From positions 3,814,389-3,878,388 of the forward strand of contig CM121343.1 of the NCBI GenBank assembly GCA_051530055.1: DNA of 64,000 nucleotides, in the 5' to 3' direction. The translations under genes and the position numbers were made by a program. Source of the DNA: Neoechinorhynchus agilis (lineage: Eukaryota; Animalia; Acanthocephala). Of the stretch, positions 1-64,000 are shown piece after piece (position 1 is the first letter of the stretch; the number at the start of each line of letters is the position of its first letter). Below the pieces are notes generated by a model that was not told where the DNA came from, did not search any database, and saw only the letters and a list, made by a program, of their open reading frames with translations.

Positions 1-359
1 CATCATGACATATCTTTACCAAAGGTTGCAACATAAGGAATCCAAAGTATAATTTGTAATTCGACTACAAATACAATAAAATCTGATCATTTATTTTTCG
101 CTATCACGGAACTTTTTATGCGCACCGAATCGCTCACTTGTGTTCCTTATGACAATCCTCGAACTTTTGGAAAATAGAAATTATCTATTGTGGGTTATTT
201 GAAATACCCAACACTCAAATTCAGCTCAGATAGAATGTAAATCTTTGCGCAGTGATCACTTAACCATATATAGACTTTATGCGCTATCACAAGGCATACA
301 AAGGGACTTTAGTTACCATTTTACAAAATGGATAAAATACAACGGCATTTCGTTATGAC

Positions 360-728
360 TTAATTGTCATCCGGGTGTTTCTGTTTTCCTGGACCATTGC
401 TATGAGCACTTTTTGTCTTCTTGTTTCTACTTGTCCATATCCAGTACCTTCGTCGGACGACACGATAGCACAATAAAAATAAAACTGGTAAAACAATACC
501 AGCAGAGAAAGATGCAAGGGCAATGATTACAAGCACAATTACTGCTCGGATTTTATGGTGTTCGCGCTCTCCTGAGCATCCATGCCATTTGAGTACGTAT
601 TCCATGTACCCACGCCGAATAATGACTACATGCTTATGTGGCTGATCGTTTAAACCAAACTCAATGTCCTTGTCATCTCCGAAAGCTTCAATACCTTCTC
701 TGTAGTCATTTAATTCAATTGATGTCAT
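360..728 (-). CDS. Hypothetical single-pass membrane protein (122 aa; may be a terminal exon)
   Basis: Open frame with one hydrophobic run (AVIVLVIIALASFSAGIVLPVLFLLCY) followed by basic RVVRRR, typical of a stop-transfer helix. No family recognised. Confidence 0.45.
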   Translation of the reverse strand: MTSIELNDYREGIEAFGDDKDIEFGLNDQPHKHVVIIRRGYMEYVLKWHGCSGEREHHKIRAVIVLVIIALASFSAGIVLPVLFLLCYRVVRRRYWIWTSRNKKTKSAHSNGPGKQKHPDDN

Positions 729-950
729 ATGCTCATCCTTTCTTCATTTTTTCCAGGTCACTAAAATGTTATTAAAACCCATTTGAAATCGATTCACTTT
801 CAAGCGGAATTCATAACCTATTTCATACCTTCTTTATATTGAAATTCCATTTTGGAAAGTCATTTGCAAAGACAAATTTGGTTTAATTGACCAAAAAAGG
901 AGTTTATAACTAAGCCATATTTTGTACAAACATAAATAGTAACGACAGCC

Positions 951-1214
951 GCACCCAGTGGCCAAGTGGTGCGCGTTCAAAATGCGCTCGATTGGTCGCT
1001 GGGTTCCACGGGGGAGGGGTTACGAGGTTGCGGTTAGGGTAGGAGTCAGGTTTGAGATCGCCCATCGGCCCCAGAAAAGGGTTGGCCCTGTCCCTTCGAG
1101 TGCGACTGAGCGCCTCCGAAGTGTGTGAGTTAGCCGATAGGCTCCCTAAGGATATGTAGCCGAAAAGCTTTCTCCGCCGTAAGGCCCTGAGTGTATGCGA
1201 TTAAAGATAAATAA
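951..1214 (+). mobile_element. tRNA-derived SINE-like element
   Basis: GC-rich island with A-box TGGCCAAGTGG (959-969), anticodon-like hairpin GCGCG-TTCAAAA-TGCGC, partial B-box GGTTC (about 1002) and an A-rich end. Flanked by AACGACAGCC (941-950) and AACCACAGCC (1215-1224), a candidate target-site duplication. Confidence 0.6.
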
Positions 1215-1833
1215 AACCACAGCCACTTTGCCGTGAAATGATCTGTAAAAACCTGGGTTTTAATTCTGTGAAGGCCATTATTTTTTGGCTAAATCTGAAT
1301 AGTTTTAAATAATGCATAAACTTAGCTTATTGATCAAAATTAATATTAGAGGTAATAAAATATTATTTCATAACCAGACTGAGTGCACATATTTGTGAAA
1401 ATATAATTGCATAAGTTCCCTTCAATGGCCACTTTAAACATGAGTTCAGGCGAAGTCATAATATCGTCTCAGAAAATATTTAATACTTCTAAATTATGTC
1501 TTACTAAAGAAATAAAAATTTAATTACTAATATAGATCATTGTGAGCATCAATACCAAGTTCTTTGGAATGAACTAATCAGGAGTTACTAATTTAATTAT
1601 AGCATACAGAATTTCATGTGAACTTAGAAACATTTTAAGTTTTTTCAAGCATACGTTTGCTTAATCAAAGTTGAAAATTACTCGTTTACTCGATACCCCT
1701 TTATAACAACAGCGGGTGAGAAAACGCGAGAAATTGTTCATGGTAAAGATAAAGCAAAACGAGGTGCGGATGGACGATTGCAAACGGAGCTATATGTTCG
1801 ATAGGACTGTTTGAAGATTTAATTGTTCATGTT

Positions 1834-2035
1834 TTTATATGGCGTAAAAATCAAAAGGATTCATTGATTCCGATTGATTTCGGCATAATCTTGTACGCGT
1901 TTATCATGGTTCTTTAAGTGTTTTATTGACATTTAAGTGCGAATAAAACACTTAAACAGCCTTGATAAACGCGTACAAGATTGTGCCGAAATCAATCGGA
2001 ACCAATAAATCCTTTTGATTTTTACGCCATATAAA
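1834..2035. mobile_element. Fold-back (MITE-like) element, family A
   Basis: Long imperfect inverted repeat TTTATATGGCGTAAAAATCAAAAGGATT...AATCCTTTTGATTTTTACGCCATATAAA. Related pieces at about 3130-3170, 37325-37412 and 51875-52470. Confidence 0.8.
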
Positions 2036-3381
2036 TAAGGACTAATATTATGTACAAAAAACGGGCGGATCTACAATCTAGTTTATGATTAAATATCAGA
2101 AACTCTCGGATACATAACTCCTTAATCAAAGAAATAGGCTTTGTGACAAACGCTGGAAAATGCATTTGTCCGCGACTTTTAGATCAGGTCGTATAAAATT
2201 CGGATTTCGCTAGGATTCGATTCCCGTGATCATGCAAGCGGTTCCAATGTTTCATAGACAAAGAACGAAGTTGTAAAAAGAGTAAGCCATCAAAAACAAG
2301 CTCCAAGTAATTGGATAAAGTTGTTGGCTTAAGTGGCTTACTTTGATAGAACGAGTAATATGTCGCTTAGTATTACTATATATCGCAAAATGCAAAAGAA
2401 GGCAGCAATTTAGTCTTAATTGTTTGAAGTACGGATAAGGAGAGTACCTATAATAAATATATTAAACTTGTGAAACCAAGCTACAAGAATCGTTAGAGTT
2501 TTAATTCAAAAGTCACTTGCTTTCCGTCGATGCGCAAACTCAAAACAAATCGTAAAAGATAAACCAGAAGGTTGATCAGGAACTAAAATGTATTTTAGAC
2601 AGTGTTTACTCTCTTAATATCAAATTAGGCTAAAACTTTTTTTCATTAACATTTGAAGACAACAATTTGATAGCGAATCAATCATTAGATGTATATATTA
2701 TTATATCTGCAACTGAAAATATCTCGAATACTTGCAGCGGTGCTCATGCGTGAAAACTTGTTCAGGATTATCTTTGTAAGAAGAAGGTAAATTTTGAAAG
2801 TTATTGAAAGACGGACTAGGAAACTATAACGCATTTTAAACATTTGATTTTGGACGATATCGAATCGATCTACTTATTTAACAGCGATAGTTTTAAGACA
2901 TTAAATCTTATCTCAATTGCATGTTTTTAATAAATCGCATAAGTAAATTTTGAAGGTCATTAAAAATTGAATTACCTATTTAACAAGGATCACTTCAAGA
3001 TTTTTCCAGTATTTTGTTACCATTTGACAATATCTATAATACTGACAGCTTATGGCGATGACTAATTGAAGGAATTTTATTAAATCAGATATTTCGAACT
3101 CTGATTTGTTTCCCTTCATCTACTTCTAAACAACCTTGATAAAAGCGTACAAGATTGTGGCTCCGAAATGTCGGTCGCCATAAACGAGCATGAATAATTT
3201 AATATTCAAATAATACCGACAGAAATGTTCATATATATTAAAACTTATCCTGGGTGAACTTCCCTGGTGGAAATTAAATTTTAGAAGTAATTCGAGATGA
3301 ACCTGTGCTAATAAAATCATAGTTCAAAGAATTTTGCTTTAGGTCAATAAAATGAGGAAAGGAGGACAATTTTGCTTTAGG

Positions 3382-4411
3382 TTAACAAAATGAGGAAAGG
3401 AGGGCGGTATTTGATTTTGCAGTGCATGTAGACCATATACGGTTTCCGGTGCGTTTGCAGTCGATAGTCAAACCCGCATCGTAGGTAGGATCTTCAAAAG
3501 CGAGCATCTCCATTTCGAACGCTTTATGTGGACCGCAGTATTTCATAAAGGATGAATAATTTCCATTATACTCAGTAAGTGCCAATCTGCAGACTATTCT
3601 ATTGATCTCTGTACTTGAATTCATGTGAAACGTCGTCTCATTGAACATTGAACGTGTCAAAATAACGTGTTCACCTGCCGCAATGCAGTTTCCAATGGAC
3701 ACAAAATGGTAGTCGTGATCGTTTTCGTAGGCCATGCAGAATCTCAAGTACATTCTTGATTGATTGCTCATTAGCGACGGCGTGAAGGTGGATACTCGGT
3801 ATGAGTACACTGGTTCGTTCATTTTTTCCATAAAAACTTGTTCTCGAACGTCCATTATGGCGGTCGATAGCGGCGGCACCTATTTTTCCTTTAGAAGATG
3901 CTATATTTTTTTAGTAGAAGGATACATACCGCATTTTGGGGGCAAATGACTTGATCATGAACGAGCCACATGATTCCATGTGTTGAGTTTTGAACGCCGA
4001 AATGTACATATACAACAAAAGATTTATCGTGAACTTGGATTCCACATGAATCGAATTTCCTGTAAATCTGAATCATATAGCTGTAAGCATCACCGATTTG
4101 TGTGCATTCATTTGTGGGCATAATCGAATAATTTCCCGATAAACCGATGACCGGATATATGTTCTGATAAGTTTAATACAACATAAGAATGGTCACAAGA
4201 ACCGATATTATGTACCTTGTGGGAAATTAGTATCCCATTCCTGCAATCGATATGGGCATTTCTAACGAACCTCAATGCAATGGACGACACATGTAGCCTA
4301 ACTTAATGGCGATCGGACTTAATATTGAACCTTTATGGACATGATTGAAGGCTAACCCAGAATGGAAAGCGCCAGTATTCTCCACCAATACCCATTATTA
4401 CTTTTCATCAT
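3382..4411 (-). CDS. Secreted ZP (zona pellucida)-domain-like protein, 4 predicted exons
   Basis: Three GT-AG introns of about 50-55 nt join the ORF pieces in frame. Hydrophobic N-terminus WWRILALSIL; ZP-N-like Cys pattern IDC..NEC..DSCG..VICP; ZP-C-like YLRFCMA, FVSIGNC, RIVCRL. Confidence 0.6.
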
Positions 4412-4699
4412 ATCGTTGTTTTTCCCAAATCTAGAACAAGCATGCCACCACGTAAGAGTTTCCTCCTCAACTTCCACAACAGTCGTCCGCGGGTGATGGC
4501 GACTACAAGTGTCTTCGGAAACCTAGTTCTCCGTTTGCGCTCGTACGTCAGTATACGACGAAAAAAGACGTGCGCGAGCGTCGCTGTGTGGGTTGATGAA
4601 GCATCAGTAGTAGTAGCAGCAGCAGCCGTGTCTATTAGAACGCCGCGTGTGACGATTCGCCGTCCTCATAAGTTGATCCAGGAATTTCCCAAGACCTTT

Positions 4700-6655
4700 T
4701 TTGGTGACGTAGTCATCCATGAGTGCTCCAGAGAGCGCACACACCACGCGATACATGGGTACGCGACGAATACCATCCTATTCGGTGACGTAATCATCCA
4801 TGAGTGCTCCGTAGTTCACACGCCAGACCATACACGGAATCGCGACGAATACCACCCTATTCGGTGACGTAGTCATCATTGAGTGCTCCGTAGTGCACAC
4901 GCCAGACGATACATGGAATCGCGACGAATACCACCTTATTCGGTGACGTAGTCATCCATGAGTGCTCCATAGTGCACACCAGACCATACTTGGAATCGCG
5001 ACGAATACCACCCTTTTCGGTGACGTAGTCATCATTGAGTGCTCCAGCGCGCTGAAACGCACACCAGACGATACTTGGATACGCAACGAATACCACTCTT
5101 CTTGGTGACGTAGTCATCATTGAGTGTTCCGCAGTACACACCGGACGATACATGGAATCACCACGAATACCACCCTTTTCGGTGACGTAGTCATCCATGA
5201 GTGCTCCGAGGTGCACGCGAGACGATACATGGAATCGCGACGAATACCACCCTTCTTGGTGACGTAGTCATCCATGAGTGCTCTGAGGTGCACGCGAGAC
5301 GATACATGGATACGCGACGAATACCACCCTTTTCGGTGACGTAGTCATCCATGAGTGCTCCGAGGTGCACGCGAGACGATACATGGAATTGCGACGAATA
5401 CCACCTTATTCGGTGACGTAGTCATCCTTGAGTTCGCCGTAGTGCACACCAGACGATACATGGAATCGCGACGAATACCACCTTATTCGGTGACGTAGTC
5501 ATCATTGAGTGTTCCGTAGTGCACACCAGACGATACATGAATACGCGACGAATACCATCCTATTCGGTGACGTAATCATCCATGAGTGTTCCGTAGTTCA
5601 CACGCCAGACCATACACGGAATCGCGACGAATACCACCCTATTCGGTGACGTAGTCATCATTGAGTGCTCCGTAGTGCACACGCCAGACGATACATGGAA
5701 TCGCGACGAATACCACCTTATTCGGTGACGTAGTCATCCTTGAGTTCTCCGTAGTTCACACCAGACGATACACGGAATCGCGACGAATACCACCCTATTC
5801 GGTGACGTAGTCATCATTGAGTGCTCCATAGTGCACACCAGACGATACTTGGAATTACGACGAATACCACCCTTTTCGGTGACGTAGTCATCCATGAGTG
5901 CTCCACGTAAGCGCACACCAGACGATACATGGATACGCGACGAATACCACCCTTCTTGGTGACGTAGTCATCCATGAGTGCTCGAGCACGCGAGACGCCG
6001 CGACGAATACCACTATTCGGTGACGTATCATCCTGAGTTCCGTAGTCACACCAGACCATACACGGAATCGCGACGAATACCACCCTATTCGGTGACGTAG
6101 TCATCATTGAGTGCTCCGTAGTGCACACGCCAGACGATACATGGAATCGCGACGAATACCACCTTATTCGGTGACGTAGTCATCCTTGAGTTCTCCGTAG
6201 TTCACACCAGACGATACATGGAATCGCGACGAATACCACCCTATTCGGTGACGTAGTCATCATTGAGTGCTCCGTAGTGCACACGCCAGACGATACATGG
6301 AATCGCGACGAATACCACCCTTTTCGGTGACGTAGTCACCCTTGAGTGTTCCATAGTGCACACCAGACGATACATGGAATCACGACGAATACCACCCTTT
6401 TCGGTGACGTAGTCATCCATGAGTGCTCCAGCGCGCTAAAACGCACACCAGACGATACATGGATACGCAACGAATACCACTCTTCTTGGTGACGTAGTCA
6501 TCCTTGAGTGTTCCGCAGTACACACCGGACGATACATGGAATCACCACGAATACCACCCTATTCGGTGACGTAGTCATCCATGAGTGCTCCGTAATGCAC
6601 ACCAGACGATACATGGATACGCGACGAATACCACCCTATTCGGTGACGTAGTCAT
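4700..6655. repeat. GC-rich minisatellite, unit 77-82 bp, about 25 copies
   Basis: Repeating core CGACGAATACCACCCTATTCGGTGACGTAGTCATC..TGAGTGCTCC. Unit length varies (77, 79, 82), so no frame is kept. Confidence 0.95.
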
Positions 6656-6716
6656 TGAATGGACATTAATTGTGATGGTCAATCAAATTACTTTATTTAA
6701 ATAAAAAACAATCAAG

Positions 6717-7136
6717 TTAATATCTTGAAGGCCGCATAAAACAACAATTGCGGACCCGTGGAGCCGGGCCGCAGCTCGTGGTCCTTCGTGGCTCGCAAAT
6801 CATTTTCGCTGGCGTGCAGCATCTTTGTTCTTCACAGATTAAATCAGGACAAGTCTGAATCGGTTCGCAAACCATTCTTGAAGGACCACATTTGTATCTT
6901 GGATCGCAAATATAATTTCCCTGTTTAACGATTCTTCTTTTGTAAATCTGCCCGGAACAAGGTAAGACTCTTTCTTGAACTTGAACAGCCGGCTGATAGA
7001 TGGTTCGCTGAACGATCAACGGGGGCGGTTGATAACAAACGGTCTGCTGGCAAATCTGCGGACGGCAATTGTTATCCATAACGCAGGTACCATAGTAGCG
7101 GGGCCGCCGGCAATTTCCAACATTAGTGAATTCCAT
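6717..7136 (-). CDS. Cys/Pro-rich 139-aa protein, copy 1
   Basis: Intact intronless ORF with 17 Cys and 16 Pro, repeated CxP motifs (CDP, CGP, CEP, CTP) and AATAAA about 20 nt after the stop. Near-identical copies at 12310 and 19788. Confidence 0.8.
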   Translation of the reverse strand: MEFTNVGNCRRPRYYGTCVMDNNCRPQICQQTVCYQPPPLIVQRTIYQPAVQVQERVLPCSGQIYKRRIVKQGNYICDPRYKCGPSRMVCEPIQTCPDLICEEQRCCTPAKMICEPRRTTSCGPAPRVRNCCFMRPSRY

Positions 7137-7913
7137 TATTTCAAGACGAGAGGTTTTGTCTGATTTTAGAATCAGTTGCTTAAAGAGATATCGTTAGCCG
7201 CTCCCGCGTTGCCTGGTTACCGGTTAGAAAAAAGGTTTAAAATCGGGTTTTGGAATGTTGCGATGGCAATTGCACACGATTGGGATCAGTAAGCATGACC
7301 AATAGGGTTATCTAGATTTTGAACTACATTATCAAACATTTTAATATATCTTAAATTGCCCAATTGTTATTTTTATGGTGTTTATACGGACCTATTGCGT
7401 GGAAATCAGAATACTTAAATTGTTTACGTTATTGTGAGTGCTTAACAATTTGTACGAACAAAAGTTCGAGGCAAAAAGCATTCTCCAACCCTAAACAGCG
7501 CCGCTCAATCAGCTAAATCATTGCAAAACGAACCAGTGATCAAATGTTATTTAAATCTTCATTCGCACCATTTTTTGTAGTTAAAACGACTTTAGCTATT
7601 CTTCATGCATGTTCGGGACCCAATAGTACATGGGTTTAATTTCTTGAACTAAAAAATCAATAAAACGTGTTATTTTTTATATGTAAGTGACAAGCGGCGT
7701 TTGATTGCAATTCCAAAACGATTTAAAAGAGACAATTATGGCGGTTATTAATGCGACGATATGAGATTGCTTTTTATTTTCACATAGATGGACATTGATT
7801 TCGCCCATAGACATTGACTTTTAAAGCTCGCGTACTCACAAACCAAATAAGGTTCCAAATCTATTTGAACATTATCTTGCTTTTTTACTCCGCCGGAGTT
7901 GTCCTTTTTCGAT

Positions 7914-8331
7914 CACAAAATCTCTCACGCCCACATCAGAAACTTTTGTCAACTCGGCGATACTCCCTTTAGTTTCGCCATACGAAGTACTACAACATCT
8001 CAAGAAAGTATCTCGAAATTCGTCCCCTCAATCCGAAATCTCAAACTTTGCTCTTTGCTACATAATCCCCGAACTCATCGACCCTCTTACCCACATCATA
8101 AACCACAGGTTTTTATATGTTATCTACCCCTCATGCCTGAAAAATGCTAAAGTGATCCTTCTTCTGAAAAATGGGCATCCGATTTCCACCGAATCATGCG
8201 GTTTAGTATCCACTCTAAACGCTCTTTAAAAGTTCATCGAAAAATGTTTCAAAACTCGCCTTCTTACACTTCTTAACAAGAAACTATCGCCCTTACAATT
8301 TGGCTTCCGGCACAAATATTCGACCGTTGAA
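7914..8331 (+). mobile_element. Degenerate non-LTR (LINE) RT fragment, duplicate of 16756-17172
   Basis: Frame reads AKVILLLKNG...LSKFIEKCFKTRL...LSPLQFGFR..ST, matching the LINE RT N-terminal motifs (KxAxV.P..K, LSKxxEK, QFGFR). Confidence 0.8.
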
Positions 8332-8825
8332 TCAGGCTTTGAACACCCTCCGAGCAAACCTGAGACTGTTCCTTGATGATATCGCGTACGAGTAGTGCCA
8401 ATCGGGACATCTCCACATCTTCAACTGGATCACATTTGATCGGAAATAGAGAAATTTTTCGACTTGCCTTGCTCGGCTGAGGGGCAGCAGTTGCCAGAGA
8501 AATAAGCGCCCTGTCGATTCTGGAAGTTTATGGTCGCCATCAGCGACTCAAGATGGGCAGCTAGTCTTCTTTCAAGACATCGTATTGCCATGTTAATACC
8601 CGAACAAATAAATGCTTTGATTGAACATTTAGAGGTTGTTGCCTTTCGTGTACGGGAAATGCTGGCCTTTGTTCAAGGCAAGAGCAATGCGGATCAGTCA
8701 TTAGGCGCAACGTCGCACACTGAGGAACAATTGCAAATGTCGCTGTGGCAAGGACTTCTTCCGGATGCACGGCGTGCAACCATAGGAGGTTTTGTGGCGG
8801 CGAACAGAAGGAAGGACAGCACATA

Positions 8826-9935
8826 TTCTCAATTCTACGCACTGTCATCATCATTTGAAGATTCGATTATTATTTTCCTCGCCTCAATTCTACGTGGAAC
8901 AGCACTGTCATCATCACTTGAAGATTCGATTATTATTTCCCTTTTCGTTTTCTTATCAATCTTACGCTGTTACTTGAATACGCGCCTTCCGACAGCCAAT
9001 CCCCGAAGATTTGAAAGTACTTCAGATACAGTAGCATTTCAGCATCGTCACATCCACCGGAGTCCTCCTTTTGCGGCGTTTGCACTTGGTCCGAAATTTG
9101 CGATGTTACACCTGAAGATTCGATTATTATTTTCCTCGCCTCAATTCTACGCACTGTCATCATCACTTGAAGATTCGATTATTATTTTCCCTTTTCGTTT
9201 TTTATCAATCTTACGCTGTTACTTGAATAGGAGGAATCGCAATTATCCATCGATTTTTTCCCGGTGATAATCCTGACCGAAAGTGTTTTTACTATTTGTG
9301 TACGATCGGCTACTCGGACTACAATTTATCCTCGGGACTTACTGGAATCTCATCTTTACGGAGATGCGTTCCTGACCTTTTTGGATGCAACGCGCCTTCC
9401 GACAGCCAATCCCCGAAGATTTGAAAGTACTTCAGATACAGTAGCATTTCAGCATCGTCACAATCTCCGGAGTCCTCCCTTTGGGGCGTTTGCACTTGGT
9501 CCGAAATTTGCGATGTTACACCTGAAGATTCGATTATTATTTTCCTCGCCTCAATTCTCGTGGAACAGCACTGTCATCATCACTTGAAGATTCGATTATT
9601 ATTTTCCCTTTTCGTTTTTTATCAATCTTACGCTGTTACTTGAATAGGAGGAATCGCAATTGTCCATCGATTTTTTCCCGGTGATAATCCTGGCCGAAAG
9701 TGTTTTCTTTACTATTTGTGTACGATCGGCTACTCGGACTACAATTTATCCTCGGGACTTACTGGAATCTCATCTTTACGGAGATGCGTTCCTGACCTTT
9801 TTGGATGCAACGCGCCTTCCGACAGCCAATCCCCGAAGATTTGAAAGTACTTCAGATACAGTAGCATTTCAGCATCGTCACATCCACCGGAGTCCTCCTT
9901 TTGCGGCGTTTGCACTTGGTCCGGAGTTGCCGATG
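8826..9935. repeat. Irregular tandem repeat, about 410-420 bp unit with shorter internal repeats
   Basis: CGCGCCTTCCGACAGCCAATCCCCGAAG recurs at about 8981, 9391 and 9811; TGAAGATTCGATTATTATTTTCC recurs several times. Confidence 0.9.
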
Positions 9936-10599
9936 TTACACCTGATGCCTGGTCCGCATTACTTTTGTTTTGAACAAGGGCCAGCATTTCCCGTACACGA
10001 AAGGCAACAACCTCTAAATGTTCAATCAAAGCCTTTACTTGTTCGCTATTCATTTACGGTGCAGCGGCGGCACTAATCCAAGACGAAGTATTGTTTATTT
10101 TCCGCTACAATGGCCAAATATGTGTTGTCCTTCCTTCTGTTCGCCGCCACAAAACCTCCTACGGTTGCACGCCGTGCATCCTTCCATCCTCTTCACCTCG
10201 CACCTTCATCTATCTACGCTTCTTTTTTGATACTGCTCCATCTTCTCGGAGATCGGGATCCGAGAGGGATCGGAGGAAAGAACTTACTTAGCAAGTTCTC
10301 CTTCAAGCAATAAACATCAATTCCCACCGATACGGACCCGTATTTCACTCCAAGATCAATAGCCACGTTCATTTTACCTAATTGAATCTTACCCTACACT
10401 CACCTATTGTTGTCCGGTCTTTTGCAACCTGTACAATTCACAAACTTGTCTCCTTGAAACGCTTAGTAGAAGAGCCTCTAAAATTTGAACAGTTGATTTC
10501 CCTTAGTCGGGCGAAGGTCCTTGGGTTGAGTTACCGATTTCTTTCCATTTTTGACAAGAAATATACGGCGAGAAGTGTTAATATTTCGCCAGCCGAAAG

Positions 10600-11540
10600 G
10601 AGAGCAAATAAGCATTAGATTGGCTAATTTGGAGATGCAGTCGCGGGGGAGAAGTGCAAGAATTTTAGTGCACTAATGAGAGTTTGAAGATGCTAATTTC
10701 GGGTTGCTGAACCAAGCGTTGTCCGATGCATGGTCAGTTTTTGCGCAATTGCTGCATCTTGGAGAAGCAGGGTGAGGACAAAGTTGAGCCCAATGGCCCC
10801 ATTTACGACATAAATTGCATTGAGGAAAAATGTAATCGTCTTGAGCCTAATCCTGATTTAAGCGAGAAACGTAATTCGAAGCAGTTGAAAGCATAAGAGG
10901 ATTGCTCGCAAGGTGTTTTCCGAACGTGTCTATCGCCTTCCACTATAATGATAGAAATTGGAAGTCTTAACTTTCTCGATTTTAGGAAAAGTTTAATTTT
11001 AACATTGAAGCGAGATTCAAAAGCCTCTCTCTTCTCTTTAGAAATGCTGGGTTGCAGCCCATTAGTCAGGAACCGGACCTTCTGTGAGGGTGATGAGATC
11101 GTTTACACATCGATTGGAAGATTTGAGGAAGCCAAAGTTTTTAGGTTGGATAACCAGTTGTGGTTCATTAGGTAGATTTTCATTATACCAGCGAAATAAG
11201 TTATGTGATGTATCCTTGTGATCCCATCATTATTAAAAGATCGGGCCCATTTAGTAATGATATTGTTGTACATGATATCTTTCGGCAAGATCGGGTTTGT
11301 AGTGAATGTTAAAATATGAGGCCATCTCTTGATAAGAAGAACAGAATAATTATCCTGAGAGTGATTGCCTTGAAAAGAGTAATCGGCGTGGTCGATAGTT
11401 GTGCGTTGATATGCGAACAAGCTGCAGATCGATTTGGAGAAATTAGATCGTTTGAAGATGTCGACTGTTATGGGTTGGCGGGCAGTTGCTCTCGTAAAGC
11501 TGATGTTATAGGAAACCTCAGGACATTGGGTGGTCATTTG
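10600..11540 (-). mobile_element. Decayed gag-like ORF1 of a non-LTR element (zinc knuckles)
   Basis: Minus frame QDDYIFPQCNLCRKWGHWAQLCP..RCSNC (CX2CX4HX4C). Upstream WPHILTFTTNPILPKD is similar to 54597-54818. Contains stops and frameshifts. Confidence 0.7.
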
Positions 11541-12309
11541 CCACCCTCCGCTGCAACACTAAATCATTTCTCATAACATTATGAAGCGGATCTCTTTTTC
11601 GGTCCCTTATCTATTACTACCAGTGAAAAGTATTCTGGGTATTACTGAGATTACGGGGAATTCGGGCTGTTTTTAGATTAAACCAATGTTTCTTGCGATG
11701 TTTCTCTACTCAATCTTCGGCCTATCAATCTTTCTAACACCATATTTCCTAGTAAACTTCTCACTCACCTAGGGAGCAGTGTAATTGGGATCCACTGCTC
11801 TACCTTTATTGAAAACAGCCCCTATTAGTTTTGAGTTCAAGTTTGAGTACTTTGCCTCTGCGTTTTGTAGCACCTTCCCTCATCCGACCGACCCTAAGAT
11901 GCTCATCTTTACAAGAGTCCTTATGTCATCGTCTTTAACCTTCTTCACCGAGTTCACAATCTCTCCCCAGCTAGTTCCACAGAGTGGTGCATACAAATCT
12001 GCTGTCTCCTGTTCCACAATCGTCTCCAAAACTATGAAAATTAACTCCCAAAAAGCTGATGATTGGTCACTAATTTTGTCACTCGCTTAAACTTAATTGC
12101 GCGAATCATTGCAGAAATATTCAGCGAATTTTACGCAAAAGAAATGATTGGAGTACTCTGATGATAATTGATCTTCTTTTTCGTTTAACCTAAGACTGAA
12201 AAAATCTTGCGACATCTTGCTTAGGTAAATGGTAAAAAACCTTGTCATCGAATGGACATTAATTGTGATGATCAATCAAATTACTTTATTTAAATAAAAA
12301 ACAATCAAG

Positions 12310-12729
12310 TTAATATCTTGAAGGCCGCATAAAACAACAATTGCGGACCCGTGGAGCCGGGCCGCAGCTCGTGGTCCTTCGTGGCTCGCAAATCATTTTC
12401 GCTGGCGTGCAGCATCTTTGTTCTTCACAGATTAAATCAGGACAAGTCTGAATCGGTTCGCAAACCATTCTTGAAGGACCACATTCGTATCTTGGATCGC
12501 AAATATAATTTCTCTGTTTAACGATTCTTCTTTTGTAAGTCTGCCCGGAACAAGGTAAGACTCTTTCTTGAACTTGAACAGCCGGCTGATAGACGGTTCG
12601 CTGAACGATCAACGGGGGCGGTTGATAACAAACGGTCTGCTGGCAAATCTGCGGACGGCAATTGTTATCCATAACGCAGGTACCATAGTAGCGGGGCCGC
12701 CGGCAATTTCCAACATTAGTGAATTCCAT
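12310..12729 (-). CDS. Cys/Pro-rich 139-aa protein, copy 2
   Basis: Intact ORF, 4 aa different from copy 1, inside duplicated block 12033-13198. Confidence 0.8.
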   Translation of the reverse strand: MEFTNVGNCRRPRYYGTCVMDNNCRPQICQQTVCYQPPPLIVQRTVYQPAVQVQERVLPCSGQTYKRRIVKQRNYICDPRYECGPSRMVCEPIQTCPDLICEEQRCCTPAKMICEPRRTTSCGPAPRVRNCCFMRPSRY

Positions 12730-13423
12730 TATTTCAAGACGAGAGGTTTTGTCTGATTTTAGAATCAGTTGCTTAAAGAGATATCGTTAGCCGCTCCCGC
12801 GTTGCCTGGTTACCGGTTAGAAAAAAGGTTTAAAATCGGGTTTTGGAATGTTGCGATGGCAATTGCACACGATTGGGATCAGTAAGCATGACCAATAGGG
12901 TTATCTAGATTTTGAACTACATTATCAAACATTTTAATATATCTTAAATTGCCCAATTGTTATTTTTATGGTGTTTATACGGACCTATTGCATGGAAATC
13001 AGAATACTTAAATTGTTTACGTTATTGTGAGTGCTTAGCAATTTGTACGAACAAAAGTTCGAGGCAAAAAGCATTCTCCAACCCTAAACAGCGCCGCTCA
13101 ATCATTGCAAAACGAACCAGTGATCAAATGTTATTTAAATCTTCATTCGCACCATTTTTTGTAGTTAAAACGACTTTAGCTATTCTTCATGCATGTTCAG
13201 ACGTCCGTGAAGACCATGGATTAGATGTAAAAGATTATATTAAGGCCAACTTAAAACTAGCTAAGACGGATTTACTTGATTTTTCGAATTTATATGTTTA
13301 ATTTTTTTATCTTGCGTATGACTTTTTCAAATTGATAATCTAATGCGGTGCATTTGAAACTCTAATTTCAAGAGAAACGGTACGAAACCTCACGTACGGC
13401 AGGTACAATTTTCAAAATCCGAC

Positions 13424-16400
13424 TTGGCGGAAGAAGTACATTCCTGTCAAGATTCTGATGTCTTCAGACCGATAATTCCCTACAAAAAGAAACAAGCGGC
13501 GGACGCATCGAGGCAGGTTGGAAAGCAGTGGCTTTCACTAGAAGAGACTGAGCAGCAGGAGAGACAATCAGCGATCTTAGAAAGATGGACGGAGGAAAAG
13601 GACATGGCTCAGAGGATTAGCCGTTTATCGGTATTCAAGACATTTGATGGAGAGAAGCAAGCCTGGATGGAATATGTTGAACAGTCGGAACAACATTTCG
13701 AAGTGAATGGAATTGTAGATAGTGGGAAAAACGAGAATGTCTTCTTTCCTGGCTCAGTGCGACTGTGTTGCAAGAGTTAAAAAATTAACGACGGGTCGGG
13801 CTTTTCAAGAATTAACATGTGAGGATTTGATTCTGGAGCTGGACAATCACTTTGGGGAAAAAATTCACCAGGTGGCACAGCGCTATCGTTTCAGCCAACT
13901 AAGAAAGCGGTCCGAACAAACGCACCTTGAATGGATTACTGAGCTCAGAGGATGTGAGAGAGGACGTAATTTTTTCAACTCCCGAATTCGGGATGAGCTG
14001 ACAGCTGCCAACGATCGGATAATCCTCAATACTCCATCAACAGCATTAATGCCATCAATATCGTTGGAAGAGCTTAGTCGGATGGCGGAAGGATTGGAGT
14101 TAGCAGAACAAACGGCAAAGTTGATCGAAAATGATGAAGTCAAGCCAGCAGTGGTATCCGAAGAGATAGCGGAAGTGCCCTACGAAGACGTGTAAAATGG
14201 CCGAATTGTGGTCGCTCACATACCAAGCAGCAGAAATGTTTTGCCAAAGAAGCAAAATGCTATGAACGTGGCAAAACAGGCCATTTCGGAAGGATGTACC
14301 GATCGCGAAAATCACGGTTCACAAGATACAGCGAAGCGAGTGCAATTTTCTCATCCGAAGAAGAGTCAATAGAAGCAAGCGCGGTGACCAAAGGGGAAAC
14401 TTCGAAGAGCGATGATTTGGTCGAAAATATATAAAGTAAGGATTAAAATGCAATTCGATACGGGTGCGGATATAACGATCCTTACTGAAGAAGCATGGAC
14501 AAGGATTGGAAAGCCGAATTTGAAACCGGGATCAAACATATGCAGTATTGGAGGAACGCCGCTATATTGTCTGGGGAAATGCATGGTAATGGTCTGAATT
14601 GATGGTCGTTCTCGGCGATTGGAAGCGGCGGTTATTAAAGCATCGAAGGGAACACGATGTTTATTTGGTCTAGCATGGTGCAAAGCGTTCAAAATGACGA
14701 TGCCTAGGTCAGTAGAGATCTGCAGCACCCAAAAACAGGAAGGATTTTATGTGAGTCGTAAGATAATCAGTAAATGGTTTCCAAGGTTGTGCGTGCAGAA
14801 GGATGAACCTATCCAGGGGTCAAAGCGCATTTGTGCATCGATAAAGAAGCAAGACCGGTCCAATGCTCAGCAATACGTATTCCCTTCGCTCTGCAGAAAC
14901 CGGTGGAATGCGATTTGGAAAGATTAGTGGAGCGAGGAGTTTTAGAAGTAGTGGACCCGGCCGAAAACGAAGTCAGTTGGATTACCCCAATAGTGGTGGT
15001 CAGAAAAGGAGATGGATCAGTGAGTATATGTGCGGATTTCAGAAGCACGCTCAACCCGCGTTTAATGGCCGAATCGTATCAGAACCCGATGGTGGACGAG
15101 TTTTTAAGCAAATTGGCTGGTGGGAAGAAATATTCAGTTTTTGGACTTATTGGATGCCTACTCACAAGTCGAACTCGACGAGGAAAGCAGCTAATTGTGT
15201 GTAATCGCGACACCTTTTGGTTTATTCCGATACAGGCGATTGCCTTTTGGTCTCACTAATGCGCCTCAATTTTTCCAAAGGATCATTGATGATATACTAA
15301 AAGACGTTGGTAACGTTGGAGTGTATCTTGACGATATAATTGTCACGGGAGCAAACGATGAGATTCACTTCCAAAATCTTAGAGAGGTGTTGAGGTTATT
15401 GGACGAGAAGGGGATGAATTTAAAATTGGAAAAGTGCCAACTTATACAAACACGAGTTGCTTACTTAGGCCATATACTGGAAGATGACTGGGTAAGATCG
15501 GATGAAACAAAAGGACCTGATGAGCGTTGCAATCCCAAAGAACAAAACAGAGTTAAAATGTTTCCTAGGAATGGCTACATATCAGGAGAGATTTATGCCA
15601 AATTTACAAAAGATGTGTCAACCTTTGTACGAGCTATTAAAAAGAGACACTTGCTGGGCTTGGACAAGAGTAGAAATGAGGCATTCAAAAAAGTGAAGGA
15701 GGTCATTTCAAAAGCTCAGAAGGCTGTGCCGTTCGATTCCAATCTTCCAGTGATTATCAGAAGCGACGCAAGGAACCAAGGCTATGGAGCAGCACTTTTC
15801 CAATCACATGAAGGTGTTGCAAGACCGATCATCTTTGCTTCAAGGTTGCTGAGACCTGCGGAGACACATTACGCTACGATTGAAAGGGAAGCCGGAGCGG
15901 TGGTTTCCGCGATCAAGCGTTTTCATCACTACGTGCATGGGCGAAGGTTTATTATCGAAACGGACCACAAGCCGTTGATCCATTTATTTGGTAGAAAACG
16001 AAACTTGAGCACTATGACGAATCAGAGGATAGTGAGGAACGCATTAGTTTTGAACCGGTACGAGTATGAAATTCGCCATATCGCGGGCGCAAATAATGTA
16101 GTAGCTGATTGTATGTCAAGGCTACCCAACAAAGAGTATCAACCGCGGGATGTGAGATCAGATGTTCAAGTTTTGGCGATTATTCAAGACGAAAAAGTCG
16201 AAAGATGCTAGCTTGGCCACACCAGTCTCGTGTATGAGACTCGCCGGGATTCTCAACTATGCAGGATCTCAAAGTATCTTCGTAAAGGTTGGCCAGCAGA
16301 AATTCGAGATGAAGACAAACCATTTGTACATAGGAGTTCCGAGATATCTCAAGAATGCGGAATACTAATGTATCTGCAACGCTTGATTATTTTTCCTAAG

Positions 16401-16586
16401 TCATTACGACAATCCATGCTGCGAGTTCTTCACGAAGGCCACCCAGGAATTGAAGGGATGAAAGCGCTCACGCGCTATTATGTTTGGTGGCCAGGTTTGG
16501 ACAAAGAGGTCGAACAACAGGTGAAGACATGCGTCCAGTGTCAAGTATCACGTCCCAACGTACCAAGATTACCAATATTTCATTAG
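13424..16586 (+). mobile_element. Degenerate Ty3/Gypsy LTR retrotransposon gag-pol (Mag-like), 3'-truncated
   Basis: In order: gag (FDGEKQAWMEYVEQ..HFEVN), protease FDTGADITIL, RT PIVVVRKGDG..CADFR and YLDDIIVTG, RNase H (SDAR..GYGAAL, TDHKPL), integrase HHCC (LHEGHPG..WWPG..CVQC). Many frameshifts; the integrase core is missing. Confidence 0.95.
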
Positions 16587-16599
16587 ATCGATAATTCAC

Positions 16600-17400
16600 T
16601 CACTACAAAGAGCAATCCCCTCCGCCATACTCAACGTTTGTTCAGTTTGACCGCGACGGGATCCATTATTGCAATGATGGTAGTCGAAATTTAGACACCA
16701 TCATTCAAAACCTCTGCTCGGACTTCAATTACAATCATTGCTCAACATCAGACACCACAAAATCTCTCACGCCCACATCAGAAACTTTTGTCAACTCGGC
16801 GATACTCCCTTTAGTTTCGCCATACGAAGTACTACAACATCTCAAGAAATTACCTCGAAATTCGTCCCCTCAATCCGAAATCTCAAACTTTGCTCTTTGC
16901 TACATAATCCCAGAACTCATCGACCCTCTTACCCACATCATAAACCACAGGTTTTTATATGTTATCTACCCCTCATGCCTGAAAAATGCTAAAGTGATCC
17001 TTCTTCTGAAAAATGGGCATCCGATTTCCACCGAATCATGCGGTTTAGTATCCACTCTAAACGCTCTTTCAAAGTTCATCGAAAAATGTTTCAAAACTCG
17101 CCTTTTTACACTTCTTAACAAGAAACTATCGCCCTTACAATTTTGCTTCCGTCACAAATATTCGACGGTGGATATTTGTGCCGGAATTTGCATTTACCAA
17201 CACGCTCCTCCGCAACCTCGACAATAATCCCACTCACGTCACCCGTTTCATTCAACTGGATGTTTCGGAAACATCCGATTCCGTAGACTGGTCACTACTT
17301 CTTCAAGCCCGTTCCGATTTCGACCTCAACTTGTGCCAGATTTACTGGCTAGCCTTTGTTTCACAACCATCAACAATGACCAATACCAGAGGATGGCTGG
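16600..17400 (+). mobile_element. Degenerate LINE RT fragment
   Basis: LSKFIEKCFKTRL..LSPLQFCFR..ST followed by LDVSETSDSVDWSLLL (LDxSKAFDxVxxxxL motif). Confidence 0.8.
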
Positions 17401-17599
17401 ATATATCCTATCGGGTACAGAGTTCCGATCTAATAACGAATGCTTACTATGAAACGATAAAAGATGTTCAATAAATTTTTATTTGCGCTAAAGAAATGTG
17501 TAAGGATTGATTCTGAAATATTAAAAACATTGTTCCAGCAACGGGCAGACATCAAATATGAGCTTATTGACCAAAATGCGTAAGTAGCCATTAAAAACC

Positions 17600-17830
17600 C
17601 GACTAATTATTGCCTAACAGCACCAAAACAGCTAGGACATTGGCTAGCATGTTGCGAACTTTTATGCCGGTGGATAAATACACAGTATCATCGAGTGCCG
17701 TGCTCCTAAGAAGATTGAAGGCGCACGGGAATAGCGAATATAAAATGATCTCTGCTAATGTCAAGTCTCTATTTAAAAAGTGCCATTGGACTCAACGATC
17801 TACCTTGCGTTTCCTATACTTCAACGTGAT
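17600..17830 (+). mobile_element. Penelope-like RT fragment
   Basis: KTARTLASMLRTF..MISANVKSLFK then, after a frameshift, VPLDST; resembles the Penelope motif LVSFDVxSLFTxVP. Confidence 0.55.
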
Positions 17831-17940
17831 GTGAAAAAAGGATTTAATTTAACAAACCCCAAAGGAAGGAACTCTTACACATATGCATGAGGAGCACGAA
17901 TTTCAATTTCGAAGGTAAGAGCTACGATTTCTGCCACATG

Positions 17941-19080
17941 CTGAAGCATAGTTACATTCAACGGTCATAGGCGAATCGCAATGCGTTCCCCTTTTTGGAC
18001 TTTTTGATAATTAGATAAGAAACAGAGTTTGCAACCAGTGATTATACAGGAAGATTGGCGCACCGATGACAAATACTCATTTATCAAAATGGTCCCGTTT
18101 AATTATAAAACGAAAAGCATGAAGTCTCGGTTTGATTGTGCCTACTACTATTGCTCCAATAGGGATTTCCTCAAAAATAAGTCAGAGCTTCTTAGAAATA
18201 CGTTCAAAGGAAAGGGCTATCAAATCTACGTGATAAGAAGAGCAAGTTGCAGTTTTCTATGGAAGGAAAACAGCGTGACAGGAGTCGAAACGAAGGGCCT
18301 TCATAAGTGTGGCATTCGTCGGCGAAGAGTTTTTCACCACAATTAACGATTTGATTAATGGAGCTGCGCCCAAAGACATAGATTCTAATAACAAAAGAAC
18401 AAAAAAATGCTCTGAGGAGAGGTACTGATGCCAGTTCTGCTATGGAATGTTCGTGATTTCATTTCTGGACTGTTCTGCTACTTTCTTGAGAAAGCTTTTT
18501 CGACAAAAGAATATCAGCGGACACGAACTTCGGTCCAGCGTATTGACAGAAATATATTTCCTTTTTGACAACTTTTTGTTTTTAACCGGTAAAAACAAAA
18601 CTTGATCATTGATGCGGCTGGAAAATCAAGTTGTGTTTCAAAAGGTTTTCTACAAATTACCGTTGCATTGCCTTTAATACATTCCCACAAACCATTGATC
18701 GGGCTTGTTATGGAAATTGGCTGGGATGGACTCTGAGAGCTCCATGTTTTTTGGAGGCATTTCCATTCGTATTTAAGTACGCAATTTGTCGATGGACATT
18801 TGTTTATTCAAATCTTTTGATCGGCATTTTCGAATCAACACAATCGCACTCTTCTCCATTAAGTGCGATACACAAATAAGCTCACAATGAACACCTATAA
18901 CTGATTTTGGTTTTCTTGTTAGTGTTCTTTAACATATTACCATGAGTCTTTTCTTTATTTTGCTATCCGGTACTCATTTTGCCCAAGGCCAGCAATTTCT
19001 CTAATTTGATTAAAAGCCTTCATGGGGCTAAATCGTTTATCGCATTTAACAACGGAATCTTAGAGGATTGAAAGTGGAGC
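17941..19080. repeat. 1.14-kb dispersed duplication, copy 1 (copy 2 at 39641-40781)
   Basis: Near-identical sequence from GTTACATTCAACGGTC to GAAAGTGGAG; both copies encode the same 105-aa ORF. Confidence 0.95.
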
Positions 19081-19787
19081 TTTTAACACGATGAAATTAT
19101 CGTGGATTTTTCATCCATCGCTCTGATATGTGCGAGCCTTGATTGACGTTCATAAGATTGGTTGTGTATTATCGTGTAGTTGTAGCGGTGAATGTGAGAA
19201 ACTATTAATAAGAAATTAAATGTGTACCGATTTTCATTTTTGTTTATAGGAAAACAGGTTCCATGTTGGTATTATATAGAGAATCATCGATTAGTGAACT
19301 ACGACTTTCTGAGAGCAGAATATTTGCGAAAAACAACTTTTTGCTTCGCCCAACAAAACTACAAACAGTTGCAATGGCTCAAATCCTAAAAAAGAAACGT
19401 TCATGAAACCTCAGCGTCCTGCTCGTCCAATGAAATGTTATGGCCACGTTTTGCCGAAAAACTTGCAATGGATTGAATTTACAATGAACCAAAAGAAATT
19501 TGTAACAAAAATATGAAAATTAACTCCCAAAAGCTGATGATTGGTCACTAATTTTGTCACTCGCTTAAACTTAATTGCACGAATCATCGTAGTAATATTC
19601 AGCGAATTTTACGTAAAAGAAATGATTGGAGTACTCTGATGATAATTGATCTTCTTTTTCGTTTAACATAAGACTGAAAAAATCTTGCGACATCTTGCTT
19701 AGGTAAATGGTAAAAAACCTTGTCATCGAATGGACATTAATTGTGATGATCAATCAAATTACTTTATCTAAATAAAAAACAATCAAG

Positions 19788-20207
19788 TTAATATCTTGAA
19801 GGCCGCATAAAACAACAATTGCGGACCCGTGGAGCCGGGCCGCAGCTCGTACTCCTTCGTGGCTCGCAAATCATTTTCGCTGGCGTGCAGCATCTTTGTT
19901 CTTCACAGATTAAATCAGGACAAGTCTGAATCGGTTCGCAAACCATTCTTGAAGGACCACATTCGTATCTTGGATCGCAAATATAATTTCCCTGTTTAAC
20001 GATTCTTCTTTTGTAAGTCTGCCCGGAACAAGGTAAGACTCTTTCTTGAACTTGAACAGCCGGCTGATAGACGGTTCGCTGAACGATCAACGGGGGCGGT
20101 TGATAACAAACGGTCTGCTGGCAAATCTGCGGACGGCAATTGTTATCCATAACGCAGGTATCATAGTAGCGGGGCCGCCGGCAATTTCCAACATTAGTGA
20201 ATTCCAT
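19788..20207 (-). CDS. Cys/Pro-rich 139-aa protein, copy 3 (probable parental locus)
   Basis: Intact ORF. Its flanks cover both other duplicated blocks and continue into the neighbouring spliced gene. Confidence 0.8.
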   Translation of the reverse strand: MEFTNVGNCRRPRYYDTCVMDNNCRPQICQQTVCYQPPPLIVQRTVYQPAVQVQERVLPCSGQTYKRRIVKQGNYICDPRYECGPSRMVCEPIQTCPDLICEEQRCCTPAKMICEPRRSTSCGPAPRVRNCCFMRPSRY

Positions 20208-20967
20208 TATTTCAAGACGAGAGGTTTTGTCTGATTTTAGAATCAGTTGCTTAAAGAGATATCGTTAGCCGCTCCCGCGTTGCCTGGTTACCGGTTAGAA
20301 AAAAGGTTTAAAATCGGGTTTTGGAATGTTGCGATGGCAATTGCACACGATTGGGATCAGTAAGCATGACCAATAGGGTTATCTAGATTTTGAACTACAT
20401 AATCAAACATTTTAATATATCTTAAATTGCCCAATTGTTATTTTTATGGTGTTTATACGGACCACAATAACTTCCTATTGCATGGAAATCAGAATACTTA
20501 AATTGTTTACGTTATTGTGAGTGCTTAGCAATTTGTACGAACAAAAGTTCGAGGCAAAAAGCATTCTCCAACCCTAAACAGCGCCGCTCAATCAGCTAAA
20601 TCATTGCAAAACGAACCAGTGATCAAATGTTATTTAAATCTTCATTCGCACCATTTTTTGTAGTTAAAACGACTTTAGCTATTCTTGATGCATGTTCGGG
20701 ACCCAATAGTACATGGGTTTAATTTCTTGAACTAAAAAATCAATAAAACGTGTTATTTTTTATATGTAAGTGACAAGCGGCGTTTGATTGCAATTCCAAA
20801 ACGATTTAAAAGAGACAATTATGGCGGTTATTAATGCGACGATATGAGATTGCTTTTTATTTTCACATAGATGGACATTGATTTCGCCCATAGACATTGA
20901 CTTTTAAAGCTCGCGTACTCACAAACCAAATAAGGTTCCAAATCTATTTGAACATTATCTTGCTTTT

Positions 20968-21690
20968 TTACTCCGCCGGAGTTGTCCTTTTTCGATTGTC
21001 TATAAGCATACGTAAGCAAATGATATCCATCACAATCGCAATAAAATGTAGTAGCATTATGAATACCGTTCTACTTTGGATTGTCATACATTCTACAGCG
21101 CGAAAAAGTGGATAAACGGACATTTCGAAGAAAAAGAAGATCCTACCAATCATTGCAAAGATATTGGCTGCAATTGTTGATACATAGCATATCACCATCG
21201 TTTGCTTTTCTGCACTTGACCAGCTCTGAACATGCAGAATCGCATAACCTATAGACGTAAATGAATTATTTAAAGACCACAATTAATTATTGAGTCTTGC
21301 CTATCATTAAACTGGGTTGATATAAGATCTGCTTTGTATCGGTAGTGCTCTTCAGTTGGTTCCAATAGTGATCATAAAATCTCTATCAAGAAAAAAAGCT
21401 TGCACATGATAAAGATGTTCACTTACGATTGAAGCCAACGCAAGTAGTATTGCGATTTTCATCGCGTGCCACAGTAGAACGGGGATCGGAAATTGGTCTT
21501 GTCGATATGATAGTGGTCCAAGGAGTTGGCTAATCTTCGAACAGGGGATACGACCTTCGGCACTTTCGCCAACTCCCAGAATCTTCCTTGTTTTTAACCT
21601 GGAATATCTCTCCATGTCGAGATGATAGTAATCTACAATTGGATATGTCCAAATGTTCGGAAATTTGGTAACATTTAAGACGATCATTGC
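20968..21690 (-). CDS. Hypothetical multipass membrane protein (5' end unresolved)
   Basis: Three short introns (two GT-AG, one GC-AG at 21249-21300) give a continuous frame with about four hydrophobic segments ending in RKRTTPAE*. Family not recognised. Confidence 0.55.
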
Positions 21691-22855
21691 TTATTTCAAG
21701 TTCTAACGGAAGGGGGTGAAACCAACCGCCACACTTTCAGGAAAAGCAGCAAGTATGAAATATCCTGCGAGTACCGACTTTTGTGGATGCTGTGCCGCAT
21801 GTTGCGTTTACTTCATCTTTTCGTCAATGCATGTGTGTAAGCCCTACGAACCACTGTGTGGCTCGATATTATTGAGGCGCATTGTAGCTACTGTCAGTTG
21901 GTATGCTGCTGCTGCTGTCGCTCGGTGATTTGTCTCTGTTACGACGGGATGACTGCGGCGGATCCATTCGAGACGATGTGTAAGACTTGAAGCTTACGAC
22001 TTGACTTTGTGCTAAATGCGGAAATACAACTCGAAAAATTTAGGACTGAGAAATCTTTAAAGGAAAGATATGGCTCATATGTTTTGCACGCTATTATCCG
22101 CCTACTGCACTTGGGCCATCAACATAATACTGTCTGATGCGAATTTCCCGCAATAATAGTTGTTCAATTCGATCGTATGACTAAAGTCACGTCTTCTTCT
22201 CATGAGTGCCATCCAGACAACCTAACAACATAGAAATCAATCAGAAGCCACCTCATTCATTCTATGGTGCAAATCTGTGACTTTTTGCAGGCAATGTATA
22301 TTTTGGCACTAAGACTAATGAAAATGCTATAGACAATACCCATCGAGCTTCTTTTATTACAATATATTATCCACAACGGGTACGGTGAGTGCAGTCTTCT
22401 CGTGTGATAAGATTGTGTCCTCGAAGAACTTATAAGAGATTATATCTTTGTGTTATATTATTGTCACTATTTACGATAAACCTCGTCGTTTGCCATATAC
22501 ATAACTCCGAGAAAACATTCAACGCCTCTATCGCCATCGTGTGAATATGATTAATAGGCGGTTAGTGTACTCAGTAGCAACTTTCTTTGATTTACTCAAA
22601 AAATATTAGCAAATCATTATACTCGTCCCGCTTAATTTAAGAATTAGCCAATGTCCAATTCGGTGGGCTTTGTGGCAAACTGTTCCATGTTAGCCGATTG
22701 TGTAACGCCTATTGAATATTTGAATAAAAGATTCTCATTCAATAAAGTTGTGAGGTTTACGTTTGAAAAACGATCTCACAATATAGAAATATTTATGTTT
22801 CTGTCCAATGGTTGTTGAATCTTTATTTCTTTTATAATGCAAGGAATTTCATTGG

Positions 22856-23428
22856 TTGGTCTCAGTCGCATTGGCGTTTAGGTGTGATACTTGCAGAGGC
22901 CAGTTCGTTCGTGGTTCAGAAACAACTGAATTTGAAGGCAAGTTTTACCATCCCGATTGTTTTAATTGTGCAGGATGTCACCAGCAAATCAATGATAAGT
23001 TCTATCATGTCGACGATAAGTATATCTGTAATCGTTGCTACAAAAGATCCAAACCTACACAGATTTGTTGCAAGTGCCAAAACGAGATTACATCCAGTGG
23101 CGTGTCGTTCAATCAAAATATTTATCATGATCAGTGCTTCGGATGCTCGATTTGTAGCCAACTATTGACAGCTCAAGTGCCTATTAACATCATCAATGGC
23201 GCTCCGGTTTGTCGGCAATGTTTTGAGTTCCAATATGGAAAAACGTGCCACTCGTGCAAGCAGAAAATCGGTCTAGATGTGGAATATGTCGAATACGATT
23301 GTTCCTTTTGGCACAAAAAGTGTTTCAATTGCTCGAAATGTCAAAAATCGATAGCTGAGACGATGTTCTACGAGGATCATGACAAGTTTCTGTGTCTTAC
23401 TTGTGCGCAACAAAGTACATCAATTTGA
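22856..23428 (+). CDS. Three-LIM-domain protein (FHL/paxillin-like); start codon/first exon unresolved
   Basis: Three CX2C-X16-23-HX2CX2CX2C-X16-21-CX2C units (CDTC..HPDCFNCAGC; CCKC..HDQCFGCSIC; CHSC..HKKCFNCSKC). Confidence 0.9.
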   Translation: MVSVALAFRCDTCRGQFVRGSETTEFEGKFYHPDCFNCAGCHQQINDKFYHVDDKYICNRCYKRSKPTQICCKCQNEITSSGVSFNQNIYHDQCFGCSICSQLLTAQVPINIINGAPVCRQCFEFQYGKTCHSCKQKIGLDVEYVEYDCSFWHKKCFNCSKCQKSIAETMFYEDHDKFLCLTCAQQSTSI

Positions 23429-24397
23429 AAAGAAAAGCCCACAAACATGTTGTAGCCGAAAGGAAATTTTGATTATAATATTGTTTTAGCCACAAAATAT
23501 TGCTAGCAGTTTTTGGAGATGCAGGTAGATTTGACGATATCACGCTTAGTCACCAGTCCTTCGGTGTGTTGCTATTAGTAGAAATATATTCTTGAATATG
23601 TGCAAGTTGACTGCCGTAGTAGAAATAACAAGAGAAAAAATAATCACACAATTGCAAAGGATTTACTAGAGTGAAAAATGAAATACATTTTAGTTAAAGG
23701 CGACTTATTGACCATTTCAGCAGCATTTTTTTCATTAAAAGATTGCAAAAAATATACGTATGTTGCAAAAATAGAAAATTTTAACTGGATGAAAATACGA
23801 TGTAGTCGATTCTCGGGATAGATTCCTGATTTTAATTTTTTTTACTTTTAATGAACAACAGAAAGATATAATCAATTCCACAAAAGACCAAGAATTCGAA
23901 TTTCAGCTTTATTGCAACAATCACAACTCTCACTCGGTCAATGATGTTTCCGCCTTTAAACATTTTGCTTTTAGCTGATAAATGCTGGTACAAATGGGCT
24001 ACGAGTAGATTGTTCAAAGGCATGTTCGATTGACTTTTTATGGCAACCAAAACTAAATGTTAGCTCACTTAAATCTCGAATATTAGGGTATAACTTCGAA
24101 CAAAATGCTATGTAGTGTAAGAGTCGCCCATAAGTACGGAAACCCTGAGACATTAATACGTTACAAAAAAGCATGACCGAAAAAATATTGTTAACAAGTG
24201 GCGAAAGTGAAAAACCCGTTTTAAGACACGAATGTTTTCCTTTGAGATTAATATGACTTCAAGGAAAGAACATAGATGGGTTACTTAATTTGATAAAACT
24301 GCCACAGCTTGAAGTGGCAAACGTAATGCTTTGAATTATTTTAAAGGAATATTTTATAAAGTAGAGAAAACCAATCACATACACAAATCCATCACGA

Positions 24398-24694
24398 TTA
24401 GTGGCATACCGTTCTTTTCTTGGTATATTTCTTTTTGTTGCAAACAGGACTGCTGACTGACGAATAGGAAAAAATCCTGCATTCATCACATTTCACAAGT
24501 CGTTTGCCTTTTAGTTTATGGTACTCATTTGGCCATCCGAACATGAGGTTTCCATTGGAAGCCCCAGGAGATTCCATGTGACAACTCTCGAGGTCATATA
24601 TAAGCCTTTCAGTTTCTGTCAAAGTGCTCATCTTTTCAGCGTATTTTCGCTCAATTGATGAAAAACTGTCTTTGCTGTTTTTATCCACACTCAT
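24398..24694 (-). CDS. MEAF6: Chromatin modification-related protein Eaf6/MEAF6-like (divergent, 98 aa)
   Basis: ERLIYDLES..GNLMFGW..RIFSYSSVSS matches the Eaf6 signature ERQIYxFEGSYL..GNIIRGW..RLFSxSS. Confidence 0.7.
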   Translation of the reverse strand: MSVDKNSKDSFSSIERKYAEKMSTLTETERLIYDLESCHMESPGASNGNLMFGWPNEYHKLKGKRLVKCDECRIFSYSSVSSPVCNKKKYTKKRTVCH

Positions 24695-25218
24695 CTAAAA
24701 TGCTAGTCTTTTTGAAAGTGTGTCGAAACCGAGAAGGTATTTCATGAACGCGATGATATAGTAAGAAAGCAGTACAATGCATTTTGTGTTGCTCTCATAA
24801 ATACAAGCACAAAAAAGCGGATTAAAGAATAAAAATGATTTACTGAAAACGTATAAAGTTGATTTAGTAAATTATGACTTGGAAAAACCATTTTTTCTCT
24901 GCCTAATGCTAACGCTGCCTAGATTCATTTATTGCGCAGCATGTCTTTTCTTAAAAATCCAGAAAATGCATTTTCACTTCCAAACATTATTTTAGTCTAA
25001 AAAATTATTCACATTAACACTTTAGGTTTAAAATCTTATTATATTGAAGAAAATCAATTCAAATATCCAATTGGGTCCAATATAAATGATGTTACATTGC
25101 AATACCAGCGATTTCAATCGATTGTGTATTTTCATTGATTTATTAGCAATAGATAATTTGCACTTTCTGGTGATGATTTATGCAATTAATGACTAATTTT
25201 CCAGTCGTATCGAAGACG

Positions 25219-25826
25219 CTAAACAAGATTTCTGCAACGAAAATCTGTAAAATTAACATTTTTATACCTACTAGTTTCCAAAAAATCGCAAGACGTTTTA
25301 AAGCTCTTTTTGCTTAGTGGGTTTACCAGACTGTGTGGAATCCTTTTGAACAAATATTCGCTAAGAGAGTACTCTTTAACAAGTACATTGACGACCCTTT
25401 TAGAGTTTAGAATTAAATTTATTTGCCCTTTTACAACGATGTCTCGGACTACCCATTGTGGAAATAAGAATCCAATTTTATTTTCTACATCTAATTCAAT
25501 AACATATTCGTTGATAAAGCTCAACGAAAAAATGTCTTATCTGGTAAATAAATGCTTTTATGGCTTTTAAAGCTTACATTAAAGTAAGTTTCGTATCACG
25601 CTTTAATAGATTTGAATTTAAAACTGCAAAATGTTATCTCTATTTTTAAAGGTAACCAGCATTTTTCATCGACTTTTAGCTGTAAGATCAGTCGAACAAG
25701 CATCGTACCCACAGTAATCACAATTCTTTTATTTCGTTCACAAATTTTAAAATTTCCGAACTTTCTCCTGGATGGAATCATAGGAAAAAAACCAGCCAAG
25801 GATTCACCAAATCCAACAATGCTCAA
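25219..25826 (-). CDS. Possible spliced hypothetical protein or pseudogene
   Basis: Two adjacent minus-strand ORFs with globular-protein composition; no motif recognised and no clean start found. Confidence 0.3.
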
Positions 25827-28716
25827 TAAATTTCTTTTTTACGACACAGCTACAAATGTGGCGGTGGAGAAAAATTATATATAAAAGAATGACTTTAATT
25901 GAAATATTTCGCCAATCACACTGGACTTCTTCAGTCAATTATCTAAAAGGCAATTTGGCAACCTCATTGTCTTATCAAAAGGTATCCTCAACTTTAGGGA
26001 ATAATCTGTCTTATTTCCCTCGAAGGTATTGGCTCCCTGAGTGAACACGGATTTGATAATAACACGTTCAATCTTATGGTCATTGCCCGTTAATGACAAA
26101 TACTGACAAACCTTAAAATATATTTTTAAAGTTCAGACTGTGCTTTCTTTATTTTTCTTATATATGCGTCATATTTAAAATCCAGCGACTTTTAAACTAG
26201 AGACAGCTTTGAATTCGAATATAATATCTTAAAATCTAAAAAATACGTTTTTATGTACTCATTGCTATCACTTTACAAAGATGAAAAGTAACTTTATAAA
26301 TATTATACTTCTTTTTAAATAGTGTCTTGAAAACGATTAATTTTATCGGCGGTAAAAAATACCACTCTTTTATTTGATATTAATTAAAATTATAAATTGA
26401 GTCCTTGTTCGCAAAAACATTTTTATAATACATAGCAAGATTAAAATACTCGCTTATCCCGAGAGCTAAGCAAAATTGAACGAGCTCAAAAACAAAAATA
26501 ACGAAGATGATCGAGCTAGACAGCACCAAATATTACCGTTTATATCGATTAATTTGATATAATTCCAGTGCAAAATGTAATTGCATCGAAAAAATCGATG
26601 GATGCCTTAATCACTGAGTCTTTCATTTGCGAATTTTTCTCTTGGAATTTTTAGTACCTCAAAAGTAAATTTCCACCAACAACTTCAATCAAATTTCGTC
26701 TATTTATGAGCTTCCTTTAAAAAGGTATATTTTATTTAAAAAGAGGGCTCTTTATAAATTAAAGCGGCTGAGATCCGTACATTTCAGGATCTAAAGTTTT
26801 GATTTAAAAATTAACATTCTTCTATTTTTTTAATAATAAAACCGTACCCCAATCTCTTGTTTCATGCAATCGCATTTTATTCAATTCAATTGTTGTTTGA
26901 AAATTGAATTATTTATGAGAAACAAACAACTCAATTATTGTCCGATGTAATTGAATTTAGAGACAGGAATGATAGTCGTATTTCTTGCAATTCGATAAAT
27001 TCGAAAAATGACCGATTTAAGAAATTAATCTTATTATCAAAATGCTATTAAAGCGACGTAATAAATGGGTTTGGGCGCTTTTTTAACTATAATTTAAGGA
27101 ATCTTCACGGTTTTCTTCAAAGCCATTCTAAATTGTGTTAAATTGACATTGACAAAGGTGCATATAAGTTCCGAAAGATCGACTGCAAAACTAAAGGAAG
27201 ACTTACATTAAAAATCGGATCATTACAATTTGTTGAACAGACCTTTACCACATTTTAGGTGAGTGTCCGTGCCTAGAAACCGAGTGTTTTTTTGAGAAAC
27301 CAGGTTAAAAGCAAAAGATGCATTTCACCTGCCATCAGGGCAAAGTCATTCTATTGAAAAGCAACGCCATTCAAAAGCATCCACCAGGTCAAAATAGAGG
27401 CGTGTCGAGTCTTAGTTGGAAGGATACCACGATTCAAAAGATTGCATCGTCATGATGATTTCCGCTGACAAAATGGAATATTTACCCTATTCAAAAGTTC
27501 TCATAGTTACTAAAGTGTTGAATACACGCGACCATTTCTTTATACATATCAAGAAAATCCATCAGGATGGTAAATATTGAATGGTTGTTGAACATAATCT
27601 CGGTTAAAGACTACTTGTATTTTCCTCAATAAACAATGACACGGACGAGGCGAGGTTTCCTCTTTCGAACTATTTCATAACACTAAAAGAAATCTTGAGC
27701 CGGGATTATGTTCAAAACCCATTTAACATTTCTATATTATTATTAGCATGAACCCCATTCATTTTTTCATTCCTCGCTAACACAAAAAAATATTGAGATC
27801 TAAAAATTTCGATAACTGAACAATTTCCAGTCAATAATTTGCGAACAAAAACCATAATCCAGTTTCCCCAATATTAAAAAGTTTAAAAAATTCACGCGAA
27901 ATAACAAATCAGTTAATAGTTTGAACATATATTGAAGGTTAATTTTTCTGATATCCTGGTGGAATTATGAAATCCTAATTTTGACAAAAAAACATAAAAA
28001 AAGATTCGAGTTTGGCGATAATTTTTCCCTCGGATCGTTGTTGCTGGTGTTGATCATTTATTTTAAAATATTTCGTAAGCTTTTTGCATACCTCTTCAGT
28101 TATATCTACAAATTAAACTAAAGTCAAAATTGGACTATAGGCGTGGATCTGCGGGTTCGCCAAGCGCCGTCCAGCTGCGGCGATCTAACGTTTTGGTTTT
28201 GTTTTGCCAAGAATTTTCGGAAGTACTAGGGTATGATTCGCTTTGTTACCCTCCATGGTTCGAATCAAATTCACCCCGACGACAATTCTCGACTTATAAA
28301 ACGCGCGATTTTTTCGAACTAATAAAAGGATTGCTGAACAATTTGCTAATAATTTTAGTTTTGATTCTTAGTGTGATAAATTTAAAATGAGCTTATTTTC
28401 CGCTCAAATTATGGAAATTCGAGATAACCTTTTCCGTTTAAAATCACAAATGTGTCTGAAATGAATTTTTAAAATGCTGACAGAGTTTCCTCTGCAGTTG
28501 AATCTATGCCAGACTACTTTTTTGAGTTTTAAACTGTATTATTATTGCATATGAGGTTGCGCAAGCAAAAAAAGGTTAAGTTACTTTCATTGAATCTTGA
28601 CCGAATGTTAACATAACAAATTAAATAAAATTTATTGTGTACACCTATCGTTTTAAAACCTGAGCGGTAACTTGGGCTAAGCTATTACATAATTATCCAT
28701 TGTGATAAAACGTGCT

Positions 28717-29683
28717 TCACCATGGCGTATGAGCAACATATGAAGCAGGAAAGAGACCACTGTGACCGTTGCACTCTCCTAATAAAAATGCTCAAAATGC
28801 TTCAATAACTAAGATATCTTACCCAAGAGCCAGTTGTCGTCATATTGCGAATTAATTTTCACCGTGCATCCACGTTTTAAAGCTATTTCACCATCTTCTT
28901 GAGGCTCGAAATCGTACAATGCAACTGCATATTGACCCTGTACAGAATTAATAGATAAAAATAAACGACGAACAAAACGTTGCCTTCGTGTTGTGCTGAG
29001 GAACGGGATTTGCTGCATTCGGGGGTTGGAACTGCATTTGAGTCGTCTGTGATCGTTCCGATATCGCTGCTGTAGCACCAGATCGATTTTGGCCAATTAA
29101 AAACGTTGGAGATTTGACCATGTCTCGTAACGGCAGGTTGTGATTTCTACTGACCGAAGATGTCCGGTGATAATCAATGAGCTCATTAACGGAGTCGAAT
29201 TTTACAATCCACAGAAAATATTTTCCGTTTCCATCCCTTAATACTTTGTAATGCTGGCATGTACCCTCATGTCTAACTATCACGTCAAATTTCATATTCA
29301 GATCACAAATGACTTACTTGACTGAAATGGAAATATCGCCCGGACTACTTTCACAGTACCGAACCAAAAAAGCACCATCGGGTTGCTTGAACGTGCCGTC
29401 CGACCACTGTGCGAGCAAAATCCTTTCAGCTTGACTACGAGAGGTTTTTCCTGCAAACCACGGGTGAGGCTTTATATCGATATAAGTTTTTGGCACGTAG
29501 CCGATGCGTCCATGTAATTCCGCCGTATACCAATTCGCATCATCTTCCATTGATATGATCTAAAAACAATTATTCCTCCAAAAAATAACCACGAACAATA
29601 CAAACCTTGACAATCGCTCCCTGGCTAAAACTCAATTCGTCCCGCTCGTTTGCAACAAAATCGTATTTCGCCGCCGCTTGCAT
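28717..29683 (-). CDS. GRB2: GRB2/Drk/Sem-5 adaptor (SH3-SH2-SH3), 5 exons
   Basis: [37 protein letters not shown]; SH2 [35 protein letters not shown]; C-SH3 [31 protein letters not shown]. Joined by four introns of about 45 nt. Confidence 0.97.
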
Positions 29684-31679
29684 TGTTCAAAAGTCAATTT
29701 ATGTTTGTGTGTGTGTTTGATCGCACCAGAATCAGTGTTTGCAGTATTTACTTTGAGTAATCTGAAACTGAGCCGAAATATCATTCAGGTATCCAGTTGT
29801 GCCACTTCAAGTGAAAAATTCAATTTATCAACTGCACCTGAATTCGCGACGTAACAACTCGTTACATTGAAATGAAGATCAGCTAAGGGCATCGTTCTGT
29901 TGCACTCCAAAACTTAATCTTAAAACCTGCAGAATTAATTTACTTTCTTTTTCTTAGTTTTACCACCTCTCTGGAATTTAAGTTCACTAATCTATATTTA
30001 ACCGATATTTCATTTTTCGGATAATTCCGACATTTCCCCCGAGGTTTGCCATTGTTAAAGTGTTTTATTCACGACAAAATATCGGTTAAATAAATTAGTG
30101 GATTTAAATCCCCCGGGGTGGCAAAATTACCAAAAGAAAGTATCTTTTTCGCCGAAGATAATATTAATTTAGTTGAAATAATGTTTGAACCCAGACCGGC
30201 ATTAAAAATTCTTCTTAAACTCAAAGAGATCAATGTTAGAGCTATAAGAAAGTGTCTGCGGAAACTAAAATTTCTTTTTCTACTTAAAATTTGAACATTC
30301 ACGTCACTTTTTTGTGTTTAAACATTACGAAAGGGATTTCGCCACAGACTTTACCTTAAATCCAACAAAGAATATTTACAAAAAACTCGGCCTACATCCT
30401 GAGTGTTTTTAAAACCCGAAACAAGCAGTTTCCTTCTCCAATACGTGATCATTTCTGTTCTTTTTTACCATGTTCTGAGTTAGTGATTCGAGTATGTACA
30501 ACAAAGTTCCCACGTAGAACACTCGTTTCGAATGAAAGAGTTTCTTGAGTCTCTAGAGCATGCTCCGTTCCTTCTTGAGAAACTTCCTGACAAATATGAG
30601 TCCCTTTACAAACGCTCACGTAGTCGCTTAGTTTGCTTATTGTCACCTATGGTACAACACTCAAAATGGAGACTTGTGAGAAATAAAAGAAACGCATGTA
30701 GCTCAAAGACCTTTTAGAGAATGTAGAGACTTACAGCTCACTTACAAATCACTTTCTTAACAACGCCAGCCAATCATTGATTATTATAAATTGCATTAAG
30801 CGGAGACGCGAGGAACACTTCAGCGGACGTTTTTCAATATCTTTTACAGGATTCAAATGCCAACATAGACGCATTCAAATATTGGAAAAGCAAAGAGTCC
30901 ATTAATTAAAAAAATCAAGAATCTAATTAAATTTGGCCAGAAAAGCTGCGTGAAAGTTTTTTCTACTTGATTTACTATTTGACCAACGAGTAAAATATAA
31001 ATAGATTGCACACTTAATTTCGGAAAAAACCATTGTGTATTTTAATCTAACCAGAAAACGAATGAGAATAGCAAACATGAAGACGATAAAGTACCGTTTT
31101 TACTACTAGTTTTTTTACAGAAATTTAAATGCAAATTTCTTTAATTCGTTTATGAGATGGAGAGAGCGACCCACGGGTGTAGAGGCATCGTTGAATGATT
31201 GCTATTTATAGTGTTAATCGCAAAATGTGGCAATGATTTGTAAGATAGCAGCCTCGCGTCCAGACGAAAAAGACAGTATCGGGACGTATGATAGGAATTT
31301 CCAAAAACGAGGAATAATATTCCGTTCATGTAGATGTGCTGAATGGTGGTTGCTATTTCTTGAAGTACTAAAAAAGTTCCAACTTTACAACATTATGATG
31401 TAAGGTGCGAGCTATTCAAGAGTATAAATTCCCATGCAACTATTCGTTATCTAACAGTAAGTTCAGTCTTACACAAATAATCTTTCTCAATCTGAAACGA
31501 TTAAAAGCAATGTCTGTTTGCAGATAATAAATAGATTTTTTATGTGCCGAAATCTTCATAGTTCCAAAGAAGTAGAAAAAAACGGGTGAGGTCGCATAAT
31601 TCGACCGAGACCGTCTTCAAAAGATGTGACAGTGATTCTAAGCAGTTTCGTAATTTATAACTTTATTTGACATAGATAC

Positions 31680-31826
31680 GACCTAGAGTTTATTTATTTA
31701 CTTAGCTTTCGCCATATTACGGCTTCGACTGGGCAATTGTTTAAAGCTTACTTGTATTTTCCCCACAAAACAATTGCCCAGTTGAAGCTGTAATATGGCG
31801 AAAGCTAAGTAAATAAACTCTGGGTC
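31680..31826. repeat. Isolated hairpin with about 60-bp arms
   Basis: TACTTAGCTTTCGCCATATTACGGCTTCGACTGGGCAATTGTTT pairs with AAACAATTGCCCAGTTGAAGCTGTAATATGGCGAAAGCTAAGTA. Confidence 0.9.
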
Positions 31827-32021
31827 TTAATTGTCAGCTTGGAAAATCAAGCAGCGATTCACGCTATTATGGTGGCTGGTACTGGCTGAGCATCTATAAA
31901 ATGTAGATTTTTGACAGCAAATACCGGAAAAATGTATTTAGTTTGAATTTTTTCATCTGTATTTGGGTAAATAATTTCTGAAACACTTGCAAATTAAAAC
32001 AATTAACATATAATTTTAATG

Positions 32022-32995
32022 TCATATATCATTGTCCTCGGGGTAAATTTGATTGTACGATGGCGAATCCTGTCCCCGGAGTTATCGATACTCATTTATT
32101 TAAGAAATATTTCGCAAGGTTTTCCTTGCCTCTTCAGTCTCTAGCGAAATATTTCTCAAATAAAAAAATGAGTAACGACAACACCGGGGACAGGATTCGC
32201 CAACGTACAAGATATTGATTTAGTATTCTTAAAATAGATATTGATTTCATATATCATTGTCCTCGGGGTAAATTTGATTGTACGTTGGCGAATCCTGTCC
32301 CCGGAGTTATCGATACTCATTTATTTAAGAAATATTTCGCAAGGTTTTCCTTGCCTCTTCAGTCTCTAGCGAAATATTTCTCAAATAAAAAAACGAGTAA
32401 CGACAACACCGGGGACAGGATTCGCCAACGTACAAGATATTGATTTAGTATTCTTAAAATAGATATTGATTTCATATATCATTGTCCTCGGGGTAAATTT
32501 GATTGTACGTTGGCGAATCCTGTCCCCGGAGTTATCGATACTCATTTATTTAAGAAATATTTCGCAAGGTTTTCCTTGCCTCTTCAGTCTCTAGCGAAAT
32601 ATTTCTCAAATAAAAAAACGAGTAACGACAACACCGGGGACAGGATTCGCCAACGTACAAGATATTGATTTATTATTCTCGAAATAGATATTGATTTCAT
32701 ACATCATTGTCCTCGGGGTAAATTTGATTGTACGTTGGCGAATCCTGTCCCCGGAGTTATCGATACTCATTTATTTGAGAAATATTTCGCAAGGTTTTCC
32801 TTGCCTCTTCAGTCGTTATTGTTTGTAAGTTTTTAAATATGTGAGTTCGCCTTTGTAAGTTTTTAAATATATGAGTTCAAACATATTTAAAAACTTACAA
32901 ACAATAGCGACTGGAGAGGCAAGGAAAACCTTGCGAAATATTTCTCAAATAAATGAGTATTGATAACACCGGGAACAGGATTCGCCAAAGTACAA
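32022..32995. mobile_element. Tandem array of a MITE-like element (family B): three 225-bp units plus one longer palindromic copy
   Basis: Units start at 32022, 32247, 32472 and 32697; each carries TIRs TGTACG(A/T)TGGCGAATCCTGTCCCCGG...CCGGGGACAGGATTCGCCAACGTACA. Confidence 0.9.
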
Positions 32996-33765
32996 TATAA
33001 TTTTAATTTACATTGTGCAGAAGCCGCTCACCAAGCTTAACGCAAATTGTTTTTAATAACTTAAGGCAAAATAATAATTTACAAAGAGCCAAATATTCTA
33101 GAACCAATAATATCGATTGGTAAACCCATTTCGTCTACGAAAAAACACAAGATTGGATATCTCAGAAATTGGCGGGAAAAACTGCTTGAGCTTTGTTACT
33201 CCACTTTATAATCTTTCCCAGAATGCCTTTTTGAGCAGAATTCAGTGTATTGGGAGATTTTCACTTAGGAGGTCTTTTGGTTTTTTACCATTTTCTCTAA
33301 TTACCAATGACGTTCAGTGCAAGTGAATTAAACGTTTAAGTCATTGGCAAAAATCGATAATTCATATGTAAACGCCACGAGGCTTTGCACGAGTGGGAAA
33401 TCAATATAAATGCATTATCGATTTGGACAAAACTGAGAATCGTGTGTAAAATTGAAATTTCACCTCGTTTTTCTGCTCGTGTTTTCATACCCGAACGAAA
33501 TCAATAAAATTCCGGTTCGAAATTTCGAAAACAAACAAAACTCCCGAGAACTTCTAACGGCCAAAATGTAAGCCCCATTCGTTAAATAAACTTCAACCTA
33601 AAGGGCCAAAATATTGAATATCGACCTAACTCAAGATTGTAGGGCAGAGTAAGACACCGAATCTTTGCTCGGAAAATTCGTTGAGACCGTACACGAAAGA
33701 ATTAACCGATGAATGTGACTTGCGACCGATATCGTTTAGTTTGGATGCAGCAAGAACGATAGCAA

Positions 33766-36730
33766 ATGTCTGATATCGATTTATCTGGTTTGTCCGATAT
33801 TGAATCGAGTCTCAAAGTATTTCGAGATGCTAAGCATGAATTAATTGACTTGTTTCAGCGACTTGGAACGCTTTCGAATGCTCTACAGTCGTTCATTTGC
33901 GGTATTTGACCAATGTTTTGATTGGCTTTCTTGCTTACCATTTTCTAACTAGGCCAAGAGATTTCATTATTGGTCAAAGGCAGTGATGTAGTCGAGATGT
34001 TGAATTTTGATGAAAATATATCTCGAGTCACGGCCATTCTTAAGATGTTATCTCGTAATAGCATGAAAGTTTGTTTTTTTGGAAGAACAAGCAATGGGAA
34101 GAGTACGGTGATCAACTGCATGCTGCGAGATCGAATATTACCCGCTGGATTAGGTCATACGACTAACTGTTTTTTACAGGTCAGACTATTCCCAATCATT
34201 TTCCGATTAACGTGTTTATATTTCATAGATTGAAGGTTCAAATGAAGCCAAAGACACGGGTCCCTATTGTATTGTTCCTGGTCACGACGACAAACCATTT
34301 GAGATTGATGTTCTGGATTCAATTGCGAATGAAGAAGGGGACGACTTTAAAGTGGGTATCAGTGAGCTTGTCCGGATAATATGGCCTAAAGACGCCTGTA
34401 AATTTTTGAATGAGGATATTGTGCTGATTGATAGTCCTGGTATTGATGTCAGTGCGGACCTTGATTCATGGATCGAAGCTTACTGCATGGATGCGGACGT
34501 TTTTGTTTTAGTTTGCAACAGTGAAGCCGTCCTAAGTCGAACGGTGAGTTTCCTTTTTACACCACCTTTGTTACTGATTCTCAAAAACAACAAATAGGAG
34601 CGCAACTTCTTTGTTTCAGTGAGTGAAAAACTATCTAGTCCAAACATATTTATTTTAAACAATCGATGGGATATGACATCAAATGAGAGAAGGATGCACG
34701 AACTTCGTAAACAACACCAAAAACTGGAAACGGAGTTTTTGTGCGTGAAAATCAAAGTCTGTTCCACTGAAGCTGAAGCAAGCAAGCGCATTTTCTTCGT
34801 ATCAGCCAAAGAAACCCTTTCTAAACGGATATTGGAATTGAGACCTGACGCTAATGAAACAATCATTCAATTACCCGGTAATGACGAACGGAGTGACGAA
34901 TTTGATGCTTTCGAACAAGAGTTCACTAAGTGTATCAGCCAAAGTGCTGTCAGGACAAAATTCAAACCCCATACGGAACAAGGATTCAGAATCGCATGCC
35001 ATTATATCCATATGCTGAAATCGTTGCTTACTGAAATACAAGAAAAAAGTTACTTACTCGAAGAAAAACATAACTTTAGAGATCCTTCTTTAACCTGGTT
35101 GTGCATTTATATTCCAAATTTTGCAATTTAATGAAACGTTCATCCTATAATCAATTAAGCAGCTTGACTTCTTAACAATAAGTACTTATACGGAGATTTT
35201 TGGTTTCAAACGTTCCCCTTGCACTCGTCTTTGATTGGACAACGAACTCAAATTGCCTTTGCACCTTCTCGCTTGTTGTGTTTTTCAGCAAATAGCGCTT
35301 TGAAGTCTTATTCTAATTTTGTTAATTATTTTTTAATGTGGTTTTTGTATTAATGTTGGTGTATCAAAGCATTTTTAATATACAAAACTCGTCAATAAAG
35401 AAAATCAATGTTCTTTTGTACGCTTTTAAGTGGTTGTTTTTAATACACTTTTTTAATTTTCTTTAATGTTAAACGGGTAAAGAAATCTCTAGGATAAAGA
35501 GTTTGTTCAACGGGCAGAAAACATGGAACGACGATTGCATGAACTTACATATTTTGTGAAGGACAGGATTGGCCAGGTATCGATGGTAGTTGAAGAGAAG
35601 GTTTCATGTGCACTTTACGACGAATCGATACGATTGGCTGATTTGGTTGACAAATTTAAAGTTCCATTCAATTCGGAAGCGAATCATATTTCGTATTATA
35701 AGGAAGAGCTGAACAAGTATTTGGAGCAGAAATTGGGTGAAAATTTAAGTAGCCGATTGGGTCGCGTTTTAGCGACCACAACTGAAACGGTTGGCAAAGA
35801 TGTAAGAGACCGGATAGTTGAATTGTTAGCCGATGATGTTTCTTCGATAAATGATGTCCTACGAATCGTATACCGAGTTGATTTCTCTTCTGCTTATAGT
35901 CTCTACTTTTCGAACTTATGTTCCGATTTCAGGTAAGTTTCATTTAGAACGATACTTGTTTTACAATGTCAACTACTTTAGTGAAGACATCAGTTTCAAA
36001 TTTTCGCTTTCTCCGTATATTTTATTCGCTAGGATTTCCGCAAGATTCCGTAAAAATGTCAAACGTGATACTAAGTGGTCACCAACGGCTCCTCCTCTCC
36101 CTACAGCTCAAAGTCAAGAAGCAATGGAAATCGTTAAAGTAAGATTTTATATATTGATTTTCTTCTAAAATTGAATTCAAATAGCGATACTCACATCAGT
36201 CACAACAGTCAAGTGGATCATTAACATCAACAACTACGAATACTCTTCTTGCAATGCAAGCACTGGCGTTCCTGTCATCACCTAACAGTGCCGCTGCTGT
36301 TGCGATTGTAGGTGGATCGACGATCGCTTTTCGCGGATGGAAGATTTTGATCGGTGTTGGAGTTGCGATTGGTAGCGTATACGTCATTGAACGTGCCATG
36401 TGGACTCGCAGAGCTCAAGAAAGGACTTTTAAACGGCAATATGTCGATTTTGCGTCAGCTAAGCTTAAAATGGTTGCGGACAAAACAAGCGGAACTGCAA
36501 GTCAGCAGGTTCAACACGAATTAAGTCTTTATTTTGCACAAGTATGCCGATACGTCGATGAAAGTAAGGATCGAGTTTTGGACCAAGTCGGAAAACTGGA
36601 GGATCAGCTCAAAAATGTTATTTCTGTTAGTCAAAAATTGAAAACTTTCCTTGACTCCGCGACTGCTATACGTGATGCTATCGACGGATTTTCACACAAA
36701 TTTCTATTTGACACAAAACATGGGCTATAG
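33766..36730 (+). CDS. MFN: Mitofusin (Marf/Fzo1-like GTPase), multi-exon
   Basis: [63 protein letters not shown], paired transmembrane segments and C-terminal FKRQYVDFA; GT-AG introns. Confidence 0.97.
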
Positions 36731-37204
36731 AGAGAAAGAGACCATGTTCATTCAATGAAATAATGTGATATTAGATGGAATATGTACTCGATTTTATCCG
36801 ATAACATGATAACCTTTGCGATTTGTTTTAAACTTTGACGTACACTACTTTTTTTCGCTCCGAAAAACCTTACGCTTTTCAGTTAGAGGTTCAATGAAAA
36901 TAAAACTACGATTATACCCTTAAATATTAATTCAAAATCAGCTCCAGTCTCTCCGAGACTGAGGGATATTTCATAAAAAACACTGAACTTTTCTCTCGAA
37001 CTAACCGTTTTACCCATCGTTTGTCGCGAATGTGTATTTGGTATTTTATAATAGAAGAATTAATCAAAACCTGCGCCTGTCTAAAAAAGCGAGAGGCGGG
37101 TTCGGAGGAAACTTGAATGTCGTTTACTACCAAATTTTCCGGAAAACAACCCTTTGCTTGTCGGTTTTCCGTTCTTTTCATTAATCCTACAAAGCATAAG
37201 TCTG

Positions 37205-37280
37205 CAACGGGACGCTGTCTCCCGTTACACCACTAAGGCAGCTGAGTGATCCAGAAAGGCGGTGGGTGAATGATTTCATG
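37205..37280 (+). mobile_element. Short 3'-end remnant of a CRE-clade element
   Basis: CCGTTACACCACTAAGGCAG..GAGTGATCCAGAA matches the reverse complement of 52925-52975. Confidence 0.6.
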
Positions 37281-37324
37281 ACCTTAAAAAATAAGTTCTC
37301 TCATTGTCGATATTATTTTAGGTG

Positions 37325-37412
37325 CGTATTTAACAACCTTGATAGACGCGTATGAGATTGTACTTCCGAAATCAATCGGAACCAATAAATCCTTGTAATT
37401 TTTCAACGCCTA
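37325..37412. mobile_element. Family A MITE half-copy
   Basis: CCTTGATAGACGCGTATGAGATTG..CCGAAATCAATCGGAACCAATAAATCC matches 1960-2015. Confidence 0.7.
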
Positions 37413-37532
37413 TTTGTCGCTAAAAGGTTCGGAATCATTAGTAAATAATGCGATAAAGTATTTTATCCGAGGCACACCTATGAGTTTAGTCATAAAGAGT
37501 TCGATTTATTCGAGATTCCTCCTGCAAACACC

Positions 37533-39488
37533 TCAACGGTTCGCCGCACTCGGTGGCGCTTTTATGGTCTGGTCAACGCTAAGTACCAAGCATACCGCTT
37601 CCGTTGCTGCTCTGATACAATTGATTTTCACGCTAGCAGGTTCCCATATTCCAGTTTCGAAAGTGTCCACAATTGAATCAACTTTATTGACATCGACCCC
37701 ATACGACTTACCTTTATAATCGACTTCATATTTGATTTCCAACTTTATAGCCGAATTAGTTTTCGACTCTAAACATAATGACTTGGCAGACTCTGAATGC
37801 GAAGCCACAAATGGCGACAACTCAATATTTTCGAATCGAACAAGAGAACGAGTTTTATCAGTGCTTGAGCTAAAATTTAGCGATAGCAAATCGGTTCCAA
37901 TGGGCTGTATGGCATGAACAGAGAAGCGCAATTCAAATTGTTTGTTCAAATCTTTAATCTCAGTCGTTGCAACGGTCTTTTGCGACGCATCAACTCCACG
38001 GTACAGAACGACAGTGAACATTTGATCATCAGTGACATTTAGTTTAGAAAGCAGTCGACAATTCAAGATAAAATCCCGTTCACTGTGTTTTTGACGGAGT
38101 AGAGTAAGAGCGTTGATTGAATCGAACCCTGCATTATCGCACAGCTGACGCGGAATCACTTCAAATGCTCTTCCAATTATCCTAATAACCAATTGATCCT
38201 TACCACTGACAGTCAAACTTCTTATTCGCAAATATCCGGACACGTCCATTTCACAGGCTCCTCCACCAGCAACGATCAAATCATTCTTAAGCGTCCTTCT
38301 TACAACCATAATCGCATCATGAAGTGACCTTTCGGTTTCATCCATATATTGCTGCGCTCCACCTCTTATTATAAAAGTACACGACTTTCCAAGAGGACAA
38401 TCTTTGAACACATTGAACCTACACGCACCAATCTGAACCTCATCGAATCGCCCACATCGTCCGTACGAAGAATCACTGATGTTATCAACCGTGGACACAA
38501 TGCATCCACCACAAGCCTTCATTGTCCTGGTCATGTCTTCATCGGGAATACGACCAGCACAGAATATTCCTCGATCCGCGAAATACTGAGTAGCTACGTC
38601 ACCAATTGGAAGACGAGAAAGGACTACATTTACGCCTGCATTAGCCAAAACTTCCATCTTTTTATAAAGAATGGTCCATTCAGCGTCGATAACTTGCTGA
38701 TAATCCTCAACAGATCGAATCCTAAGTTCAGCATTGTCCCTTTCTGCCTTTAATTCAAGTTCAATGTTCAATAGAGCTATTTTAGCACCTTTGTAAGTCT
38801 TTGGTTGCATTTCAAACCCAGCGTAGGAGAAAGCTTTTTTAAAAGCAACTCCATCGATCAGACAAGAATCGCTGACGCTACCACCAGCCACTTTTTTTAT
38901 TCCAATCATTTGAAGTGGTAAAGATTCCTGATCCAGCATTAAGACGGCTTTCACAACCAAATGCGCAAAATGTCCCTTGTGTTGAGCGATCAATTTCGAG
39001 TTTAGACTGGTTGTTGCACAACGCTTTAAAAGTCCAATATCAACTTGATTGTTGTTTGTTCGGATACTCACAGCGGACTCATTTATTTTCTCGACGGCCA
39101 TTGCACAAGCACGACGAGTAGCGCGGATTATAGCGGTTGGGTGGACGCCGTCCATTACTAATTTTTTTAAATGGTTGATCATCTCGCATGCTAGTAAAAC
39201 AACACTGGTGGTGCCATCGCCTACTTCATCATCCTGCGATCGAGCTATCTCGACTAAGGATTTAGCTGCTGGATGAACTACTTCAAGGCAGCTCATTACC
39301 GTCGCACCGTCATTGCTCACTGTTACCTTCCGTGAGCTATCCACTATGAGTTTATCCATTCCGCATGGACCCAAAGTTGTACGAACAGCCTCACCAACCG
39401 CTAAACAAGCATTCAGATTCGACACGAGGTGCTGGTCACCATCAGAAGCATTGGAACCGTCCTTAAGAATTATCACCGTAGGATGCAT
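37533..39488 (-). CDS. CCT7: T-complex protein 1 subunit eta, with a 122-aa internal insertion
   Basis: VRTTLGPCGMDKLI, SNDGAT, VGDGTTSV and the eta-specific FSYAGFEMQPK and ELELKAERDNAE; C-terminal YGVD..WEPASVKIN..AATEA. Single 651-codon ORF. Confidence 0.98.
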   Translation of the reverse strand: MHPTVIILKDGSNASDGDQHLVSNLNACLAVGEAVRTTLGPCGMDKLIVDSSRKVTVSNDGATVMSCLEVVHPAAKSLVEIARSQDDEVGDGTTSVVLLACEMINHLKKLVMDGVHPTAIIRATRRACAMAVEKINESAVSIRTNNNQVDIGLLKRCATTSLNSKLIAQHKGHFAHLVVKAVLMLDQESLPLQMIGIKKVAGGSVSDSCLIDGVAFKKAFSYAGFEMQPKTYKGAKIALLNIELELKAERDNAELRIRSVEDYQQVIDAEWTILYKKMEVLANAGVNVVLSRLPIGDVATQYFADRGIFCAGRIPDEDMTRTMKACGGCIVSTVDNISDSSYGRCGRFDEVQIGACRFNVFKDCPLGKSCTFIIRGGAQQYMDETERSLHDAIMVVRRTLKNDLIVAGGGACEMDVSGYLRIRSLTVSGKDQLVIRIIGRAFEVIPRQLCDNAGFDSINALTLLRQKHSERDFILNCRLLSKLNVTDDQMFTVVLYRGVDASQKTVATTEIKDLNKQFELRFSVHAIQPIGTDLLSLNFSSSTDKTRSLVRFENIELSPFVASHSESAKSLCLESKTNSAIKLEIKYEVDYKGKSYGVDVNKVDSIVDTFETGIWEPASVKINCIRAATEAVCLVLSVDQTIKAPPSAANR

Positions 39489-39640
39489 TCGATCTGCTGA
39501 GGAGAAACGCTAAGAACGGGCGACGCACAAACATGCGAAGGAACCACAAAACCCGGAAGTGTCGACGATTCGCAAATTGTTGTGACGTCACTTATCCTAA
39601 CTTTTTTATAAAAACTTTTAAAAGTACGTTCCACAAATCC

Positions 39641-40781
39641 CTGACGCACAGTTACATTCAACGGTCATAGGCGAATCGCAATGCGTTCCCCTTTTTGGAC
39701 TTTTTGATAATTAGATAAGAAACAGAGTTTGCAACCAGTGATTATACAGGAAGATTGGCGCACCGATGACAAATACTCATTTATCAAAATGGTCCCGTTT
39801 AATTATAAAACGAAAAGCATGAAGTCTCGGTTTGATTGTGCCTACTACTATTGCTCCAATAGGGATTTCCTCAAAAATAAGTCAGAGCTTCTTAGAAATA
39901 CGTTCAAAGGAAAGGGCTATCAAATCTACGTGATAAGAAGAGCAAGTTGCAGTTTTCTATGGAAGGAAAACAGCGTGACAGGAGTCGAAACGAAGGGCCT
40001 TCATAAGTGTGGCATTCGTCGGCGAAGAGTTTTTCACCACAATTAACGATTTGATTAATGGAGCTGCGCCCAAAGACATAGATTCTAATAACAAAAGAAC
40101 AAAAAAATGCTCTGAGGAGAGGTACTGATGCCAGTTCTGCTATGGAATGTTCGTGATTTCATTTCTGGACTGTTCTGCTACTTTCTTGAGAAAGCTTTTT
40201 CGACAAAAGAATATCAGCGGACACGAACTTCGGTCCAGCGTATTGACAGAAATATATTTCCTTTTTGACAACTTTTTGTTTTTAACCGGTAAAAACAAAA
40301 CTTGATCATTGATGCGGCTGGAAAATCAAGTTGTGTTTCAAAAGGTTTTCTACAAATTACCGTTGCATTGCCTTTAATACATTCCCACAAACCATTGATC
40401 GGGCTTGTTATGGAAATTGGCTGGGATGGACTCTGAGAGCTCCATGTTTTTTGGAGGCATTTCCATTCGTATTTAAGTACGCAATTTGTCGATGGACATT
40501 TGTTTATTCAAATCTTTTGATCGGCATTTTCGAATCAACACAATCGCACTCTTCTCCATTAATTGCGATACACAAATAAGCTCACAATGAACACCTATAA
40601 CTGATTTTGGTTTTCTTGTTAGTGTTCTTTAACATATTACCAGGAGTCTTTTCTTTATTTTGCTATCCGGTACTCATTTTGCCCAAGGCCAGCAATTTCT
40701 CTAATTTGATTAAAAGCCTTCATGGGGCTAAATCGTTTATCGCATTTTTAACAACGGAATCTTAGAGGATTGAAAGTGGAG
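39641..40781. repeat. 1.14-kb dispersed duplication, copy 2
   Basis: Near-identical to 17941-19080; begins about 150 bp upstream of the CCT7 ATG. Confidence 0.95.
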
Positions 40782-40830
40782 TTTAGTCTTCTATGGAAGG
40801 AAAAGGCCGAAACGACTCCAATATCAACAT

Positions 40831-41882
40831 CCCACAGTTGATTTTCATGCGTTCATTGAATACGTTTATAAGATTTTCCCTACCTCTACCATTTTTACAA
40901 CGTTTTATTTCCATTTTAACACGAGCGCAACACTCGCAAACTGAATTCCTTTCATATTCCTCCGCTCCTTTTTCCATACTGCCCAATATTCTTGGATATC
41001 ATCGTCCGAAATGAACCGAAGAAAAGACTTTACCTCACAAACTCTCCACGGCGCGAATAACCAAACCACTTTCCCCCACTCTACCGAACTGATTATAAAC
41101 TCCAAAATCAAGAGCCACATTCATTTAACCAATCGGAATCTTACCCTCCTTCACCTACGGCTATCCCGTCTTTTGGAACCTTTCCCAATCACAAATCCGT
41201 CGTCTTGAAACGTTTCATCAAAGAGCATCTAAAATTCCCACAGTTGATTTTCATCCGTTCACTGAATACCTTTATAAGATTTTCCCTACCTCTACCATTT
41301 TTACAACGTTTTATTTCCATTTTAACACGAGCACAACACTCGCAAACTGAATTCCTTTCATATTCCTCCGCTCCTTTTTCCATACTGCCCAATATTCTTG
41401 GATATCATCGTCCGAAATGAACCGAAGAAAAGACTTTACCTCACAAACTCTCCACGGCGCGAATAACCAAACCACTTTCCCCACTCTACCGAACTGATTA
41501 TAAACTCCAAAATCAAGAGCCACATTCATTTAACCAATCGGAATCTTACCCTCCTTCACCTACGGCTATCCCGTCTTTTGGAACCTTTCCCAATCACAAA
41601 TCCGTCGTCTTGAAACGTTTCATCAAAGAGCATCTAAAATTCCCACAGTTGATTTTCATCCGTTCACTGAATACCTTTATAAGATTTTCCCTACCTCTAC
41701 CATTTTTACAACGTTTTATTTCCATTTTAACACGAGCACAACACTCGCAAACTGAATTCCTTTCATATTCCTCCGCTCCTTTTTCCATACTGCCCAATAT
41801 TCTTGGATATCATCGTCCGAAATGAACCGAAGAAAAGACTTTACCTCACAAACTCTCCACGGCGCGTCCAAAATCAAGAGCC
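40831..41882. repeat. Tandem repeat, 405-406 bp unit, about 2.6 copies
   Basis: CCCACAGTTGATTTTCAT at 40831, 41237 and 41642. Minus strand has a decayed coding look (YWAVWKKERRN), possibly a LINE C-terminal region. Confidence 0.95.
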
Positions 41883-42417
41883 CTAGGATCCATCTTATAG
41901 ATCGAGTGTTCACGAGCACTGCGAACCAAACATCAATTGACAAGTTCACAGTTGCTGTAGGAAACCGAACTTTTCATCAAAGATCCCACAAGCTGTGCAA
42001 TTTAGAGTAGATGAGAATAAAACAAACGGTTAGCTATTTTGGTAAATGGCAACAAATGAAAATCTCGTAGCAACCCAAACGAGGACATTAAGATTTAATT
42101 TAATGTACGAATACGCCTATTATTTAAAGTCGTTGTCAAGGTGCAGACCAATTCATGCACCGAAATTGACAATTTTGCCTAAGATTCTATAGAAAAAACT
42201 TATTGCAGAGATGTATCTTAGAACACAAATATTCGCCTCAGGCATTTTTGAACAATAACTTTGGCCTCAAAATGCGTAGGAGTCCTGAAATTGCTGGAGA
42301 ATCGCCGTAAGCATTATCCAGTTTTACGAGGTGGCAGCATCGATGCGGTTTTTGTCCGTTTTAAGAACTAATTAGGATGCGATTATTTTATATTGTTCTC
42401 TTTTTTAAGCTTTAAGA

Positions 42418-42600
42418 TCATTCCACGGTCGAAAGGACGGATGTAGTGTTCCATCCCCGCTGCAGAGGCAGACTTATGTTTTGTAGGAGGAATGTTCCTG
42501 ATCTCGGATCGCCCGTGATTCGCCTCAATCTCTTAAACCGCTTACATTTTTCCTGCGGTACGAAGTGAATATGGGTGTTTGCGACTAAAAACGACCGATC
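42418..42600 (-). mobile_element. CRE-clade 3' coding remnant
   Basis: LRRITGDPRSGTFLLQNISLPLQRG..SVLST, homologous to the end of ORF 54960-55391. Confidence 0.75.
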
Positions 42601-44590
42601 TCCTAACATCCAAGTCCACAATGTCATCTGAACGTTGGTAGGATTTGGTCGAAATGTGAATAAATATTTAAAACTATCCAATTGTTAATCCGAGTGGATA
42701 TGTATTCTCAATGGCGAATTGTTACACACTCGAGCTTTATTATTGAAATCTTTATTGCGAATTTTCAAGGCCTCCTTCTCAAGCATTGATTGTAAGCTCC
42801 TAAATATGTGAGTTCATCTAAAAATACGCTAATGTTGGAAAACAACACGGATCTAAAACCGAAAAATTCGTGCATTGCGGATTTTCACGTATAAAAAAAG
42901 GAAAGAATTCTTCCAGGCACATTGAAATTGCTTTTGAGCATCCTTGTTCGTCCATTTGCTTGGAGCATTTATTGCTCTATGGTTCTTTTTTCTTAAGTCT
43001 CTATTTCTGATAATCGTTCATAGACTGATCGGAAAATAATCCCTTTAAATTTAACATCTTAATCTCATGGATTACCGAAGACTTTGGAGCTTATAAAGGC
43101 CCTTCGATTTAGATGTATTTTTCGACTTTAAGGTAAAAAAAGTATTAGCTTTCATCTCCAAATTGCCATTGAACATTGGTCAACATTAAATTGGTCAAAT
43201 TGTTTTAATTCATTTGATATGAGCAAGGATCCGAAATCTGATAGACCGTTTAGTTTAAAGCGGATTTGATCCAAAGTCAAAGAAAGGAGTGTTAAGATTT
43301 GTTGAAAATTTATATTTGGATTATGACCGTGTTTTTTATGTTGCTGTGATTGAAAGTAGACGTATCGCACGCGAACTGACTTGGAATTTGGTTTTGATTG
43401 ATCAATAAACTTCAAATGTAAACGGCTCGAATTAAAAAAAATTGTGATTTAGTAATTCTGAAGTTCCGAACTTAGTTAAAATCTACATTTTACACTTAAT
43501 TACTCATGATGCTACCGGTGCTAATGCTTATAAATCTAGATTTAAAGAGTAATCCGAAACAAATCTGAAAATTTTGTCTACTATGCTATTTAGGTTTGAA
43601 TTGAATATCGACAAGCCCGAATTTTAATTCGATGTTTAAAATATTATTTGATCCACTAACAAACTGAAATTGTTCATTTATTTGTTCTTTGGTGATTATA
43701 AAAATACTGTTTTATTATTCTAAATATTTCATCGGACTTCTTCAGCAGGTTGCTTGTAAGTACGAAATATTGAGATCAATAAAACAGTTTCATCGGTTTA
43801 CCGTCTCTTTTTATGGTTGTTGCCCTTAGTATCGAATAGCGTGTTTTTTTTGAAAAGTATTTAGTTTTACCAAGAGAGCCAATCCGATATGAAAAAGAGT
43901 GCCACTTTTGTATCTTTTGTCTACAGATTGTGAAAGGGAATCAATAAATCAATCTCTATATCATCAAACAAAATATATCCATGAACAACTTGTTTAAAAT
44001 CTACCGTATTTAATTGGGATGGATAGAACTGCCTAAACGTTGCAACAATTTAGTAGCGAACTCCGAAAGCTATTCCATGTCTCGTCAAATACAAACTTAA
44101 AAACTGAACCTGCTAAAGTAAAGCTACGAAAGTTCAATGCAACGTTTTTTATGTAGCACTCTACTCAAATTTCCTTCAGATGTGTTAATGGTTCCGACCA
44201 TTCTAGCCACTACGACGCTTGTAATTTGCCCTTTTAAATTTCTGTAGACTTTCTAGCTTCATTATTTGAACTTCACGGTTGTTCATGTAGTCATCGCGGC
44301 ATCACCACCACCACACGGTGAGTCCATTTATTCAATTAATGAATTATAATTAAGATCTTGCTATGCTCATACAAACTACAAATACTTTTTACTGACACGG
44401 GTTTGCGAATACAATGCCATTCATTGTTTCAATTTCTCGGTGTTTCTCTAAGGTTGTTTTTTGCGTCCGTATGTTGGTCCTTCTCATTGCTTTTATAACA
44501 ATCAGATCTTCTCAAATATTAATCTTCGGTGGTCACCACCACCACCACCACAAATGTCGACAATAACCACTTATTATCGTTAGATTTTAG

Positions 44591-47500
44591 ATGTTGAGAT
44601 CAAGGTTGTTCGCACTATTCATCCTGTTATGGATGAAATCCTCGATTTCCTATAGTTTTGATTCACACGCGTATATAAACGGAGTTATACCATTTGGTGC
44701 TTCCACGTTTTCGTCCAAGCAATCCGTAGGGTGGTTACTCGTGGACTGTAGTGATCACAAACTTATACTTTATGGATCAGGATTCGAAAAAGGACAAAAG
44801 ATTACATCGGACTCCCGTTTAATGATGTCCTTTACTACATCTGAATTTGGTTGCGATGCTGAACGGATTGAGCGTACGTTCTCTATTGTAGCACAATCGG
44901 ATACAGTCGCGTACGTTAATATCAGCTTGCCAAAAAAGGGGGTCAGATATTTCATTTGTTTGAGAATGAACGTTACAGAACACTTTTCAGTTTGGATTCA
45001 CCAAGGTAGTGAGTCCACAAAAACCATTTTAATAAAAACAAGATGGATGCCAACGTGGTTGATGATTTGTATGGTATTTTCTCTTGTTGCAATATCTGGT
45101 TTATTCAGCGGTCTTAATTTGGGACTAATGTCGTTAACGCTACAAGATTTAGATATTATCATCAGCTCGAACGAAGATCCGAAGATGGTTGAACAAGCAA
45201 TGAAGATAAAACCAATAAGAAAACGGGGGAATCTTTTATTATGTTCAATATTGCTTGGAAATGTACTTGTGAACACGATAACCACCATAATGCTTGACGA
45301 ACTTACCAATGGAATCTATGCGGTAACTTTGTCGACAATGGCGATCGTGATTTTCGGTGAAATCATCCCGCAAGCAATTTGCTCTAGGCATGGTTTACGC
45401 GTCGGGGCAGCTACTGTCTTGTGGATGAAACTCGTTATACTCATGACTTACGTGTTGGCTAAACCATTAAGTTTTATATTGGATAAAGTTCTGGGGGAAG
45501 AAGCAGGTTCTGCTTACACTCGCGGACAAGTCGTTGAACTAGTGAGGAGAAATGTCCCTTCTATAAGTGACACCGAGCGCCATATTCTAAGCGGAATGCT
45601 AGCTTTAAATAAGCGTCAAGTTGGCGATATCATGATTCCACTTCGAAACGTATTTATGTTAAATGAAAACAGTGCCGTGAACCACGAGCTTTACTTTGAT
45701 ATATATCAACAGGGTTTTACACGGATACCCGTATATAAGGAAAATAGGTGAGCGAAAACAACCGATCTGTTTACTTTGTTTTTTTTAATGCTCTCAGCTT
45801 CCCTATGCATAATCTAAATGAACTTTTCTATATATATATAATAATCCCCTTTGAAAAATAATAGATTTCGATACTAGTATTGTCGAAAATAGTGCTTATT
45901 CGCAATAAATTTAATTGCCAAAAATAGAAATAATTTACTCGACTTTTTTTATCAAATATTTTTCAAAGATAAATCTAAACACAGCTTATAGAGTTTCTAT
46001 CAAATATTTCGATCAAATTTCAAGGCTGAAAATTAGTAGAAAAATATATCATTTGAAGTAAGGAAATCAAAAAATCCATTATCAAGCAGCCGAATATTTG
46101 ATATTTTGTTTGAAAAACATTATTCTAAACAGGATTAAATGTACTTAATTTTATAATACAAATGAGGACTTCCTGAAGATTCCATACAACCATTTTAATT
46201 GCAAGCCCAAATTATGTCTTATTAAAATAGGTTCGACTACTGAAATTATTGACTAAATTGAGATTCTTAAAAGTACAATAAAGCGCGATACTCAAATATG
46301 GACATCTTATAAAAAAATTCGAAATGTCGTCAGCAAGATATTGTTATTATGTAGCCCGTTCGCTCGAGCAAAATTTAAGCTGAAGTATCGCAGTTTTAAA
46401 TTAAAGTCATGATTAAAAATAGGGAAAACGTTATTGGAATTCTTCACATGCGAGATTTCGCATTCGTTGATCCAGACAGCAGTAATCTTAAAGTTGCAAA
46501 TATATTAAGTATATTTAACCATCCATTGGGTTGCGTTGAATCTGAAACCGGTATTATGAGTTTATTTGATACTTTTAAGCAGGGTCAGTATGAGTTCTCA
46601 TATTTTGATAATGATTTAAATCGATTAGGACAATATCATATCGCACTTGTTACAAGACAAGAATCGGAATATGGTACGACATGCGTAAAAATCGCAGGCA
46701 TTGTCACATTAGAAGATGTAATTGAAGAAATATTTCAGTCAAAGATTTACGACGAATGGGATCACGTAAGTAAGTTAACACTGTCTTTTGAATGAAACAT
46801 TGTAATTTTTTTTACTTTTCAGCTCCCAGTGATGATCCAGCTCTCAAAAAGAAGCGAATATTGGACTATTCTAGTTTTCTAAAACCAAAACATAAAGATT
46901 CGGAAAATTTTATACCGCCTCAACAAAAAGTTGCCATATATCGATTTTTAAAGGAAGGTATATTTCCCATATACTCAAAATCAGTTGGAAGTATGAGCTA
47001 CTTTTTAGTAGAGGCATTTAAGGAGCCCTTTATTTCATGCAGTGTTTTGGAAAAGCTTATTAATACACCACATTTATATGTGGAGCACAAGTTTAAAAAG
47101 CGAATGGGTCCAGAAAGCAACACACCTAATAAATCATCTTCTGATCTTTCGAGCTGTCGAGACCAGTATTTCCTCCAGCGGTTCGAAACTTTGTCAGTCA
47201 ATAAGCTTTTGAGCCGCTGATGTATATGAGTACGGCAAGCCCGCCAATCACTACACTCTGATACTGAGTGGAAAGGCTCAATTGGAGACTGGTAAGGATA
47301 AGATCTTATCATCGGTTGGACCGTTTAATCATTTTGGTATTTCTATCTTGCTCGATCCTGATGATGATGTTTACGCGTTAACTTCTCCAAGCAATCATGT
47401 ACCAATCATTAACCGGTTAATCAATGTTGACTTCAGCCTACGTCTTGAAGAGGATTTGACTTGTTTACGAATCACCAGAGCTGTGTGGCTCGCGGCGGTT

Positions 47501-47734
47501 CGAACATCCATTTTGCAGACTCAACTTGGAGAGTTTAACATTCCAGTCGAGGAAGCAAACCGCAAACTCGATGAGCAGATCGGTAAATTAATGGACAATG
47601 AAAGTCGCTCAAAACTTTCCCACCCAGATTCGTTCATAAAAACGGACAAAAATCTTACGATATCTAAGTTAACGTTTACTAATTATTGCTTAAAATTAGT
47701 AACCGATGATTTCAAATCTCAAAATCCAATATGA
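44591..47734 (+). CDS. CNNM: CNNM/ACDP (Uex-like) metal transporter, multi-exon
   Basis: Signal peptide, DUF21 (GLFSGLNLGLMSL, PIRKRGNLLLCSILLGNVLVN, FGEIIPQAICSRHGL), CBS pair (GFTRIPVY, GIVTLEDVIEEI) and a cNMP-like C-terminal region; GT-AG introns. Confidence 0.96.
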
Positions 47735-48676
47735 CTGGACGTAATGGACAGACTTGCGAAGACGACGATGAATTCTCACACGAAACGTCTAAGTTAATTT
47801 GAATCTGCCATTTCACCGCAAATAGATCAAATGTGTTCATAAGATGAACCGCCGTTGATTTATGTTAATTTTGTTAAAATGAGTAGTTGGTTTGGTAGAC
47901 TTGTTTTTACATTTGGGTAAAAACTCGTCTAATTTTTTTTACAAGTATGTTGATATCACTAAATGAAAGAGAGATTTTCGACTGCAACCAATCACCGACT
48001 AGTTCGCATAAACATATATCTACCGGTCTTGTAAAAATCCAAAAAGGTAATTGTAACGTGATTTATGCCACAAATATTTTCTAACTTTTTTCAATTTTCT
48101 ATAAATAAAGCAATTGTATTTTAGTGCGTTTACGAATCGTAGTCGCCTAAAACTATTTTTGCGCCTACAATTTTATATACTATAATAGTATCAGATTTCT
48201 GTACTAGATTTTTCACTCTAAAACTTTTTTTTACGAATAGCGAAAAAATAAATTCATATTTCATTAAGTTTTAACGAGTAAATTTAAAGTTCTCGTTATT
48301 TTATTTATGAGCAACAATTAACGACATTGCCTATATTTCCTCATTACACTTTTCAATGAATTTATTTAACATTGTGTTTCGACGATTCTATCACTATATT
48401 TACAAACGATCACTGATACGCTTGTTACCAGCAACCGCCTCATTTTCATTGGCTAATTTTTAGATTTTAATTTGTTGCACGATCATTGGACTTCCGTTCA
48501 AACTACAATTGAATATAATATTCAAAAAATTCAAGTGATTGCTGACATAATTGCGACGACTAAACGTATCAGTCAAATCTCCTACACTGGATGTCGATTG
48601 GATCCGGCCTTCGTAATAAGTTATCGATGCCATAACGTCGGTATTCTCGCTTTAACATAATTCGAGAATACTGATT

Positions 48677-49477
48677 CTAAGCCAGAAATGTTTTTGTATA
48701 TATTAGGCAATGCGGATCATCTTTAGTACTTCTTGACCTATTTTTAGGTCTTTTCGTTTGTTTTTCTCGTTTCTTCATCAAATTCAATTCCTTCTTCCTT
48801 CTTACTTCTTCCTCAGGGATCGGAATTCCACTGCAACATGTTAGTTGCACATTATGCGGCGGTCGCCCAGGTCCTTTTCTTGTATTTTCCAATTTACGCC
48901 ACTTTGCTCTTCGATTTTGAAACCAAACCTAAATTGTAATTATTTCTTTCTATTAGCAGCAGCGAATCAAAATAAATGGAATTCGGTTTAAATTTTCGAT
49001 GCAATAATGACTCTATCTATATATCATTCTGCGGAATCCCATGAAAGGCCACTTACATTTTTCAAAGGAATATTCGTTCGATACAATTTTGGAAAATAGC
49101 GAATATGAGCTTAAATGTTTCTTTTACCTGAATGCGTGATTCAGACAAGTTCAATCGTAATGCTAATGTTTCACGTAGAAATACATCGGGATAGTGGCTT
49201 TCTATAAAGCAATTTTCAAGCTCCCTTAACTGCCAGTTTGTGAAGTTAGTTCTGCTCCTCTTTCTGCTTGATTTTCTTTTATCATATCCTGCTATTAAAC
49301 TTTAATTCATTATGAAAAAAGATCGATATAAATACCTTCAACGTTATCAATTTTGTCTACTTGAGTATTTGCAAAATACAGCAAATCTTTAGTTTCATCC
49401 AGCTTGGACATCGATGAATTTGATTTACTGATATATTTTATTGATTCTTTGACTTCCATGGACTGATTTTGTGTCAT
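48677..49477 (-). CDS. UNCX: UNC-4/UNCX paired-like homeobox protein (at least 3 exons; 5' end uncertain)
   Basis: Spliced frame [44 protein letters not shown]|[29 protein letters not shown]. Intron 48929-49127 is at the classic Q/V position; KGPGRP is the UNC-4-type tail. Confidence 0.95.
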
Positions 49478-50599
49478 ATTTTTATTAGCAGTTATAGATT
49501 TCTTCAAACAAAAATGACTGATAATTTTCTAGACTCAACTTATAAGTTGTTTTAATCAAACAACAGTTTGCAGAGCATTGCTGTATTATCCAGAAGATCG
49601 TTTGCTTATGGTTTTGCGGCTGTATACGGTACAAGATTTCGACAAGGCAGCACTGCATGCAAAAGAATGTGTGTGTGTATGAAACGATGGCCTCAAACTT
49701 GTTTAATTTCGAGCAGTTGAAGTCTTTCCGTAACGCGCAAATGCGTGCATGTATTTGCTTTGCATATTAATAAGGCAGTACACCCGCCAATCAAATGACA
49801 GAACAAGTCAGAGCGTTTCATTAATTTATTCAAAATTGATTATGTTGTGTCTACCATTACGCGTAGAATTTGCTAGTTTTGAGCATTCAGGTCGCAATTT
49901 CTGATTCAAAGCACTAGACAACATGTTCTCATCTGCATTTCATTATCGTTCCACATTTTTAAGTCTGTTCTCCAATTTTTAAATAAAACTTAAAAACATT
50001 TATTCGAAACAAATGTAAAAAATTTAACCCCAAGTGACGAAATTTAAATTATTTTTAGATCTTTTTTTTACAAAATATAGCACAATAATTATTCTATCTG
50101 TATGTTTTTATTAATAATTACAAAGACTAATTGAAAGCGGTAAGATGAAAAGATGTGAACAGCTCTCAGCTGACAAAGCTCTCGAATTTCAATTATATCA
50201 GTAAGTCGCAGTAGAAAAAACATAAATATCGTAAAATCTAAGCTTAAGCACACATGCCGTTGTCATATTTGTCCCCGGATGGATTTTTTACTTTTATATC
50301 CCTAAACATCAATTATAGTGCTCAAAGTAATATTTCGCGCTTTAGTGGTATATGGTTCCAAACTTTAAGAATTTTTTAGTGTTTTATCATTTTAATCTGA
50401 TTCAATAAGAATGAATGCTAGTTTTAAGACGAATCAGTCAATAAATCGTTAGCTGTTTAGATGACAATAATTTTGTATCATCACAGTTACGCTTAATGCT
50501 TTGTACTTACCGAAAGATAACTACAAATTTTAATTCGGATTTAACGAATCATTTATTATCGATTTTAAATCTAAGATTTAAACTTCAACAAATCAACCT

Positions 50600-51217
50600 T
50601 TTAAAACTGAAAACATTGCTGCTAATCACTTATTTTAAAATATTTACAATATGCTTGAATTAATTGCCGAATTTCTTTGATTAAAATTTATTTAATGTGG
50701 TTTTTAGGTCTAACATTTAAATTGGCTTTTTAAGACTGAAAACATTGCTGCTGATCACTTATTTTAAAATATTCACAATATGCTTGAATCGATTGCCGAA
50801 TTGTTTTAATCAAAATTTATTTAGTGTGGTTTTTAGGTCTAACATTTAAATTGACTTTTTAAGACTGAACACATTGGTGCTAATCACTCATTTTAAAATA
50901 TTTACAATATGCTTGAATCGATTGCCGAATTGTTTTAATCAAAATTTATTTAGTGTGGTTTTTAATTCTAACATTTAAATTGACTTTTTAAGGCTGAAAA
51001 CATTGCTGCTGATCATTTATTTTAAAATATTGACAATATGCTTGAATCGATTGCCGAATTTCTTTTATTAAATTTTATTTAATGTGGTTTTTAGGTCTAA
51101 CATTTAAATTGACTTTTTAAGACTGAAAACATTGCTGCTAATCACTTATTTTAAAATATTTACAATATGCTTGAATTAATTGCCGAATTTCTTTGATTAA
51201 AATTTATTTAGTGTGGA
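50600..51217. repeat. AT-rich tandem repeat, 129-bp unit, about 4.8 copies
   Basis: CTGAA(A/C)ACATTG at 50607, 50736, 50865, 50994 and 51123. Confidence 0.95.
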
Positions 51218-51874
51218 CATCCAAAATTTGATACCCTGGAAATTTGAATATTAATGCTGCGATTGCTATAGTCATGCAGCAACTTTCATAATATGAGACG
51301 ATACGAATGATATGTAACACAAGTTATCAACGAATGGGATGATTGTCAGTTTACTTTTAATCCTATTAGATCGCTATAGCATTGTGGTTGTCAAAATAAT
51401 ACACAAGTTGAGAGCAAAGCAGCTCATATTTGCCATGTAACCGTATTTCAAATGCAAAGTAAAAAATATTTCGAGCTTAAATATTCTTCGAATGTCTTTG
51501 CGCACACAGATCAATTTAATTCTAATTGCTCGAATCATCTCACTCGCTTCGACGAATTATTATTTTTTTACGCACTTTTGTAAGAATTTCAAGAATTAAC
51601 TGGAAAACCCCAAATTATACAGTTACAGATCATAAATTTTCAGCGATTTTGAAGAATGATCAACTATTTACATGTATATAAAGATGCAAAAACCCATGAT
51701 GGTCTTTTTGCTATCGTCGATAAATCTATATTTAATACATGTTTTCCGTGAAATATAGAAATTTGACCAATTGGCTTACCTAAATCTTTTCTATTTTATA
51801 CCAAATTTTATTTTTTGTCGATTGTTGTAAAGTACGTTAGATTATTCATTTTCGTTTGCTTCTAATAGAAATAT

Positions 51875-52470
51875 TTAACGATTGAATTGTTCATGTTTGT
51901 TTATGTCGGAAAATTGAAGGAATTTTACTTGTATTTTCCTCTATAAACAACCTTAATAAAGGCATAGGATTGTGCCGAAATATCGTACCTAATAAAATTC
52001 CTTCAGTTTTCCGCCGCAAACAAACACACAGAAATTTCATGGCGGAAAATTGAAGGAATTTAATTAAATCCAACATTTCGGCACAATCTTATGCATTTAT
52101 CATAGTCGTTTGCGACTTTTCTTTTATATGTAAACTAGCATACACAAACTAGCTAAAAGCATAAGATTGTGTTTGAAGATTGAACTGTTCGTATGGTGGT
52201 TATGGGGCGAAAAAGTTGAAGATTTTTAAAATCCGATTGGTTTCGGCACAATCTTGTACGCCTTTTGGTCAAGGTTGCTTATAAGCTTTTTAAATAATTT
52301 AAAAGTTTACAAGCAACTTTGATAAACGCGTACAAGATTGCCGAAATCAATCGGATTTTAAAATTAAAATCATTTCAACTTCTTCGCCATCAAAGAACCT
52401 ACGCAGAAAATTGTGCCGTTCAATTTTCCGCCATATAAAAACATGAACAAATTCAATCTGCATACAGATA
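51875..52470. mobile_element. Cluster of nested or adjacent family A fold-back elements
   Basis: Several inverted pairs (TTTCGGCACAATCTTGTACGC / GCGTACAAGATTG.CCGAAA; GGCGGAAAATTGAA / TTCAATTTTCCGCC) and the CGCCATATAAAAACATGAACAA end shared with 1820-1844. Confidence 0.75.
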
Positions 52471-52919
52471 TAGAAATGTTTGTAACTCGTGGATATAATG
52501 AAATAAATCTTATTGTTAAACATTAATCTATTCGTTCCCTTATTTAAGAATTATGTTACGATTTTCAAATTTTTCACATGTTGTATAAATATAGGATTTC
52601 AAAATGTAGCTGGCAAGTGCCTTCAAAAACTAGCTGAAAAAAAATATTTTCAACTATTGAGGATGAACCCAGCAAGATCAATGATGAAATTAATCATAGT
52701 TTTTAATGTTTGGACTCGTGCCACAATGCAATCGTTGGGATAAATGTAACTGCGAATTCGTGTCTTAGAAAATAATGACCATTTATTGCTTTTCCACAAC
52801 GGCCGTAAAACTAGAAACACCAGGTTTCAACCACCAACCTTCCTAATCTGATTGGATATTTCCCCGTCCGACCGGACCTGTTATAGACTTCAAAATCAAC
52901 TGCCACATTCATTTAAAAA

Positions 52920-53060
52920 ATCATCATTCACACCACCGTCCTTCTGGATCACTCTGCTGCCTTAGTGGTGTAACGGTCGAAAGGACGGATGCAGCGTTCC
53001 CTCCCCGTTGAACAGTCAGACTTATGTTTTGTAGGAGGAATGCTCCTGATCTCGGATCGC
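52920..53060 (-). mobile_element. CRE-clade 3' remnant
   Basis: GDPRSGAFLLQNISLTVQRGGNAASVLST. Confidence 0.75.
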
Positions 53061-53739
53061 CAGACAACAACAGTCAATACTTATTTTATAGGTCACAGAG
53101 CTTTAAGTTGCCCCAGTAATTGCATTTTACGTTTCGTACCACTTTTGCTGCGATAAATAACAAATTAATCGTTATATTTCAACTATTGCAATCAATATGT
53201 TTTAAGTAAGTCCTCTACGAGGGTCTTCTTCACAATTGTTTCTAGGTTTTTGTAACGTAGTTCTTAATTCCCATGTAGAGGACTCTTTACTTCGCCTTGA
53301 CGAAAATAATTTATGGATAACATCTTTACAGTGGAACTGAATTCCGCAATGAGTGATTTTACCGCAAACGATGAGATAAAAAAATAACTAAGGTACCAAA
53401 CACGTAGAAATTATTGTGCCTTTGCTTTGACTTAATTATGTACATTTTTCATCATTATATAGCCAATCATGTTGCAAGAACATCGGGCAATGAAGGAACT
53501 ACGATATTTCGGTGTTTCAAAGGTGCATTGTATTGTTCTATACATTAATTCAAGCCGTAAAGATTCTGATACGTGGCTTCATCGTTGGGGGCGAAATCTT
53601 CGGTTGATGCTAAAAGTCGAACAGCTCCGCGGATGTCTCCATCAGATAATTTTGCCGAAACTCGCTCGTTTAAAGGGCGGATTTTGTGGAAACTCTTAGA
53701 AGTTATAGTGGGTTTAGGGTAGGATGAGACAAAAAGCCT

Positions 53740-54270
53740 TTCAAAAACACTCTCAAATTCAAGGAGTTTCTTTTTTTATAGAATCCGTTAAGTTTCCCGG
53801 ATTAAACCCTTGAATGTTCAAAACCAGGCGAGGGAAGGCGTATAGTTTCAACCAATTCATGTCCTCTAGGCTGTCAACGCAACTATTCAAAAGAGCAGAG
53901 TATTTAAACGCAACTTGAAACAGTACGAGGTGGGAACGTATGGAGCCTGCTGCTGGGAATTCGGAGGTGCGTTGAACTCGATATTGGCGTCCTGGGCTAG
54001 TCGGTCGATGTGAATAACGAGATACTCGACGTCCAAAGGTTTGCTTATGACTGCCTGTTGATCCCAAAGAAGACTTGGTTTTCCGGAACCTGGGCGGTTC
54101 GAAAGTCCTTTGGGAGGTTCCGCATTGAGCCTTTGCAATTTGTAGATCGCAGAATCGGGAATGCTCACTTGCTTGCGGGCGGAGCGAGCAGGCGCGGCGG
54201 TTGTCGTATCGGCGGTGGTAGCTTCAGCGGTGTGTAGGGACGTCATTAACTGCGCCGTATCCATCGCGTA
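53740..54270 (-). mobile_element. Probable N-terminal ORF remnant of a CRE-like element
   Basis: GC-richer frameshifted coding segment with LLNSCV..MNWLKLYAFPRLVL, resembling the pre-RT region of CRE elements as I recall it. Confidence 0.45.
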
Positions 54271-54399
54271 AGTTTTCGAAGTTTTAGGATCAATCCAGTT
54301 TTTGCATACACAATATTTAGTTCGTATTGGCTGAACGATTGTCAAACCACCAATGTTTTCGCAACCTAGCGTTGCAGCAGAGGTGACAAACGGCCACCC

Positions 54400-54820
54400 G
54401 ATCAATCTGCCTTCATCTTCGATCCTTCGACCGTTGCTCCGGACGACCAAGTGACGGAATTAATGGATACGGACGAAAACATGGGTGGACCTTTCATTTC
54501 TGAAGTGCGTCATGAACACCTCGGGAATATACAACAAAAACCTCAAGATCGTGCGAATTCAAGCGATTCGCAGTACCTCGATACCCCAGTAAACAAATGG
54601 CCATCTCGATCTCAATAACGACGAACCCTATTCCACCCAGGGAATCCCTTCACAAGACTTACGTTGCTCCGTGGCTAAAATCACTCAAAGGCGATTACAA
54701 TCGTATTAAATCAATTTCGTTCTATGGTAGAGTTTTGAAAATTCACTTCATCTCCGATTTATTTAGAAAACAATTCGGGAGTCTACGTTCATCGTTTCCG
54801 GCCTCTCGCTGGAGATAGAT
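54400..54820 (+). mobile_element. gag-like ORF1 remnant, left part
   Basis: NKWP(frameshift)ISITTNPIPPRES..PWLKSL..RIKSISFYGRVLKIHF aligns by eye with RWPHILTFTTNPILPKD..KWARSF..RIHHITYFAGIMKIYL (11103-11537). Confidence 0.55.
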
Positions 54821-56452
54821 AATAAAGACAGGCTCGCTTTCGAGGAGAATTTCGGATGTAAGCTGTTATTCTTCTTAAAGTCTTTACGAAGTGGGAAACT
54901 TATACATTCCAAAATTAACTATGCAATCACCACCGTCCGCAAAATCTTAGCTTCTTTCCTTACTCGGCTGTCGCTATCACGCTAGCAGCATTGCCTCGTT
55001 GTACTGCGAGCGAGATATTTTGTCGCAGGAATACACCTGCTCGTGCGTCACCGGTCGTTTCTCTCAATTTCCTTGAGAGATCTTGGAGCAGAGTGAGTTC
55101 CGAGCTACTAAGCGCTCCATACGTCTCTACTCCGAAGGGGACAAAATAGTGGGCCCTTGCTAATTCTCTATATTTTCGTACCTTCCTCCCTTCCGCTGAA
55201 CTGGCTACACCTTTAGGGATTTCGAGAGAGTAAGGAATGTTGCTTACTGCGAGGGTGTCCACACACGTGGCGTCCCGGAGAAGGCATTTGCCCTCCCGCC
55301 ACGGAAAGACCGAAATTCCGTCAGGCCGACGACCGTCTAGTCGACAAAGATGGGCGGGTTCCAAGATGTTAGGGAAGTTCACCGTTCTCAACGCCCGAGG
55401 AAATTACGCTATTGATCTCAGAATGGCGTGAACCTTCCCTTTGACTTTCGGCAAACGAGACCGTATTGCCCGAAAGCATCAACCAAAGACCCACATGGAC
55501 AGCGATGGGGCGTGCATATCCGAAGACCAAGTTTTAAGGACACTGCGATCCTCGTTACCTCATCAGTGAGAAGAGTTTCCAAAGATGCCAGAGGAACAGC
55601 CTCCAACCACGCCCCCGATTCTCGTGTCGAAACTGCCAACAATCTAGCTGGGACGGCCCCATCGCGAGAACCTGAAAGTTGAGAGCTGTGAGCTCTCGCG
55701 GCGAGAGGTCTGTTCCAGATAGACTGTCTGAGGCTCACTATTCTGCAACTGTCACCACAAAGTCTTGGGCAAGAGAAAACCTTTCCCTCAAAATTTTCTT
55801 CGCTATAGATTGATTCCCTTCATACGATCCAAGAAAGGCTGGCAAGGTCTACTAGCACCCGAATGCCCAATCCCCCAGATGACACAGGCAATGAACCTTG
55901 TCGCCACGCTTCATCTGGGAGCTTGGGCGCCAATCCTTCCTTATGTTTGAAGAATGTTGTTGTGCGGAACTTATATAACAATTTGGGGATAAAGAGTGCG
56001 TTCTTTATCAGAAATAACGCTTCGTGAGAAGAGAGCGCTAACCCTATCGCACAGCAACGAAAGTTTCGGTATGATACGGCCGATCTCAACTTCCACATTT
56101 GAATCAAAGACGCAACTACCCAGGAGGCTGAGTTGCTCTGGAGTCACGAGTTTCAGACCTGGAGCTACGGCCTCGAACCCATCCATTAGGCCCTGGACTT
56201 CGGCGGCGTCTTCGATATTTAATAGTAGAAGCTCACACTTTCCAGCATTGGGTTCAATGCCCATTCTCGAGGTCTCCCTAATCAGCGTCTCCAAATCGCG
56301 CAGTACAACGGAGGGATCACCTTCGAGTGCAGCGTCATCCAAGTACCAAGCGTTGAAGCTGGAATGGAGAGAGTGCGCTATTGGATTTACTGTTTGGGAG
56401 AATGCGATTGGACCGAGAGGATCTCTTTGTTGCACTTGCTGGAACTCAGCCA

Positions 56453-56730
56453 TTTCAAAATAAAGTGATAGAAGTCGAGGGATCTCCGAGTGAGTGGCAA
56501 ATTAGCACGACTGTACTATGCGGAAAAGGAAGGGAAATCCGGCCGAATGCAAAAATTACCGATCCCACACTATGAAAATCTATGAACGAATTATCGAAGC
56601 GCGCATCCGTTATATTGTTGAAATCAGCACCAATCAAACAGGTTTCGTGAAGGGCTGTGTAGCATAGTCGATGCGATTCATGAGAAATATCGTGAGAGAA
56701 ACCTACCGATCCACGCAACTATTTACAAAA
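56453..56730 (+). mobile_element. RTE-clade RT fragment within the insertion
   Basis: EGSPSEWQ..HTMKIYERIIEARIR..ISTNQTGF..DAIH..EKYRE..PIH matches RTE RT motifs. Confidence 0.7.
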
Positions 56731-57319
56731 CGATATCTTCAAATCCACAATTACGCATTTTGTGATCAAGGAACGCACCAACATTTTAAGAGTAATAACG
56801 ACCAAATTAGATAAAATAACAACAACATTCTTACTTTTTATGGATTGTTAATCAAAATCAATAGCAAACCTAGTTGAGATGCCAGAATCACCCTGCGTAA
56901 CTACAGTATATGAATTTCCTATTCCTTACTAACTTGAGACAAATTAACCGAAGTATTTGCGGTTGCACATATTGTTGCTTTGGATAAGCCTCGATTTTAA
57001 CGTTTGTTTTGGTTTAAAGCGTCCTCTTCGTGGTATAAGTTTGTTTATGCTTCGAATTTACGAGCTAAGATATGAAGTAACTGGGCAGCGTGATACAAAT
57101 CTATCGCACTCCTGTTAGATACACCCCTTGAACAATGTATCCTTGTAGTTATAAGAAAGCATTTGAAGGGACTTCAATAGATATAATCGGTCGCAAACAG
57201 TAAAAGGTGAAATCATAAAAAAATTATGCCATCATATTTATATTTTAAAATATGATTTATAAAACAAGAAGAACATTTCTAATCGATTTGAATCATCTCA
57301 TTGGCGCCTAACGTCATAG

Positions 57320-57625
57320 ACTTTCGACTTTCCACGAATGCAACAAATGTTGTTGGTGGAAGAGTCGGTAAAGAGTATTGTGGCCATTAGAAATTCGGGC
57401 ACTAAATTGCAACTTCTAATTCTCGTATTCTTCCCATGCAGCCTTCCTCTCATCCTCCGTAAGTTTCTCCTCCGTTCTTTGTTTAAGGAAAGAGTCGTGT
57501 TCGTGATACCCATATATCCACTTTTGCGAGCATCGCAAAAGTTCGGCCAGAACGATATCCTTAGGCAAAATTGGAGTGGGTTGAGTATCGCCTTCGTATG
57601 ACCACAAATCGATTTCGTTTTTGTA
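57320..57625 (-). pseudogene. ATRX: ATRX/XNP C-terminal fragment
   Basis: TPILPKDIVLAELL..WIYGYHEHDSFL..EEKLTEDERKAAWEEYE matches the conserved ATRX post-helicase motif PKD.ILAELL..YHEHDSLL..LTEEERKAAWAEYE; in-frame TAG at 57416-57418. Confidence 0.88.
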
Positions 57626-58479
57626 AGCCAGGTGGTCTTCGTAAAGCAAAGGAGTCTCGGTCCCGTAGGCATTGAGAAAATACTGGAAGGCTTCTGGTGC
57701 GTGATCCATAATAGCGCAGAACATGCTTTCTCTATTGAGAGAGTTAAAGGCATTCTGAAAATCACACTTAAGAATCACGCACGGCTTTGAACTCTTCGTA
57801 GTAAAGCTTCGGAGAGCGTGGACGATAGCTTCCGCCCCCCAGGATGTGCAGCAGCCAAGTTGGACTGGGCGAAGTTGCTGCCCGGTTTTCTCTGTGATAC
57901 GTTTAAAGAGAATTTTTCCTGCAAGTGGGCGTATCGTCGAAGATACGGTGATGGGACGAATCCCATCTTCTTTTTTGTGAGGTCACATAATGATACTTCG
58001 AAAAATAGGTTTTTTGCAACGGGATTCAGGTCCTCTCCTGTCAGGCGGTCGACTAACCGAGAAAGCGCACTTTCTAGAGAGCTGCTTCACTAGCTATAGA
58101 GGACACCATGTCCTTTAGGTGCTGAGGCCTTAGCCCGTCAAGCCCATGGCCCGATCCATTTGCAAAAGATGATATGGCCATTTTTAACTCTAAAATTTGA
58201 GTGGGTGTCCTGTTTTGTATGGGAGGAGGTGGAATTTCAAAACTGCCACTACTGCATGGGTGTTTTGACCGGAATATTTGTAGTGCCGTGTTGTCTCCTT
58301 GTGCAAAACTGTCGGAGGATGACAATAACTGAACAACCCCCGAACATCTCCGTCCGTAAGTCTTTGAAAAACGGCAACGAAACCCTTCCTTCGTGCGTCC
58401 CTCACGAACCTCGCGAAATTTCATTTCGGTTCCTCGGGCAGTGGTTAAAGCACCTGTTCATGTTCGGGACAAGCTAACA

Positions 58480-58875
58480 ACATCTCCCTGCTCCTTTCAA
58501 TCTATGGAAGTAAAATTCTTTATGAACCAAATTTCACAGCAAGATGACTATACCTACCCAAGATGCAACACTTGTCAAAAATGGGGACATGGTGCTCAAA
58601 AATGCCCTTCGAAAAGGATTTTCTGCGCATTTTGCGCACAAGAGCACCATTCGTCCGCCTGTCCAAAGATAGCTAAACAATGCGCAAATGGTGGGTCTAC
58701 TGGTCACTGCGCAATTGCCAAGACATGTGCATCGTTCAAGGATTGCATCAAATGGGCCGGCGATAATTCGAAAAAGATAATCCAACGCAGCAAGATAGCT
58801 CAAGCCGCTCGACTTACCGTTCTTGCTTCGATGACGGCGAATCCAGGTTCTGCGGGCGTATCACCTTCCAATTAA
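58480..58875 (+). mobile_element. gag-like ORF1 remnant, zinc-knuckle part
   Basis: QDDYTYPRCNTCQKWGHGAQKCP..CAFCAQEHHSSAC..: tandem CCHC knuckles, homologous to the minus-strand knuckle near 10800. Confidence 0.8.
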
Positions 58876-60744
58876 AAAACTCACCTCGACACCTCTGGCC
58901 CATTGGAAGCAAGGCTCAAAGAGTTCTCGACGAACATTCTAAGCTTACTAGAAAAAGGATCAATAACGCAATCCAAGGCTTAGATAGAAGACTGAGAGCA
59001 CATTTCGATGCGTTAGTCAATTCCATAAAAATGAACCTATCTGGTTTAATAAAAAAGCGACGTACCGACTCCAGAGGTACCAGCCAAAAGGGACTGTCTT
59101 CATCTTTCCCCGAATGGCAAGACTGACACTCCGATGATGGTCAATGATGTTCCGGCTCTTTACAATGATGAATATTTACGTCAAATCATTGATGAGCAGA
59201 AGCAGATAATCGCCGACGGAACCCATAAAATGATATCAAAGCGTCCAAACGTAAGGCCAGAGCACGATGAGCCTCAGGTTAGTGAAGAAGACAATTGTAC
59301 AAAACTTGAACTTAACAAAACAAAAAATCGCTCTTCTGCTAAAAATATAAACGACAAATGAAGATGGAAAAACTCAGACACCAATTGCATAAATACGGGC
59401 CATCAGTTTACGACGAACGTAGTGCAAACGAGAAGATAAGAAAGTTGAGATGTTCTTTGTCGACGAAAGATATTCTGAATCCGAGATCGGGAAATCTTGT
59501 CCGTATTACGAGATACCCGGCGGGCTCAGGATAGGATCTTGGCGAGTTTTGAGTGTTACGTTAGAGTTTTATTAACTTACCCCAATATCTCGACTAAATT
59601 ACAATTTGTGACTAATTTCCCAAGAAATAGCGGTGGATATTGTTCATTGATTTTAATGATACCGTTTTTTTGATACTTTCGGGTCAGTGACGGTTTAAGA
59701 AGGGAAAAGTGTCCTTTGTACGCGAAATTCGGAAAGAAACTTTTTCTACGTGGAAAACAAATTTTCACTTGGCTTTGGAAGCTCATTTTCCATGGACAGT
59801 TTTATGTTGGTTTGGAATTTGCTAGACGTGGCTGCTATTCTCTTATTTACGATTAAAATTCACTCTAGTCGTTAGGTTTTTTTGCCGCGTTCACTCGTTC
59901 ACATATTTTTTTGAATTTGGGAAGTTTTAGGCCGATAAGCCATTATCGATTAGTGCTAATCACGATCGTATCATATAGTTCAATATTCGCATCAAAAATT
60001 AATCTTTTATCCGATCGTCGATTAATCGAACGAAGTTTTACAACATTTATGTCGTCCAAATATTTAAAGCCTTTACTTTGTTCAAGAGTCATTGCAGATT
60101 GTAGCTTCAGTAAATTCACTGCTAAATACTCGCGAATCTAAAAGTGTTTCAAGGAAAATCATTGATCAATATAACAAAAAGTATTTTTTTTATTCCGAGA
60201 GCAATCAGGACAGACCATCGTTTCATTGATCATTTTGAAAAGACTTTTCATCGCAATGTTGGAGTTGAACGATTAGTCCGGACAAATCGTGTCCATCAAG
60301 TAACATTTTTCCTCCAGATCTGCCCGTAGATACTTTTTTTCCTCTGGAGTGGAGATTTATGGAATGAAGATTATCCTCAAGGACCCTCGATAGGCTAAAA
60401 TATTGCAATCCAACGAGTAGACGCCTGTAGCTTAATGCGTTTTATTAATGAACAAGTAAGCAGGGCTCGAACGTTGTATTAAATTTTTTAAAGGTTTAAA
60501 GGCATTGCATGTATCCCATTAAAAAACTAACGGTTGCTTGTGATCCGGAAAATATTTGCGCTGAATAATTCAACTGTTATATCCTTCGAACATATTTGCA
60601 CATATATAATTAAAAAACATTTTAAGTAATATTTGATGGTGTTTTGGCGTCGAGAAACGGCGCGATATGAAAGAGGATATGTGAGATTGACTCACCGTAC
60701 TTTGTGATTTGGAAGCAGCCTCGAATACAGTCAAATCACCGGTT

Positions 60745-62370
60745 AATTGGGCCGGCCCCTCATTAGGACCAAATTCTAAAGAACCAAAACAAATGGGCCC
60801 CTCATTTGGACCAAATTTTAAATAACGAAAACAAATAGGCCTCTCATAAGGACCAAATTTTAAATGACGAAAACAAATGGGCCTTTCATTTGGATCAAAT
60901 TCTAAAGAATCAAAACAAATAGGCCTCTCATTAGGACCAAATTCTAAAGAACCAAAACAAATGGGCCCCTCATTTGGACCAAATTTTAAATAACGAAAAC
61001 AAATAGGCCTCTCATTAGGACCAAATTTTAAATGACGAAAACAAATGGGCTTCTCATTTGGCTCAAATTCTAAAGAATCAAAACAAATAGGCCTCTCATT
61101 TGGACCAAGTTCTAAAGAACCAAAACAAATGGGCCCCTCATTAGGACCAAATTTTAAATGACGAAAACAAATGGGCCTCTCATTTGGACCAAATTCTAAA
61201 GAACCAAAACAAATGGGCCCCTCATTAGGACCAAATTTTAAATGACGAAAACAAATGAGCCTCTCATTAGGACCAAATTTTAAAGAATCAAAACAAATGG
61301 GCCCATCATTTGGACCAAATTCAAAAGAACTAAAACAAATGGGCCCCTCATTAGGACCAAATTTTAAATAACGAAAACAAATCAGCCCCTCATTAGGACC
61401 AAATTTTAAAGAATCAAAACAAATGGGACCCTTGTTAGGACCAAATTCAAAAGAACCAAAACAAATGGGTCTCTCATTTGGACCAAATTCTAAAGAACCA
61501 AAACAAATGGGCTCCTCATTAGGATCAAATTTTAAATAACGAAAACAAATAGGCCTCTCATTAGGACCAAGTTTTAAATGACGAAAACAAATGGGCCTCT
61601 CATTTGGATCAAATTCTAAAAAATCAAAACAAATGGGCCCCTCATTGGGACCAAATGTTAAATAACGAAAACAAATGGGCCCCTCATTAGGACCAAATTT
61701 TAAAGAATCAAAACAAATGGGACCCTCGTTAGGACCAAATTCAAAAGAACCAAAACAAATGGGCCTCTCATTTGGACCAAATTCTAAAGAACCAAAACAA
61801 ATGGGCCCTTCATTAGGACCAAATTCTAAAGAACCAAAACAAATGGGCCCCTCATTAGGACCGAATTTTAAAGAATCAAAACAAATGGGCCTCTCATTTG
61901 GACCAAGTTCTAAAGAATCAAAACAAATGGGCTAATAATTTGGACCAAATTCAAAGGAACCAAAATAAATGGGCCTCTCATTAGGACCAAATTCTAAAGA
62001 ATAAAAACAAACGTTACCCTCGTTAGGACCAAATTCTAAAGAACCAAAACAAATCGGCCCCTCACTTGGACCAAATTTTAAATAACGAAAACAAATAGGC
62101 CTCTCATTAGGACCAAATTTTAAATGACGAAAACAAATGGGCCTCGCATTTGGATCAAATTCTAAAGAATCAAAACAAATGGGCCCCTCATTAGGACCAA
62201 ATTCTAAAGAACCAAAACAAATGGGCCCCTCATTAGGACCGAATTTTAAATGACGAAAACAAATGGGCCCCTCATTTGGATCAAATTCTAAAGAATCAAA
62301 ACAAATGGGCCCATCATTTGGACCAAATTCAAAAGAACCAAAACAAATGGGCCTCCCATTAGGACCAAAA
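60745..62370. repeat. 42-bp tandem array, about 38-39 copies, no visible indels
   Basis: Consensus GGGCCCCTCATTAGGACCAAATTCTAAAGAACCAAAACAAAT. Confidence 0.97.
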
Positions 62371-63808
62371 CGATCGTGTCCCGATGTGGTCCGATATATG
62401 CACCCAAATCGACTTTATTTAGATTTGTTTTGTATCTATAGCGACCTTACATTATACTGAAACATTTATTGAAATTTTGATTTTCTGTTTTAAAAAGCAT
62501 TTTGTTTTCACGTGAACAGTTAGCCGAACTCCTTTTATGTCGCTCTGTTTCTATAAGATATTCTCAAACACGAAGGCTTGTCTTTGGCTAGCGCCTAGAG
62601 GTTGAGAGAAACCCTAGTGAATTGTCCCGGATGAGTACGCAGTTCGAAGTGCCTTCTTTTCTCGAAAAGTTAGCGAATAAAAGACCCTTCTAACGGATTC
62701 CTTTTTCTCCTTCATTTAGTGAAGAATAGCAATAACGGTCGCATGTATTTGGTACATCTTCGTGAGACCAAGAATACTAGCACGTCTCAATCATCGTTAC
62801 CTAGAATATCGGCCTTCTTTAGATCTCAAACTTTACAATTTTCATTCTATCGCTCCATTCGACGCGTCGATGATTTACGATATCGTTTATTTGGTTTAAA
62901 ATATTTAGAACGTCCAAGCTTTCGGATTTTTTACTTTTGCGTTCCTTATCCTTTGCTCACTTCATTGAATGATTTAAAATTGCTTGGAATTCGAATCATA
63001 AGATTACGTCCCGTGAAGAATATCGGTTCTTGAAATTTTGTTACACTCCAACTGCAAAATAAAAATTCAATGAAAATGGATGTTTCGAATGAACAAAGAA
63101 CTTGTTTTAATGAGATGGAAGCCTCTTTTGCCTATTTTCAACGATAGCTTTAACAAAATGACCAATAGTTACATGGAAGAGCTTAAAATGGATTCCACGT
63201 ACGAACTTTACTCTTTCTAACTTTACAAATCAGTCAGACCCTCTTTACAAGCCCGAAGTTCGTAATTTTGAATTTAAGTGATCGAATAAGATTAGAATTT
63301 TGCGATTTTAAGGAAGTCAAAAGTATTGCTCTCCCGCCTGAATTATGCTCATAGGCGTTGAAGATTATGAACTCAGATGGAAAACGTCTCAAATGTTCAT
63401 GTTGCATTTAGTCACTTATGATTCAGAGTTCTAATGTGTTGCTGGCCTGAGATAAACTTGACTCTTAATTTCTAAAGCAATAAGAAAAGCATTTTTATGT
63501 GAAAAGAACTACACAGACTGAAAAGTGTGAATCTTTTTGCAACAAAATCGTCCATTTTAACCTTTTCCAGTTGACCTTTCCTCACTTTCGAAATGTACAT
63601 TGTCCACAGAGAGTCGTCTAGTCGACGCGCTTGAGTAAAAGTTACTTTTTAGCATTCTTCGTCCTGGCGATCATTTCGAAAAGATCGACCGAAAAACTCG
63701 CGTTGCACTTGATATGAGTTCCATTTTAGAAATTCTTTAGCTTATCCACTACTTTTTCGCAACTCATTGCATCTAACAATGTTCCAGATTTCCTTAGTAC
63801 AAAGAGAA

Positions 63809-64000
63809 ATGATGGCGGTTGATGATTCGACGAGTGCTAAAAACGAACACCGAAACACTGGCATTTCGCAAACGTTCATTGAGCTGGATCTTGTAATCGC
63901 CAAGTTGGAATATATCCTTTTATGGAGAAACCGGGTATTATCACTTACGTTTTTGATCCTATTCGATATTTTGATGATGTATGTTCGCCCCTATCGCCCA
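63809..64000 (+). CDS. 5' part of a possible reticulon-homology (ARL6IP1/FAM134-like) membrane protein, cut by the window edge
   Basis: ATG-initiated open frame ..LEYILLWRNRVLSLTFLILFDILMM resembles the LLxW(R/K) start of reticulon homology domains. Absent from the ORF track because it has no stop inside the window. Confidence 0.45.
   Translation, partial: MMAVDDSTSAKNEHRNTGISQTFIELDLVIAKLEYILLWRNRVLSLTFLILFDILMMYVRPYRP

Follow-up and report, generated by a model that had tools for sequence, protein, structure and literature searches.

Few eukaryotic proteins are as highly conserved as the subunits of TRiC/CCT, and the differences known between them consist of small loops and tails. Added segments on the group II chaperonin fold are found in the chaperonin-like proteins BBS6/MKKS, BBS10 and BBS12. 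C2 domains have adjacent termini and occur in two topologies that are circular permutations of each other; in type II the termini lie opposite the tip loops. One member of the C2 group, CEP120 C2A, binds tubulin. Within TRiC itself, functional human complexes have been produced with His-tagged CCT7, the location of the tag in CCT7 not being stated (PMC8219831), and yeast CCT1 carrying eGFP at K488/P489 in the equatorial domain is viable at endogenous expression and shows density outside the ring (PMC5799240).

The CCT7 (TCP-1 eta) gene described here lies in a 64,000-nucleotide stretch of the genome of the acanthocephalan Neoechinorhynchus agilis (the window) and is interrupted by 366 nt of additional, open sequence. 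This segment is best explained as a translated, lineage-specific domain of the only detectable CCT7 of the animal, neither an intron nor a mobile element; the explanation as a whole, with its proposed origin, structure and docking role included, is considered probable. No domain insertion in a CCT subunit, whether of acanthocephalans or of other animals, turned up in a literature search, and the N. agilis genome and transcriptome paper makes no mention of CCT, chaperonins or introns.

Structure of the N. agilis CCT7 gene

The 651-aa protein matches the Pfam family Cpn60_TCP1 (PF00118) with an E-value of 7.1e-147, in two stretches that flank the insert. Solved CCT eta chains in the PDB match it at E ~1e-200 (679 bits), and other CCT subunits are weaker matches, with beta, alpha and gamma next (E ~1e-77 to 1e-83). 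All invariant motifs for nucleotide binding and ring contacts are kept, including the GDGTT nucleotide-binding motif (G90 D91 G92 T93 T94), which is invariant in the CCT7 alignment. The alignment to human CCT7 covers residues 3-470 and 593-648 with nothing between them; residues 471-592 therefore constitute an insertion. Between the LR.(K/R)H.. and WYGVD motifs, which are separated by one or two residues in canonical CCT7, N. agilis has 122, which begin with Arg-Asp-Phe and end with Asp-Tyr-Lys, followed by Gly. The coordinates of these parts are collected in Table 1.

The CCT7 frame is free of stops throughout the segment, the remaining five frames have 3-14 each, and only 0.015 % of mononucleotide shuffles of the segment stay open. 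The initial annotation of this DNA, which had described an in-frame, stop-free insertion of 122 codons in CCT7 between the motifs LRQKHSE and GKSYGVD, proved correct to the base, and both motifs were found as described.

Table 1. Coordinates of the CCT7 transcript, coding sequence and insert in the window
Feature	Position	Strand	Basis or remark
CCT7 (TCP-1 eta) mRNA, intronless, about 2.0 kb	37493..39493	-	RNA contigs
CCT7 CDS, 651 codons plus stop, single exon	37533..39488	-	ORF list, Pfam and PDB matches
Canonical CCT7 residues 1-470: N part of the equatorial domain, intermediate and apical domains, most of the C part of the equatorial domain	38079..39488	-	Aligns to human CCT7 3-470
Inserted domain, residues 471-592, 122 codons, 366 nt	37713..38078	-	Predicted eight-stranded C2-type beta-sandwich
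Insert as delimited by the orthologous exon borders of P. laevis	37715-38077	-	363 nt, phase 1 to phase 1
Canonical C-terminal equatorial segment of CCT7, residues 593-651 plus stop	37533..37712	-	Alignment with the C-terminal residues of human CCT7 (chain 482-536, tagged 553-aa construct)
AATAAA polyadenylation signal	37505..37510	-	Read from sequence; transcript ends ~12-15 nt downstream, near 37493

Retention of the insert in RNA

Three of several RNA runs that contain the stretch (X1, X3 and X4) and one DNA run, all from the same organism, were aligned to positions 34400-39700 of the window, with the neighbouring mitofusin-like gene as the internal control for splicing. In that gene, positions 34543-34596, 35070-35493, 35931-35979 and 36139-36184 are skipped by contigs in all three RNA runs, none of these joints occurs in the DNA run, and RNA depth is zero inside the long intron of the gene and in both intergenic regions. 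The skipped introns and the zero depth in intronic and intergenic sequence identify the RNA runs as true spliced RNA without assembled DNA background. One of the skipped stretches is unusual in its own right. The 424 nt at 35070-35493, skipped in each RNA run and kept in the DNA run, allow no GT-AG register, have the 4-nt sequence ATAA (which contains TA) repeated at both borders and carry imperfect terminal inverted repeats; their removal restores the reading frame exactly.

Across CCT7, a single 2004-nt contig of X1 is collinear with 37490-39493, with one mismatch and no gap. The X3 contig spans 37504-38604 and the X4 contig 37493-38084, overlapping the next one, so that X3 and X4 tile the CCT7 span. 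The CCT7 RNA contigs end at 37490-37504, and the loose end of the X4 contig at 37493 consists of adaptor and a T run. No joint was found anywhere in CCT7 in the three RNA libraries that show the GT..AG joints of its neighbour, the evidence consisting of assembled contigs, which lose rare variants, including any minor spliced isoform. A formal GT..AG pair (GTGAAC..ATAAAG) in a compatible register is present in the DNA and is used by no RNA contig. The segment had been read at the outset as coding rather than intronic, with a check in RNA proposed; the contigs of all three libraries are collinear across it, none of them spliced, and thus bear out that reading.

Inserts at the same site in related acanthocephalans

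Besides the protein itself, only two of the 5427 strong CCT7 matches extend over the full query. The initial annotation had proposed to look for the insertion in relatives, and these two acanthocephalan sequences have an insert at the same site. In Pomphorhynchus laevis the protein GJ496_011030 (645 aa) carries 110 additional residues (residues 477-586), and in SRR6291331 a 2053-nt contig encodes a 639-aa protein with an insert of 108 residues; both inserts start directly after the same Glu-Arg. Between these two relatives the inserts are 48 % identical and the chaperonin cores 84 %. Their insert codons are identical at 62, 68 and 20 % of first, second and third positions, and the nonsynonymous proportion of differences in the insert is 0.34, against saturated synonymous sites. 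With a dN of 0.46 for the insert and 0.11 for the core, the rate of evolution of the insert is roughly fourfold that of the core. Saturation of synonymous sites in all pairs leaves the dN/dS ratio that the initial annotation had suggested not computable, and codon-position identity was used instead. Judged by this codon pattern, the P. laevis-type insert is protein-coding and under purifying selection.

The N. agilis insert is only 12-16 % identical to the other two and has no significant similarity to the P. laevis type (hhalign probability 0.2 %, shuffle z ~0). The N. agilis core differs by 34 % from the cores of the relatives, a distance that spans the two acanthocephalan classes. Between the classes the dN of the core is 0.28, from which an insert dN of ~1.2 is expected and 1.32 is observed; at this insert/core rate ratio, an undetectable similarity between classes is what would be predicted. 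Eight scattered residues are invariant among the three inserts, with no further motif.

Searches for more distant homologues of the insert were negative. A word search restricted to the N. agilis insert returned its own protein only, phmmer against 1.84 billion representatives gave no match, and no Pfam family was hit by this insert even at E 10, including C2 (PF00168) and NT-C2 (PF10358). The corresponding region search with the P. laevis insert found itself only, and tblastn against the window and all loci compared revealed neither a second copy nor a donor.

Proposed origin within an ancestral intron

The P. laevis CCT7 gene spans 15.6 kb and has at least seven introns. Its insert is encoded by two exons (16009-16296, 288 nt, and 18669-18707, 39 nt, in coordinates of the P. 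laevis locus), and the three introns that flank them are GT-AG introns, all of phase 1. At the insert site a crustacean CCT7 has a single intron, in phase 1 after Glu, and a fish CCT7 a single intron one base upstream, in phase 0. Without its two exons P. laevis CCT7 returns to the canonical loop length, with the split codon CAG (Gln); without the 363 nt delimited by orthology N. agilis CCT7 does the same, with the junction codon CAA (Gln), both as read from the sequence.

The phase 1-1 exons, the outgroup intron and the restored loop together point to a domain that arose as symmetric 1-1 exons in an old intron. Under the proposed course of events, this would have happened in the acanthocephalan ancestor, inside the last ancestral CCT7 intron, either through exonisation or because an existing domain was captured. 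Subsequent loss of all CCT7 introns on the way to N. agilis would have fused the domain into one exon. Since intron loss works via spliced RNA, such a loss would fit an insert that was part of the mature message.

Predicted fold of the insert

AlphaFold, supplied with a three-sequence alignment, predicts the N. agilis insert with short flanks as an all-beta domain of eight strands, with a moderate mean pLDDT of 64 and a pTM of 0.58. In the full-length P. laevis model the insert likewise has eight strands (residues 478-584), at a pLDDT of ~74-85, and the two predictions share one insert alignment, so that they are not fully independent. The best 50 Foldseek matches of the N. agilis model in the PDB are C2 domains only, the best solved structural match being CEP120 C2A, and over the whole domain the predicted insert superposes better on solved C2 domains than on other sandwich folds. 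The best matches include cPLA2, PKC delta and epsilon, PLC and ferlin C2A, which have type II topology.

Among Swiss-Prot entries of the AlphaFold DB, the matches are cPLA2, SRC2, CAPS and CEP120, with EEIG1 and a PMI1 relative lower. NT-C2 proteins there fall within TM 0.43-0.48, EEIG1 at ranks 12 and 28 (TM 0.46-0.48) and the PMI1 relative at rank 16. With the N. agilis insert as the sole input, language-model features give C2 clusters in 81 of 100 matches, at a weak score of 0.88, and a single NT-C2 cluster, ranked 68th. For the P. laevis-type insert, ESM Atlas neighbours and sub-threshold Pfam hints point to generic Ig-like sandwiches, which are also favoured by the language-model features of the SRR6291331 insert. 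None of the three inserts matches a C2 or NT-C2 sequence profile in Pfam. From its predicted structure, the insert is filed as a C2-fold domain that is neither a member of any C2 sequence family nor an NT-C2 domain. The domain had initially been compared by eye to NT-C2 (EEIG1/EHBP1); a C2-type beta-sandwich is indeed predicted, and the NT-C2 assignment is not supported, given the lack of a Pfam match and the placing of EEIG1 behind cPLA2-type C2 domains. The NT-C2 landmarks then noted do not recur in the orthologous inserts.

The three inserts share no invariant aspartate, and an acidic calcium-binding cluster is not conserved. Going by predicted strand positions only, the N. agilis insert would have one or two Asp residues in its tip loops and the P. 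laevis insert at most one.

Position on the chaperonin and putative role

As the only CCT7 found, the N. agilis protein presumably assembles into the TRiC ring. In the structures 7ttn_C and 7trg_C, recombinant human CCT7 is extended by 10 residues between 470 and 482, at the site of the acanthocephalan insert. Residue 470 of N. agilis CCT7 aligns with residue 483 of yeast CCT1, so the eGFP site in the yeast subunit would correspond to the equivalent equatorial loop. Because engineered insertions are tolerated and lie outside the ring, the insert should project from the outer equatorial wall. Each TRiC double ring would carry two such domains, near the equator and away from the folding chamber. 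The two ends of the domain would lie together and plug into the equatorial surface loop, an arrangement for which the adjacent termini of the C2 fold are suited, and with type II topology the variable tip loops would face away from the chaperonin.

The insert is most likely a constitutive, surface-exposed and probably calcium-independent C2-type module that would dock TRiC to a membrane, cytoskeletal or protein partner. A function is favoured because fold, length and strand pattern persist across deep divergence and because the insert outlived intron loss. A more specific and rather doubtful proposal is that the two outward C2 domains may tether TRiC to membrane, microtubules or another cytoskeletal surface, by which actin and tubulin folding would be concentrated at particular places in the syncytial tegument or lemnisci; the best structural match, CEP120 C2A, is such a tubulin-binding domain.

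Alternative explanations

That the working protein lacks the segment, which would be an intron (GTGAAC..ATAAAG) either retained or spliced alternatively, or else a TA-bounded hairpin insert, is very improbable and largely refuted. The formal splice pair in its compatible register speaks for it, as does the removal from RNA of the unusual insert 2.6 kb away in the mitofusin-like gene, whereas no joint occurs in the three RNA libraries in which the introns of the neighbour are removed, the segment is free of stops in the CCT7 frame only, and it is conserved as coding sequence in relatives. A spliceosomal intron is contradicted by the absence of any GT..AG removal in the contigs of these libraries, and a TA-bounded hairpin or TIR mobile element by retention in RNA, by the lack of terminal inverted repeats and by folding no better than that of shuffled sequences (z 0.87). 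An intein was also rejected, the segment having neither an N-terminal Cys/Ser nor a C-terminal His-Asn with its nucleophile. It is scarcely credible that the gene is a retrocopy or decaying paralogue and that a canonical CCT7 elsewhere does the work. The gene does lack introns, of which its P. laevis orthologue has at least seven and the neighbouring gene several; against this, its RNA contig depth is equal to or above that of the neighbour, the reading frame is unbroken and retains every invariant chaperonin motif, no poly(A) tract follows the gene, and the insert is also present in the P. laevis gene, which has introns. A second canonical CCT7, a search for which the initial annotation had advised, is absent among the 5427 database matches, where the P. 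laevis-type proteins follow next, at 56 %. The S3 Table of PMC7310846 includes CCT eta in its single-copy orthologue clusters for P. laevis and rotifers, and in the text supplements of that proteome paper CCT eta occurs only as this cluster entry, with no peptides.

Independent entry of the two insert types, that of N. agilis and that of P. laevis, into one ancestral intron would account for the absence of detectable similarity between them, for their different lengths (122 versus 108-110 aa) and for single-sequence methods leaning towards C2 in N. agilis and towards Ig-like folds in the other type. It is held to be improbable, shared descent being the parsimonious reading on the basis of site, size and predicted fold rather than sequence. 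The main rival, a serious one that falls somewhat short of an even chance, is that the insert is translated and folded yet has no function of its own, a passenger in a permissive loop that is kept by selection against frameshift, stop or misfolding in an essential subunit. This would agree with its roughly fourfold faster evolution relative to the core (dN 0.46 vs 0.11), with identities as low as 12-16 % between the two acanthocephalan classes, with the lack of any conserved motif beyond the eight scattered residues or of an acidic cluster, and with the tolerance of the loop for unrelated engineered insertions, eGFP included. It is harder to reconcile with the length, eight-strand architecture and C2 fold, which have been kept although the cores differ by 34 %, with the clear constraint on codon positions 1 and 2, and with survival through complete intron loss, as an exposed loop should lose a useless domain easily and without harm.

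Implications and comparison with known systems

As a probable translated domain of CCT7, the insert represents a natural whole-domain addition, in an animal clade, to a protein that is otherwise well known, and it indicates that new modules can arise naturally on the outer equatorial wall of TRiC. The course of domain entry is recorded unusually cleanly, from an outgroup intron through phase 1-1 exons to a fused exon after intron loss, and the insert is a clade marker and candidate synapomorphy for Acanthocephala. It also provides a parasite-specific surface on an essential protein, a ready-made test of chaperonin localisation by a built-in adaptor, and an insertion point useful for engineering. 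If tethering were true, this would be the first case of a TRiC ring subunit with a natural built-in targeting module.

Canonical CCT7 proteins (human, 6qb8_h and 7ttn_C) are collinear with that of N. agilis and 62-64 % identical outside the insert; the acanthocephalan gene differs in being intronless and in having a domain of 122 residues between 470 and 593. Type II C2 domains such as CEP120 C2A, ferlin C2A, cPLA2 C2, SHIP2 C2 and PI3K C2 share 8-15 % identity with the insert, and these are separate modules of signalling or trafficking proteins, whereas that of CCT7 sits in a loop of another domain. The NT-C2 domains of EEIG1, EHBP1 and PMI1 have the superfamily fold in common with the insert; they are N-terminal in their proteins, in contrast to the internal location in CCT7. 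The CCT-like domain of PIKfyve, a structural match here, combines the group II chaperonin fold with added segments. PIKfyve and BBS6/MKKS, BBS10 and BBS12 are, however, diverged paralogues and not TRiC subunits, whereas the insert described here occurs in a bona fide and apparently sole CCT7. The engineered TRiC insertions (7ttn/7trg and yeast CCT1 with eGFP) use the same exposed loop and are compatible with assembly and viability in the presence of an extra domain; these are laboratory constructs, whereas the acanthocephalan insert is natural, fixed in its clade and, by its codon pattern, under purifying selection.

Non-canonical insert in the mitofusin-like gene

The mitofusin-like neighbour of CCT7 carries a 424-nt insert that is exactly absent from the contigs of three RNA runs (X1, X3 and X4) and present in the DNA run, and whose skipping restores the reading frame. 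No GT-AG register is possible for this segment, the ends of which read AT..GG. A 4-nt repeat, ATAA, lies at each border, and imperfect terminal inverted repeats (TIRs) are located close to either end. These observations are transcript-level evidence for TA-bounded, TIR-ended non-canonical inserts.

Features around CCT7
Feature	Window position	Strand or location	Evidence
Insert of mitofusin-like gene	35070-35493	+	RNA versus DNA contigs
Candidate repeat	37222-37290	intergenic, downstream of CCT7	DNA-run contig depth
CCT7	37533-39488	-	
CCT7 5' UTR	39489-39505	-	ends of RNA contigs

Surroundings and relatives of CCT7

At the candidate repeat, DNA-run contig depth rises from about 90 to 1000-4300, with numerous short contigs and divergent loose ends; together, these features point to a short high-copy repeat. 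A low-depth contig at this position also occurs in one RNA run, X3. Judged by RNA contig ends, the CCT7 5' UTR is only about 5-17 nt long; the mRNA may be trans-spliced or may just have a very short leader.

A 2053-nt contig from SRR6291331 (L001) encodes full-length CCT7 with its own in-frame insert and shares 84% core identity with Pomphorhynchus laevis CCT7. Its source is presumably another palaeacanthocephalan, possibly a worm sequenced inside a host sample.

Intron content of CCT7

Because the P. laevis orthologue has introns and the mitofusin-like neighbour retains several introns of 46-54 nt, complete intron loss specific to N. agilis CCT7 is suggested, via cDNA-mediated conversion or replacement; no poly(A) remnant was found downstream of the gene. 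The N. agilis gene contains no introns, whereas its P. laevis orthologue (L002 5001-20588) contains at least seven across 15.6 kb.
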